The notes below the pieces were generated by a model. It worked only from the letters and a program-made list of their open reading frames with translations, was not told the origin of the DNA and searched no databases. The position numbers and the translations under genes are program-made. A stretch of DNA of 62,274 nt, the filler included, from Sphacelaria rigidula (taxonomy: Eukaryota): NCBI GenBank assembly GCA_964200075.2. It is 6 parts of 6 records of this genome, joined end to end, with 100 filler letters (N's around TTAATTAATTAA, not from the genome) between each part and the next. Parts side by side here need not be neighbours in the genome. Positions count along the whole stretch, not along the records: positions 41,586 to 51,880 come from CAXNAA020006771.1; 5 more parts are not named here. One strand, 5' to 3'. Shown piece after piece: positions 1 through 62,274 of this stretch (positions are counted from its first letter, which is position 1; each line of letters begins with the position of its first letter).

Positions 1-66
1 TTGGGGGTGTGGGGGTGGGTGTGGGGGGTGGGGGTGTGTGGTGTGGGGGGGTGTGGTGGGGGGGGT
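1..66 (+). repeat. G-rich low-complexity tract (GGGGTGT-like), G-quadruplex potential
   Basis: Many GGG-GGGGGG runs separated by T/TGT at the contig start. Confidence 0.8.
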
Positions 67-474
67 GCGAGGGTATCGCGGCATCATTCAGGTATTTCTG
101 GCGGTAGCGGAAGTACGGAAATTTTGGGAAGCAAAAACGCTCCGCGAACTACTTCACACCATGTTTTGGGCTCTACCCCCATGGTATTTTTCGGGGGCGT
201 TTCCTCTGGTAAATGCAAAGATTTAACGTAAAGACAAGAGCTCGTGTTGGCGGGTATGATCTCGTATCTAGTTAAGATGCGCCGTTGGATTTTATGTATA
301 CCATGTGTGCAAGGCATGAGCTTCATGCATTGAAATATTGGATATGACTTCGTCGGGTTGTGCAGATCAACGGGTTTGTTGCAAGGTACTTGGATATCGC
401 TCATGTTTGATTCCACCTCTTTACAGTGCATGGACCTCATTGAAATATTGGATATAAAGATTCCAAGAACAGAT

Positions 475-705
475 CGAGTGGAGTATACTCAATACTCAGT
501 ATTCTCGAAGAGTCATACTTTCAGTACACAAATTTTTAGTAGAGTATTTGACGTCGTACTCGATCTACTCAACATTTGAGCAGAGTATTTGAGGCCATAC
601 TCGACCTGCCCAAAAATTGAGTAGAGTTTGTGAGGCCGTACTCGACCTACCCGAAATTTGAGTAGAGTATCGAGGTCATACGCAAGTGATACTCTATACT
701 CAAGG
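475..705. repeat. Degenerate ~40-bp tandem array rich in GAGTA/TACTC, probably a subterminal array of a non-autonomous DNA transposon
   Basis: Unit ~ATTTGAGTAGAGTATTGAGGCCGTACTCGACCTACCC repeated about 4 times. The TACTCGACCTACCC motif also occurs in the TIR of the MITE at 46424-46628. Confidence 0.6.
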
Positions 706-1397
706 ATAATGTGCCTGTTGGAAAGTACTTGAATATGGATCATGGGTGAATTTGGGATTGTTCAAGAGATTATCGTTCTGTGTTATTGGGCAGGTTGGAA
801 GAGGCCAGATTGCCGGTCAGGGGCTGCATCGGATCTTCCACGCATGTTTCTTGTTATTTTACTTGTTTTCGGCCCCGTTGGTCTTGACCGACGATGACGA
901 TCCTTGTGGTGTGTGTCTTTCTGAGACAGGATGGTGATGAGCACCCCGACCGACACTGTTTGGGTCTTATGACTACTCTTGAACAATATTATCTATTTTT
1001 CTTGTAATCTACGCAGAACATCAGTCAACGTGCCCAACTGAGCAGCAACGCTCGCCGAGCTATCACAAATTCCACACTTTGTATTTCATGAATTCGAGCG
1101 ACCATCAAGTAATATCATCTTGAACTATCCGCGCAAGATCGAAATTCTATCTACAGTCGACCATCCGGGGACTCGAATCCCTGGTTTTCTGTTCAACAAG
1201 CAGGCCTTTGACCGCAGCATCACTTAGCGCTCTCCAGTTAAGTGATCAAATATCTGCTTGTTGAACAAAAAAATGAACTGTTAAACCGATTCCCCGCCTA
1301 GTCACATCAGCGACCTCCGGGGTTGCGCTCCCCGCAAGCCTACGCGTTCGAGGTCCAAATGCCACCATTGATCGACCGTACTGGGACCGGGCAAACG

Positions 1398-1399
<2 letters not shown>

Positions 1400-1435
<36 letters not shown>
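1400..1435. repeat. (AT)n microsatellite
   Basis: Perfect AT dinucleotide run. Confidence 0.97.
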
Positions 1436-1437
<2 letters not shown>

Positions 1438-1499
1438 TACGGCAAGCGGGCGTATGATTACGCACCACGTTTTTGTTCCATAAGCGAACACTTGACATC

Positions 1500-1933
1500 C
1501 GAACCAATGAGGGTCAGATGTCGAATGTCTGCCTGCGGAGTAAACCATGGTGCCCCTCAATTTTCCAGAGGATGTCGCCAGGGACGCGACAGTGCTCAAA
1601 TTTCTCATTCAAAACCTCTGTCATTCAAAGGAGGAATTGCGAACAGGCTCAGTGGCGTTCGTCGCTCTCCCGGCGTATAATATTTCCTCTTCTGAGATTC
1701 TCGCCGCCCGAGATGTACCGGCCGTGGGTCGCGCAAGTAGCGATCATGGGCTGTATCAAGATATTATTGTGTCGTCGCGAAGAGCTAGGCGTGAATGCTG
1801 CGGAAGACAGAGCTGTCGAGGAGGGGATGGGCGCTGGAGAAAATGCAAGGAATGAATCTGGTGCCGCGGGTGGCTTAGTCTCACAGTTGGGTGCTCGTGG
1901 AAGCACGCAGTACCTCAAGGGAGCTTGAGCCAC
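1500..1933 (-). pseudogene. Degenerate restriction-like endonuclease (RLE) region of a non-LTR retrotransposon (CRE/R2-type)
   Basis: One minus frame, broken by stops, reads ...SRRHNNILIQPMIATCATHG...CRVPGDILW...QTFDI*. This matches the RHN / PxDI / D order of RLE domains. Confidence 0.45.
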
Positions 1934-4900
1934 TAGGAGAGAGCAACATATGCAGAGTCCTTGAATAGGAAAAGGTCGCTATCGAGCGAGACTGCTCGGA
2001 GGAGCTACCGGGGGCCGTACTGCACGATGCAAAACAAGGACATGTGTTTTGCACGGCTTCTGTAAACGCTTTTCGTATGTTTTGTTGTGCTTCAAGAAGT
2101 ATAATCCAGGGACAATCATCAATGATTGTCTGAAACCACCGGGAGGGGGCTGCTGGGTAACCTGTGGGATTACGATCTGACCCGTTTTATAGCGTAGCTT
2201 GACTCACCTGTCCCTCTTGCCGTCTGCCGTGTATCTGATGTATATACTATCGGTCAGGGGTACAGGGTCATAGTACCGGGTGAGAGAAATTTCAAGGATT
2301 GAGTGGAATGTGTTTTGTTGGTAAGTCGCACGATATCTTCTCCAAAGTAAAACAACTTTCCGTTTCCTGAGTATTAAAATGTGAGCCCACAAAAGTCAGT
2401 TCTACGGCTTCACGCAGTTCGGCACCGCAAAATCCCGATATCGCATACACCGCGACTGTTCTTGTGTGTGCCGATGGCATCGGGGGGTAAAGGTGCTGCA
2501 ATGAAAAATCAAAATATTGTGTGGGTTGTAGCAGCTGTGCCGATGCTCTTCTTCACTAAAGCGTCGTTTTTCCATCCCAAAAAATGGCGGAATATCTAGT
2601 GAATCAACCCCATCGTTGGGCACGGGCCGAAGGCAGTTTGTGGCGACTGCTAGTGTGTCGGGCACGGCGGTGGCACAAGAGGGTTACAAATACCATTCAT
2701 CGCCTTATGGGTAACTGAAAAAACACACCCAATCTTATTCATTGGCCAAATCTGAAACAATTGTTGACACGTAGTCGTAACGTTGTCGGATCTGCAAATC
2801 AGGCACGGCACATGGACAAATTAGGCACGGCGCACTATTATCATGATTGAGAGCCCCGATGCCTGGTCGGGTGCTTTCACCGGAAAGCCCGTCGTTCAGA
2901 CCAAAACTGTAGAGCACTCGGTAATAGTAACTAATCTGAAGAAAAGGTGACGATCTAATATTCGCAAACGTGTTTTTGAACATGCACTGCGGTGTTTTGC
3001 TGAACAGCAATCGGTGGCGCGTCATGTTGTGCGTCCTAGCGCTCGGGCGGCCTTGGACTCCGGTCTCGAATGACCGTTAAAACTCAATATAGTAACGTTT
3101 CTGTGCTGCTGTATCGTCACTGCGGCGCTGGCCATTAGACGCAATTATCGTGGTTGGTTCAATTAATATCATGCTGCTCTTTCGGTGGCCATCACTGTAG
3201 AACTAATTGTGACTCGAACCTATTGTAACTCATCCACCATGTGCCATCGATCTCTGCACTTTACCGAACAAACACTGCACTCTGCAGCACCCCCTGGAGC
3301 ATTTTCACCTCTACGACGACTGCTTGCTGCGCTAGTGCGGGGTATTTTGTAACACTTGTGATCGACATCTGTTGTTCGTATAGTTTCTCTCCTTCCGCCC
3401 AGCGCCGGTTCAAAAACGCCATCCTATGTTGTCTGCACCGTGTTGGCTGGGTTATTTTGTTCAACCACGATCGGATTCCTTGGAGGTCAGTCAGTGTGAG
3501 ACAATCACTCGATCTTGTTCGTTTTTCTCATTCGTCGGCAGCCTCTCGTCGCTCAGTGTTTCAATTCCTACTCAGGGAGGCCGGTCCAAACACCGGGGGA
3601 TCGCTTCCAGGGGAAGCTAAGTGCACGAGGAGTTCTTCGGCGCAAAGGAGCACGGCGGAAATGGTTCGTCTACGATGTGGAGGTCAGAGAGACTCACACG
3701 ATTGGATCACTGCTGCGAGGAACGCGGGGAAATGTCATCTTGATGTCGAGAAAGGGGCGGAGAAGTCCGAGGAGGCGTGACGACGCAGAGGCAAACTCAA
3801 ATCGGACCTTCGTCACAAATGAGAGGATGCTGCGAAGAGGGCCGCCCATCGTGAGCCCTCACCGTTGACACAACAGGAACACCGCGCGAGGAATTCGGGA
3901 CGGAAAATGATGGAGAGAGTACCCCGCCTTGTACCCGACGGGGGATGAGTAGGGGGTGCTCGGTTTACACGTAAACCGATTTACCCCTGTCTTGTCTCTC
4001 GGTTGCTGACTTTTTCCGTTGCCCGTGGTTTTGCAGTGTCCCCTGGTTTTATACATGCTGGAGTATCCTTAGGCTTCATCGCTTTCATAGTTCCCTTTTC
4101 CTCTGCATCTCTGTCTCTTTCTCTGTCTTTGCCTCTTGTCTCTCTCTGTCTGTCTGTGAGTTTGCCTCTCTCGCCCTCTGTTTCATTCCCCCCAGCGTTA
4201 TACCTACAAGAAGCAGTCTGGTGCGTTGCTTCCGCAGAGCTCACGGGCGAGAGCTTGTATCCAAATGGTATGGGCGAAATAGCCGAGCCGCAATCTGCTT
4301 CCACACCTTTCGCTTCTTCTGTATATGAGTGCATATGCTTTTTTCGCGCAAGGCCTTCCTTACTGGAAGCCATGCTGCGGGGGCTGGCCATTTCTATTCA
4401 AAAGCATATACTTCCTCTGTCCCATAAGTAAAGGTACCTAACGGCGATACATTGTTTAGGTATGCCAGTGGTGGCGACGATGTTGTGGTTGGGTTCGTTA
4501 AAACGGCAAAGCGCAGACGAAGCTGATGAAGGAAAAAGAAGGAAAAAGTTGTTTTCATCACTAAAACTATTTCGAAATATACCCCATTTTGACCCTTTTT
4601 GATCCATTTCCCCCCCATCATTGACCGATTTTGGACGCTTTCACGCCGAGCACTAGCAATTACATGCTAACAAAATGTTGGATGGGGCGTGCGTAGGTTA
4701 ATATCACGGACATGTCCAAAATCAATGGTGGTTCCGCGATTTTCACATTTTTTGGCCCATTTTTCGGGATTTTTCGTGCTCCCGGGTCCACCATGCTTTC
4801 CTGGGAAAACGGGCGAAAAATGGCCGTTTTTGGATCGACCTCTTTTTTCTCGGCCGCGCGGCTGAATGGTTCAAGCACGAGCTCCAAATTTTAAACACAT

Positions 4901-7086
4901 TTTCTTAACCCAAAAAACACCGTAGAGTTCACTAAAAAAAAAGAGATCGGACATCGTTAAGGGCCCGTACAAATTTATGTACCTTTACTTATGGGACAGA
5001 GGAAGTACATTTCTATTATAGCTCTTCCCCGTTCCTCCCGCTTCCTTCTCCTTCTCGGTTTTGTTTTGTCTCTGTTTTGGTGTGTTCGGTTTTGTTGTTT
5101 TTTGGTTTCACTCTGTGTGCGCTATAACTTTGTTCTTTCCACTTTTCTTCTTCTTAGCGAGCATTTTTTTTATTTACCTCTATCTAATGGCCACGGCTGG
5201 GCCTCTCAGGGATCACTTAGTGTGCGACAATAAATCAAATCAACCAACCAATCGAATCCTCAACTTCGACTCACCCAGCGAAATCAAGAATATAAATAGT
5301 CAACAAAGGTCGACCCCTTGAAACATGAACGCCACGACTTGGAAACTTGAAACGAACGGAACTAAAGGTGGCAGCACCGGAGAGGACTCTTCCCCTCGCC
5401 GACGTGTACGAAGCAGGCGAGGTAGGCGAGAAGTCGTCCACAGTGCAGAGGTAAAGAACGAGGTCGCCGACGAAGGCTTGTCAGAGAGGGCGATTACCTG
5501 CACTGAACTACTTCGACAATTGAATTGGCGCGAACTCTTGTGCCGCGTTTCCCTTAGAAGATCTGTATTCGTCGACAATTTTCAAATCAACGACGCTTGA
5601 AGCTCGAGAGAGGGAAGGGGTGAAGTGAACCGCCCTTGCAACAACACACCGCATAACGTGAACGCTTTATCCGTGCAGTGTTGCAAGCTAGATTCTACTA
5701 TCCCACCAAGCGTTTATTCGAGCCTCGAATATTCCCCTGTGTAGTCCCCTCTGTACACACACTAGATGGTACAGCGTTCGACCATAAAACATCAAGAGAA
5801 AACGATGCCGGTTTAAGGAACACGCTTGGACGCTTTGGAAGTATTCAATTGCAGATTGCACAGTTACCTACATGCATTCTACACAAAGTTGTGTAGAACT
5901 GGTGCGCGCGTAGTCGTCATATGATTATCCTAGGTCAATGTCCTACATAAAACCGAGCATAGAACGATTCTGGTCTATGTACTACGACGCACCCCACGTA
6001 TACACACGTGCTCGATTGTTCGGTTGTGAAAGCCAGTGTGGGAGGAAAACAACGGCGAGAACCAATGCAACTTTACAGTCCCAAGACGTGCTCTCACCAC
6101 TAAGTGACGGGCATACGAGAAGGCCTTGGCGGTGATCAAGGGGGGTCATCCTCGCCTCCAGTCCCAGCTTGTGGACCGGCCGTATGTCGCGCGACAAATT
6201 TGAACACAGCTTACACATTTTTAGCGGAAGCTACTGCGATGCTCCTCGACTGTACTATACTCAAAGGCAACACCAAGCGTGGTAACGAATACGGGAATAG
6301 TTTTGAAGCGCCCCGCCCACAGATAACGGCTAGCATCACATTACCACCGAGATTTAGTGGAGCTCAACATCCGTGCTTTGAGGCAAATGGTTCCGGTCGT
6401 TGCGTAAACAAACAATGCACGACCACGAGAATGATGACGGCGCTCTAGACTCGTGTCAATCTGCATCAACCAGTTCCTCACGTTCATGGCGGGAAAACTC
6501 AGCAATACCCACAGAGGCACGTAAAGCCAAATTCCATGCAAAAATCGTAGGTCGTCCTTCCAGTTCGCATCATTAATACTGTACGCCATGAGACGTCAAT
6601 CAAATAGTGGAAGTTATTCCCTGAAATTAATGCTTCCAACTTCAAGACAGTTGCACTTGATCAGTATAGCATAGCTGACATCGCTAGTGGTGGACAGCAC
6701 ACATATGCACCCACACCACCCCGCCTTCTCTCGACGCCGGCGCACCCTCGTTGTACACCAAAACTTTACAGACATACTAGAAAACATCGCTCGAGTAGCG
6801 TCTGATATAATTGGAGTTGTCAGTCCACCTGAAACTCAATCGTATCTCCCGCCCGGTTCCACACGCCATACTCTCCAAACATATCTTCACGAGGATCAAC
6901 AATAATTCGAAAGCTCACGCTTGCCACTTCTTCACTTGTGCAGTATAAATCTTCGTTCTAAACGTCTGCATGTTTTCAGGTCGCAGTTCCCCACGCCCCC
7001 TTCATATTGCATGAGCAGGGAGACCAGACTTGACGAGAAAGGGCGAAATTGTGTTGATATTTAAACATCGACATGCATATATGTAG

Positions 7087-10000
7087 TCATGATTGACACT
7101 CTTGCCGATGTCGATCGTCATCGTCTATTCTCAGCTTCGACATATACTGCTCTCCTTGCAGAGCTCCCCCGCCAGGAATACTCAGAGATAGCTGGATGTA
7201 CTCAGGGTACCTGCGCGGATGGTCCAAAAAACGTGAGGACACGCATTGCGAGCGATAGGCACGGCGTTAGGTCAGAGTACACTTTTTTCCCCACAAAGAC
7301 ACTATTTACATCAGTGGAAATGCAAAGGTAAACGGCGTCACAGCAATATCGCTCTCACTAACAGCCCGTAACCGGTGGAAAACCCAAGTGCAGTCAAGCA
7401 CGCACTTCGAGGCGAACGCCTTTGGTTCATCCGCAAAACGCAGCTCCCACACGGAAGGTACAGTGCTTAGTAAAGCCAAGCGGGAGACAAATAGGCCTAC
7501 CATCATGCCTCCAGCTCGCTATCAGAGACCCGGCGATGTACAGTACACCATCCGTTATTTATGTCAGAAGGGACCATGCATTCTCGCATGCTCTCCCCTA
7601 TTGGCTATGTAGTCCGTGCAAGATGATGGTGGGGGCGATAATCATACTAGATACTGACGAAGAAAACTCGATCACTCGACGTTTTCATCATTGAGATTTG
7701 GATCACAGGCCAAATTTGTTTTGAATTTTGGTGCAATGCACATTGTTCGAGGGGTACATGCTGAAAGCCGCTGCTGAGTTTGCATCGGCTAAGTATATCA
7801 TCATGTTATTCGGTCGCTCCCAGACCGTTAAATTCCAGCCATGCGTCATCCGTTTTTCGGAGTTATTCGCCATACGAAGTCACCTTTCCCTGCAGTGGTC
7901 GTCCATGATCCTCACGAAAAAAGACCGTTCAGTTTCTCCTGGTTCAAATGTCAGCTCCCCCGTTGTCTGCTCGTAGTCTCCACAGACACCCTTGTCAGTG
8001 ATAACAGCGATATGACGCAAACAGTTGGTAGCGTTGACACAAAAACTTAGAGGGTTAATCACGGTCGAGAGCAGTCATTTCGACTTCATTCCTTTGGGGC
8101 ATCGAAGAAGAATGCCGCTCATCGCACGTGCTTGAGGAATAGTGGTGGGGTGATCTATGGAGCCCTGTTTGGGGAGGAGTGCGCCTCCGTTGGTCCACAT
8201 TTGAACATTTTGATCGATTGCGTTACTAATCGTAATCGGTCTTGATCTCGAAGCCTTTCCCCTGCTAACACCGGGCACGACCTGCCAGGTCGTCATCGAA
8301 ATCGATATCCATTTTTCGACGTCGATTTTGATTCTCGATAAGGCATACCTCGATCAAAATACAGGAGATCTCATGTGGTGATGGGTCCCGCAATTTCCTG
8401 CGACCAGCGAATGTACACACGAACCTCACAGACGAAGTGTTTGGAGCGTTACCCTACTCACGGACGTGGCGTCCTAGCGGGCAAGTATGAATACGGGCTG
8501 ACTTTTCACTTACCGGAGTCCTATTTCCCACGGGAAGAGCAGAACATTCCCGGTACGCGTCAGAGTCTATACCCCTTGCCGTGAGGTCACTGGTGGCGAA
8601 AGCAACGGTGAACCAGTCGTCGGAATAATCGCTGCGTCGCGATACTTTGACGACCGCTTTCCAACCCTCGAGGTACTGTTCTTTCTCGTGGAGCTGGCGC
8701 CAATTCCCTTCCTGAGTAGACGTGAACAAGAGCGATTGAACACAGTCATTTCGCGGCCACAAGGGGCGGGGTTGGATTTATCTCGAGGTTAACCGATTTC
8801 GAATGGCACACGTTAACAGGTACAGGTAAACGCGTCTCGTAGGGGGTGACCTCGTGTAGCACCTCCTACACTCGTTAGCTGTTCACAACGCGAAGCTGCA
8901 TTTGATACTCGCAAACGCTGAAGGTAGTGACCCAAAATACATTACCCGATGGCACTGGTGTTATCAACGTTAGCATACTCCGACAACCGGTGGATCAGGA
9001 TCCGGGCAAGAGATATTGTACTCGCTGTTATGGTGTTTCGTCAAACCACTTCGGTACAGAATGCATAGACGAGTCCGCTCATCTACTCATACAAATGACA
9101 CGGGGTTCTTCACTGTCAGTCCAGGCGACTGATGTTTAAAGTTTCTTTTAGAATGTCACAGAAGAACTGACGCCGCCACTCACGCCAAATGAGTTCTTCG
9201 TTGTCCCTGTCTGCACTACGAAGTGTTTTCCTTGCACCCATGCATGTAGTTGCGAACGTGTGTAGCTTCTGCAGTAACTTCACCGTCAAGGGTCATATGC
9301 TGTCGCCTACTGCACATACCTCGACGCTGAACTCTGTCTGCGTGAACCCAACCCTGGCGACACCAACATCGAACTGGTACACCGCACCAGCATCCATCCC
9401 AAAGGAATCCGAGTGTGGTGCCCCTACGAAAAGGTGACGCCCAGAAGGCTGTCGAAGGCATTAGTTGAACGCACGAATTCCGTGAAACGGGAAAGATCAG
9501 GAAGAATGTTTTGATACCACAGTAGTGTGGGCGCTGCTGTCATAGACGAGCTTGTGCAGTTGCTCACCTCTTTCCAAGTACACCGTTTTGAGGAGATAAA
9601 CCGAAAACATAGCGATGTGTGCTCGAGAACCTCAGAAAAGAGGAGGATTGAAATACCGCATAATTTTGGCGGAAGGTACATTTGTTTTGGATATCAATGT
9701 CAACGGGATACCGCTGTCACCTCCTGAAGACTGGCACCAGGGGGTGGTGCGACACATCTTGTCAAGGAGAAGAGGAAAGCGTTACGCTATGAAACACGTA
9801 ATTTTCGACACGAAAGCGAAGCAAGGGGGCATCTTGAGCACCATGCACTATAGTGGATATATACTTCAACAGTCTGCCATTACAATGACCTCCCTTGAAA
9901 CATCACCACCTGAAATTTTCCAGTAGCTCGAGAACACGAGGGAGTAAACGTTGAAAATGGCGTGTGGAACAGCTGCTCACCGAGTACGAAATTGCGCTCC

Positions 10001-10154
10001 CAAATCGGTCTGCCGCGGAGGCATCGTGTGCCTGCAACTTGAAACGCTCATATCCCTGCCATATTGCTTCGGCGTCGTCCTCTTTCTCGAGAACGCACTT
10101 CGGCTCTACTCCGGTAGGCCGCGGTAGACGCACGAATACATACACGGCACCAGC
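7087..10154 (-). CDS. 3' part of a spliced FG-GAP repeat + Calx-beta domain protein (5' truncated by the contig end)
   Basis: Five GT-AG exons with matching phases: 10154-9981 (AGAVYVF...KLQAHDASAADRFGSAISYS), 9448-9320 (PSGRHLFVGAPHSDSFGMDAGAVYQF...VGFTQTEFSVE), 8711-8514 (EGNW...VKVSRR...FTVAFATSDLTARG...), 7990-7884 (GDYEQTTGELTFEPGETERSFFVRIMDDHCRE), 7210-7087 (YPEYIQLSLSIPGGGALQGEQYMSKLRIDDDDRHRQECQS*). FG...GAP...GAVY is the FG-GAP motif; DY..GELTFEPGET...IMDD is Calx-beta. Confidence 0.9.
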
Positions 10155-10297
10155 CTGGCCGAACAACAGTATACAGAAATATCAAATGTTGCTTTCTCTC
10201 ATGGCAGCATGAATTTCGGCTCTTGAGTAATCCTACGATAGGGGGGGGGGGGTGCTTGGCTGGAGGAGCGAAGAACACACCCCTGAACTCCAGTCCC

Positions 10298-10397
10298 NNN
10301 NNNNNNNNNNNNNNNNNNNNNNNNNNNNNNNNNNNNNNNNNTTAATTAATTAANNNNNNNNNNNNNNNNNNNNNNNNNNNNNNNNNNNNNNNNNNNN
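10298..10397. other. Artificial 100-bp contig linker (N44-TTAATTAATTAA-N44)
   Basis: N run with a six-frame stop spacer, identical in design to the four other linkers. Confidence 0.98.
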
Positions 10398-10709
10398 CTC
10401 ATTGCACAGCGGCAGGGTACAGGGTGACAAAGCAGACCGCAGGACGTCACATCCTTAGCCTATCCCTGTCCTGCATTGATTTCGCGCTGCCCTATGCAGT
10501 TCGTCACATCATGAACGCAGCCACTTGTAACTGCGGCCAACTTGTACGCGGGATATCACCCCTCGCTACGCGCTATATCGCTACGCCACATTTTGTAAAG
10601 CTGTCCGGGTTGTAGCTACAGCGTACGTTGCCCCAGGTGGCGCACGCAGGAGTGAAAGGCCGCCTCCGCCGCTGTAATGGCTGCCTACCTAGAAAAACTA
10701 TCGTGTTGG

Positions 10710-10802
10710 CCTTCCTCCTCCGTGACCCCGGCTGGTGCGCCCACATATAACGAAAAGTGGAGACCGGTGTTCACGATAGATGGGACGACAACACACACAC
10801 AA
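10710..10802 (+). mobile_element. 3' fragment of tRNA-derived SINE family 1
   Basis: CCTCC..GTGACCCCGGCTGGTGCG..CACAT..AGACCGG..GATGGGACGACAACACACAC matches the 3' ends of the copies at 50769-51122 and 57330-57688. Confidence 0.75.
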
Positions 10803-11880
10803 CTCACTGACTGTTTCGCACTTTTGCTGTCTCGTTCCTCGTAATGTATGTGCAGGGCACCATGATGATGATGAGGGTGCACTATCTGCGCGGTCGCATG
10901 CTAGTGTTCTGTTCCTCGTTGCTCACGTTCGTAAAGTTTGTGCACACTGTCCTAGTGTGCACACTACGTCAGTGTAGTACATCAATGGTGCTTCTTGTGT
11001 TTTTTTTTGTGAGGTGCCGTCGTGTTGGATCGATGGTGTAAGGACTTGGCCTTGAACTTAACGGCGTGTTTCCTTTCCCCACCCCTGACTCGTGCGGTCG
11101 CATGAGGTGAGCACAGCTCAATGGGTTGTTGCGTTACACATATTTGTAGGATGTACTCGCCTAGGGACTAATTGCATACCGAATACCCTGTTAACGACCA
11201 GTCTGCGGTTTCACTGAACAATTGTTGAGTTGAACATTACAATGAAAAGGGTCCACTTGACAATTGTGCATGGTACCAATTACCTGTGACAACGATTCCA
11301 TCCGCCCCGAACGGTAGTTCGCTTTGTCCCCTGTGCGGAAGTGTATCGAGACGCCAGGAAACTTGCCATTCTGCCACGCAGGAAAATGTCACAATTCGCA
11401 GGTCCGGCAGTGGCAGGAGGGAAAGGGCACGGGGCGAGGCACGAGAGATGTAGTTCGCGTCAAAAGCCAAGACTGTGACCTGTTGAAAAGTGTGGGTATA
11501 CCCGAGGTACAACAGGGGAGCACACAAGCTTTTACACATTATATTGAATGGCTGGACCGCGAGTACAGCGAATGTTGTTTCTTCCGTACACCAGAAAGAC
11601 TTTCGCAATTCCGGAGGATTGCTTTCCACCCGCCAAATGCAGCAAGACGTTTCAAATAGTCCCGATGTTATGTGCTGTGTGCTGAAGCCACAACATGAAT
11701 GCAGGTCAGACCGTTCAAAATGTTACTGGTCGACGGTGCCTTACTGTGCTTGTGCGTGTTCACCCGGCAACATATATCCACCGCTATGGATTCTGCAACG
11801 CAACGGTCAATGTTTCAGCTTTGCCATCTTGTATATCAGCATTGCTCGGTTACCTGTAAAAGTGGATCTACGGTCTACTC

Positions 11881-11985
11881 CCTACCGGGGAGAGATGGCT
11901 TGATCCCTTGAGACCACGGACTCGTCCCGAGGAAGAGGAGGGGTTCAAAGTGCGACAAATGAAATAAAAATAAGAATTAAAAAAT
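11881..11985 (+). mobile_element. 3' fragment of SINE family 2
   Basis: TACCGGGGAGAGATGG..ATCCCTTGAGACCACGGACTC.TCCCGAGGAAG plus an A-rich tail; matches 13805-13897. Confidence 0.75.
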
Positions 11986-13237
11986 ACAAACTCAATACTA
12001 CTTTTGAATCATGTGTACACGTTTGTAAGTATGAACCTCACGCATGGTTGTCTAGCGCTTAGTAAACAACCAAGCGACTGCTGAGGTAGCTGTTACTAAA
12101 AGCTCGTGAATGCAACTGCACGTATCGACTCAGCTACGAAGCCTCGGAGAATATTTCCTGCAAGAGCATTTGTGCATCGAAATCACGTCTTGAACGCAAG
12201 CATTGGCACATACCGACTGAAATGACTACCTTGTAGTCAAGGAGTTGATCCCCTACGCGTTGCTTGGATGGTCAATATTCATGCTGAACATGCCACCTAT
12301 TTGATCAATGTATGATGTTCGCACACTAAATTCGGATCACGTGCCGCCTACCCGAGCGTTACAAGTGCTTGCGTGTGTGAGTAATTGAATCTTCGAAAAC
12401 CCTCTCACCATGATCTTCCCGCGTTCATCGCAGTAATCCTTCTTGAACTCAGGTCGTGCTCGGAACAGAAATCTCTCCTGCAGCGACACAAAAACAAAAC
12501 ATAGAATATGATGGTAAAAGCTCTTCAGGAGCACGAAGAACCTAGCGTTGAGGGGATGGACAAGAGAGAGATAAAAGTCATAAATCAACGACGTTGACCT
12601 GCAGTATCTACAGGACGTAAAGTACAATGACCGAAGCCGTAACGAGTACGGCGCACTTCTCGACGTCAAATATGCATCGACTTGCATGTACCACCTAACG
12701 AAATCCATGATGACTGATAAACTCCGGGTAATGTGTAGAAGTTCAGCTCCAAAATAGACGCAGGTTACGATATAATGTGCCACGGGCACGCTTGTTCCTT
12801 GGCAGTTAGGCAGTTAGTGAGTCAAGAACGATTCACCAGTTCCAAAGATTTGAACAGAGTCTTCCTCTGAATCTCTACCCGGCAATGACAACCGAGTCGA
12901 GCAGAGACTGCAGTTCAGGCAGAACTTTGTTGGTGAGCGCAGAGTTGAAACCAACAAAGGGTATGGTGTACTGCCGCATTTCGGTCTCTGTGCTAGTGTA
13001 ATCACTATCAAGCGCTTCGATCGACCCATGTTTCGTGGTTGTTCAGAGTCTGCTGCGATGCGTTGGTTGACATACCGGGCGGACTACATACACGTAGCCC
13101 TGTTCGGACATGCCAACGAGGACCGCGCTCGTGCCAAGGGAGTGAGCACGACGAGGTAGTCGGCGCTGTCGGCCAGGTTAAAGCGGCTCGCGAAGGCGGC
13201 GGCTGTGGAAATGTCAACAGCAAGATATCAAAATTTC

Positions 13238-13345
13238 CCCATCCTCTTTTTTTGTCTCCTTTTTTTCAGCACACTTTCATCCCTCCCCTTGCTCGGGACT
13301 GTGTGTGGTCTCAAGGGATCAGCCCACCTCTCCCGGTACGGTGCA
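13238..13345 (-). mobile_element. 3' fragment of SINE family 2 (reverse orientation)
   Basis: Reverse complement reads GTACCGGGAGAGGTGGGCTGATCCCTTGAGACCAC..TCCCGAGCAAGGGGAGGG plus an A-rich tail. Confidence 0.7.
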
Positions 13346-13593
13346 CGCCTTGCGACTTGTTATCACTATGATGCGTGAGAGGACCGCGAGCTCAGAGGAC
13401 CGCGCCGTAGTTCAAGACACCGCAGGGTCGATGTTTTTCAAAACCAATCGGGCCAGTCCCTGCAGGTTTCGCTGCGGTCCTCGCACGCATTACAATCACG
13501 TCTTCGACCAGCAATGCCGCATGGCGTCGTCTCTCTCTCGTCAAATACACAAAGACAAATCAAATTTCATCGGCAGTTCGAAAAATGCCGTGT

Positions 13594-13897
13594 GCGCCCC
13601 GGTGGTGTAATGGTCCAAATTTCGCATTAGGGGGGAGAGAACGGGGTTCGATTCCCGATGCGTTGGGTTTTTTCTTCGTAACGTATAATTTCCACCGTGG
13701 AAAGCGTGAGAACGTGAGTCAACAAAATAGTCGACTGGGTTTGTGTGACGTGAGTTCACGCGGTGCGGGGGTGCTGACCCAATCCGCGAGACCAAAACAA
13801 AAGGCACGTACCGGGGGAGAGATGGGTTAATCCCTTGAGACCACGGACTCATCCCGAGGAAGGGGAAGGGTTCGAATTGTAAGGGGGGGAAAAAAAC
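13594..13897 (+). mobile_element. Near full-length tRNA-derived SINE (family 2)
   Basis: Pol III box A (TGGTGTAATGG) and box B (GGTTCGATTCC) at tRNA-like spacing, no pairable acceptor stem, and a body whose 3' end recurs twice nearby. Confidence 0.7.
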
Positions 13898-14862
13898 GGG
13901 AAGCACTAGCTGCCAAAATGCTCTCCGGGAAGTTGCAACATCTGTCTTGGTCTTGAGTGTTATGTGCGACAGTAAATCGATTGATCAATCATTTATTTGT
14001 CGGGCCCATACATTGGATTGACTGATCCAAGAAAATTTAATCAACCTTCCTGCTACAACATGGCACTTTTGCTTCGAAAGTAGGCGGCAATTGGAGATAT
14101 GCATATCAACCACCAGAGCCACGCAAGATCCTACTGGCTGGTGGGAGCTCTGACTCCGCAAGACTTGAGGCTCAGCTTCCGAGCATGCATGATAAATCCG
14201 GCGTACGCAGTTGGGCTCATTCCAATTCTCGTACAATAGACGTATCAAGTCCACATTTCTTGTCAGCCCATAAAATAAACCAAGTTCACTCCCGCCAAAC
14301 TGGACTTGACCAGACGACCCGTATCGCAGTTTCCTATTACCTTCATTGGTCGCGTAGAATGTGAATTATCTTCGGCGCTTCAAGAATACAACATCCAAAT
14401 TACCGTAACGTTTCAGGTGTTGTAGTTGAGAACATGCTGCAGTATCGTAGTTGGGAACATGCTGTATAGTAGTATTGGCCCGACAAGAGGCCGCAGAAAA
14501 TCATATAGACAGAGCTTCGGTTAGTCCACACTGACACCTATACTTCACCCACAAGTTGCCTAACTCGATTATCAAGGTGGTGTGCTTCTAGAGCAACACT
14601 ATCACAGGCTGGACCCGTAAGCGTTTTGGCGTACGTTATATCTGAGTGAGTTACGGTGAACTGCAGAAGGTTTGCTGTGAGGCTGGACCTTCCCGTACGT
14701 GATGAAGGCTCATCGACTGTACATATGTGGTGCCATCCTACCCCATCCGCCACCGCTTTGACCACGACGTCGTTACGTTTGAGTCGCTGTTGCAAGTGTA
14801 GCCCATGCGCATATTTTGCCCACAAGCCTCGAGCTTGAGTCGCTACAAGTCCCAAATATTTG

Positions 14863-14946
14863 CACACACACACACACACACAGACACACAGACACACAGA
14901 CACACAGACACACAGACACACAGACAGACACACACACACACACACA
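14863..14946. repeat. Compound (CA)n/(CACACAGA)n microsatellite
   Basis: Directly visible. Confidence 0.95.
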
Positions 14947-17015
14947 AAACGCTAAACCAACAACGACATACCGATAACGACAAAATCTCCAAGAATTAAT
15001 ACCGAAAAGTTTCACTATCATCGAGATTGCACGCGGCGGTGTATGTAGGTACAATGCTAGGAAAATCGTAGGAATGACAACAGAAAATAACATAATCCAG
15101 TCGTGCAGGTTTAGCATCGTGTGGTCATCGCGAAGAGCATTTTTCGCACGTGAAGAGCAAGCCATCTGCAAATACTACGAACGCTACGCTCTAGTCAGTG
15201 TGGTACCGCCTGCGAATAAACAGAGGGCGTGACTGCAGAGAACGCGTCCCGTGTAGTATAGCATGCGTGCCGTTGTAGGCTCTTATTGGCTTATCCATGT
15301 GCATCATAGCCACCACGGCGGCAGCAGTGCAGTCAGCACAACACAGCCGTCCATGAGTTCCAGTTAGTCCCGTACTGACAAAAGCCAAAATCGTCAACGT
15401 TACTTTTCTTTTATCAGGGACACCTGGGCCAGTTAAGAGACTCACGCAACAAAAAAACGTACGCTGGCGACTACAACAATCCTTTCAGGAGTTGCTATTA
15501 CGAATCCATTACTTTTCTTTTATCTCAACACGAATAGACTTATTTCATGCTTTCTGCGCCTCCAAAATACGGATCGGGAGTATCAATCCGAGGATTTTCT
15601 TTCAAGAGTCCCGCTTTTCCATGGGGTCAAAGCACAGGTAGTTTCCAGAGTATTGCAACCATCGAGAGCTCATACTGACCGCCAGGACGCAGCAGTCCCG
15701 AGCCGACAGGAACCACGAAAGACAGTAGCGTTCGTAGTGGATACGATGTATACTCAATTCAAAGGATATGAGGCCCATCTCGTGTGGAAACTTCGAATTT
15801 CGGAAATTCACCGTTGCTAGCGAAAGACACTTCGAGTCAATGCCCCAAGCCTTGTCACTTCAGGTTCGTTCGTGATACGTGTAAAAACGACCAACGATAT
15901 TCGAGAGAGCACCAAGTCCAAACTTTTGGGTGTAATGCAGAGTCGCCGGCCGAGCCTGAGGCAAAAAGGCCTGGAGGCTCACAAAAAATGGAAGGAAGAT
16001 CGAGATGTTGTGCAAGTACTAGTCGGGCAGAAATTAGAAACTCATGATCCCACAAACTGTGTGTGCGCACCGACTTGGAGCATTTGCGTACATACCACTC
16101 GTATGGAGACTTTCGAGGCGGGGTCCAAGGGGGTAGGGGTCAAAAGATCAATGACCTATAACGCTCCAATCATAGGGGTACTCCACTCTCGGCAGCCCAA
16201 GCATGGCCTCAACCACCGATAACCAGCATAACCGCGAGTCCAGGGGTAGTAGTAGCACGGCCTTTGCACCGCAACGTCAATTCGAGGTGAAGAATTGATG
16301 CTAAGATACTGGAAATGAAGCACTGAGTCGGCCCAGCTGGGTTACAGCTACATTTTGACAGCTACACGTCCCAACAACATAGGACGAGCAAAAATATGGC
16401 CTCAGGTGTATTGGTTTCGTACTCCCACAAACAGCCGTACAGTGGATAATACAAAGCGGCCGTAATGCTGTGATTCCAGGAGGGGGAATGTGCCCGTGGT
16501 CGATTCTCTTCCCGAACTGCACCAGCTGCACAATCAGGTATATTCAGCAAAACAATATGCAGGTTGAGTAACAGACGAGGGTAAAGTCGGTGTACCGTAC
16601 CTTACCGTACAGTAGATTACACTACAGACAGTATAGCGCTGTCCGTACTGGACGAGGAACGTGGTGGATACATCAGGCGTTCACCAGATGCATCAATAGT
16701 GATTGGCGACATGGGCACAGCAGTCTGAACACACTGACTAGTTTGTGGTGCATGATCAACTTCCGAAATTAGTCTTCCATCCTGACCAAGTTTAGTTGAG
16801 ACGTCGTGTAGACATATTTCGATTTATGTCAACCCATGAAGGACATGGTGGATCTAGCCGTCGTCACATGATACACGTACCCAAGATATAAAAACGAGAC
16901 AGAAACACTCGCTGAAGGAAAGTGAAGAAAATGCAAAGGTGGAACGAACACAATAAATATACTCAATTAGAAAGATACAAAACGATGGTCGGCCTTCGCA
17001 TGTAGTTCAACCATG

Positions 17016-17264
17016 CGGACGAATCATCGCCGGTTCGAATAACCAAATCCACGATTTTTCCGACAGGATAGCTCAATAGAGAGAAAGAAGTTGACCGCTC
17101 GTCAGACAGTCTCCACGAATTTTTTGCGCCATTCCACGTGCCTGGGCTGCGCGTACCTGGGTTGCAACACTGAAAATAACGCCTTAGGATTGATTCGTGC
17201 GGTACGAATCAAGCACACTAAAGTCAACTAATTTCCAGACGAAATATTCATTCGTGCGACCCTT
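17016..17264 (+). repeat. Dispersed ~250-bp repeat family A (ends ATTCGTCCGACCCTT-like)
   Basis: Homologous to 22098-22338 (+), 28315-28568 (-) and 51981-52043 (+, end only); shared core CCACGTGCCTGGGCTGCGC. Confidence 0.85.
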
Positions 17265-17525
17265 GTATGGTTTCTGGTGGAAAGGGTCCTGCACAATAGC
17301 ACGCGTATTCATCCTCGATCGAGAAACGAAAAAAACATGGTGACAGATTGAGCTCTCACTCATGAACTCTGCGGAATCGAGACGCCAACTGCTACTTGCG
17401 TGCACTGGGAGGAAAGAACACTCGAGTCACTCCGCAGTAGTTGAGCCAAAGACAGACGAGCTCGACAGGGGCATGATTTTTCAACTTAATCTCACTATCC
17501 TGAACATGAGGAGAAAACTACGTAT

Positions 17526-18912
17526 CACAGGCACCGTAGGTAAGGTCGGTACCCGGTACCGGTGTTTGGGCAGGGTATTTCGAGATTTCAATACCTACCG
17601 CACCCGCCCAATCCGGTATTTTCAAATGTCATACCCCTACGATACCTGCGATGCCAGGGTATGTCGAGATTTCAATACCTAGCGTACCCGCCCAATCCGG
17701 TATTTTCAAATGTCATACCTACGATACCTATGCATACCACGGTATGGGATACCGCGGTAAATACCGGGGGTATACCCGGTATTTACCGAACGCGATACAC
17801 TCCCCACGATGCAGCAGCTAGTGCCAACTCACGCTGAGGCCAGAAGCTGTCGGAGCAGGCATGTCTTGTTTTCACAAGTAATTAATACCCAGATCCCCCC
17901 TGAACTGTGTGTTTGGATCAATTCCGATGAACTATTCCCACGTCCTCTGATGTTTTTGGTGTGTGGGTATAAATATTATATCATCATTTGAAGGTATACA
18001 TTGTTCCATGTTTAAGATGAGCATTATACGCAATAATATTCCACGTGCAAGCAAACAAGCAGAAAAAAAACGAAAATGAGGAGAAACAATAAAACGAGGG
18101 GTCGCAGGAGGCGTACAAAATACATAACAATGTCCCAAAATACCAATGAAATAACCTCCCATATCTATATACCGTAAATACTGAGCAATTGCCGGGTGCT
18201 GTGAATGAAAAAATACAACTACACATGGAGGGGAAAACCCTACTTTTGCGTACTACTGCACTAAAAACGCTTCGCACTGTCAGATGACAGTTTTGAATTC
18301 CGTATAGAGGGTGAAGCAGGTACCCGGTACCGGTGTTTGGGACATGTCATACCCTACCGATACCGGTCCAATCCGGTATTTTGATGACAGTTTTGAATTT
18401 CGTGTAGAGGGTGAAGCAGGTACTCGGTACCGGTGTTTGGGACATGTCATACCCTACCGATACCGGTCCAATCCGGTATTTTCAAATGTCATACCTACGA
18501 TACCTACGATACCACGGTATTCCGAGATTTCAATACCTCCCGTACCCGCCCAATCCGGTATTTTCAAATGTCATACCTACGATACCTGCGATAGCATGGT
18601 ATTTCGATATTTCAATACCTAACGTACCCGCCCAATCCGGTATTTTCAAATGTCATACCTACGATACCTGCGATACCAGGGTATGTCGAGATTTCAATAC
18701 CCTACCGATACCGGTCCAATCCGGTATTTTCAAATGTCATACCTACGATACCCGCGATACCAGGGTATGTCGAGATTTCAATACCTAACGTACCCGCCCA
18801 ATCCGGTATTTTCAAATGTCATACCTACGATACCTAGGCATACCACCATATGGGATACCGCGGTAAATACCAGGGGTACGCTCGGTACGGGACCTTACCT
18901 ACGGTGCCTGTG
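17526..18912. mobile_element. Non-autonomous TIR DNA transposon with 8-bp TSD (hAT- or P-type)
   Basis: Perfect 22-bp TIR CACAGGCACCGTAGGTAAGGTC (17526-17547 and 18891-18912) and perfect TSD CTACGTAT (17518-17525 and 18913-18920). Internal ~82-bp tandem arrays, no credible ORF. Confidence 0.92.
18283..18880 (+). repeat. ~82-bp tandem array (core CAATCCGGTATTTTCAAATGTCATACCTACGATACC) preceded by a 100-bp tandem duplication
   Basis: Core copies near 18469, 18551, 18632, 18717 and 18799, also 17609 and 17692. 18283-18382 is duplicated at 18383-18482. Confidence 0.93.
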
Positions 18913-20469
18913 CTACGTATGCATCTGGAGATGAGCTGCGCACGGTATCAAAAACTCATCACTGGGGCTCATCGTAGGGAGCCTCATGGCTCGGGATCAA
19001 AGTTAAATACACGTCTTGTACACACCTATCTTTGAGAAAGGAAAATATGACTTACCGCGCAAACACCGAAAGCGTCGAGGCCAAACTCAGCGTTCAGCCG
19101 CGCCAACTGCTCCACAACCATCAGGTCTGTGTTCATCTCCAGGAAGCTCATTGGGTTTTTGTTGTGCGCTTGAATCACCACCACCTGTCATTTCATTCAT
19201 CAGATGTCAAGGACTACACTACGGTAATCCTCTGGCGATTGTGAGCGCTGACCAGCGTGAACGATAAAAGGAAAAACCGCCCAGGTATAGCTCACACCTC
19301 AATGGCAACTTGAGGGGCAGTATCCTGAACGAGTAATAACAGATTTTGATGAGGCAGACGCCTGGTTCTACGTCGAGACGCATGCCATTCAACCGCGCTG
19401 CGGCCATGTATTCCTCCTGACTGGGCGTTGGGATCGCAGTGTAAGGATAATATGCGAGCTGGGTGGCTTTGCAAAGGCGTAGGCAGACAAGGCCGTCGAC
19501 CCGTCATTACCGAGCATCTTGGATAGTAACCAAAGCGCGGGTGTCGTTGTGGTATCTCAACACCCCGTGCAGTACACTAGGACTCCGGGTTGGCTACGAT
19601 TCTCCGTGGCATAACTAGAATGGTCACAACCGTGGGGTGAGGAAGGCACTCAAGTTCATACGCAGTCCACCTTCGCCGGATATATACCTGAATATTACAT
19701 CGGCTCGCGCTGCATTTGATTCCAATCTTGCAGAAAAGTAAAACGTCCGCGAAGATCTGCGAAACATTGTGAATAAACTCCGCGACAAAAAAAGCAAAAC
19801 AACTGTGTATCTGTACCATATCAAGCTTGATCAACACTTTTGCGCTGTGCTGATAGCGCCGGGCAGCCGGTCCTTTGACGCCGTGCAGGGGGCCAGCAAA
19901 GAATTTTTCCATCACGGGCTACTGGCATTAGGTATTGTGTTGGCGCGTCTACGGCGAGGAAGCGAGGGTGCAATAGAATTGGTGCTAGGGGGCGATAAGT
20001 CCATGTAAGCGTGATAAACATAGCAGGTCTAGACGTACCACCGTGACAAGGCCTTCATGTTTCTTACAAGAATAAGCATATGCTCTAGCGGTGAAGTCAC
20101 CCTGACGGAGGTATGACGCGGCTAGTTTCATCACCATGATAACCACTCCATGTGTCAACGCATCTCTTGCATGTAGAACGCAGCACTCCAACGTCCAGCC
20201 TCATCCCCTCGCTTTTACACCCACACGCCTGACAGCCATCACCGCGCTCATTTGATTACGTCGACCGTGTAAAAAAGAAGCATCTCAGTGACGAAAAAAC
20301 AAAAATAAACAAGATTGAGACAACAGTGATGCGATATCGAGGGTATTCTCCTTCTCCTCCCCAACAAAGCCCCAGCTTGGTCCGGCGACAACCCGGGGTG
20401 CTCTGTCCCGGCTTTGTAGGGATGCGGGATCAATGGTCTTATAACTATGGTATGCATGGTCATGAGTAC

Positions 20470-20565
20470 ACCCTCCTCCCCCCCCCCCAGAGGCTCCGTC
20501 TCGAAAGGGATGCGTGGTCAATGGTCAAATGACTAAGGCAAGCAACAAATGAGTACGTCCCCCCA
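20470..20565 (+). repeat. Dispersed repeat family B
   Basis: GTCTCGAAAGGGATGCGTGGTC..TGGTCAAA.GACTAAGGCAA.CAACAAATGAGTACG recurs at 39757-39840 (+) and ~49855-49945 (-). The adjacent 20370-20420 segment matches 62231-62274. Confidence 0.85.
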
Positions 20566-20694
20566 GAGGCATAAATGCCAAGACCTACTGCACTCATGAA
20601 GTAAGCACCTTACCGATGACCGACCACATGACCTACGAGAAGGAGCTCCAAGCGGTACGTAGACTTCTTAAGATCTCGAAGGATAGAAGCTGGT

Positions 20695-20794
20695 NNNNNN
20701 NNNNNNNNNNNNNNNNNNNNNNNNNNNNNNNNNNNNNNTTAATTAATTAANNNNNNNNNNNNNNNNNNNNNNNNNNNNNNNNNNNNNNNNNNNN
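20695..20794. other. Artificial 100-bp contig linker
   Basis: N run with TTAATTAATTAA. Confidence 0.98.
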
Positions 20795-22097
20795 GATGTG
20801 CCGCCTATTTTTATTTTGTTCTGTCTTGGTGTGGTGGTGTCCCTCCCCCTCCCCTTGGTCGGAGGGGGGGGGGGGGGGGGGGGGGCGCTGCCACCCTTAT
20901 ATATATATATGCGTGTGTATCCGCATCATATAGAGTACAGAGTACAGTACAGACATCTGGACAACACAGTATCGTATATTCATATTGCGCGGGTGGAGAT
21001 CATGAGCGGTAACCCTACCGCTGCATATCGGGTGGTATGGCATATGCGAAGATTTTTCAAGCCGTAGCATATACAGGCTCACCGCTGTGAGAGTCTCCGG
21101 AGCCAAGCAGAAGATACCCCAAAACTCCAACGTACGCGCTCAACCGTGCTCCACCGTGATACTGTAGACCGCTGCACTTGCGATACCCCCAAGAAGCAAG
21201 TTCGCACTCGTTTGTGATTTCAGCGCCCCAAGGCCACAAAAAGGGTCGTTAACGCGTAGAATTGGCATGTTCCAGGCGGCCGCGGGGCTGTCAGGGCATT
21301 ATTCTCGGAATAGAAGCCCTTGAGAGCTACAAGGGTTGAGTTGGCAATCAACACAACGGGTTCTCGAAGCGATCCCTTTACATAGATTTTATAGAAAGGC
21401 AAACAAAAATGGTCCGTACCGCATGCGAAAAGTGGGGTCGCCGCCTCAGTACTTGGCACCTCTCTCCGCCCGACCGAGGCCGCCAGTTGATCCCTCCCGA
21501 CAATGCCGCCACATCCAAGCATCAAGCATGTCACTGCATGCTCTCGGGGTGTGTAGTCGTGGGAAATTGCGTCGTACAGGGGCACGAGTCGTTGACGATA
21601 ATCAACGTGTCGAGTATATTTTTCATGTCGCTCGGTCGGCAGATATTCCCCCAACATTTTGATACAAAAAACTGATGCACGCGAGATAACACCCCGGAGA
21701 TCGATTCCACGCAGAATCCTTGGACAACCCTATGAATAGCCGCTCGAAGACGTTGGCGCGTAGTGGCGACAGACAAATTGCTCTGGTCTCTACTCGTTAT
21801 GTGGCACTTGATGAAGACACGCCCTGTCCGAACGAAAGGGGCAGAACGGGGTCGAACGTTTCGACGTGGCGTCAGCGGCGAAGGTCAGGCACATGAAACC
21901 CACCGTGGGCATCCAACTTGTCTCTTCAATACCAACTTGTCTCTTCAATACCCGATAAAATAATGTGACATTAACTTCCTACCAGCAATTTCATTCTTTG
22001 CAGTCCTCCATGATGATATGAGCTTTTTTTCCATCCGTGCTGTGGTGGTTGTCCGTGTCGGAACCCCGCGATCCATCTAGGCTACATAAAAAAATAT

Positions 22098-22338
22098 CAC
22101 GGTTCGGACGAGTCATCGCCGGTTCGAATCACCAAATCCGAGGTATTTCAGGCCTGGTTGCTTTAAAGAGAGAAAAAAAAGTCGACCGCAGGTCATAAAG
22201 GTCTCGACGCAATTTTCGTGCCATTACACGTGCCTGGGCTGCGCTGAAAACAAAGCCTAAGGATTGATTCGTACGGTACGAATCAATCGTACTAAAATCA
22301 AGTAATTTACAGATGAATCATTGATTTATCCGACCCTT
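22098..22338 (+). repeat. Dispersed repeat family A copy
   Basis: Aligns by eye with 17016-17264. Confidence 0.85.
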
Positions 22339-23388
22339 CAAAAATGTAATGGAGGTGTACAGTAGATCGATGTGTGCTTGCTTCCTTTCCGCTACCGGAG
22401 CGGACCCGAAGAAATTAACAGAAAGCCTGAGGATTTTGAAAGCTGTTTCGCGATACAAGAGGTGTTATGAATGCATCATATATTCCCGGATTGAAGCACT
22501 GGTGATACAGGAGACAAGAGACGCGTGTCAAAAAGGGAATTTGCCATCCATGCCGCCATGAAAGGATGCTGCTGTGTTACGAGGTACTAGGGTATGTCTT
22601 TAGAATGCGATCGCTCTAAAGTGGTCCGGACATGTTGAAAACCTTGAGCCATTTCCTTTCCCGTATCCTCCACCTCTTCCCGTAACTTGCTCACGACCGT
22701 CACATAACAGCCAAAGGATGAATCAGCTGGAAGCCAGGGCGGAGGCGCTGCAGCAGCAGCTAGATCAGGTGTGTGAAATAATATGCTACAACATATCGCC
22801 GAGATCATGTATGTTCCAATCTAGCGTTGTGTAGATTGTAGTACAGCGCAGCTGAATCGGGTGTGTAAAAAACTGCGCAGCAGCACAACACGAACACTAA
22901 AGTAGTGGGGCATCCTGGGCGAAAGGGTTGGGTCGCCAATGCTTTAGAAAAACAAAAAGACGAGTAAAAAACCCGGAACTAACTGTGCGAGTGGTCAGCT
23001 AGAGGTACAAAGTCTTGGCGTGCCTCACAAGCAAATTGTACTTGTCTTTGTCGGCCATCTCGCTGCCAAAACCGACAACATATTTTGTGACAATGATTGG
23101 ACCGGCCAATTTGTGCTTTTGCTCAAGTGCGACCGGTGTCTACATACGTCGCTCTTGCGAGCTCTCTCGAGTTTTGAAGAGGCGCGGTGGAGGAGGGTCG
23201 CAGCGCTCGCTGCGTAACTGTGGCCTTAAAAGCGCGAGATAAACGAACAAGGGACGGGAATGGTGAACGCTAGCGTACCTCTTGTCATATTTTCAGTTCG
23301 TAGGGAAATTACGAACGAGAGCCCGGATCACAATTGGCACATGAAATCGCCGTTTCCATCATCGCCACCGGGTTCATCACCAACACGT

Positions 23389-23415
23389 TCATCATCATCA
23401 TCGTCATCATCATCG

Positions 23416-23459
<44 letters not shown>
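23389..23459. repeat. (TCA)n trinucleotide microsatellite (poly-Asp on the minus strand)
   Basis: About 23 TCA/TCG units; the TCG interruptions are synonymous only in the GAT/GAC (Asp) and TCN (Ser) readings. Confidence 0.95.
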
Positions 23460-26400
23460 GTTTTGGGCTGGCAGTACCTGAGAAATTGTTGTGCCCAAAC
23501 CTGCCCCCCCCAAACTGTTACAGCAATGCGTGATTGACTTGCGTACATGGATTTTTCGAACCACCGGTGTCCTCCCTTGTGAACATAGGTTCCGAAAGAC
23601 CTCCTGGTTGCTCACGCGGAGAAGCGGGTGTTGCAAGGAGCGCTGAACCATGCGGAGGCGAGTACCAAACCATGGATTGATGGGTTGTTTTGATTGACTG
23701 GTGTCGCACATCGAATGGTCCGCTACAAAAAGAGCCGCGGGTCAGTCGTGAGACGAATGAAATCAGTGTAGACGAACAGAACAATCGCGGAGGTAACTCG
23801 AGAGAGGGGAAATATATGGAAGAATAAGAAAGATGCCAAGGACAGTGAAGTGAGAGACCAGGGATGAAGACAGAAAATGACAAAGGCCACACCTCCGCCG
23901 CATGGCTTCCGGTGATGCGCCCGGCAAAAACAGAACCGAACAAGAACACACAAGCGACGTCGTGAAAATAATTGCGACTTCGCTATTTTGGACGATACTT
24001 CTTGGGCAGGAAGGCTTACTCACGACCTCTGCGGGAGTGAGGTATCATCACTATGCGGCATTGAAAGTAAAACATGACCGGGTATGAATCTCCGCCGTGA
24101 GATACTGTCTCAGCCTTGAAGTTTCTCGACGGCGACTATGCTAGTGGGGCTGAACCCTTGGTAGCAAGACAGGCGGATCTCATTGGAGATCGCTTGAGGC
24201 ACAGGGCAGTTGGCGCTGCAGAGTCTTGCCTTTTGTTGAGAGGCTCGAGGCTGAAGATGTTATCAGAAGAGTGTTGACGCTGAAGAACGCCCGTGTCACG
24301 TTCTCTCGTTACGACGGCAGATGCACAGTGTACTATAGCAAGACATGCTGAAGCGTTTGCCAAAAGCAGTACGTACACGCTTGTCATATCTTCGGTGTGT
24401 GGAGGTTTTCGGCGGATGCGAATCTTGATTGCGATCGTGATGTTCGCCAGTGGGTTCGACCGGACCTAGCTTGGACTTGGATGCGGACACCGAATTCAGG
24501 GAAGCCTCAGCGGGTTGTGCGACGATGTTTTTGTGGTTTCTGGGATTCATGCGCGCGTTGCGGTGACGTGCACAGATCTCGATGACCTCGCAGCCCTAAT
24601 GATTCTCGTCTACTGTGCCTGAGTATCCGTACAATGGAGTCGACCCTCAAGCGGGTATTCCTCGGCAGACCTCTGTCTTTGATCACAACTGAGTACTCGG
24701 TTTGCATAAAGCGATCGAAAATGCGGAAATGGCGGGTGACCACCTCCACACGAAGAAGGACATTTGAATATGAGGAAAAACCTAGATTCACATATTGCCC
24801 ATCGTCCCCATCTCCCCCATCACTACCGTCGCACCCCTCGCTGGTTCACCTCTCTCTTCCCCTCGCTCCGAATCCGATACCTGTTTGACGGCAACAATAC
24901 ATTCGGTACACATCCATCGCGCTAGGCGTCGGCAGAGGCGGAGATCCGCCGTCGCGACGCTGACATCCGCAGCTTTGCCTCAGCGGCCGCTATCGAGCAA
25001 GAGCGATACGGCCAACGCCTGCGAGAACAAGCCCTTACGATTCACCAGCTAACATTGCAAAACTTCTCGGCGGAGGCGCAAGCCACGGCCGCGGCTGCGA
25101 TCGGTGCGGCGCCGGTTGCAACGGCGGTGGGTGCTACTACGATGCCTACGGCAGGCGGGTGCGTGAGGAAGTCGACGTTGGCGACGGTGGGCGCGGAGGG
25201 TCGCGGGGGCGGGTGGGACGCCCCGGACACGAGCTACGGACGACATCGGGATAAGGGCACCGCCGATGTTGCCGGCCGTCTTGCCCTCCGCACCGGGGAT
25301 CTCTACATAGATGACGATCGAGGGAACCGCCAGAGAACAGTGAGCGGCCACGAAGATCATGCCTGTCGACCTCTGACCGCCGCTAGTGGGTCTGCTTGCA
25401 TCGCTAGTGACAGTGGTATCGGTGGCCACAAACCAAGGCTGGGTCGGGCCCATCATTCCGTGGATTCGGGGTTTCCAGGGTCGTTGCCATTGGTTGCTTC
25501 GCCCACCAGTTTAGTAACAAAGGGCTTAGAGCGGGAAGGACAACGTTCTGCTGGCTTTAGGCGATGCCTCAATAGACCGGCGGTACAAGGACAAATTGGG
25601 GGGGAAAGTGTAGTAGGGGTTGGTCGAGCAGCTTCCTCGAGGCCGGGTTCGAGGTCTGGGAGCGGGGGTGGAGATAGTGTGAGTATTTCAAGTAGTTATG
25701 GCAGGGACGCCGGGGACGGAGTTTTTGGCGAGGATTACTCTCACATGCGGTAGCGGTAGTGGGACGGTGGTGGACAGAAGAATAATGTGGCACGCAGTTT
25801 TTGTGAACCCCTGATGTAAAGTTACACAGTAGGTGGCAAGCGGCAGCATTTCGCCAACAACCAATACTGCCCACCAAGACGAGAGTATGGGTCGTGTGTA
25901 TCTACATCACGGTCGTTTGTGGTACTGAGCCCCGATGTGACGGTCAATAAAGCACTATCCAATATTTTGGAATTCTTTCCTCGTGTGCGTCATTTCTTGG
26001 ATTTGTGCCTTCTTCGATATCTGGGGGCCACTGCCGAAGCTACCATGTCTTCGCCCGGCCAGTGATTATGCAGGAAACACGTTGACAAGGCACCTGCTAA
26101 AATACAGGCACCTGCTAAAAAGAAAGCATCATGCCTCGGCCTGGCTGTTTGCCAGAGTTGGAGCTCCGAACGATCAGTCCTTTGGTTCCATTTTTCCCGC
26201 GGTGAACAGGCAACCAAGCATTCTTGGTCTTAAATCGCTACAAGAGTCTCACACTGAAGACGTGGTAAAAAGCGCCCTGAGAAAGATCAGCAAGGTTGTT
26301 TGAATATGGAGTTCCTTGCCTTGCTGTCGCTTAGTCTGGTAGCCGCTGAACAGACACGGCCCAATTCCAGTAATATGTGAAGAAAATCTGCCTTGATTTT

Positions 26401-28314
26401 CAGTGGGAACACGCTCATTGTCGGGCATTGTAATGGTACACGGAGCGGATACCTGAGATTAACTAATTCGGTCAGATTCATGAAGAAGAATATTGGCGAT
26501 AATCCACAGCATGGCTTGATATTTTGCGAGTATGGGTAACACTTTCGAGAAAACTCTTAGGCCGTAGACACCTACAACTCCGTTTCTCGGTCTTCTCAGA
26601 CATTAAGTAACTGATATTTTGTTTTACTTAGACCGTCGCGAGGACCTCGCGCACCGCGAGTCCACCGTTGTTTTGATTGACGGCGCAGCACATTGACGAA
26701 GTTTGACCGCATAAGCGTTGCTTTGAGCAAACACCGGAGAGCGGGGCTCACTGGTGAGTACACTAAACACAGGTACCACACTGCATTGCAACAGTAGGTG
26801 CTCCCTTGCTTCGTCACGCGAAGTATGCATCCTGACCTTTCGAATACCTACATGTACCACGCAAAAACGGTGCTTTGAATGGAGATGAGTATAAACAGCT
26901 GTACATGTTTACGCCGTGAGCCATACTTTTCAGAATACTCACCGGTAACGCTTTATTTGACGGTTCCAAACGGAGTGGTAATGCCATACGACGCGAATTA
27001 ATGGTGGCAAATGACGTTCCTTCTTTTGACCGCACCACTTCTGGCAGAGACGGGGAAACCAAAACATGGCGGCAATTTACATGTTTACTCCGTGAGTCAT
27101 ATTTCCTTTGAGGCCCTTAGGACTGAAAAGGCTTCTACTGAACCGAAATTAAAAAAGTGCCCGTCCGTCCGTCCTCCTGTCCGGGCCTCATTTTGAAGCT
27201 CCGAACCAGGCACTTCGTTTTCCCGAATCGATTCGAAGCTGCGCTGCGCGCAAAATCCATCCCACCGCTCTCTTAACGTCAATCAAGATGCCCTCAACAA
27301 CTGTCAGCTTTATTGGTGCTCATGGCGTTGTGTTTCGCTTCTGTCTCGGGGCGCACGCATGTACACCCCCATTTCGATCCCTTTTGACCAGAGCGAGTCT
27401 TAATTAAACTTCTCATACTTGACTGTCGCACCTTCAAACGAAGTACGTTTGGAGGTGGGAGGCATCACACGCAGCAACCGGCTCTCCGAATCACTTAAAC
27501 ACCCTCCAGAAGGTGGAGCTTCATTGCTGCTTTCTCCGTTGTCTTCGCTTGTGCGTGGCGACGCCGTCCGTAGCTGAGGTGGAGGGGGTGTTTAAGTACG
27601 TGATCGACGTCCACCCCCTTGCACCGACCCGATCATTCTGGGGACGTCTCAACAACGAGTTATCGGCCATCGGACACGCGATTGATCTGAACTAATCTCG
27701 GTTTACATGTCGACAAACGTCGAGCGTGCGGATTCCCCCCATCGAAGAGTAGGAGGTCGGTAGTGCTTTTCACTCTTCGCTTCCTACGCTACTACGAGCG
27801 AACTCAAATCTGGTCGTCACGTCGTAAAGGTTTGTCAGGAGAGCGGACAGGTCGGATAACAAATGTGGAGCGACGACAATATCGGGAAGGTGAGCCTGGC
27901 TTAAGTCGAAATCCGCAAGGAGTTCGCATTAACTATGGCCATCGCTGTCTGTGCTCGTCTCTCTCCTGTCTTTCCTGACTCGCCTCTTCTCAGTATGCAG
28001 CCAAGAGTTCGTGTAATGTGTACTGAGAGTGGTGCATATTTTACGACGGCAACCCAAGGCAAGGCGTGTGGGGTCTGCTGTTGTTGCTGTGTCCTACTGT
28101 GTGCTGCTGTCTCTACCTTCCTCTCTCTTTCCTGGCTTTCCTCTTCTAAGCCTATAGCCACGTGTGTGTATTGTATGCTGAGTGTCCTCTCCCACTGGAC
28201 AGTGTGTGTGTCCATTACGAACACCAAGGAGAAGCCGGAGGTGCTTTGTTGAGAGCAGTGAACGATAATATACTTCTGTACCGTCTTACTGTACTGCATT
28301 GTCTGTAGGTTCCC

Positions 28315-28568
28315 AGGGTCGGACGAACTGATGATTCGTCTGGAAGGAACTTGATTTTAGTGTCATTGATTTGTACCCGAACGAATCCGTAGACTTCGTT
28401 TTTAGCGTTGAAAGCCAGGTACGCGCAGCCCAGGCACGTGGAATGGTGGCAAAAGTTGCATGGAGACCTGTTTGACCAGCTATCGACGTTTCTCTCTCTT
28501 TCGAGCAATCGGGCCTAAGAAATCGTGGATTTGGCTATTCGAACCGACCATGGTTCATCCGAACCGTG
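28315..28568 (-). repeat. Dispersed repeat family A copy (reverse)
   Basis: AGGGTCGGACGAA...GCGCAGCCCAGGCACGTGG...GGATTTGGCTATTCGAACCG is the reverse complement of 17016-17264. Confidence 0.85.
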
Positions 28569-28994
28569 GTAGGTTCTATCTAAATTATCATGACAGCCTA
28601 AGTGACAGCTGTTTTGTTCCTTCCTTCGTCGACCGGAGCAATAGTGTATATCCGATTATGCATAGTCGGATCCGTACTTGACTGCAATCTGGCTGGCTAC
28701 AAGTTGCATGTGATAAAAATTCGTCCCGATCCACAACCCTCACATCCCGCTACGCTCTGATCCTCCACTATGCTCCTCTTTTGAAAAATGAATATTCATA
28801 CTTTTCAAAGTATGAATTTCATCCCGATTCTCGTCAGTTCCGTAAGATTTGTGAAGACTCTCATACCCTACCGAACACATCCTAACCCTACGAAAAAAAC
28901 AGCGTTCTTGTCAGGGCTGTTAACAATCAGCTCTGTTCAGTTCGGTCGAAACTCGCCGCGCCATTTGCCAGTACATCAATGTTTTTCCAGTTAG

Positions 28995-30040
28995 TCGCCC
29001 CTCCCGGCTCGTGGGGGGTGCCGCGCAGGAGCGCCGCCCGAGGCAGAAGGAAACGCGGTATTTGAGCTATTTTCCCTGCAAAGATCGTAAATAGTTGTGA
29101 AAAATGTAATCACTCACATTGAGCTGTGTTTGTAGCTTCGTGACCCCGTGAGAGGATGGGGTGCAGACTCGACTCAGATAGCCGATCAATGGACATGACT
29201 GCGATAGTCGATCAATGGACACGGCTGACTGCCGATCAAGATGAGGTAGAAATGTATATAAAGCTTTGTTGATGAAGAGGGAAGGAAGGGGAGTGGGCCC
29301 ACTAGGCGCCAAAGTCTCAGGATGTGACAAGCACCACTCACGTATGTCTAGTCGCCAACATCACAATATAAAGTCATCCTGCATAGTACCCGGAACTCAA
29401 AACAGGTATGCCACTAGACCATTGTACCTTATCCCGACTTGGTGTATCTTACTGAACACCGCAGGCCATCCTACGAACAAGCTGCTGAGAGGCTTGTCAT
29501 GCTCGAAAAGGTCTTCGAACGTGGTAAGCAATTCGAAAAACATCAATCTGTAGTATGCAGCAGCAGAGACTCTCCATGAGGACCTGAAGATAGGAACAAG
29601 TATGCCAAGGCTGGCGGTACCTTGGGACGAAGAGCACAAATTATCACCGGGCTCGTTGACTACGATGCTTGCGTATTTCGTGATCCCCGGTGACAGTTAT
29701 TTTTTTCGGATTAGGTACATATCTGTACTATATCTTCAGAACGCTCTTCATGCAATTGGCAATTCGGGTTTCCCGTTCGACACTTCCGCATCAAGCGTCC
29801 CACCGTAATTAAGTCACACTTCTTTATTTCGTTTTCCTCATTCGACGGACCAACCATCGATCGACCCGCTGTCGTCGATACATGAAAATTCCAGAACAAC
29901 TAGGTACCAACGAAGTTTGTGATACTTGTACTGCTGTAGACTGCAGACTTCAGTCGTAGTCTAATTCTACGAAGTGTTTCTTGGTTATAAAATCCCCATA
30001 ATCAAAATAGTATTAAAACACTCAGTAACAACAACTAACT
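28995..30040 (+). repeat. Long diverged repeat family C (second copy ~39834-41310)
   Basis: Colinear shared blocks GGAGCGCCG...CTCACATTGAG, ATGCAGCAGC...GCCAAGGCTGGC and TACTTGTACTGCTGT...GTTATA.AATC. Confidence 0.65.
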
Positions 30041-30286
30041 GGCACGGTTGTCTGCAACATAGAAGTTACGTGCCGATTCGCTCATTCCGCCGCTCGTTAC
30101 GTTCGAAAAGCTAGCTTATCTGTTTTTGACCATGCTCGTCGCGCGCAACTAATGAAAAAATGGACTTGAAACGATCTGAGAACATAAATGCCGTGGACGT
30201 ATCTGATTCGGCATCGTAGTGACCAATTCGATTCCATCGCATGTTTTCGAGTGGATTTGTTTTTATAAGATACTGCCAGATAAAAA

Positions 30287-31027
30287 TCTGATGCCACGGC
30301 ATCGATTTGTTTCACCTACTCCATAGGTCATCCACCCGAAGAGAGGTAGCACGTACTCGTGATGTCCACGTGATATGTCTTCCTCTTCACGGCCCCTCAA
30401 AATAATAAATTGCCGTGTCACCGCCTTGTTTGTTGGTGCCCCATAGCATGCACAGTGATGTCGAGTCGGCGGCTCGCCGGGTTCACGATAGCGCGGACCG
30501 ACGAGCGAGGCGGATCGATGTATCAAGACGTCGTAGGTATGTGCTTTGAAAGTAGGTCAGGTGTAGCGTTTTCGATCCTAATAATATACTACCCAGGAGG
30601 CCACTGCGCAACCGCACTAATCGGTCCTTATCAGAGGCGCCGCGAGGAGGATTGTCAATCTGGATCATGTATTATACTCTTTTTCAAGTATAATTGATGC
30701 CGACTCAAGAGATGACCTACTCCCGCCGTAGAAGTGTTCAGACTCGTTTGGTTGGAAAAACAGTGTTTACTTGGCTGAGATCAGAGAGTACCGCCTCCTT
30801 TTTTCATGATGAAAAGAGGCAGTACGTAATTCGTGATGCGCGGGCAAGATGTTTCCCTGCTCATAACCTCTGATGATAATCTGATGTCACGGCATCGATT
30901 TGTTTCGTACTGCTCCACAAGTCAGTATTTCACCCGAAGAGAGAGGCAGCACGTACTTGTGATGTTCACGTAAGATGTCTTCCTCTTCATGGCTCCTAAA
31001 TATAATACAATGCCATGGCACCGCTTT
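30287..31027 (+). repeat. Pair of ~145-bp direct repeats (30287-30427 and 30880-31027)
   Basis: TCTGATG.CACGGCATCGATTTGTTTC...CACCCGAAGAGAG...AGCACGTACT.GTGATGT...ATGTCTTCCTCTTCA in both. Confidence 0.85.
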
Positions 31028-31090
31028 AAACAGCCGATCATCTATGTTGAGGATGGTGCTTTTCATTGAGGATGAGAACCCGGAGGATTA

Positions 31091-31190
31091 NNNNNNNNNN
31101 NNNNNNNNNNNNNNNNNNNNNNNNNNNNNNNNNNTTAATTAATTAANNNNNNNNNNNNNNNNNNNNNNNNNNNNNNNNNNNNNNNNNNNN
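31091..31190. other. Artificial 100-bp contig linker
   Basis: N run with TTAATTAATTAA. Confidence 0.98.
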
Positions 31191-31194
31191 CTCA

Positions 31195-31243
31195 ACCATC
31201 AGAAGGTTACGAGGTTACCAACTGAGCCACCGGGGCGACCGGC
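31195..31243 (-). mobile_element. 5' head of SINE family 1, cut by the contig end
   Basis: Reverse complement CCGGTCGCCCCGGTGGCTCAGTTGGTAACCTCGTAACCTTCTGATGGTT matches 50770-50818. Confidence 0.8.
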
Positions 31244-32983
31244 TCTGCACGAGTAGAGCAAGTCATTCCCGGGTGTCAACATTTGCCTAGCCCTTTTTCC
31301 GGCGGAAAAAAGACGGAAAAGAGCCCGGGACCCATGCATGAGGACAATTGTGTATTGAGGTAAATCTGTCGCGCGAAAAGCGATTGAATATGCCCGAGCG
31401 TTCAACATTGGCACCCGGCAAACACTGAGGACCCGTTTGAAATCAGGCGAAAAACTAAAACATGGGACGTGTCTTGTTTCACTGTACTGCAACACAAACA
31501 CACTCACGTCCGCTCCCATATGTGCTGCAGCTATCATTTCTCTGGGGTGTTTTTGGACCTTGCGTAGACGGTTTGGTCTCCGGTGAGATTGCTCGAGGTG
31601 CTGCATGGTTGTGTTTGTCTCTATGTCAAATATAGTATCAGTCGGGACGCAGTGCGGTCTACACACTTGACTGATGTTGACAACTTAATGTTCTCTGAAC
31701 CCATCATTTGCGATACCGAACATGGCTGGGTAAAGACACACAACCAGCGCCGGTATACACCGCTCGACCGGCTCGGCCAGACCCCGTGCTCCGATGAAAG
31801 GAGTAGCGCACAGCACAGTACGAATACTGCACCGCCAGAGTACTGCTTGCACCCGTCAGCATGGCGGCTGCTGCTGCCGGTATCGGCGCCAGCGCTCGCG
31901 GCCACGGGAAGATTTAACCAGCCACAGTGAGATGGGGATATACCGATACTGTACGCGATCATCGCAATAACCCACCGCGGCGGCAATGTACCTCTCACTC
32001 GCTGTTTGCTTGTCTGCCTGCAGCTTCGTTCTGCCGCTGCTGCTCTGTCCGTCCCGGCGTACACTGCAAATGTGACTTGAATCTTCGAGCAAATCATGAG
32101 CATTTCCCACTATATATTTCACTACGAAGGTCGCATTTCATTGACGCTAGATCCGACCGATATCTCACTGAAGGGTCTCGTAGTGGCTGGATTTCACGTT
32201 TCGCTTGAATAATCTATCCTCATGTATCGAAGTTGTGCCCGGAAAAGGGCCCGAAAGGTAGTTTCCAACAGGATTTTGTTTCCCAAAATCCGTGAGATCT
32301 GGTCTAATCGTGATATACATTCACTTGTAAGAGTGTCCGTCTTTCATCCTACTATGGAGTGTTTCGCTTGTATCGCGTTTTGTGAGTTTCAATCTGGGTC
32401 TATTTAGTTTTTTTTTTTGCTAGCCTCTGACTACGGAAGGCATCCCAACGAGATGCCCAGTACGAATGTACCGCGCAGATATCGGAACGGTTCTTAATGT
32501 GAAGACAACAACAATGGAGCCAAGCTCATCCCCTGCTCCAGTTGCTTGAAAGAGTTGGCCTAGTTCATGATGGATCTATTGATATTCACAAGAGTACACC
32601 TATCCTACCTTCGTCGTGACTTACCCTTACCGAGGTCGCGGAAGAGGGTTCAAGTACTACTTTCGAACTCGTACCGGGTTGCATCCACGATGAGGTGTCT
32701 CGCCGTCTCGGCCAATCAGACGTTCGTATTTTAGATGAAGTATGTTGCCGCTCGAGCCTTCTCTGAAAGTGCTCAGGTATTATTCGACGTGACCACTTCC
32801 TTGAGGTCGAAAACCTGAAGCGTGTTTTTTGTTCGTTCGCGGTGCCCCGTCTGTCTCCCCCCCGTCTGTCTGCCCATGGTGGGCAGTAAATAAACGTCTA
32901 TGCATCACGTCAACACGGATCATTTACTTCATTTATTTCTCCCCTTTTTTTTGTGCCTGTTTTTGTGCCTGTTTTTCTGCCAG

Positions 32984-35900
32984 GATGCGGTGGAATGTAC
33001 GCCGTCCTCAGAATTAGAGGGCATGTTGGTCATGCTTCACGAGAAGAGGAAAAACCAAGGCACAGCAGGCATGGCAGGTATAGCCGCTGGCGATGTTGAC
33101 GGTGCTACTGCTGCCCAAGACGTGGGTCCTACAGGGGGGGAAGGAGAGGTGGGATGTACTCTGTGACTGTAGTAATGACGTTGAATGTTGTGAACGTTTT
33201 TAATCAGCTCATTACTCGACAGTTGAGAGTACGGAAATGTTTCAGTTAATGTCTCGACTCCTGCCCAAAACCGCTGGGCCGGAACTGCGGAAGGCATATG
33301 AGTGATTGAAATGTACCATGTGCATTAACCCCTTTGGGGCTGGGCCTTCAGAACGACCAATGAAGCTGGTTAGGAATGACGTGTCTGACGTCTGCACGAA
33401 ACAGTGGCTTCATGTCGCTAAAATCCGCGTAAGTAACCGCAGGGGAATGAGGAAAATGGAAAATTTTATCCAATTTATTTTCAGGGACAGGGTGGGCATC
33501 AGGTAATGCATATCTCATGTATCAAGCAGTATGGGTCGCCGTAGAGAGCTTTTCAACAGGATGCGGCGACTGGGGGGCCTCTCTCCACTTGTTGCTTTGG
33601 ATTATATTATTGCATCACCTTGCCACACGGCCCCTTGTTCTCCTCGAAGGGTATGAGCGTTGCGGCGCACGCACATAAATTTAATTTAGTACGGTACAGT
33701 ACAGTGTAGTACGCCTCTCCGACTGCAGCAGCAGCTGCCGCTGCATACTCCTTTGCACACTCTAGGTAGCTCTCAGCTACCGAGATCAAGTATCTATGTA
33801 CTGCTTCTTCATCCCCGCTCACCACATACATGCTAACAGTGTTCTGCAAGGCATCGACAAAGGGATAGGCGGAGTTCACGACGATAGCTCCTCTTGTCTT
33901 TCCACGGCCCACCTGGGGTTAGTCCCTCGTGAAAATGACCACATTGTGGCATGTGCACTCCTTCCCGGTTTTCCCCCCTCCACCCTGTGTCGGTGTAATT
34001 ACTACGGTTCAGCATAAGCTGGCGACCCCGAAGAACTTCCGAGAACGCTATACTAAAAGCAAGTAATACGAGAAGCTATTCCCCGCCCATCCGGGATTTG
34101 CATACCTGGGAAGACTTGCCTGGGCCAGGGATAGGGCCCCAACACGACCTTTGCAGTGACATAAAACCCGGTAACAGTCCCCGCGCGGATCGATTGGGCC
34201 TGGTCGATGAATTTCGTCTCGCCGTGATTGGGCAGGTCGCTATCTGACTTATCAAATTTACTTTTGACGTAAAAAGTTTTGGCGCTCCATACACAAACCA
34301 GTACGTTTGTGTCCGCTTTGTTTCCATACTTTGTACAAATCATCAATGATCCTTTTCGGAACAATGGTTCACACTCGACGCTCCTGTGCCCGATGCCCTC
34401 TTCCTGTCCGTGCTATTCCTTTTACATTGTTTCACCTACCAAAATATGGAGCACCACCTTCCCATCGCCACACGGTAAAACATCCTCGCCCACGACTCTT
34501 TTGGGGGATTCTCTTGTGGGGAGGGGCGCAACGGGGGGGGAGAGCAGAAAAAACAAACCCGAGCCATGCGAGAAAACGAACCCCTTCGTAACTTTTGTAC
34601 GCAAGGTGTTCATGTTTCAGGACTTCCAAATTAAACGCACGGCTACATCGCACATGCGAGACGGCAGACTACTCGTGACTTGCGAAAGGAACACGATATT
34701 GTGTGAAGCCCAACAGGGCAGGGGGGCAACAAGGGGAAAGGCACAAAGAACAAACCCCCTTTTTCCTTGGGAGAAAGGCAAGCCCGCGCCATGCGAACAA
34801 GTGGTTAGGAGTTGCCGCGAGCCTTTGGGTAATCGGCACACGAACTCGCTTGCGAAACTCGCTTGTGAAACTTGCCTGGGCGGAAAGTGTTGGGTTGGGT
34901 TTCCTCCTTTCGCCAAATATGAAAAAACCCAACTAAAATCAAGTGCATATAAGGAACGAATACGTGGTCCATGATCAGTAAGTTGTCATCGAACAGCCCG
35001 GACACTTTTCGAAGGCCAACACCCCTCCACTCGTTAGCATCCCTAACGGCGAGGCTTTCTTTTTTTTTCGTGATGGTTACGGTTAGCCGCGAGAATGGAA
35101 GTCCCTACCCTCCCATATTGATAAATTGGTTGACGCCAGGGTCATTGCCTTGTTTTTCGCCATGTTGTTTGAAACCTACACGCACCCCAGACCGGCCGCG
35201 TGGATACGTGCGGCATTGCTGCCACGTGCGTCAGCCGTGGCGTACCACTTTTTTAATTATTATTTCACCGACACATGGTCAACCCCGTGTGAATGGGGAA
35301 TCAATCCAAGAAGGGTTATTGGGTTTGTCTCATTCCGGTATACTTGTTCCGGCTCAAAAGTAATGAAAATAAATTGAGTTGCTGGACACTTGGTATATTG
35401 AAGTGTTTTCGGATGTAGAGAAGCTTGCGATCGGATGGGTTGCGCTCTGTGACATTCGAGGGTCCTGCAGCCCACACAAAGATTGGCTCCCATGATGGAT
35501 GGGTATAGTTGGTGGTGCCAAGTGCAGATTGTTGCGCATAACGAGCACTTGCACAAATTATGGAAGGCGGCCATGCCGTACGTGAGAGAACGTGGGACGG
35601 TCGATTTACGAAAGCATATGTTGAGGGATGTCTAAGCAGCAGGATATCCGAGTCTCGAGTCATTGCCACCGGAATGGCATCACTGGCGACAGCTGTCATG
35701 TCTATAATCACGATGTAATAAATACCTTGCAAACTTTCGTACTTGAATCAAAATCTTACGTGCCAGGGAGAACCGGCGGCGGAGGCTGCGAAGGAAGCGA
35801 CAAAGGTCCAGCGCATGCTTAGCTCGGCGGGTCTCGGCCTGCGTTCACCAACAGTAGCGGTACCAAGCCCAACCAAATCTGATATTGTCGAAGCCGCCGA

Positions 35901-37874
35901 CGAGTCACAACGAACAGGGTCAATTGCCTCCGCGGGTGCTGTAGGTAAAGCTCCCGTTGTCGAGAAAAATGGCTTCAAGACTGTTCACCATAGAGGACCT
36001 CCCAGATATGCGTTGATGCGGTTTGTAACTCAAGACAGCAGAGATGAAGAGCTGAGAGTTGTGGGGGACGAGATGGAAATCGGAGAGGGGAGATCTGGGC
36101 AATCGTGCTCTGCATCACATGAACTGGCAGTAGCCTCTGCTTCTACCTGTACGTCTGCGGAGGACGTGCCCGCGTGTACTGCAACGACTGGAGATGCGGT
36201 CGACTGCGGGTTGGTGTCATTGGAGAGGGGAGATGTGGTGGAGTTTACGGTAATCGCTCGCCGTGTACTAGGGGGAGGAGGGGGGATGCAGCGGGGGGGG
36301 AATGGACAAGGTCCGCAGCTGCGAGTTGGGAGCGTTTCCCTGCTTGAGAAGGCTGGCATCAAGTGCCGGTGAGGCCTTTGCACGAGCCCAGGGTGGCGGG
36401 CTGGGGGTGGGGGTGTACTCATGATGATGCATGCCGTGGTCATGAGACCATTGACCAGGATGGGGCGGTTTTGATATATTTTGCTGAGTTTTGGGGGGTA
36501 AGTGTGTAACGTTTTGATGAGCCCTTGCGACCGATCGCATTCACGTACAGTCAGAACGTCATGGAAGCACACCGCACAAGGGAGTAAATTCTATTTTCCC
36601 AGGGAACTCATCCCGGGATTCAGCGTTGGTATCGTCTTTTTCGCAAGTCTACTGCGCATCGTGAAGATCAATTATTGTACCAAGGTTTATACACACTCTC
36701 TGGTCACCTCTGAAACAACTTGCTGTGGTGTTCGTCACTTCCCGTCCTACCCCGTCCCACAAAATACGTACGAAGGAGGGGCAAGCTAGCCGAGATAGAT
36801 GCGAGAGGTACAGCGCGCATCGAGTGTCCCACAGATGATGAGAACGGAGCAACCTCCAAGGTGAAACGCGATCGTTTTTTTGTCTTGGACTTGGCGTGGT
36901 CACCACGGCTTAGCGTTGCCGCCTCGGGCAAGTAGTACCGCACGGAATTCAAGAGAGGTATCGAATGGAGAACTGCGATTTAGGCAGGCCGCCAAACGAC
37001 CACAGTAAAATCAGCTTTTTCAGTTGCTGTTTTCATTGATGAACATTTGTTTCACAGAGTTCAATTTTGAGCGCATGATCAATATGATGACTGTTTGAGA
37101 ACAATTTGCCCGCACTTCATCGGAGTAGAATCGTGGCCTGGTTGAACCAGATTTGTCTGCTCTACTTTGTTCTTGTCAATGCCACGACTCCGTAAATACC
37201 GTGAAGGGAGACGTTGACGATGACGGGGAGGGCCGAGGTAGGGTTGCCGCTGCCAACGAGAGCTACGGTGAACACGATGCCAAGAATACTCCCAGAGTTT
37301 TCTTTCTGGTGAAGGTACGTACCAGCTCTATTTTACCCCTTGTTGCCGTGCTTCCCTGTCATGCGTGAAATACATGGGGTATCGTTTGTTCGCACTGCTG
37401 TCATCGCTCTGTACCGTACGCATTCGAGTAGCCCGTCCCAGGGTTCACGGTGTCATCCCCGCCCCCCGGCCTTTTATCACTCTTCGTTTGTGGTTTCTCA
37501 GGAAATGGTGGGCGCTGCTGGACCCCTTCGTAAGGGTGACGAGGTGGAGTACTTGGTGCCGGAAGGGAAGGCTGTTGAAGCTGGGAGGCGTGCTGTCGGC
37601 GCTATTCGGGTACAGGTCCGTACACCCCCATGACGTTATCGCACCTATATAAGTGTGTACTTCAGAATAACTTACTGTCTGTGAATGATTCTTGCTTTGC
37701 ATTAGTTCGCAGCAACTTTCGGCGCATCACCGTGCGTTGGTTACGCTTACTTCAATTTCCGTCCGTCCCCCGCCCAACGAAATATATGTACACTCGGAGC
37801 AGGACCTGAAGAGCTTATCGGCGACGCGTCAACGGCTAAACCTTGACCTCAGAGACTCGCAAAAAGGACCACAG
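32984..37874 (+). CDS. Partial spliced cold-shock-domain (OB-fold) RNA-binding protein, UNR/CSDE1-like
   Basis: In-phase GT-AG exons: 32984-33148 (linkage less certain), 35767-36368 (...LERGDVVEFTVIARR...QLRVGSVSLLEK), 36776-36860 (RGKLAEIDARGTARIE), 37207-37314 (PRVFFLVK), 37502-37615 (PLRKGDEVEYLV...RRAVGAIRVQ), 37803-37874 (RQRLNLDLRDSQKGPQ). Two LxxGDxVE(F/Y) cold-shock-domain signatures; start and stop not located. Confidence 0.7.
35139..35337 (+). pseudogene. Possible MULE/Mutator-like transposase remnant inside an intron
   Basis: AG-GT-bounded block reading RVIALFFAML...FFNYYFTDTWSTPCEW, like the F..YF...W.....W segment of MULE transposases; neighbouring blocks contain stops. Confidence 0.25.
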
Positions 37875-38878
37875 GTGATGTATGCAAGCATATCAAGAAG
37901 CACTGACATAGGAGCCTGTCGTGACGAAAGCATAACAAATACTGAACAGCGAAGCACTCAAGGGCGACCCGCAGTGTGTCCACGACTTTTTGCAAATCAC
38001 GTATCACTATTCCAGATTTTAACTATGAATATCGAGCTCCGCGTGGCGATATTGACGAAGCCCCGCTTTTTTTACCGGACAAACTTGCATGCTTTCACAA
38101 ATTGCAAAACTGGGCGGGTTGCGAGGGTACACTTGTACAGGAAGGACAAAAGGGGATAACCGTGTGTGTGGTGCAGACAAATGGGGAACGTGCACACGTC
38201 GGACAGTCGAGGAGCTACTTTCTGTACCACTTACTTCATGCTTATCACCCGAAAAACACTCATCGGCAAAACCTCACGCTGTTTGAAGGAGTCAAACTCT
38301 GGAATTTTGCACACATGTTCTATCGATCATAACGCAAGTTTCAAAGGTGGAGGTTTTTCCGTACTTGTTGACTGTTTTCCCCTTTTTCGGCGGTCCCAGT
38401 TTTTCAGGGAAACTTCGATCCAGTCGGACCCCGTAGAACGGCAAAATGAAGAAGAAAACGCTCGTTACTCCAATTTTCCGTAATAAACCATATCACAGTT
38501 GTGCAAATATTCAGGATCTAACTCCCTGAAACGGCGTGGGATTCGATGAACTGTGCCGTACCGCGGTGAAACTATAAACTACTTGATTTGTGTGTAGAAA
38601 TAGCGTTTTTGGACCTTCTTTGATGTGAACATGAAAATTCAAGCATCAGTAAATATCCTTCCTTGAGTTATGCAGCGACAACTAGTCGGCGAACAAAGAT
38701 GAAGGAAATCGCAGTGCCGGTTTTCCGGGGTCCTACGATGGAGACCACTTCGAGAACACGACTTGGATCCCGTTGGAGCCCAGAAGAACGGGTAAAACGA
38801 GCCAAGAGTAAAAAAACCTCGTCCATCAAAACTTGCGTGATGGTCCATAGCACATTTGTCCAAAGTTTCAGCGTCTAA

Positions 38879-39373
38879 GGCCGGATGTTGTGGCACACAG
38901 ATTTTTGGCTCATGGATTGTCCACTTTCATGGGGTTCGAGCCACTTTTTGACCCCCAAACAGGGTAAGTAGCCTACACACGTCTTGGAGATTTTGCATTA
39001 CCCCACAGAGAGGAGCCTAGCCCACTTTTGAGATTCGCTTGCCTCCAAGGTTTCGAGAGCGGTCGCTGAACAAAAATCCGTGTGCAACAACATCTACGGC
39101 GATCTCCACAGATTTTCGGGCAAACTGGCGGGGGTCGGCAAGCGCAGGTTTTTGCACACGATTTTTTGTTCAGCATCCGATCTCGAAACCTCGGAGCCAA
39201 GCTAATCTGAACAATAGACTAGGATTCTCTCGGTGTGGTGATGCAAAGTGTCCAAGACGTGTTGGCGATTTTCCCTGTTTGGGGATCAAAAGGGGGTCAA
39301 ACGTCCCAAAAGTGAACAGTCCCAAAAGTGAACAACCCGTGGGCCAAAAATCTGTGTGCCATAACATCCGGCC
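38879..39373. mobile_element. PIF/Harbinger (Tourist-like) foldback MITE, 495 bp
   Basis: TIR GGCCGGATGTT(G/A)TGGCACACAGATTTTTGGC, TAA on both sides (38876-38878 and 39374-39376), and arms imperfectly complementary for about 220 bp. Confidence 0.9.
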
Positions 39374-41485
39374 TAAATCCATGAAGAATCACGGTCTCGG
39401 GTATAACTGGACTCTGTTGTAACCGTTTTCAAATCTGTTTTCCCTTCCAGATTCCCGAGCTGATGTCGCTTACTAGGATTTGAAGCATGTGGAAATTCGG
39501 TGAATGTTGGGCTTGAAATTCGTGCTTTCAAATTCCAAACACTTTGAAGGGCGCTGATTGGTTGGAGTAACTTTTCGCCGTTGGCGCTCACCAGTATGGC
39601 CCCGAACACAAATCCCACCATGTCACGTTCTTCAGCTGTTCATGGTGGTCCAGTATCATTCATGAATGTTACTTTTGGGTAGGTATTGCGGAAGGCATTT
39701 GCGCCGATTGACTGGAAAAACATCGGCGGCGACCGCCGAAGCCGCGAGCCGCAGACGCCCCCCCCCCTGGTTGATGTCTCGAAAGGGATGCGTGGTCGGT
39801 GGTCAAACGACTAAGGCAAACAACAAATGAGTACGCCCCCTGGTTGGTGAGGGGGCCCCGCGGGAGCGCCGTCGAAGTCTAGGAAAATTGCGTCATTTGG
39901 ATTGGTTCTCCTTCAAAAATGGTGAGAATTGTAGAAAATGTGACCCCTCACATTGAGGAGCTTGAAGTCTCAGATGACATTCAGATCCCGTCCGAGCCGC
40001 TGAGTGATTCGAAAATCATTCATCTGTAATATGCAGCAGCGTAGGCTCTTCTTGAGGGTAAAAGGATGCAAACAAGCCAAGGCTGGCAGCACGCGGGGAT
40101 AAGGTTTGGTTGAGAAACAGAATGGGCATTCATTTTTTGGGGGAGAGGTTCTGGCGTTCTCGGATAAAAGTGGTCGTTACCATACAAAAATGCGCTTGAT
40201 AAGGGGAAAAGAGCAAAAGAAAACGAACCTGACCCACTTCTCCTGGTTCATTATATGCCCTAGCGAGGTTCCACACAACATTTCAATACACAAACACCAA
40301 ACGTGGGCCGGTAAGTGGCCTGCAAAATACCGCCCCGAATTTTTACCGAACCGGTTACTAAACGGCCCATTCGCCGGCCAATTTTAGAGTTGAAGCCTGA
40401 AATTTGGTATGGACGAGGAATGGGGCATGATAGAAAAGTAATGCGTGGACTCGAATAGTTTTTTTCACGAGTTCAAAGCATTGATCAGTTTTTAGATATC
40501 CGTAAAATGCCGTTGAATCATGGGGAAAAAAGTGTTGAAGGCAGTGAGTCCACGCATCAATTTTCCCATCATGAACTATCGATTGTCTATTCCAAATTTC
40601 AGGGTCCAACTCTGGGTAGTACAGTTTTGGGGCGCCTGAACTATATTCATTTCGTAAATTTTTCGTATTTGGCGATTTTCCTGGGCTCTTTCGCTCGCCA
40701 CCGCTCGTCACATGGGAGATATTGAGATATTTGTATCCGCTCCACATTCCAATGAAAATACAAGTCGGTACTCGATATTGAGTGACTTACGGTATGACGG
40801 GTCATCGGGGGTCCCAACACGCTTCAGCCCAGATTCCGACTCTTCGATATATTCGGTCGACCGACCCTATCCCAATCGTATCTATGAAGAAATGTACAGG
40901 TTTGTTTTTTCAAAATTTTACCTGCTCATTGAACCACAGCCGAGAAACTGTTTCACGGTCAAAAACACCCTCCTGATGAACGGGATATCCATCTACTCGT
41001 ATCACCAGATAACACCAACTAACACTAACTTGGGCACTTGGGAGAAGAAGACAATCGGTTCATTTGACCAAAACCACCGACGCTAGCACTTTCGATTTCT
41101 ATCGAAGAGTAGTCGCGAGATGAAACCCTCTGAAAAAAACCTTCAAATCCGCTTCTAGGCCGACCCAGCTCGTACCAGAATACCGTCTGTACTTGTACTG
41201 CTGTCAGGTGCAGGTCCCAATTCAACTGTCATTTTCGTAATAATGCAAGCATCTTTGTTATAGAATCACAAAAGTAAAATGGATATGAACACAGTCGGTA
41301 ACGGCAAACTTAAATGAACTGGATAAACTGGAATCCTCACTATCAATTCTTGTTAAACTCCAGTTCCAGTTTAATAGAGAGTTTCGGAAAAAAAAGCAAA
41401 ACTCAGGGATAAAAGCGAGAACGACTGGATTGTTCACACTTAAACCCCAGGTTTGTTTTTATTTATTTTTACCACGTAGGTGTGG

Positions 41486-41585
41486 NNNNNNNNNNNNNNN
41501 NNNNNNNNNNNNNNNNNNNNNNNNNNNNNTTAATTAATTAANNNNNNNNNNNNNNNNNNNNNNNNNNNNNNNNNNNNNNNNNNNN
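41486..41585. other. Artificial 100-bp contig linker
   Basis: N run with TTAATTAATTAA. Confidence 0.98.
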
Positions 41586-41886
41586 GTATAGCCATCGTTT
41601 TCTCCCTACTGTCTAGTGCATCAAACGATTCCATGCCACGTTTGTTCACGTCTCGGGCGAGGGGGGGGGGGGTGAATCTGGATACAAGCTGTAGCAGGAT
41701 AACCTGGGATTCAAATGGGATAGTTTTTTTGTCTGCGTGTGTTGGTGTGTGTTTGATTACTGCACAGTATTAATCATCTGAATGGATGGATGGTGAACTC
41801 GAGGCGTCTCAATCGAACGTCTTGGATGCACGAGGTATGTTTTGATTTCATCATTTCCACGTGTCTTCCGATTTTGTCGCCGACAG

Positions 41887-44800
41887 GTGACAATGGATGA
41901 CATCACTTCTGTTGACGACCAAGTGGGCTACAACGCTAGGTGCGTTCTGACGGGTTTTTTCAGATGAGTTTGTGCAAGCGTTGCCCTAACCATCCGCGAC
42001 TTTTACCTGAGCCATGTTAGGAGGATATATCTAGGAGCAGGAAAAAACGCTCCTTCTGTTTTTCCCGCCCACAACGAACAAATAAGTACAAGAATATCGG
42101 AGTTTTATCAGTATTGGTGAAGAACATCTTGCACAAGATCGTATCTTTTTTTTCTCGGTGTCGAGATGCTTCATTTTTTTTTTCGGCACGGACAATACAA
42201 CAATTTCAGGGTTGCGGTCCTCCTGCCCACGGCCGGGGAAAACTTGGAGGTTGTGTTCAAGGCCCTTGTAGGGTCGCTGTCCCAGAGGCTGTGGGACTCG
42301 GGCCTGCCAGAGAGCCAGACTCTGCGCGTTGTTGTTCTGGACGAAAAGCGTAGGGTGGAGGTGTACCGGGTGTGCGCGGGAGTACACAAGATGGGATCGC
42401 TCATTGCCGGGAGGCGTGTTCGCCAGATTCTAATGGTGAGGAAATTATTCATGTGCTTGAGTGCCCTTTTATTCTCGTCATATTCGGTTTCGACTCGACT
42501 GCGCTTTTCTCCTCATTTTGTCCTGTTGGCTACCCGTACTGACTCGTGCCTGGACGCCTGAGTCTCTCTGGTTCCAGTCATGTTTTGAAATGAAGTTGTT
42601 TTCAATATATTTCTATTTGTAATTATTCAGTTCAATGAGTAGAGTTGGTTATTGGAGTTCGAGATCATATTCCCCCAACGGAGGTCCTCATGATGCTCTT
42701 GGTATGAGATGGACTCAAAAAACAATTCGAGAGATGGCTCTTGACTATCCCGGACGAACATTCAGGCCTGGACCCACGTTTCCTCCCTGGGACACTTGAA
42801 GCATGGATACACGTGTCCCCTCAGCAGGTCTTCACATGGCATTTGTAGTGCTCGAGAAAAAAACATCAAGGTTATTTTTTGCCTCTTCACTCCATTTTTC
42901 CTGTATGGGAGCAAAACATCGAGTTATTTCGAGCTTGCGACAGTTTTTTTTTTTTCCGGCTTTTACCCTCGCAGCGAACGACTACAAGCAGCGATGCAAT
43001 GTAAACGTGAGAAAAGGCCACGTTACGGTAGAGGGCTGATGCAAAAAAAGACAAGTCAACTTTTGAACAAAATGAATTTTATTATCATGCACTTTCGAGC
43101 ATAAGACGGGTGGTTTGATGCCATGGAAGTTCACGGAACATGTCATGACTTTTGTCTCCACCTGCGGTCGCTGCTGCTACTCCTTGACGCCTAGGCTGAG
43201 GGTGTGACGGAGCTGACTCCCAAGGGCTTCATCGACTGGTGCCGTAACGGCAGCGGGTACGAGAGGAAGCACTTATATGACGACAAGAAGCTGAACGAAG
43301 CTGTGCAGGTTGGTGTCCCGGGTTATGAGAGACATATCTGTCGATAGGCGGCGATATGCATGAAGTATATGTCCCGCTTTGCGGCTGGATGTTTTTTTTC
43401 ATTATTTACTTGGTCGGGCTGACAAGTACATGGTAAAATGAACCCCTTGGCCGCAAATGTAGTCCATCAACATCATCCATACTTTTTTCGAGTGATACTT
43501 CAGCTGGTTCAACCCATCACTTGTCATCGCCGTGAAGGAGTTAAACATGGATGATGACGGTAGGTTTGAGCCTTCGTGTCAAATCTCCGTTCACTCATTT
43601 GATCCAAACCATCCTGGCATGTTGTTGCACCGGACATAACGCATCACTTGCGCCCCCACCAGGTTCTTCGTTTGCTGGACGCCATGTGCATCGCCAACGG
43701 TCTCACCGATGCCTTCGCTCTCGAGGCGAGGCCTACCTCGGCCACGTACAACCCGGTCTCTGCGGCGGCTTGGAATGCCGCCGCGCGCGCGGAAAAAGCC
43801 AACAAGAAGAAGGAAGCCGGCGCTGGCAGCAGCGATGAGGACAGCTCGAGTGAGATGAACAAGGCGGCCAGGGCGGAAGAGGAGGCGAAGATCCTTGGAG
43901 CTCCTGCTATGACGATCGAGCCTGGTGAACCCTTTTTTATTTTACATCACTTTGCTCTTTTTTTTTCGTCCCCTTTTTATCCTAGTACTATTCGCGGACA
44001 ATTTCGCCGCTTCTCGACGTGCTCCTGCAATGATCAAGTCTAGTCAGCGTTGTTTTTATTTTTCCAGTCTTGGCAGTTTTTTTTTCATTTTTCATCCTGG
44101 CATTGTTCACCCTAAATTTTTCGCTTCTTTCGAAGTGTCGACGTGATCTTTTTTGTTGATATGGATTTACCTTCCAATGCCATAACATTCGGGACTATTA
44201 TAGATCTAGTCAACAGTTTGCAATGGGAGAAATTGTGCTGCGTGAAGTATAGACCTATCGCAACCGTCGTCGATGTGTTGTCTGGAGTGTAAATTATTTC
44301 GAAAGCCGGTCGGGGCACGTGAAAAACGTTATGCGTGGTACTCAGTATCCTTCGTGTACTAATCAATAGTTTGTCACGCTCCATACCCCCTCCCCCCTAC
44401 GTGCTCGGAAGTACTCCGGTTTCCCAGCCCCTCGTGACCCCGAGCTTCTGGGCAATTGGTCAAATCACACCGGAGCATCGTGGAGCACCATATGATACCT
44501 CGGCTTTTACTAAATCATGTTAATACGGTTTTCGAAAAAATCGTTTCATCTTGTAAATGATGATGGGTCACATGCACACGGAACCCGTGCCAGCATAATA
44601 AGTGGAGGCCAATTCGTACCTCGCCTTGAACACTTCTCAATTATTTTGGTCGAAATGAAACACCATAAAACACAGGTTTCCACCAGCTTTTCGGGGCTGG
44701 CTCTGAGACGGAGGACTCCGAAGCTGGGCAGGCGGACCTCAACCAGACCCTCCCCACCCTTGTGTACTACTCCAGGAAGGACTGCGGTCAACCCAAGATC

Positions 44801-47800
44801 AGTCCGAAGGCGGGAAACATGTGCGTTCAATACAGTAGCAGCGGGGGGGCATATTGGGAAATGGCTGCACCATCGGTCCCAGGCCGCAAAAACCTCATTC
44901 TGGAGTTGAAGGAGGAGGGTACCCGATTTTATGGGGGGAGGAGTACCCCCTGATCGTTGGATGATGGCTGCAGTAGTTTCTGCACTGCACCGCACGTGTA
45001 ATAACCTTACGCTGATTACATTTTATTTATTGGAGTCAGTATGGCGGTGGTGCAGCCATTTCCCGATATGGGGGCCCTCGTTAGAAGCGCCCAATATTTT
45101 ACATCCTGGATAATGACTATAAATTACACTGTCCGAAAGTGTTTTGCTTAAAGTATTGAATATTTTGTGTATTATCGCAAAAGTCGAGGTCTGCTTTTGA
45201 AGATTAAGGTATTGTTTCCCTCTTGGTGGAGCTTGAGTGGATGGAGAACGGGCCTGATATTATTGGGGATTTGTTACGATCACTTGACTACCTTCCCACT
45301 CAAATTTGGTCCTCATAAAGAACGTGGGCTGAACCGTGGCTCCCGTTGATGTCGCACTGGAAAGACCCCAGGTGAGTAGGTCTCGAAAACCAGATGTTGA
45401 TGTATACCTTTGAAGCTACAGTCGTCTGATTAAACCGATATATCATGTGCGTTTGAGAGGAAGAGAAAACCATCATTTTCTTCGTGTGCTCGAAATATGG
45501 ATGTACACCTCGTATGAGCGCTTCTGTTTTTGTCGCCATCATGTTTTTTTCACCAGGAATTCTGCTATCTTCCCCATGGATAACCCTGGCTCGCCTCCCC
45601 TCGTGGGAGAAGCAACCATTGTGCTGGTTAACGACGCCCGTCACCAGCTGGAGGCCAACTTTTTGCAACGCACGGTTCCCTACTTCTTCGAACTATCTAG
45701 CTCCAACGCTACAGTCTCTTCCGGCGGTCGTTACCGTTGGGCCAAGGTGAGAGAGGGGCTCAAATTTTTTTACGGTGATGTATCTTGCTTCGGGGAGGAA
45801 TCCGGTCGCGTCATTATCCATCCTGCTCTCACTCATCCAGAATTTGACCTTGATGGCGTTTTGATGGACATACCATCGCTCTTCACTTGGACTTTAGTGT
45901 TGAACATTAGATGATGACCACTGCGACAGCCCGCCAACTCCCATGAACTTATTTCCTTGTCCGTCGTGTATTATGGACGAGTTGTTCGGTGGCGGGATTT
46001 TCGTGTATTATGTGACCCTCAAGTAATCTAATTGTAGTTGTTACTTACGCGGACATGCAGTTGCTCCAAGTCATGAAATACTCCCAAGTTGATATGGAGC
46101 TATACGAAGGTGGAAGTTTTACCCACTCGAACCCAAATGTTTCTCAACGAGGGACTCACCTCTTGCGTAAAGAGCTACACAAGGATATGGATCAGGACGA
46201 TGACCACTTTTGAAGTCGCTTTCGAGCTATCTCCAAGCCCCTTCATCGGAATGGTAACGCACGTCGGACAATTCACGACCTCTCTGAAACAACTCGTCAA
46301 GGAAGATTCTCGAGCCTGTTTGTCCAAAAGGCCCAAAGAAATGACGGCGAAGTCGGATCATCCAAGCGCAACGTTTGCGCTAATGGACATGCACGGCGGC
46401 ACGCGCTGCAGGGAGGAAACGTGCAAGGGCAGGTCGAGTAGCGTATACTCGAATGCGGGGTATTTTGAAAGAGGTACTTGGGGTACTCAAATTAGGGTGG
46501 AGTCGTGGGAGTTGTACCCCAAAAAAAACTTGAGAGCGATCCCTGAAACCCTACCCCCAATTTATGTACTTGAAGTACGACTTTCAAAATACCCCGCAAT
46601 TGAGTATACTCTACTCGACCTACCCTTGAAAACGTTGAAACGGCGGGTCAACTGATCCGAATCATGGCCGAATTGTCCCGTTCTCGCGCATTTGTATTAG
46701 TGACGGGCTCCTGGAAGTCCCAATCGCATGAAAGGTTTCGTGCAACCCTACCGTGCCACGATCTCTGTGTGTCGGAGCTTTTGTCGAGTCAAAGCTTTGC
46801 GCCCGTCCCGCTGCTGATGTCTTCGCGTGCTCGTCGTGGTCATGGGGGGAAACTCAACCTGCAGATCGCGTTCGTGCAGACTCCCCAACGTTTCCGTATG
46901 GACCTCATCAACGATCCCCTTGGGAACCACGCCATCTCTCAGGTGAACAACCGTATTGCACATCTAGTACAATCATCACCTGTATGATCGTTTTTGTACG
47001 CCGTAGTTTTTCTTTGGAGTATAGTCAGTAGACCCTACGTAGTCCTGATTTTTAATTTGTGTTCCCCCTCTTATGGTAAGCCAATGCGGTCTTGTGCGGG
47101 ATGGTTTTCGTGCACCGAAGGCCAGTTTTTTTTAATGCAAAAAAACTCTGCATTCTTGACTATTTTTTTTCATGAATTGAGTAGTATCTCACGATGGAAT
47201 ACAAGTTCTGTACGAATTGATGTCGGTTTTACTACAAAATCGTACTTTTTTCAAGACAACCTTGGAATATTACGAAAGATTTTTTTTGAAAAAATTGAAA
47301 ACGGGAACCATGTTACCAGACTTGTTCCGTACATTTCGGTTGCTCGCCGCGCAGTACGATGTTATCAACCACGGCAAAGATGGTATCGGAGCCGTATCTT
47401 CCAGTGGACAGGGCAGTCTGTGGCGTATCGAGGCGCTTAAGGGGCAGCGGCCGGACGGCAGCTGCACGGAAGACCCAAAGGACTTGTCGCTTGTGGGAAA
47501 GAAGCTGGGATTCCGATCTGAGATGCTTATCGAGGATACCCATACTTCCATCGAGCTGTTCCGACAGGTGATTTTTGCTGTTCGATTGCTGTTTCTTCCG
47601 TAGTCGTATGACCATTCAACGTGCCAAGGGCGGTGGAGTCGGGGGTACAACGGTAACAACAAAGCGCAAGCATTTACCTCTGTGGTACAAATCAGTCGCA
47701 CTTTGATACTAATGATCGATTCCCTGGTTGATTATCGCACTTGAATGGATCCCCCAGTGATCCAAGGAGATAATAATCTACATGATGACTTCCCCGAGAC

Positions 47801-50800
47801 GAGAACATCACGGAAACACTCATCAAAGAAAAAAAACAGAAGAGTAAGATGGACCAACAGAGTAGCTACGGGCGAGCAGTTATTTTCAAATAAGCCATTG
47901 TTAGTACCATGTAAAAGCGTAAATTCCTAGAACTGCCCTTGTAGGAAACCAATTTCTCGCAGTGGCGACACCAGTGAGATATGCCGTATGCTCGATGAAC
48001 AGGAGGTACCGGGCCCAACTCCCGGTTTCAACCGAAAGTGACGGGAAAGTCGAGCGGAGACAAAAGAAAAGTCGTGGAAGTAGCGGGGGACGTTGGAAGC
48101 AGATTTCAGTCCAAAGGGAGACTGTTGAGCTTGGAAACCCCAGCACACCTGGAAAATATATATGAACAAATCTTTACATCGTCTCATTGATATCGGAACG
48201 ATTTCTACTGCAAACACAGTTAAAACAGTCCTCTTCTCGTAAGTATGATGTACGAAGAGGTTCACAGAGGGAAGGGGGGGCGGTATAGTCATGATTTTGC
48301 ATGCCGCAGTAGTGAGACCAGGTGATGCGGGGTACCACGACATGGGGGAGGGGGGAATTTTCCACACACGTGTCCGTCGTGTAATCACCCTTTCCTATTG
48401 TGTTTGAATTCGTTTGATTTCGGCGATTGCAGGGGTGGACAAGCCTTTACGTGAACGAACCCGGAGAGGTGCTGGCCTGGTGCACGCACCAGCCGTCCAG
48501 CCTCACGTGGCGTATCAAGCAGGTGCTACGTTGGCACCAGGGTGCCGTGCAAATCTTGCTGTTCAAGGGCATCCGCTACACCAGCTTCGGCGGGTCATTC
48601 CCCACCTTCTGGCACAGGATTTACGCATTTGATCAGGCCACGTACTACCTACAGGTGATGCATTGATTCACCACAAGCGCTCATTTTCGTTGAGGGTTTT
48701 GTTTTCGCCGTGTTCCCGTATCTTGATGAAACCGGACGTGAACGCGTTCGTGCAGGTCACCACGTACTGTATTCAGGGAATTCGAAGATGTCATGGAGGA
48801 TGGTGTTGCATCGCCATAAATACTCGATGTTGTTGATGTTCACGGTGTTCACTTACCTTGCAGTCTGTATGGTGATATATTCTTACGTGATACCATCAAC
48901 GCTTTTTTTTTGTTCCACCCCTTCTTTTTGTTTATATAACAGGCTATTCCGGGATACATGCTTCTCATCATGCCCATCATCTACGGTGTCACCGGTGTGC
49001 CCCCTTTCGTCACAAGGTAACCTTGCCCCCTCCCTCTCTCGCCCCTTTTTTTTTCAGTTTTCTAGTTCCTCAGCGAGTTTCCGTTTTGTTCACGTTGGGT
49101 CCGCCCATCTTGTGAACACGGCTGGGTATTGCGGGATCGGTTAATATGTGACAATCGATCGAATGAAATCAATAAGACGCATTTTCGAAGTTCTTGCGGC
49201 GATGTTTATCTATATTCACAAGGAAAATAAAAAAATGAAAAATGAAAAATAAAAAAGGGGATCTAGAACTGCGTCGGCGGCCGGCGGTATAAATTCAGTC
49301 GAAGCTTGCAACGTGACATTTTCTCCTCTTTGTTCGATGTTCTGTGCGTGTTATTATTCATGTGTCACAAAACAGGCTGGACACGTACTTCCAGTTTTTC
49401 ATGCCCTTCATCGTGACGGCACTGCTGCCCACCGCCATTTCCAGCCAGTGGAGAAAGATCGACTCTCACCGACTTACCCGTGATGAGCAGACGTGGCTCT
49501 CCACTACCTACGTGCAGATCTACGCCTTCCTGCAGGTGGGTGATACAGAAAAAAACCGGGAACGACACGGTTTGGGCACGTTGAAAATATTCCAGTGATG
49601 GTGGTGGTGACGGTCAGAGTGATGCACGACTTCCGTCTGTGGGAAGTTCGGTTGCCATTTCCGATGCGATGGGTGTCTTCCTCGATCTGATTTCCATCGT
49701 CAGGAGTGTGATGGAGCGAACATGCAAAAAGCAGTCGAGTGCGAGCGTTTCCGTGGTACGGATGAGAGCTGATCCGATCCGGGAGACCGAAATGCAAGGC
49801 GTGCTCTGAAAGAGATTTGGGTTGGTTCGACGAGATCACGGACTCGCCGAGGAAGGGGCGGGGGGGAGTAGCGCGTACTCATCTGTTGCTTGCCTTGGTC
49901 GTTTGACCATTGACCACACCCCCCGTTGGAGATGGAGCATACGGGGGGAGGTTGGGTTGTAATACAAAAATAAAATAAAATGTCGCTCGAGAAAGCATGT
50001 ACCTATATATTGCATCACTTGCGAGATAAAATAACTTGCGTTCTTCCCGAGTTCCCAAACCTGTAACTGATCACGTTATCGACATGTTCTCCCTTTGATC
50101 AGTTTTCAAGGCCGATTTGTGGCGCATGGTCAAGCGAGGAGGGTTGAAGAAAATCGCTCACAGTGAGCAATATGCAACACATCCTCGTCTCTGTGTGGTG
50201 GAGTAAGTTGAAATCGTCACGACAGCTCGGATTTTTCCAAAGCCAGTTTTTCACAGATAAGTGTGCGTCTACTTTTTTGTGTCCTCTTGTGATGCGTTTA
50301 TTTCTGTCTCTCAATGTGCCTTTTAAAGGTGTTCTGGACTGCCATGACCAGGAAAAACGCTGAAAACGCGTGGGTCGCCAAGGTTCCCACTTGGCCCCTC
50401 ACCGTGGTATTCATAGGCCAAGTGGCGGGTGTTGCTGGAGGAGCTTACTGGGTCATTGAAAAATGTGAGTTGGGAACGTCTTGAGTGAAGGGAATGAAAC
50501 GTGGTTCTTGTGCTTGTCATGGGCCTGCAGCTTCGTGATGGAGGATGTTATTCTGCTGTCAGTAGTCATCTGGAAATTGTCGTTCTGATGTTGAGTATGT
50601 CTTTTCATACTGATTTATTCGTCACTCCTCGACTCCTCCCCTTCTTCGGGATGGAGTCCGTGGTCTCGGGGTATCAACTCACCGCTCTCCTCCCTCCGTA
50701 TTGCAGCCGGTGATCGTAGTAAACGTTACTTGCATGGTGTGTATACGTACAATTGTATCGCGGTATACAGCGGTCGCCCCGGTGGCTCAGTTGGTAACCT

Positions 50801-51383
50801 CGAAACCTTCTGGTGGTTGGGTCGTCGGTTCAGATCTCGGTGCGATCTGGGATTTTTTCCCACACCATGCCCAACAGCAGCGGGGAGCGACCATGTCGTT
50901 GGTACATCAAATTCAACTTCACGGTCGACAATGGAAAGGAACTGCCGTACCCCTCCCGCGATTTCACAAAAAAAATGAGAGGCAAGCACCGCAGGAGGAA
51001 GGTAGAGTACTAAGACAAACAAAAAAGAAGTATACCCCCGGGTCGACATTCCTCCTACGTGACCCCGGCTGGTGCGTCCACATAGACCGGCGTCCAGAAT
51101 AGGTGGGACGATAACACACACATATCGTGACACCAAAATCCTGTCTCATTTCCGATAGGAAATTCAGACGAAAAAATCGCGGTTGAAGTGAAAACGGCGG
51201 GATTTTTCCCACTCTCTATTATTCTGCTCGCGCATATTGTAATTTTACCCTCCATCAGCTTTCGTGAAGTGGTACGCCAACTTCTTCAGTATCCTTGTGG
51301 TATGCGGATTGGCCATGCACGCGCTGTGGCCCATGGTGTCTCTCAGCCTCGGGTGGAGCATCCCGTCCTTCTACTACATCAAG
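41887..51383 (+). CDS. CESA: Cellulose synthase / cellulose synthase-like processive GT2 glycosyltransferase (partial, 13 exons, 666 codons)
   Basis: GT-AG exons in continuous frame: 41887-41939, 42210-42435 (VAVLLPTAGE...VVVLDE), 43195-43308, 43663-43924, 44676-44820 (YYSRK...PKAGNM), 45557-45746 (VLVNDARHQLEANFLQRTVPYF), 46865-46942 (IAFVQTPQRF..DPLGN), 47355-47567 (GKDG..SSSGQGSLWRIEAL...GFRSEMLIEDTHTS), 48433-48654 (GWTSLY...QVLRWHQG), then 48943-49016, 49376-49535, 50329-50464 and 51259-51383 (hydrophobic TM segments). No start or stop found in the contig. The symbol denotes the family; cellulose product is not demonstrated. Confidence 0.93.
44845..45078. mobile_element. Small MITE-like inverted-repeat element in a CESA intron
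   Basis: CATATTGGGAAATGGCTGCACCATCG (~44850-44875) is inverted at CGGTGGTGCAGCCATTTCCCGATATG (~45045-45070). Confidence 0.7.
46424..46628. mobile_element. 205-bp MITE with ~48-bp TIRs and imperfect 8-bp TSD, in a CESA intron
   Basis: CAAGGGCAGGTCGAGTAGCGTATACTCGAATGCGGGGTATTTTGAAAG versus CTTTCAAAATACCCCGCAATTGAGTATACTCTACTCGACCTACCCTTG; flanks GAAACGTG and AAAACGTT. Confidence 0.85.
50769..51122 (+). mobile_element. tRNA-derived SINE family 1, full-length, in a CESA intron
   Basis: Box A TGGCTCAGTTGG, box B GGTTCAGATC, ~350-bp body and (CA)n tail; colinear with 57330-57688. Confidence 0.8.
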
Positions 51384-51880
51384 GTCAGTCGTTGGTACGC
51401 GTGTGGAATGTGTGTAGATGATCACTGTTGTTCTTCCTTGTTTTCGTCTCTTGCTTTTGGTACTCATGGCGAGCCCTTCAAAAGTTGACATGATGAATTT
51501 CGCGTCAAGCATGTCCCGTGATCCTTGTCCCCTAGACGACTTCAATCAGGACCATTTCCCACGACCAACGGCTTGCTTGCTGTCTGGTCTCATCAAAAAC
51601 TAACCCTCTTTCAACTATTTTTTCGCCGTTTTCTTCTGCTTGTGTCCCTCGTGGTCATGGACTGCACCGAGGTTGGTCTTCTTTCCCCAACATGTGAAAG
51701 AACATGAATGTTGGCAGGGGTCGTTTCAAGTTTGTCATTTCCCTCCTTCCCCTGATCCGACAGAGTTTTGTCATGTACCAATGCCGCCGCATGGAAGATC
51801 CGAAAAATTATATCCCAGTGAGGCCACTTCTTATAATGGACAAAAAAAAACCTGGAAAAGTGTCTTTTTGGAGCTTTTAC

Positions 51881-51980
51881 NNNNNNNNNNNNNNNNNNNN
51901 NNNNNNNNNNNNNNNNNNNNNNNNTTAATTAATTAANNNNNNNNNNNNNNNNNNNNNNNNNNNNNNNNNNNNNNNNNNNN
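51881..51980. other. Artificial 100-bp contig linker
   Basis: N run with TTAATTAATTAA. Confidence 0.98.
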
Positions 51981-52515
51981 GAGTCGAATTAATGATACTA
52001 AAACCAAGTAATTTCCAGACGAATCATTATTCGTCCGACCCTTATTCTTTTTTTGTAAATCCCGTTCACTGGCGGGTTACGGGGTACACAACCACTGATC
52101 AATGGAAACACCTACCATGAGCAGCAACGTAGACGTCAGAATGGATCAACCCCAGACAAAAATGGTGGCTCGAGTGGGGGCGGTAAATCTGCGCCGCCAG
52201 GGGGTCGAGTAGCAAGGTGCGGGTCATCGACGTTGATGGCGATCGTATCCGAGTTCATGTTTTGTCGGGTACGGTTTATTGACTACACGGAGTGTTTTTC
52301 CGAGTATTACCTGCACCCGGGTGTCCTGTAACTTATGTAAGACTTTCATGGTATTGGAAATGTGCGTTGTTTGTGTACAGAAATAGAGTGTTCAACAGCA
52401 AACAGACAGGAACAGCGGTTCAACTCGTGAACATAGCTCTACTAACAGGAGAGCTTGCAGAGATTGCACAGTGTTGATGAAACACTTGCCTCGTGCGGTG
52501 AAAGAAACGAAGATG

Positions 52516-52625
52516 CACGGATGGCCACTGGGGTGCCTGCAACCTCAAATTTGGACGTTACAGACGTTGCACAACGTCTGTAACGTCCAAATTTGAGGTT
52601 GCAGGCACCCCAGTGGCCATCCGTG
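52516..52625. mobile_element. 110-bp hairpin MITE, copy 1 (TG flanks)
   Basis: Near-perfect palindrome CACGGATGGCCACTGGGGTGCCTGCAACCTCAAATTTGGACGTTACAGACGTTG-CA-reverse complement. Confidence 0.93.
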
Positions 52626-52868
52626 TGATATTCATGCGGCGTTTCACGTGACCGAACAGAACCAAACCGTCTCTACTCTCTACAGTAGACCGACGTCGAG
52701 CTGGTGGGAATTTTTGACGTGGTTGGCTTTGGGAAAAAAAAGCGTCGGACTATGTCGATCTCTTGACAACACTCTTGGATACTATGGAACCGTTTATTCA
52801 TTATGCTAATAATGTCAATTCCTTAGACTCTACGTACCAAAATCTTCCTTATTCCGACAAAAATGCTG

Positions 52869-52978
52869 CACGGGTGGCCAGTGGGGTGCCTGCAACCTCA
52901 AATTTGGACGTTACAGACCCTGCACAAAGGATGTAACGTCCAAATTTGAGGTTGCAGGGACCCCACTGGCCACCCGTG
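52869..52978. mobile_element. 110-bp hairpin MITE, copy 2 (TG flanks; empty site present in the 5' LTR)
   Basis: Same family. AAAATGC-TG-[element]-TG-ACTTTCT versus the empty AAAATGC-TG-ACTTTCT at 57152-57167. Confidence 0.93.
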
Positions 52979-53167
52979 TGACTTTCTATGTACGATCTTC
53001 GCATTATTGAGCTATTTCTCTGGACCTCTTCCTTCGGCGACGATGTGTATCACTGATGCTGAAGCGTCATTGATACTGCCGCTTAAGTTGATAATTATTC
53101 GGGATAGTTATTTCTTGAATCCCAACACGCCCTTCGAAATGACGTTTCGAAAATATGTAAGAAAAAA

Positions 53168-53585
53168 CAGGGGATTCTCGAAAATGGGGTTGAAAAAAAT
53201 GAGGCTCAACTCAAAAGCCGTGCTTTCCCTGACCTAAATTCATGACAAATGACTTTCATACGGACGACCTCATCCCTCCCGACCTCCCGAAACCTATTTC
53301 GGGGGATTTTTACCCCTCCGTTCCCCCAAAGGTTATGTGCGAAATCACACTTTCGCCTCGATTTCGGGGTGATAAAAACACTTTTTTTGGCCAAGAAATC
53401 GCGCTCGCACATACCCTTTGGGGAACGGAGGGCTACAATGGAAATCACCCGAAATACTTTCAGGCAGGTCGGGAGGGATGGGGTCGTCCATATGAAAGTC
53501 ATTTGTCGTGAAATCAGGTCAGGGAAAGCACAGCTTTTGAGTTGAACCTCGTTTTGTTTTCAACCCCATTTTCGAGAATCCTGTG
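53168..53585. mobile_element. ~420-bp MITE with ~135-bp TIRs (diverged relative at ~58200-58600)
   Basis: GGATTCTCGAAAATGGGGTTGAAAA...CAACTCAAAAGC.GTGCTTTCCCTGACCT...CATCCCTCCCGACCT is inverted at ~53450-53585. Confidence 0.88.
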
Positions 53586-53687
53586 CTATAAGAAAAAATC
53601 ACAGTCATTCTTATCCATGTATACTGTCCTTTACTCTAACTACATTGTACTTTATTCTGCCTTACTGGCCCTCACTGTACTTTGCTG

Positions 53688-53774
53688 CATGGGTGGCCAC
53701 TGGGGTGCCTGTAACATCAAATTCAGACGTTGCAGTCGAATTTGAGGGTACAGGCACCCCAGTGGCCACCAGTG
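53688..53774. mobile_element. Hairpin MITE, copy 3 (87 bp, TG flanks)
   Basis: CATGGGTGGCCACTGGGGTGCCTGT...ACAGGCACCCCAGTGGCCACCAGTG. Confidence 0.88.
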
Positions 53775-54325
53775 TGCACTTCACTATCTACTCAAATATT
53801 CCTCCGTGATAAAAGAACTGAATATTCGTGTCTACTAGGCTCACTGAGCCACTCTCCGTTGACGCTGTTGAAGCTGCTGTCCTCGGTTCTTTCTCCTCAC
53901 TCGACCGTCGTTGTTACACTACTACACTGTGTAGTTGATGGTGCTTGTTCTCCACAATTCACTACTCCTTGCCTTAATCCGAAAATATTAGTTGGTAATT
54001 TATATTCCTGCCGCGCCTTGATGTCGATGTTGATGCCGTTGTCTATAAGGTTCAAGTTCTTCTCGGAGTCGTCATTTGTCCGTATTTCCTTGCTGGTGGA
54101 TATTGACAATCTTCTTGTTTGCGTTACTCGGAATAGTTAGGAAGTTATACATCTTCGCGGCTGTATCTAGTCTATTTTCCGTACAGATGTATTATTATTA
54201 TACCGTTCATGTACACAGGTGTTCTTACCAATTTACCGTTCAGGTATGCAGGTGACTGAAGTGATCTTCTCTCACGACATGTGTTTTTAGATAAACATCG
54301 GTCTTATGCCGGACCTGTTTACGTA

Positions 54326-54479
54326 CACGGGTGGCCACTGGGGTGCCTTCAACCTCAAATTTGGACCTTACAGACGTTGCACTAGGGTGCTTTCAATCTC
54401 AAATTTGGACGTTACAGACGTTGTGCAACGTCTGTAAGGTCCAAATTTGAGGTTGAAAGCACCCCAGTGGCCACCCGTG
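54326..54479. mobile_element. Hairpin MITE, copy 4 (154 bp, internal duplication, TA flanks)
   Basis: TA-CACGGGTGGCCACTGGGGTGC...GCACCCCAGTGGCCACCCGTG-TA. Confidence 0.9.
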
Positions 54480-54859
54480 TAGTGATGTATCTACACTCTT
54501 GATTCTGAGTACCCCCTTTACTATACGCTTCCTTATGTCGTAAAAAAGATAACTGCTGTTGTTGCTGCTTCTTCTGTGCTGACGAGCATGATTGCTTTTC
54601 TTCCATGTAAATGTATATCTACTCTTATTCTGATTCACTGTCTCAGGCTTATTCGTTGATAGCCTACATTTATTACTCTTCTTCTGCCTTTTACTTTGGA
54701 AAATCAATCTCCGTCTACTTTTATTGGTCTTTCACGGATTAACAGAGCTGCGCATACGCTCATTGGTTTTCTTGATACTCATGTGGTTGTTAGCGCTGAA
54801 CTACTCAAGTTATTATCATGGATGGCTTTCATACTTACAACCCTCAGTAAGCCATTACA

Positions 54860-56405
54860 ATCAACATCCATTGGCATTTTGAAATTTCCCAAGTCCAGAT
54901 ATGTGGATCTGCCGGAAAATTGTACCCTCACCCTTCTTAGAGTGCTTCGCAAGGCAAAAATACATGTTTCCCAAGTTGGATACCAATATGGCTGGCAAAC
55001 ATATAGACTGCTCACAATCATGGGTATCTGTCAATATCATGGGTATCACTCCCTAGCCTGTTTCTTCTATGTAGGTGTCCTTCTGCTTTTGGGAGAGTCG
55101 TTGAAGGACTAAACTCAACATCATTTTTATTTGACATTTCCCGCTCAATATCAGGTCATGGTTTACTATCAACGAAGTGGATGGTTGCATCTGAAACGAT
55201 CACTACTGAAATTGGAGTTGGCATGCTTTTTCTCTACTGTGGTTATCCACCCATATGTGAGAAAGGTAAATAATGTCCCATCCGTCGTCGAATTATCTAT
55301 CGCTGGTGCCGAAGATGTACATGCATGTAGAACTTGTGCGCTTGGAGGCTCAGAAGTTGTACTCGTGTTGAGGGTATATGTGCTTGCTTGCTGATGTGGA
55401 TGCATGGCGTTGCTGTTATGCTCGACATTGCTATCACTACTCCCTATGCATTCGTTTCCATTTTTACTTTTATACCCCGTATTATCATGGTTGGTCGTTG
55501 TGTGCAACTTACCCAATCTTGTTTGTCTACTACTATCATTAGACTGTTGTCTCCACCTGCAGTCACGCATACAATGACATATCTTACCGCAAGTGAAACA
55601 CTTTACTTGAGGTCTTGTTTTCTTGCCAGAATACTCTACAGACGATGCTGCGATTATAGCTCTATCTCTACCATGTGACGCTCCACTCGAAACACCACGT
55701 GCTATTCGGTTCACATGTATATTACGCGTCGTTGACTTAATCTCCTTCAAATTACGTTCAGGGTCACGCTCTGCGTTGCACTTAATTTGTATGTACTTGT
55801 CAGGTAATCCTTCATCACTTTATTAGTTGAACGTTTGTTTGATACGACCCCCGCCATGCGTACCAACTGGTCGCGATATTGATACACCTGTGTCAAAAAT
55901 ATACCGGGATCTCCACCCTGGCACATATTTGGGACATTTCACCGGCTCATTAAAGCCCGACGTCTGTGTTTGGGTAAGGTCTGGTATTTGTCTACTGAAA
56001 CATCTCAAGCTCATTTAACATCGGGTCTTGATGGGCCTCGCGGTTCAAATCGTAAAAAATAACTTGCGGCGGGACCCGTGGAAGTCAGGTGTAATACATG
56101 AAACAACACTTCATCATTGCGATCGAAATAAGCTATTTCTTGTGCATTGCTAACTATTCTTACATGGGTATCTGTACGTTCTGTTGTTTCAGCTTTGGGA
56201 TCCTGACTTGGTGAGACAGCTACTTCTGCTGTCCACGTCTCCGCTGAAGATGCTTCTGTTCCCGCTTCCACTGTAAGACGTTTCCAGGGCGCGAAGCTAT
56301 AGGACTTACTCTCGAAGCGCTTCAAGCAATAAGCTGCGGAATTTCTACATCTTGTCGGACCTAAGCTCATAAACTTCTTCGGGACGATTTCTGCCGTAGA
56401 TCATT
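54860..56405 (-). pseudogene. gag: Copia gag (CCHC zinc knuckle) and aspartic protease remnants
   Basis: LHLTSTGPAASYFLRFEPRG...GLPDKYIQIKCNAERDPERNLKEIKSTTRNIHVNR...VKCFTCGKICHCMRDCR (CX2CX4HX4C). Frameshifted VIVSDATIHFVD (degenerate DSGA) and LVSNLGNMYF (VPxLxxNLxS-like). Many stops. Confidence 0.8.
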
Positions 56406-57329
56406 TCCGGAATACCCGGATGTGTTCGTTAAACTACTGCCCGAACGGACTGTTTCTAACCGAGGAAGTATATCCCGTGACTCTTACCAAGACTCGGTAT
56501 GGCTTCAGCAACGGATGACGCTCCAGATGAATTGATCCGATACAAGATGTATTAATTCTGTTTCAATCTCAACTTGTCTTCATCTCTGGTTTGCCCACCT
56601 CTTCTTGACGGAACTATTCTATCCACGCCTTAATTCTTCTTCGCGTCCACGCGGATCGACGGGACGACCACGCTAGTTCCTTGATGCAGCTTGACGTCTT
56701 CGATGGGACGTCCCCGCGCTGGTGAAGAAAATTACGGTACTGTTCTATAGTCACGTATCGAGGCTCACAACCTATGGGAAACATGACTTGTTTTTGTACA
56801 GAAGTGCAGTATGATCAACAGCAAAGAAGGGGAACAGCGGTTCAACTCGTGAACCTAGCTCAAATAGAGCTCGCAGGGGATACAGTGTCGGTGAAACACT
56901 TGCTTTGTGCGGCAAAAGGAAAGATTACGGTTCCCCCTTGGCGCTTCACTTCGCCGAACAGATTCAAACACAATCAGTCTCTTCTCTACAGAAAACCGAT
57001 GACAAGTTGGTAGGCCTGCTTGAGGTGGGTGGCTTCCGAAAGTAAAAGCGTAGGGCGTCATTTGTTGACAACGCTGTTGGATACTAAAAAACCGTTCATC
57101 CAAACTGTTGATACCTTAAACTATACGTACCGAATTCTTCATTGTCTTGGCAAAATGCTGACTTTCTGTATAGAACCTTTGCATTACTGAGCCATGGCTC
57201 TTACTATCTTACTTGAATTACGATCTTTTCTACCGGTGTTGAACCGTAAATGGTTTTACCGCTAGAGTTGAGTGTGTGTTCGGGGCAATTATGTCCTAAA
57301 TCCCAACATTTAATACCCCTACCCGATGT

Positions 57330-57688
57330 CCGGTCGCCCCGGTGTCTAAGTTGGTAACCTCGACACCTTCTGACGGTTGGGTCGTAGGTTCAAATCTCGG
57401 AGCGATCTGGGATTTTGTCCTACACAATGCTCAACAGTGGAGAGCGACTTTGTCGTGGGTGGACAAAACTCGACTGACAGTCGACGAGGGAGGGGGACTG
57501 CTGAACCCCTCTCGCGATGAAAAAAAGGCAAGCACCGCAAAAAAAAGGTGGAGAACTGCAAACATGAAATAAAAAACCCCTGCGTTGGCCTTCTTCCTGT
57601 GTGACTCCGGGTGGTGCGCTCCCACATGTACCGAAAGATGTAGACCGGCGTCCAGAAGAGATGAGACAACAACACACCCACACAACAC
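57330..57688 (+). mobile_element. tRNA-derived SINE family 1, full-length
   Basis: Colinear with 50769-51122, CA-rich tail, possible TSD ACCCGAT (57321-57327 and 57689-57695). Confidence 0.8.
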
Positions 57689-60374
57689 ACCCGATAGTTC
57701 TTTGAGTCCTGTAAGAATCTCACACCGGTAACCGACAGCTTTGTAAGTTCTCTATAAACCATTTACCCCTACCCGGGGCCCTTGGAAAGATACCCGGTTG
57801 CGGGTTCATGTCTCTGTACAACATTCATACCCTCCCAAACAAGTATTGTTATTTCTGTAGCCTCCGACTCTCTACCTGGTAGGTTCTGCAACTTCTGTTG
57901 AACTTTCGTACCCGACACCCGACAGTTTTGTAAGTATTTGAAGGAATCTCATCCCCTGCCGAACATACCACAAAACCTTGGGATTGTACCCTTTTGTGGT
58001 GGATGCGACCCTGTACAAGTGAAACGCGTAAATTTGTGTACCGGTTTCATCAACGTTTCAGAACAACGTGTTCAGTTTTCAATACAACGAACAACAGCAC
58101 ATATACACAAATAAACTTCATGGTCAAGAGCGCCACAACTCAAGGCATAATCAAGTACACCCCTTCCTGTTGATCTTGAGTTTGTCTACCTATGAAGAAA
58201 GTCTCCTCGACGATGCGGTCGAATATAAAAATGAGGTTAAACTCCAAAACAGTGCGTTCCCTGAACTGACGCCATGACAACTAACTTTCACGTGGACCAT
58301 CCCACGTCCCTCGCCTCACGAAATTCTATTTATTATTGGGAAATTCACATCCTCCGTTTCCCAAGGCGCATGTGCCAGGGCACCTTTCTGGTCGATTTCA
58401 GGGTGAAAAAAGGACTCTTGTCAGCCCGGAAATCGTGCTTTTGCACCCACCTTTTTGGGGGTAGGGAAGATGTGAATCCTAAAATGCAGGTTCAGGGAGG
58501 TCGGGGGGCATGAGATCGCCCACGAGAAATCATCTTTTCCGACGTTTTTCGGTCGGGGACAGCTGATCCTCATTTTCATGTTCGCTCTCATTTTCGAGAG
58601 TAATATCTCTGGGGCAATATACACTCCCATGGGTTTATTGGAAGGCATTTTCGATTTGGGGCGCGGCGCTGTACGCAGGCTGAACGACTCGGAAACATGT
58701 TCCAGCACCTCATTCCCACGCGCAAGGTGTCTGGGCAGCATGCGCGACCAGTCCTCTATTTAATTTACGAGGTATCAGGCTCATCTACGACGCGGGAAAA
58801 AAGAAGAGTCCGTGAGTGTACCCATTTTTGAAAAACAATTAAGAGGGTACATCCTACTCTCTGCTAAAAATTAATCTCCTACCCCTGGTGTTTACGTATG
58901 CATCCTTTAATGCTCAAGTGCGTACCCTTCTTTGTGAAGTGGTAGCCGCACCGCCGACCCTGCAGAAGATACGCCGAAGAGTCACAACCATACATACCCA
59001 TTTTGTGAAAATACCCCTCTTCAAAAAGGCCGAACCCCAATGACCCAGAGAACGTGTAGCCCCCTGCTGGTTGATCTGCAGACACAGAAAATGCCGGAGC
59101 TCACCAAGGTCCAACGAGCATGTGTGGTGCGGTTCAGGCGTTTGCGTGTCGACAAGGTTTTTCATGTAGATTGAGGGTGGGTGTCATCTCGACAGATTCC
59201 TAGACCCGCAATACAGGGATCAATATGAAACATTCCCCGCGAAGTGTTGTGAAGATGCACCCTGCTTCACATGACAGTGCCACTCCGCAGCAACAATATC
59301 TCAAAGTGATGTCGTCCAACTCTGTGCAGCGCTGGTGAATACATGTTTTATCTAATTGCGTTTCACGTCCGTGACTGTACCGGAATGTATTGAGACATTT
59401 CTTCACTTTTTGTTACCACCGCCTCTGTCTTCGCACGACTCATTCGGGGGACAGGTCGGTTCACTCACGGATACATTAACCACAGCCGTCCTGACAAACG
59501 TTGCTGGTGCTTGGATATCCACATTCGTTTATTCTCGCGGAATGGGTTTGCTCCTGCTACTCGCGCGTTCAAGGAAGAACTTACGTTGCTAAATTGAAGA
59601 GGGTGTATCCACAGGCCTCCATATTCAGTCTCTTCTCTTAGGAGGGTATCATCCTCCTCGTGATCGGGCGTGGATGAGATAAAAAAATGCTCTGCCCACA
59701 CTCGACGTGCTCGCCAATTAACCATCGATTCCCGTAATAATGTATATGGTTCTCATCTCTTGATAGTTTTCAAGGAAATGCCTCACATAATGGATTGCAT
59801 TTAGTTCGATGATGGCTGCAAAAAAGCTGCGTGTGACATGGTGGCGACATTAACACCATTTGAACAGCCAAAGATCAATTCCTCTTATCATCAAAAGATC
59901 GCACGCAAAATGGGGGTTAGACTGAGGTGAGTTCACACATATAGTAGGGATCTCGGTATAATACGACGGAAAAATTGCCGAGCCCCGCCATAAAGCCGAT
60001 CAAATCTGCCGGTGTCACACAGTCTCGACCCGCTGTAGTCGTTAAAAGTAAATCACACCATAATCATACACGTAACGCTTTTGACAAGTCAGGAATTCTG
60101 CCATCATGAGGTTCTACAATCGCCACCGCACACAACGTCAAGCAACCTGTCGGTGGAAGTAAAAACTCAACTACTTGAGAACATATGATTTGCAGAACAC
60201 GGCGCATGAAAATGTAGCGGGGTAAGGCGCATGACAACGGTGCATGAGCATACGACATGTACGATAACAGGAGCCAGCAGAAAATGCCCCTCTGCCCACC
60301 ACGCCGGATTTCTTGGTCAGAATCAAAAAGTGTAATTTGTTTCTCATGTTGCCTCCAATCGATCCGCAGGCTAG

Positions 60375-60905
60375 GTGGAGCAGGACGACTGTGGACACTC
60401 AATCATGCAGCACCTACATGATGAACGGAACGTTTTCATTACGGCGACTGACGATTCACTGAAGCAATTCCGGGAAAAAGCAGCCAAGGAGTGGAAACAA
60501 ATCGACGAAGAGCGGAACGAACTCAAACGCCGCATGGCCGACTCTGGGGTTAAGCTAGTGCAACCAGACACAGGCGACCATACAATCGCCCGGCTGAACG
60601 TCGGAGGTTTGGACGTTGATATCCCGTATCACCTGTCGTTGCAACAAGAAAATGCCGGTTCATCGGGATTAATCTTGTCAGCTCTTCTCTTCGGCATCTG
60701 GGACGAGTGGCTGCCGCGAGACAGCCGCGGGCGCCTGTTTGTGGATGCGTCGCCCGAGCTTGCCAAGCAATTTCTCGAGGTAGCAGCGCACAGCTACAAG
60801 CGCTTGGCGAAGTCAGTATCGTCCTCACCATTGCAGGAGCATTTCGCACCATTTTGTGGATCTGCGCATCCTTCGCCGTTCCCACAGGGGGGAGGTGCTG
60901 CCGAG
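60375..60905 (+). CDS. Exon encoding coiled coil + BTB/POZ (KCTD/T1-type) domain
   Basis: ...IARLNVGG...LSALLFGIWDEWLPRDSRGRLFVDASPELAKQFLE. Candidate ATG at 60405, donor GAG|GTGAGG at 60905/60906; downstream exons not identified. Confidence 0.75.
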
Positions 60906-61980
60906 GTGAGGCATCAATCGATACACAGAGTAACTGCTGATCATTTTTACGGTCTAGCAGCTAGACTATATCAAAGCGTTAATACCACACGTACCTCTCA
61001 CTAGTCCTCTTCCCACCTACCCCTACCACGCTGCTGTGTACCAACCCTTCATGTTCAGCTATGACTGTGGATGTTATCGGTTTTTAGCCGAAATAAAGAA
61101 GCCAAATCATTTTCCTCCCTCACCATCCCGGACGACACAGCGCGGACCCCACTCTCGAAACGTTCACAGCTCTTCTGAGCCAGCCACTGTATTCTAAATA
61201 TGATTATGCGGTGCAGTACTTGGTATTCGCCGTCACTGTGGTACACGGCGCGCGGAAATTGTCGAGTACGGCACGCTGCGTAGCTGTAGTAATAATATTC
61301 TTGTTTCTTCTGCCGATAAGAGGTATATTGTGAGAAAGTGTGGTGCAATTCAGTTGCACACCGAAAGACAAAGGTACGTACAACGCGAGCAAAAGAAGGG
61401 GGGAACTGGGAACTCAGATGACGGGGGACTCGCGGTGAACTGAAAAGGGGAAATGGAAAGAGGAACACAGTACGCAACGATCTACTACCGATCTCACGAA
61501 GAACCCCAACAGCCCCCTGCTTTACAGGGCTTGAGGTAAGGAAGCCGTGGAAAAGTAAAGGCCATGGAAGTCAGGTACGAATCAGTTATTTCGGTACTGC
61601 ACTCTTACAGCGGAGACTCTTTTCCGCCAGCACTACATGCGGAAGATACAAACAACATTGTGGCTTACAGAGAAGGAAACGAGAACGGAGAGGAGACACA
61701 CGCCATGTTACAAACTGGTGAAGGATCGTTTATCGAGGATGAATCTTGGGAAGCTTCATACGCATGGAAATAGATTCGAAAAAGAAGTACAAATGCACTC
61801 TCCGGCTGTGATGTGCGACCTTGTTCATCCCCGAAAAGGAAAAGCACCGGCAATTGAACATATCCCATGTTTTGAGTAGATTAAGATGAATAAGAACAGC
61901 TCTTGTGTCGAAATGACCGGAGGACAATATTGTTTGGTATAAAGCACCCGGATTTTATCGATTTCAGATGAAGAGTCATG

Positions 61981-62230
61981 CTACGATAGGGGAGGGGGGG
62001 GGGATATTTGCTTCAACGAAAAAGGGGGCTCACCGGTGTGTCAGCGACCTAACACACTCGCGGTGCACTTGTGTGTAGGAAAAACGGAGTCAATCGGTAT
62101 TAATGAGAGTTATCTATCGGTAACAGGCGCGCTTGAACAACCATTGCTGCTTTCAACGGAGATCTCAAGCGGAAGAAGTGGAAGAAGTGGCCCGAAATAC
62201 CCCCCCTCCCTCCCCCTCCCCTATCGATAG
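61981..62230. mobile_element. 250-bp MITE-like element with G-rich TIRs
   Basis: CTACGATAGGGGAGGGGGGGGGGATATTT versus AAATACCCCCCTCCCTCCCCCTCCCCTATCGATAG; a similar end occurs at 10233-10252. Confidence 0.65.
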
Positions 62231-62274
62231 CCTGGTCCGGCGAGAACCCGGCGTGCTCCGTCCCGGCTTTGTAG

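Follow-up and report, generated by a model that had tools for sequence, protein, structure and literature searches.

According to an account of the plant cellulose synthase CesA8 (PMC10592267), both Asp residues of the DxD motif hold a Mg2+ ion in contact with the beta-phosphate, a salt bridge links the QxxRW Arg to the diphosphate, Thr and Lys of the gating loop contact the alpha- and beta-phosphates, and the uridine is sandwiched between the PTxxE Glu and the KAG Lys. The same account describes the gating-loop Lys of BcsA as essential, even a Lys-to-Arg change leaving the enzyme inactive, and another report (PMC10374906) has the last Asp of DAD working via Mg2+ and the first stacking on the ribose. 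The brown-algal CESA/CSL proteins are termed putative in Mazeas 2024 (PMC11468063), and BcsA-like GT2 genes are also present in brown algae (PMC5460208). That these BcsA-like GT2s could be cellulose makers is a point against the explanation that we prefer below.

We analysed a window of 62,274 nucleotides (the whole stretch of DNA, filler included) from Sphacelaria rigidula, in which the splice model places 13 exons between 41887 and 51383 on the + strand, each with an AG acceptor and a GT donor. Spliced together, they total 1998 nt, that is 666 codons with 0 stops. The initial annotation had described an intact 666-codon frame, and the open codons do stand after splicing, but there is no contiguous ORF of that length in the window, since the frame arises only when the 13 exons are joined, and the model is a partial gene lacking its N-terminal third. 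The contigs of X1 skip every one of the 12 predicted introns, with GT..AG ends, and those of X2 and X3 skip 11 of the 12. These are three runs from another study, labelled RNA by a tool's guess, for which we rely on the splice joints; in the DNA run X5, 0 introns are skipped. The gene is transcribed, and a lack of transcription, which had been listed among the possible refutations, is thereby set aside. The spliced transcripts reach 1143-1235 nt further 5' than the located exons, whose missing 5' partners (about 380 codons) were not found within the window, 41.8 kb of upstream DNA included, and neither was a last small exon of about 18 codons. The absence of 5' exons from that upstream DNA could be taken to mean that the sequence or assembly is faulty or that this copy is a pseudogene in decay; this is extremely improbable in view of the 666 open codons with canonical splice sites, the 5' extension of the transcripts, and the recurrence of the critical codon in two studies and of its motif in 72 relatives, as given below.

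As part of the explanation that we prefer, and at the even odds given to that explanation as a whole, the 13 exons would belong to a processive beta-glucan synthase and take in its entire glycosyltransferase domain as well as the C-terminal membrane channel. The first located exon (41887-41939; tblastn and splice model) starts with VTMDD, just past TM2 of the relatives, and the spliced contigs align exactly 53 nt to the left of the 41939/42210 joint. The second (42210-42435) carries LLPTAGE, with beta-1 and the PTxxE motif, as well as LDEKRR, and is placed by tblastn, the splice model and a joint in X1-X3. Tblastn, the splice model and contig joints also define the exons at 43195-43308, at 43663-43924 (a poorly conserved, clade-specific insert region), at 44676-44820, which ends within SPKAGNMN, the KAG lysine motif being split by an intron, and at 46865-46942, with VQTPQRF at 46877-46894, together with two exons of the TM region at 48943-49016 and 49376-49535, the latter with RDEQTWLSTTYVQ. 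The exon containing the DxD position (45557-45746) is placed by profile and phmmer alignment and by contigs with 0 differing letters, the one with VSSSGQGS and IEDT (47355-47567) by its motif strings, phmmer alignment and contig joints, and the one with QVLRWHQGAVQ, in interface helix 2 (48433-48654), by its motif string, alignments and contig joints. The canonical position of the FxVTxK gating loop falls in the exon at 50329-50464 (contig joints), where TAMTRK is followed by A-W...P-T-W-P-L, and the last located exon (51259-51383; joint 50464/51259 in X1-X3) ends in FYYIK and then a GT donor.

On its sequence the gene is a brown-algal CESA-family GT2, and phmmer and profile alignments agree with the CESA/BcsA-type identity proposed in the initial annotation. 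Among 63 candidates, 45 proteins matched at E<=1e-3, the named matches coming from Laminaria, Ectocarpus, Ascophyllum, Tribonema, Vaucheria and Phaeothamnion. Identity to the spliced model is 91.1% for protein P0003, 82.8% for the Ectocarpus "GT2" protein P0008 and 61.7% for the paralogue type P0014. On Pfam, P0003 reaches 70.7 bits for PF03552 (cut-off 24.7) and 46.7 for PF13632 (cut-off 27), and the QVLRW exon alone scores 21.4, under the cut-off. The best Foldseek match of the AF2 model of P0014 is poplar CesA8 (8g2j, E 8e-14, TM 0.50-0.60), followed by CslF6 and BcsA, with nothing but cellulose synthases and CslF6 at ranks 1-21 (E 8e-14 to 5e-7, TM 0.40-0.60); the model is weak to moderate, with a mean pLDDT of 62 and the loops 446-495 and 528-564 below 50.

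At 45630-45644 the codons AAC GAC GCC CGT CAC read NDARH, and the Arg codon CGT (45639-45641) differs at two positions from GAT and GAC, as the initial annotation had stated. The profile alignment sets D-a-R-h over D-C-D-H of the solved plant CESA with high posterior (domain 42.3 bits, i-E 2.6e-10), and phmmer sets NDARH over D-A-D-H of BcsA, so that the Arg occupies, as had been claimed, the position of the last Asp of DxD, which is the Mg2+/Mn2+ ligand in canonical enzymes. The D of N-D-A-R-H, aligned with the first Asp of DCDH and DADH, is invariant in 22 sequences; the second Asp alone of the pair is thus replaced. Indeed D415, R417 and H418 are all invariant among these 22 full-length sequences, which are 42-83% identical to the first. 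Between 45557 and 45744, two studies supply three RNA-like contigs and one DNA contig, all with 0 differing letters, and [N/D]-D-x-R occurs in 72 of the 86 relatives covering the site. The Arg is neither chance nor sequence error, since these relatives share it and the contigs of the two studies agree; an error at the Arg codon was considered and rejected on the same grounds. Both sequence-level refuters named in the initial annotation, DAD or DCD in reads or orthologues and an untranscribed gene, therefore fail.

The R-type sequences form a single clade (SH-aLRT 100, stem 1.26, in a tree of 39 sequences), and NDxRH, suggested earlier as a possible marker of a conserved clade, turns out to be one. 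The clade is ochrophyte, with brown algae, Xanthophyceae, Phaeothamnion and further relatives, and its signature is the change of DDG to LDEK(R)R, of DxDH to N-D-[A/C]-R-H and of VTED to L[I/V]ED, its members also carrying SS[S/C]G[Q/H]GS for YVGTG. As all the motif changes lie on one stem branch, their co-occurrence counts as one event and is no proof of functional coupling.

The strings reported in the initial annotation are all literally present, NDARH as above, VSSSGQGS at 47394-47417 as the counterpart of YVGTG/FFCGS, IEDT at 47529-47540 as the counterpart of VTED with the catalytic Asp, and QVLRW at 48520-48534, the Q, R and W of which are invariant in the 22-sequence alignment. In IED (47529-47537) the Glu and Asp are invariant in that alignment and the Thr is replaced; among R-type sequences covering the finger helix we counted 35 IED, 6 VED and 1 TED, against TED in 129 of 130 D-type sequences. 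LDEKRR (42337-42354) is the counterpart of DDG, with the second Asp changed to Glu and the Gly to Lys, and its uracil-binding Asp, invariant in 22/22, aligns with LDDG of the DxD-type sequences. SPKAGN replaces HAKAGN in the clade. A gating motif of the F/W-x-V-T-x-K/E type is found in 15 of 17 DxD-type sequences, the other two being truncated or degenerate, and a conserved FxVTxK counterpart in 0 of 22 R-type sequences, in line with the absence noted earlier; the clade has instead an invariant A-W...P-x-W-P-L, within which AWVAKVP lies (50368-50388), and TAMTRK (50338-50355) is lineage-specific. The loss of FxVTxK also counts against the preferred explanation, as it could just as well reflect some other function or an altered way of working.

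What is kept comprises Glu in PTxxE, Lys in KAG, the Asp that binds uracil, the first DxD Asp with the His that follows the motif, the catalytic Asp, both Arg and Trp in QxxRW, and an invariant QTPQRF. Because these include QxxRW and the catalytic Asp as well as the uridine contacts, the protein is read as an active synthase, and we infer that it probably still uses a UDP-sugar donor. The same residues argue against a non-catalytic subunit, that is a pseudo-enzyme or scaffold of a synthase complex, a role for which COSMC in GT31 offers a precedent (PMC7185993). Such a role might be expected where the metal ligand and gating loop, essential in canonical enzymes, are both missing, and two relatives have degraded further, P0053 reading NLCRH and P0057 lacking most motifs. 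We nevertheless regard it as very improbable, for sequences only 42-83% identical to the first show no variation in QxxRW, QTPQRF, KAG, the catalytic Asp or the uracil-binding Asp, and the variant recurs in all full-length clade members sampled, so that no canonical partner from the same clade was seen.

We give a probability of about 0.5 to the explanation that this is a transcribed CESA-family GT2, most likely the cellulose synthase of the lineage, with a re-wired handling of the diphosphate in which Arg stands for Asp-Mg2+. The diphosphate leaving group would then be handled differently from that in canonical synthases. The Arg guanidinium would lie in roughly the place of Asp-Mg2+, with the same net charge of +1, and could contact the beta-phosphate directly, a reach estimated from geometry only, the AF2 model being weak; the additional Lys/Arg after LDE may assist, and catalysis may as a result be wholly or largely free of divalent cation. 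The replacement of the Asp-Mg2+ pair by Arg is in itself plausible. We found no metal-independent member of the cellulose, chitin or hyaluronan synthase class in the literature, and to our knowledge none has been described. No description of the variant was found in the full-text literature covered, a set without the central Ectocarpus paper of Michel et al. 2010, nor was there any biochemical result on clade members in the literature.

The enzyme could instead be an ordinary metal-dependent cellulose synthase, its cation held by the remaining Asp, the next His and the diphosphate, and the Arg having a structural or regulatory part, for example by forming a salt bridge with the first Asp or the LDEK Glu. 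D-x-R-H has an invariant first Asp and an invariant His, the corresponding His of BcsA lies near the metal (PMC6821405), and since both Asp residues aid Mg2+ binding in CesA8 (PMC10592267), one ligand persists here; some GT14 enzymes are, moreover, metal-stimulated though not dependent (PMC3961637). However, a positively charged side chain fixed where the metal ligand normally sits would be expected to repel divalent cations, and the loss of the gating-loop Lys/Thr together with the gain of Lys/Arg after LDE looks like a broader re-wiring of the phosphate site rather than a neutral swap, which makes metal dependence of this kind seem unlikely, at perhaps one chance in a few.

The donor-sugar pocket motifs have changed as well (YVGTG to SSSGQG, VTED to LIED), and an active processive GT2 could make another polymer from the same or another donor, either a mixed-linkage glucan (MLG) with DP3 repeats or, from GDP-ManA, the mannuronan that precedes alginate. 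Brown algae contain MLG, relatives including some Xanthophyceae are reported to have alginate (PMC5460208), the named clade members belong to the same algal group, and mannuronan synthase, a presumed GT2, is without an assigned gene in PMC11468063. Against this, the conserved counterparts of the PTxxE Glu, the KAG Lys and the LDE Asp favour a UDP donor, QxxRW is retained including its Trp, several copies occur in the cellulose-walled Tribonema and Vaucheria, and the published MLG candidates are BcsA-like GT2s outside the clade (PMC10374906; PMC5460208); a different product thus appears improbable.

Returning to the re-wired cellulose synthase, the clade-wide Asp-x-Arg suggests that these algae build wall glucan with a re-wired, possibly metal-free active site. 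A bolder and more tentative form of this proposal, which we hold at rather less than even odds, is that brown algae and related yellow-green algae make their cellulose by a processive GT2 that is integrated in the membrane and independent of divalent cations, and in which the invariant Arg and the new Lys/Arg after the uracil-binding Asp replace Asp-Mg2+ and the Lys of FxVTxK, holding and expelling UDP.

Among known systems, plant CESA (poplar CesA8, 6WLB/8G27/8G2J; soybean CesA, 8VI0) is the best PDB match by sequence and fold, sharing the motif order, an identical QVLRW, QxPQRF, the lysine of KAG and the catalytic Asp as well as a GT-A domain set into a TM channel, although the fold alignment has an identity of just 15-17%. 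The gene differs from it in NDARH for DCDH, LDEK for DDG, SSSGQG for YVGTG, LIED for VTED and the lack of FTVTxK, and zf-UDP (PF14569), the N-terminal zinc finger of land-plant CESA, was not detected by Pfam on P0003. BcsA of Rhodobacter sphaeroides (4HG6/4P00) shares the D,D,D,QxxRW core, and its finger-helix and IF2 region aligns at E ~1e-10, but it has DADH where this gene has NDARH, TED where this gene has IED, and an FxVTxK that is absent here; the C-terminal PilZ domain (PF07238), present on the BcsA-like P0113 and P0145, was not found by Pfam on P0003. In a profile search over 1.84 billion proteins, the nearest relatives outside the clade were cyanobacterial cellulose-synthase-like GT2s (P0069 and relatives from Calothrix, Nostocaceae, Lyngbya and others; E ~1e-41), which group in the tree with the DxD-type sequences, across from the R-type clade, have an N-terminal HATPase-like domain and, unlike this gene, read LDADH in 118/118 sequences covering the site, with TED, QRLRW and FQVTPK. 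Possible analogues are the bacterial GT6 enzymes (BoGT6a, with NXN for DXD) and GT14 (C2GnT-L), which have lost the acidic DxD and are metal-independent (PMC3961637; PMC7185993), cationic side chains being proposed or shown to bind the diphosphate instead (PMC7185993; PMC3961637). These belong to other CAZy families and are soluble or type-II proteins, whereas the present gene would encode a processive membrane synthase, and their cationic residues come from the C-terminus, whereas here the Arg is at the DxD position itself, in place of the second Asp only.

The window is eukaryotic DNA (G+C about 48%), and tblastn with the nearest full-length relatives as queries recovered the gene as 13 collinear pieces on the + strand, whose exon boundaries were set by a splice-site search maximising similarity to those relatives. 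Each exon boundary of the resulting model carries an AG acceptor and a GT donor, and the 13 exons, from 41887-41939 through 51259-51383, sum to 1998 nt, exactly 666 stop-free codons. The "666-codon frame" of the initial annotation was therefore correct as a mental splicing of 13 exons, but it is not an ORF, since the motifs share no single open frame. The motif strings themselves are present where they had been reported, AAC GAC GCC CGT CAC (N-D-A-R-H) at 45630-45644, IEDT at 47529-47540 and QVLRW at 48520-48534; VSSSGQGS occupies 47394-47417 and AWVAKVP 50368-50388.

With the QVLRW exon as query, 45 proteins were found at E<=1e-3 among 63 candidates. The named matches come from the brown algae Laminaria, Ectocarpus, Discosporangium, Choristocarpus and Ascophyllum, from the Xanthophyceae Tribonema and Vaucheria, and from Phaeothamnion, and their labels read "GT2" or "cellulose synthase, family GT2". 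The spliced model shares 91.1% identity with P0003 (its nearest full-length relative), 88.4% with P0002, 82.8% with P0008 (the long Ectocarpus type) and 61.7% with P0014 (the shorter paralogue type). P0008 and P0014 are both listed with a longest contig of 197,641 bp, which suggests that their genes are neighbours in Ectocarpus. P0003 scores 70.7 bits on Pfam Cellulose_synt (cut-off 24.7), and neither a PilZ nor a zf-UDP domain was found in it with Pfam. The profile of 22 full-length members matched the solved plant CESAs at E 1.9e-21, then CslF6 and BcsA. An AlphaFold2 model of P0014, of moderate quality (pLDDT 62) and with active-site loops too weak for side-chain reasoning, matched poplar CesA8 first (E 8e-14, TM 0.50-0.60), followed by soybean CesAs, CslF6 and BcsA. 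Homology and fold place the enzyme in the GT2 cellulose-synthase family, and two mechanistic hallmarks of that family are missing from it, namely the gating loop and the Asp that serves as metal ligand.

Only part of the gene, comprising the catalytic domain and most of the channel, lies in the window, given that neither its 5′ exons nor its last exon (about 18 codons, following FYYIK) were found there. Neither tblastn with P0002, P0003, P0007 and P0008 (E<=10, word size 2) nor tblastn with all 45 proteins of the first search (E<=1) gave any credible match upstream of 41860 or downstream of 51410. The spliced contigs described below have exactly 53 nt aligned to the left of the first joint, corresponding to exon 41887-41939, and beyond these they continue 1143-1235 nt further 5′; this extra length matches the missing N-terminal part, because the relatives have about 383 residues ahead of VTMDD. 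None of the 5′ exons (about 380 codons, which in relatives include the first two TM helices) was detected in the 41.8 kb of the window before the gene, where everything before 41586 belongs to other records, and either a very long intron or an assembly mis-joined at the gene could be responsible. No neighbouring gene was identified in the flanks outside 41887-51383, where 66 stop-to-stop ORFs of >=110 aa gave 0 Pfam matches at E<=1e-3. Pairs of 44 N's with 12 bases between them, at 10298-10397, 20695-20794, 31091-31190, 41486-41585 and 51881-51980 (a period of about 10,396 bases), are not assembly gaps.

We compared contigs from four public runs with 41586-51880. Three of them, X1-X3 from one study, were taken as RNA by guess, and the splice joints are the evidence relied on. 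Predicted introns were skipped with GT..AG ends in 12 of 12 cases in the X1 contigs and in 11 of 12 in both X2 and X3, and none was skipped in X5, a DNA run from a different study from which the assembly may have been built. The gene is therefore transcribed, with the splicing that the model predicts. Over the NDARH exon (45557-45744), three spliced contigs and one DNA contig show 0 differing letters, with no variant listed, which excludes a base-calling error at the Arg codon. The initial annotation had named Asp in the reads and lack of transcription as findings that would overturn it; contigs of two studies agree on Arg without a differing letter, and spliced contigs exist in X1-X3. That the gene owes its oddity to sequencing error or is a pseudogene has practically no likelihood left, and for the Arg codon both the reads and the relatives refute it.

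Some features of the contigs are of a different kind. One contig, from X1 only (depth 1905), omits 69 nt in frame at 48495-48565, which would delete QVLRW; it is likely an assembly artefact because its shorter side is 29 nt and the skip has the non-canonical ends TC..TC. The summed X5 contig depth is 2e5-7e5 at 41586-41929, 46402-46745, 49842-50185 and 50530-51217, all intronic or flanking, and about 60-100 over the exons. These four stretches are high-copy repeats at which the DNA contigs end, and many chimeric joints connect 46.4-46.6 kb with 50.77 kb.

Alignments place the odd motifs at catalytic positions. A profile alignment sets "vvvnDaRhqL" over the plant "VLNVDCDHYI" with high posterior, within a 42.3-bit domain, and phmmer sets the NDARH residues over the BcsA "VVFDADHVP", anchored by KAGNMNA against KAGAMNA and KAGNMSA. 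The Arg is not confined to this gene. Among 1.84 billion representative proteins, a profile search found 1383 matches at E<=1e-3, 68 of them at E<=1e-30, and the exon and profile searches gave 184 proteins, 86 of which cover all five motif columns. At the third DxD position, hmmalign reads Arg in 73 of the 86 (NDARH 44, NDCRH 20, NDVRH 2 and seven other forms), Asp in 12 and Lys in the degenerate P0057. The "NDMRP" of P0168 was rejected as a mis-register, MAFFT reading LDNDM there, so this protein is DxD-type and the real Arg count is 72. The finger helix, where also covered, reads IED in 35 R-type sequences, VED in 6 and TED in 1, and TED in 129 of 130 D-type sequences.

In a tree of 39 rows and 492 columns with the motif columns retained (IQ-TREE, LG+G4, quick search), all 22 R-type sequences form one clade with an SH-aLRT of 100 and a stem of 1.26 changes per site. 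The suggestion that NDARH marks a conserved clade is thereby upheld in the form NDxRH, with Arg in 72 of the 86 relatives. The nearest canonical sequences are cyanobacterial (E about 1e-41; the names among the relatives of P0069 include Calothrix, Nostocaceae and Lyngbya), and LDADH is present in 118 of 118 cyanobacterial relatives covering the site. Since a single branch carries all the motif changes, finding them together amounts to one event and is not by itself proof of functional coupling.

In a MAFFT alignment, 22 members of the clade set against 17 canonical relatives show how far the site has been altered. The canonical LDDG corresponds to LDEK(R)R in the clade, HAKAGN to SPKAGN, [L/F]D[A/C/N]D[H/M] to VND[A/C]RH, F[Y/A][T/A]G[T/S]x to SS[S/C]G[Q/H]GS, TED to [I/V]ED, and Q[R/K]xRW to Q[V/L/I][L/F/Y]RW. 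A gating loop of the F/W-x-V-T-x-K/E type is found in 15 of the 17 canonical sequences, the other two being truncated or degenerate there, whereas the clade has no conserved motif at this position of the 39-sequence alignment and continues with an invariant A-W...P-x-W-P-L. This bears out the earlier remark that no FxVTxK is recognisable. We rejected TAMTRK, which phmmer pairs with the plant FTVTSK, as a counterpart, other clade members having LTRG, LRCQ or FTCA there. D415, R417 and H418 are invariant in 22 full-length sequences that are 42-83% identical to the first, as are the LDE Asp, E-D-T-H-T, QVLRWHQGAVQ, QTPQ.F and K-A-G-N. A role as a non-catalytic subunit is very improbable, given that the catalytic residues are invariant and that no canonical partner is seen among the sampled full-length members of the clade.

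A few divergent relatives were also seen. P0053 is further degraded (NLCRH, without QxxRW in the alignment), as is P0057, where KAG, DxR, ED and QxxRW are all lost, and both may be pseudo-enzymes or mispredicted genes. P0032, a metagenomic (Logan) protein of 1738 aa, has a myosin head (PF00063, E 1e-154) and an IQ motif fused to an R-type cellulose-synthase domain with NDCRH, VED and QVLRW, an architecture reminiscent of the fungal myosin-motor chitin synthases.

As described for CesA8 (PMC10592267), the uridine lies between a Glu and the KAG Lys, with a hydrogen bond to uracil from the DDG Asp, the Mg2+ touching the beta-phosphate is held by both DxD Asp, the QxxRW Arg salt-bridges the diphosphate, and the donor-sugar pocket takes its shape from YVGTG and VTED. 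The same account has the gating-loop Thr and Lys contacting the alpha- and beta-phosphates, the Lys being essential in BcsA, and for DAD the last Asp is described as working via Mg2+ and the first as stacking on ribose (PMC10374906). The clade has conserved counterparts of the uridine-binding and base/acceptor residues, namely the PTAGE Glu, the LDE Asp, the KAG Lys, the first Asp and the His of D-x-R-H, the IED Asp, and the Arg and Trp of QVLRW. The two parts of the site that grip the diphosphate, via the metal or beside it, have changed together. From this pattern we infer an active UDP-sugar-dependent synthase. The Arg guanidinium would sit about where the Asp-Mg2+ pair stood, leaving the net charge unchanged (+1) with a side chain roughly 3 Å longer than Asp, and would bind the beta-phosphate directly, possibly assisted by the new Lys/Arg after LDE. 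It is unlikely, though it deserves consideration, that the remaining Asp and His still hold a cation, the Arg being structural.

As with the metal dependence, we can only infer the product, and cellulose would be the most economical one; Tribonema and Vaucheria, both with cellulose walls, have multiple clade members, and the brown-algal candidates for mixed-linkage glucan (MLG) discussed in the literature are separate BcsA-like GT2 genes (PMC10374906, PMC5460208). Another polymer or donor, for example MLG or mannuronan (whose synthase is unidentified), would agree with the altered sugar-pocket motifs and with the overlap of the clade with alginate-bearing lineages, but the uridine contacts are conserved and we regard it as quite improbable.

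A common catalytic design is described for the synthases of cellulose, chitin and hyaluronan, namely DxD with a divalent cation, the TED and QxxRW motifs and a gating loop, and reviews, where they treat the motifs, present DD, DxD, TED, QxxRW and FxVTxK as universal in the enzyme class. Arg in the DxD of a stramenopile CESA is not mentioned in the literature covered, a scope that excludes Michel et al. 2010 and the supplementary GT2 trees and alignments (PMC11468063, PMC4023592), and VNDARH, VNDCRH, SSSGQGS and LIEDTHTS have 0 occurrences in the full-text literature searched. In the classical signature "D,D,D,QxxRW" only the first Asp of DxD is counted, and the gene has this signature in full despite the Arg, which may be why the change went unremarked. 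An algal lineage that keeps the base and acceptor site, with the metal ligand replaced and the gating loop lost, is a natural experiment on which elements of the catalytic design are dispensable. The re-wired site may also account for the missing biochemical validation of brown-algal CESAs, CESA/CSL genes that Mazeas 2024 calls putative and unvalidated where it discusses them (PMC11468063). N-D-x-R-H, [I/V]ED and A-W..P-x-W-P-L make a simple signature to sort stramenopile GT2 genes, which would aid the hunt for the brown-algal cellulose, mixed-linkage-glucan and mannuronan synthases.

Metal-independent GT6 and GT14 enzymes offer a precedent for cationic side chains on the diphosphate, as proposed here for the Arg of the clade. 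Bacterial GT6 is reported to have NXN in place of DXD, with Lys231 and Arg243 on the diphosphate (PMC3961637), and GT14 to use Arg378 and Lys401 (PMC7185993). Neither is a processive membrane synthase, and neither has the cationic residue within the DxD itself, as this clade does.
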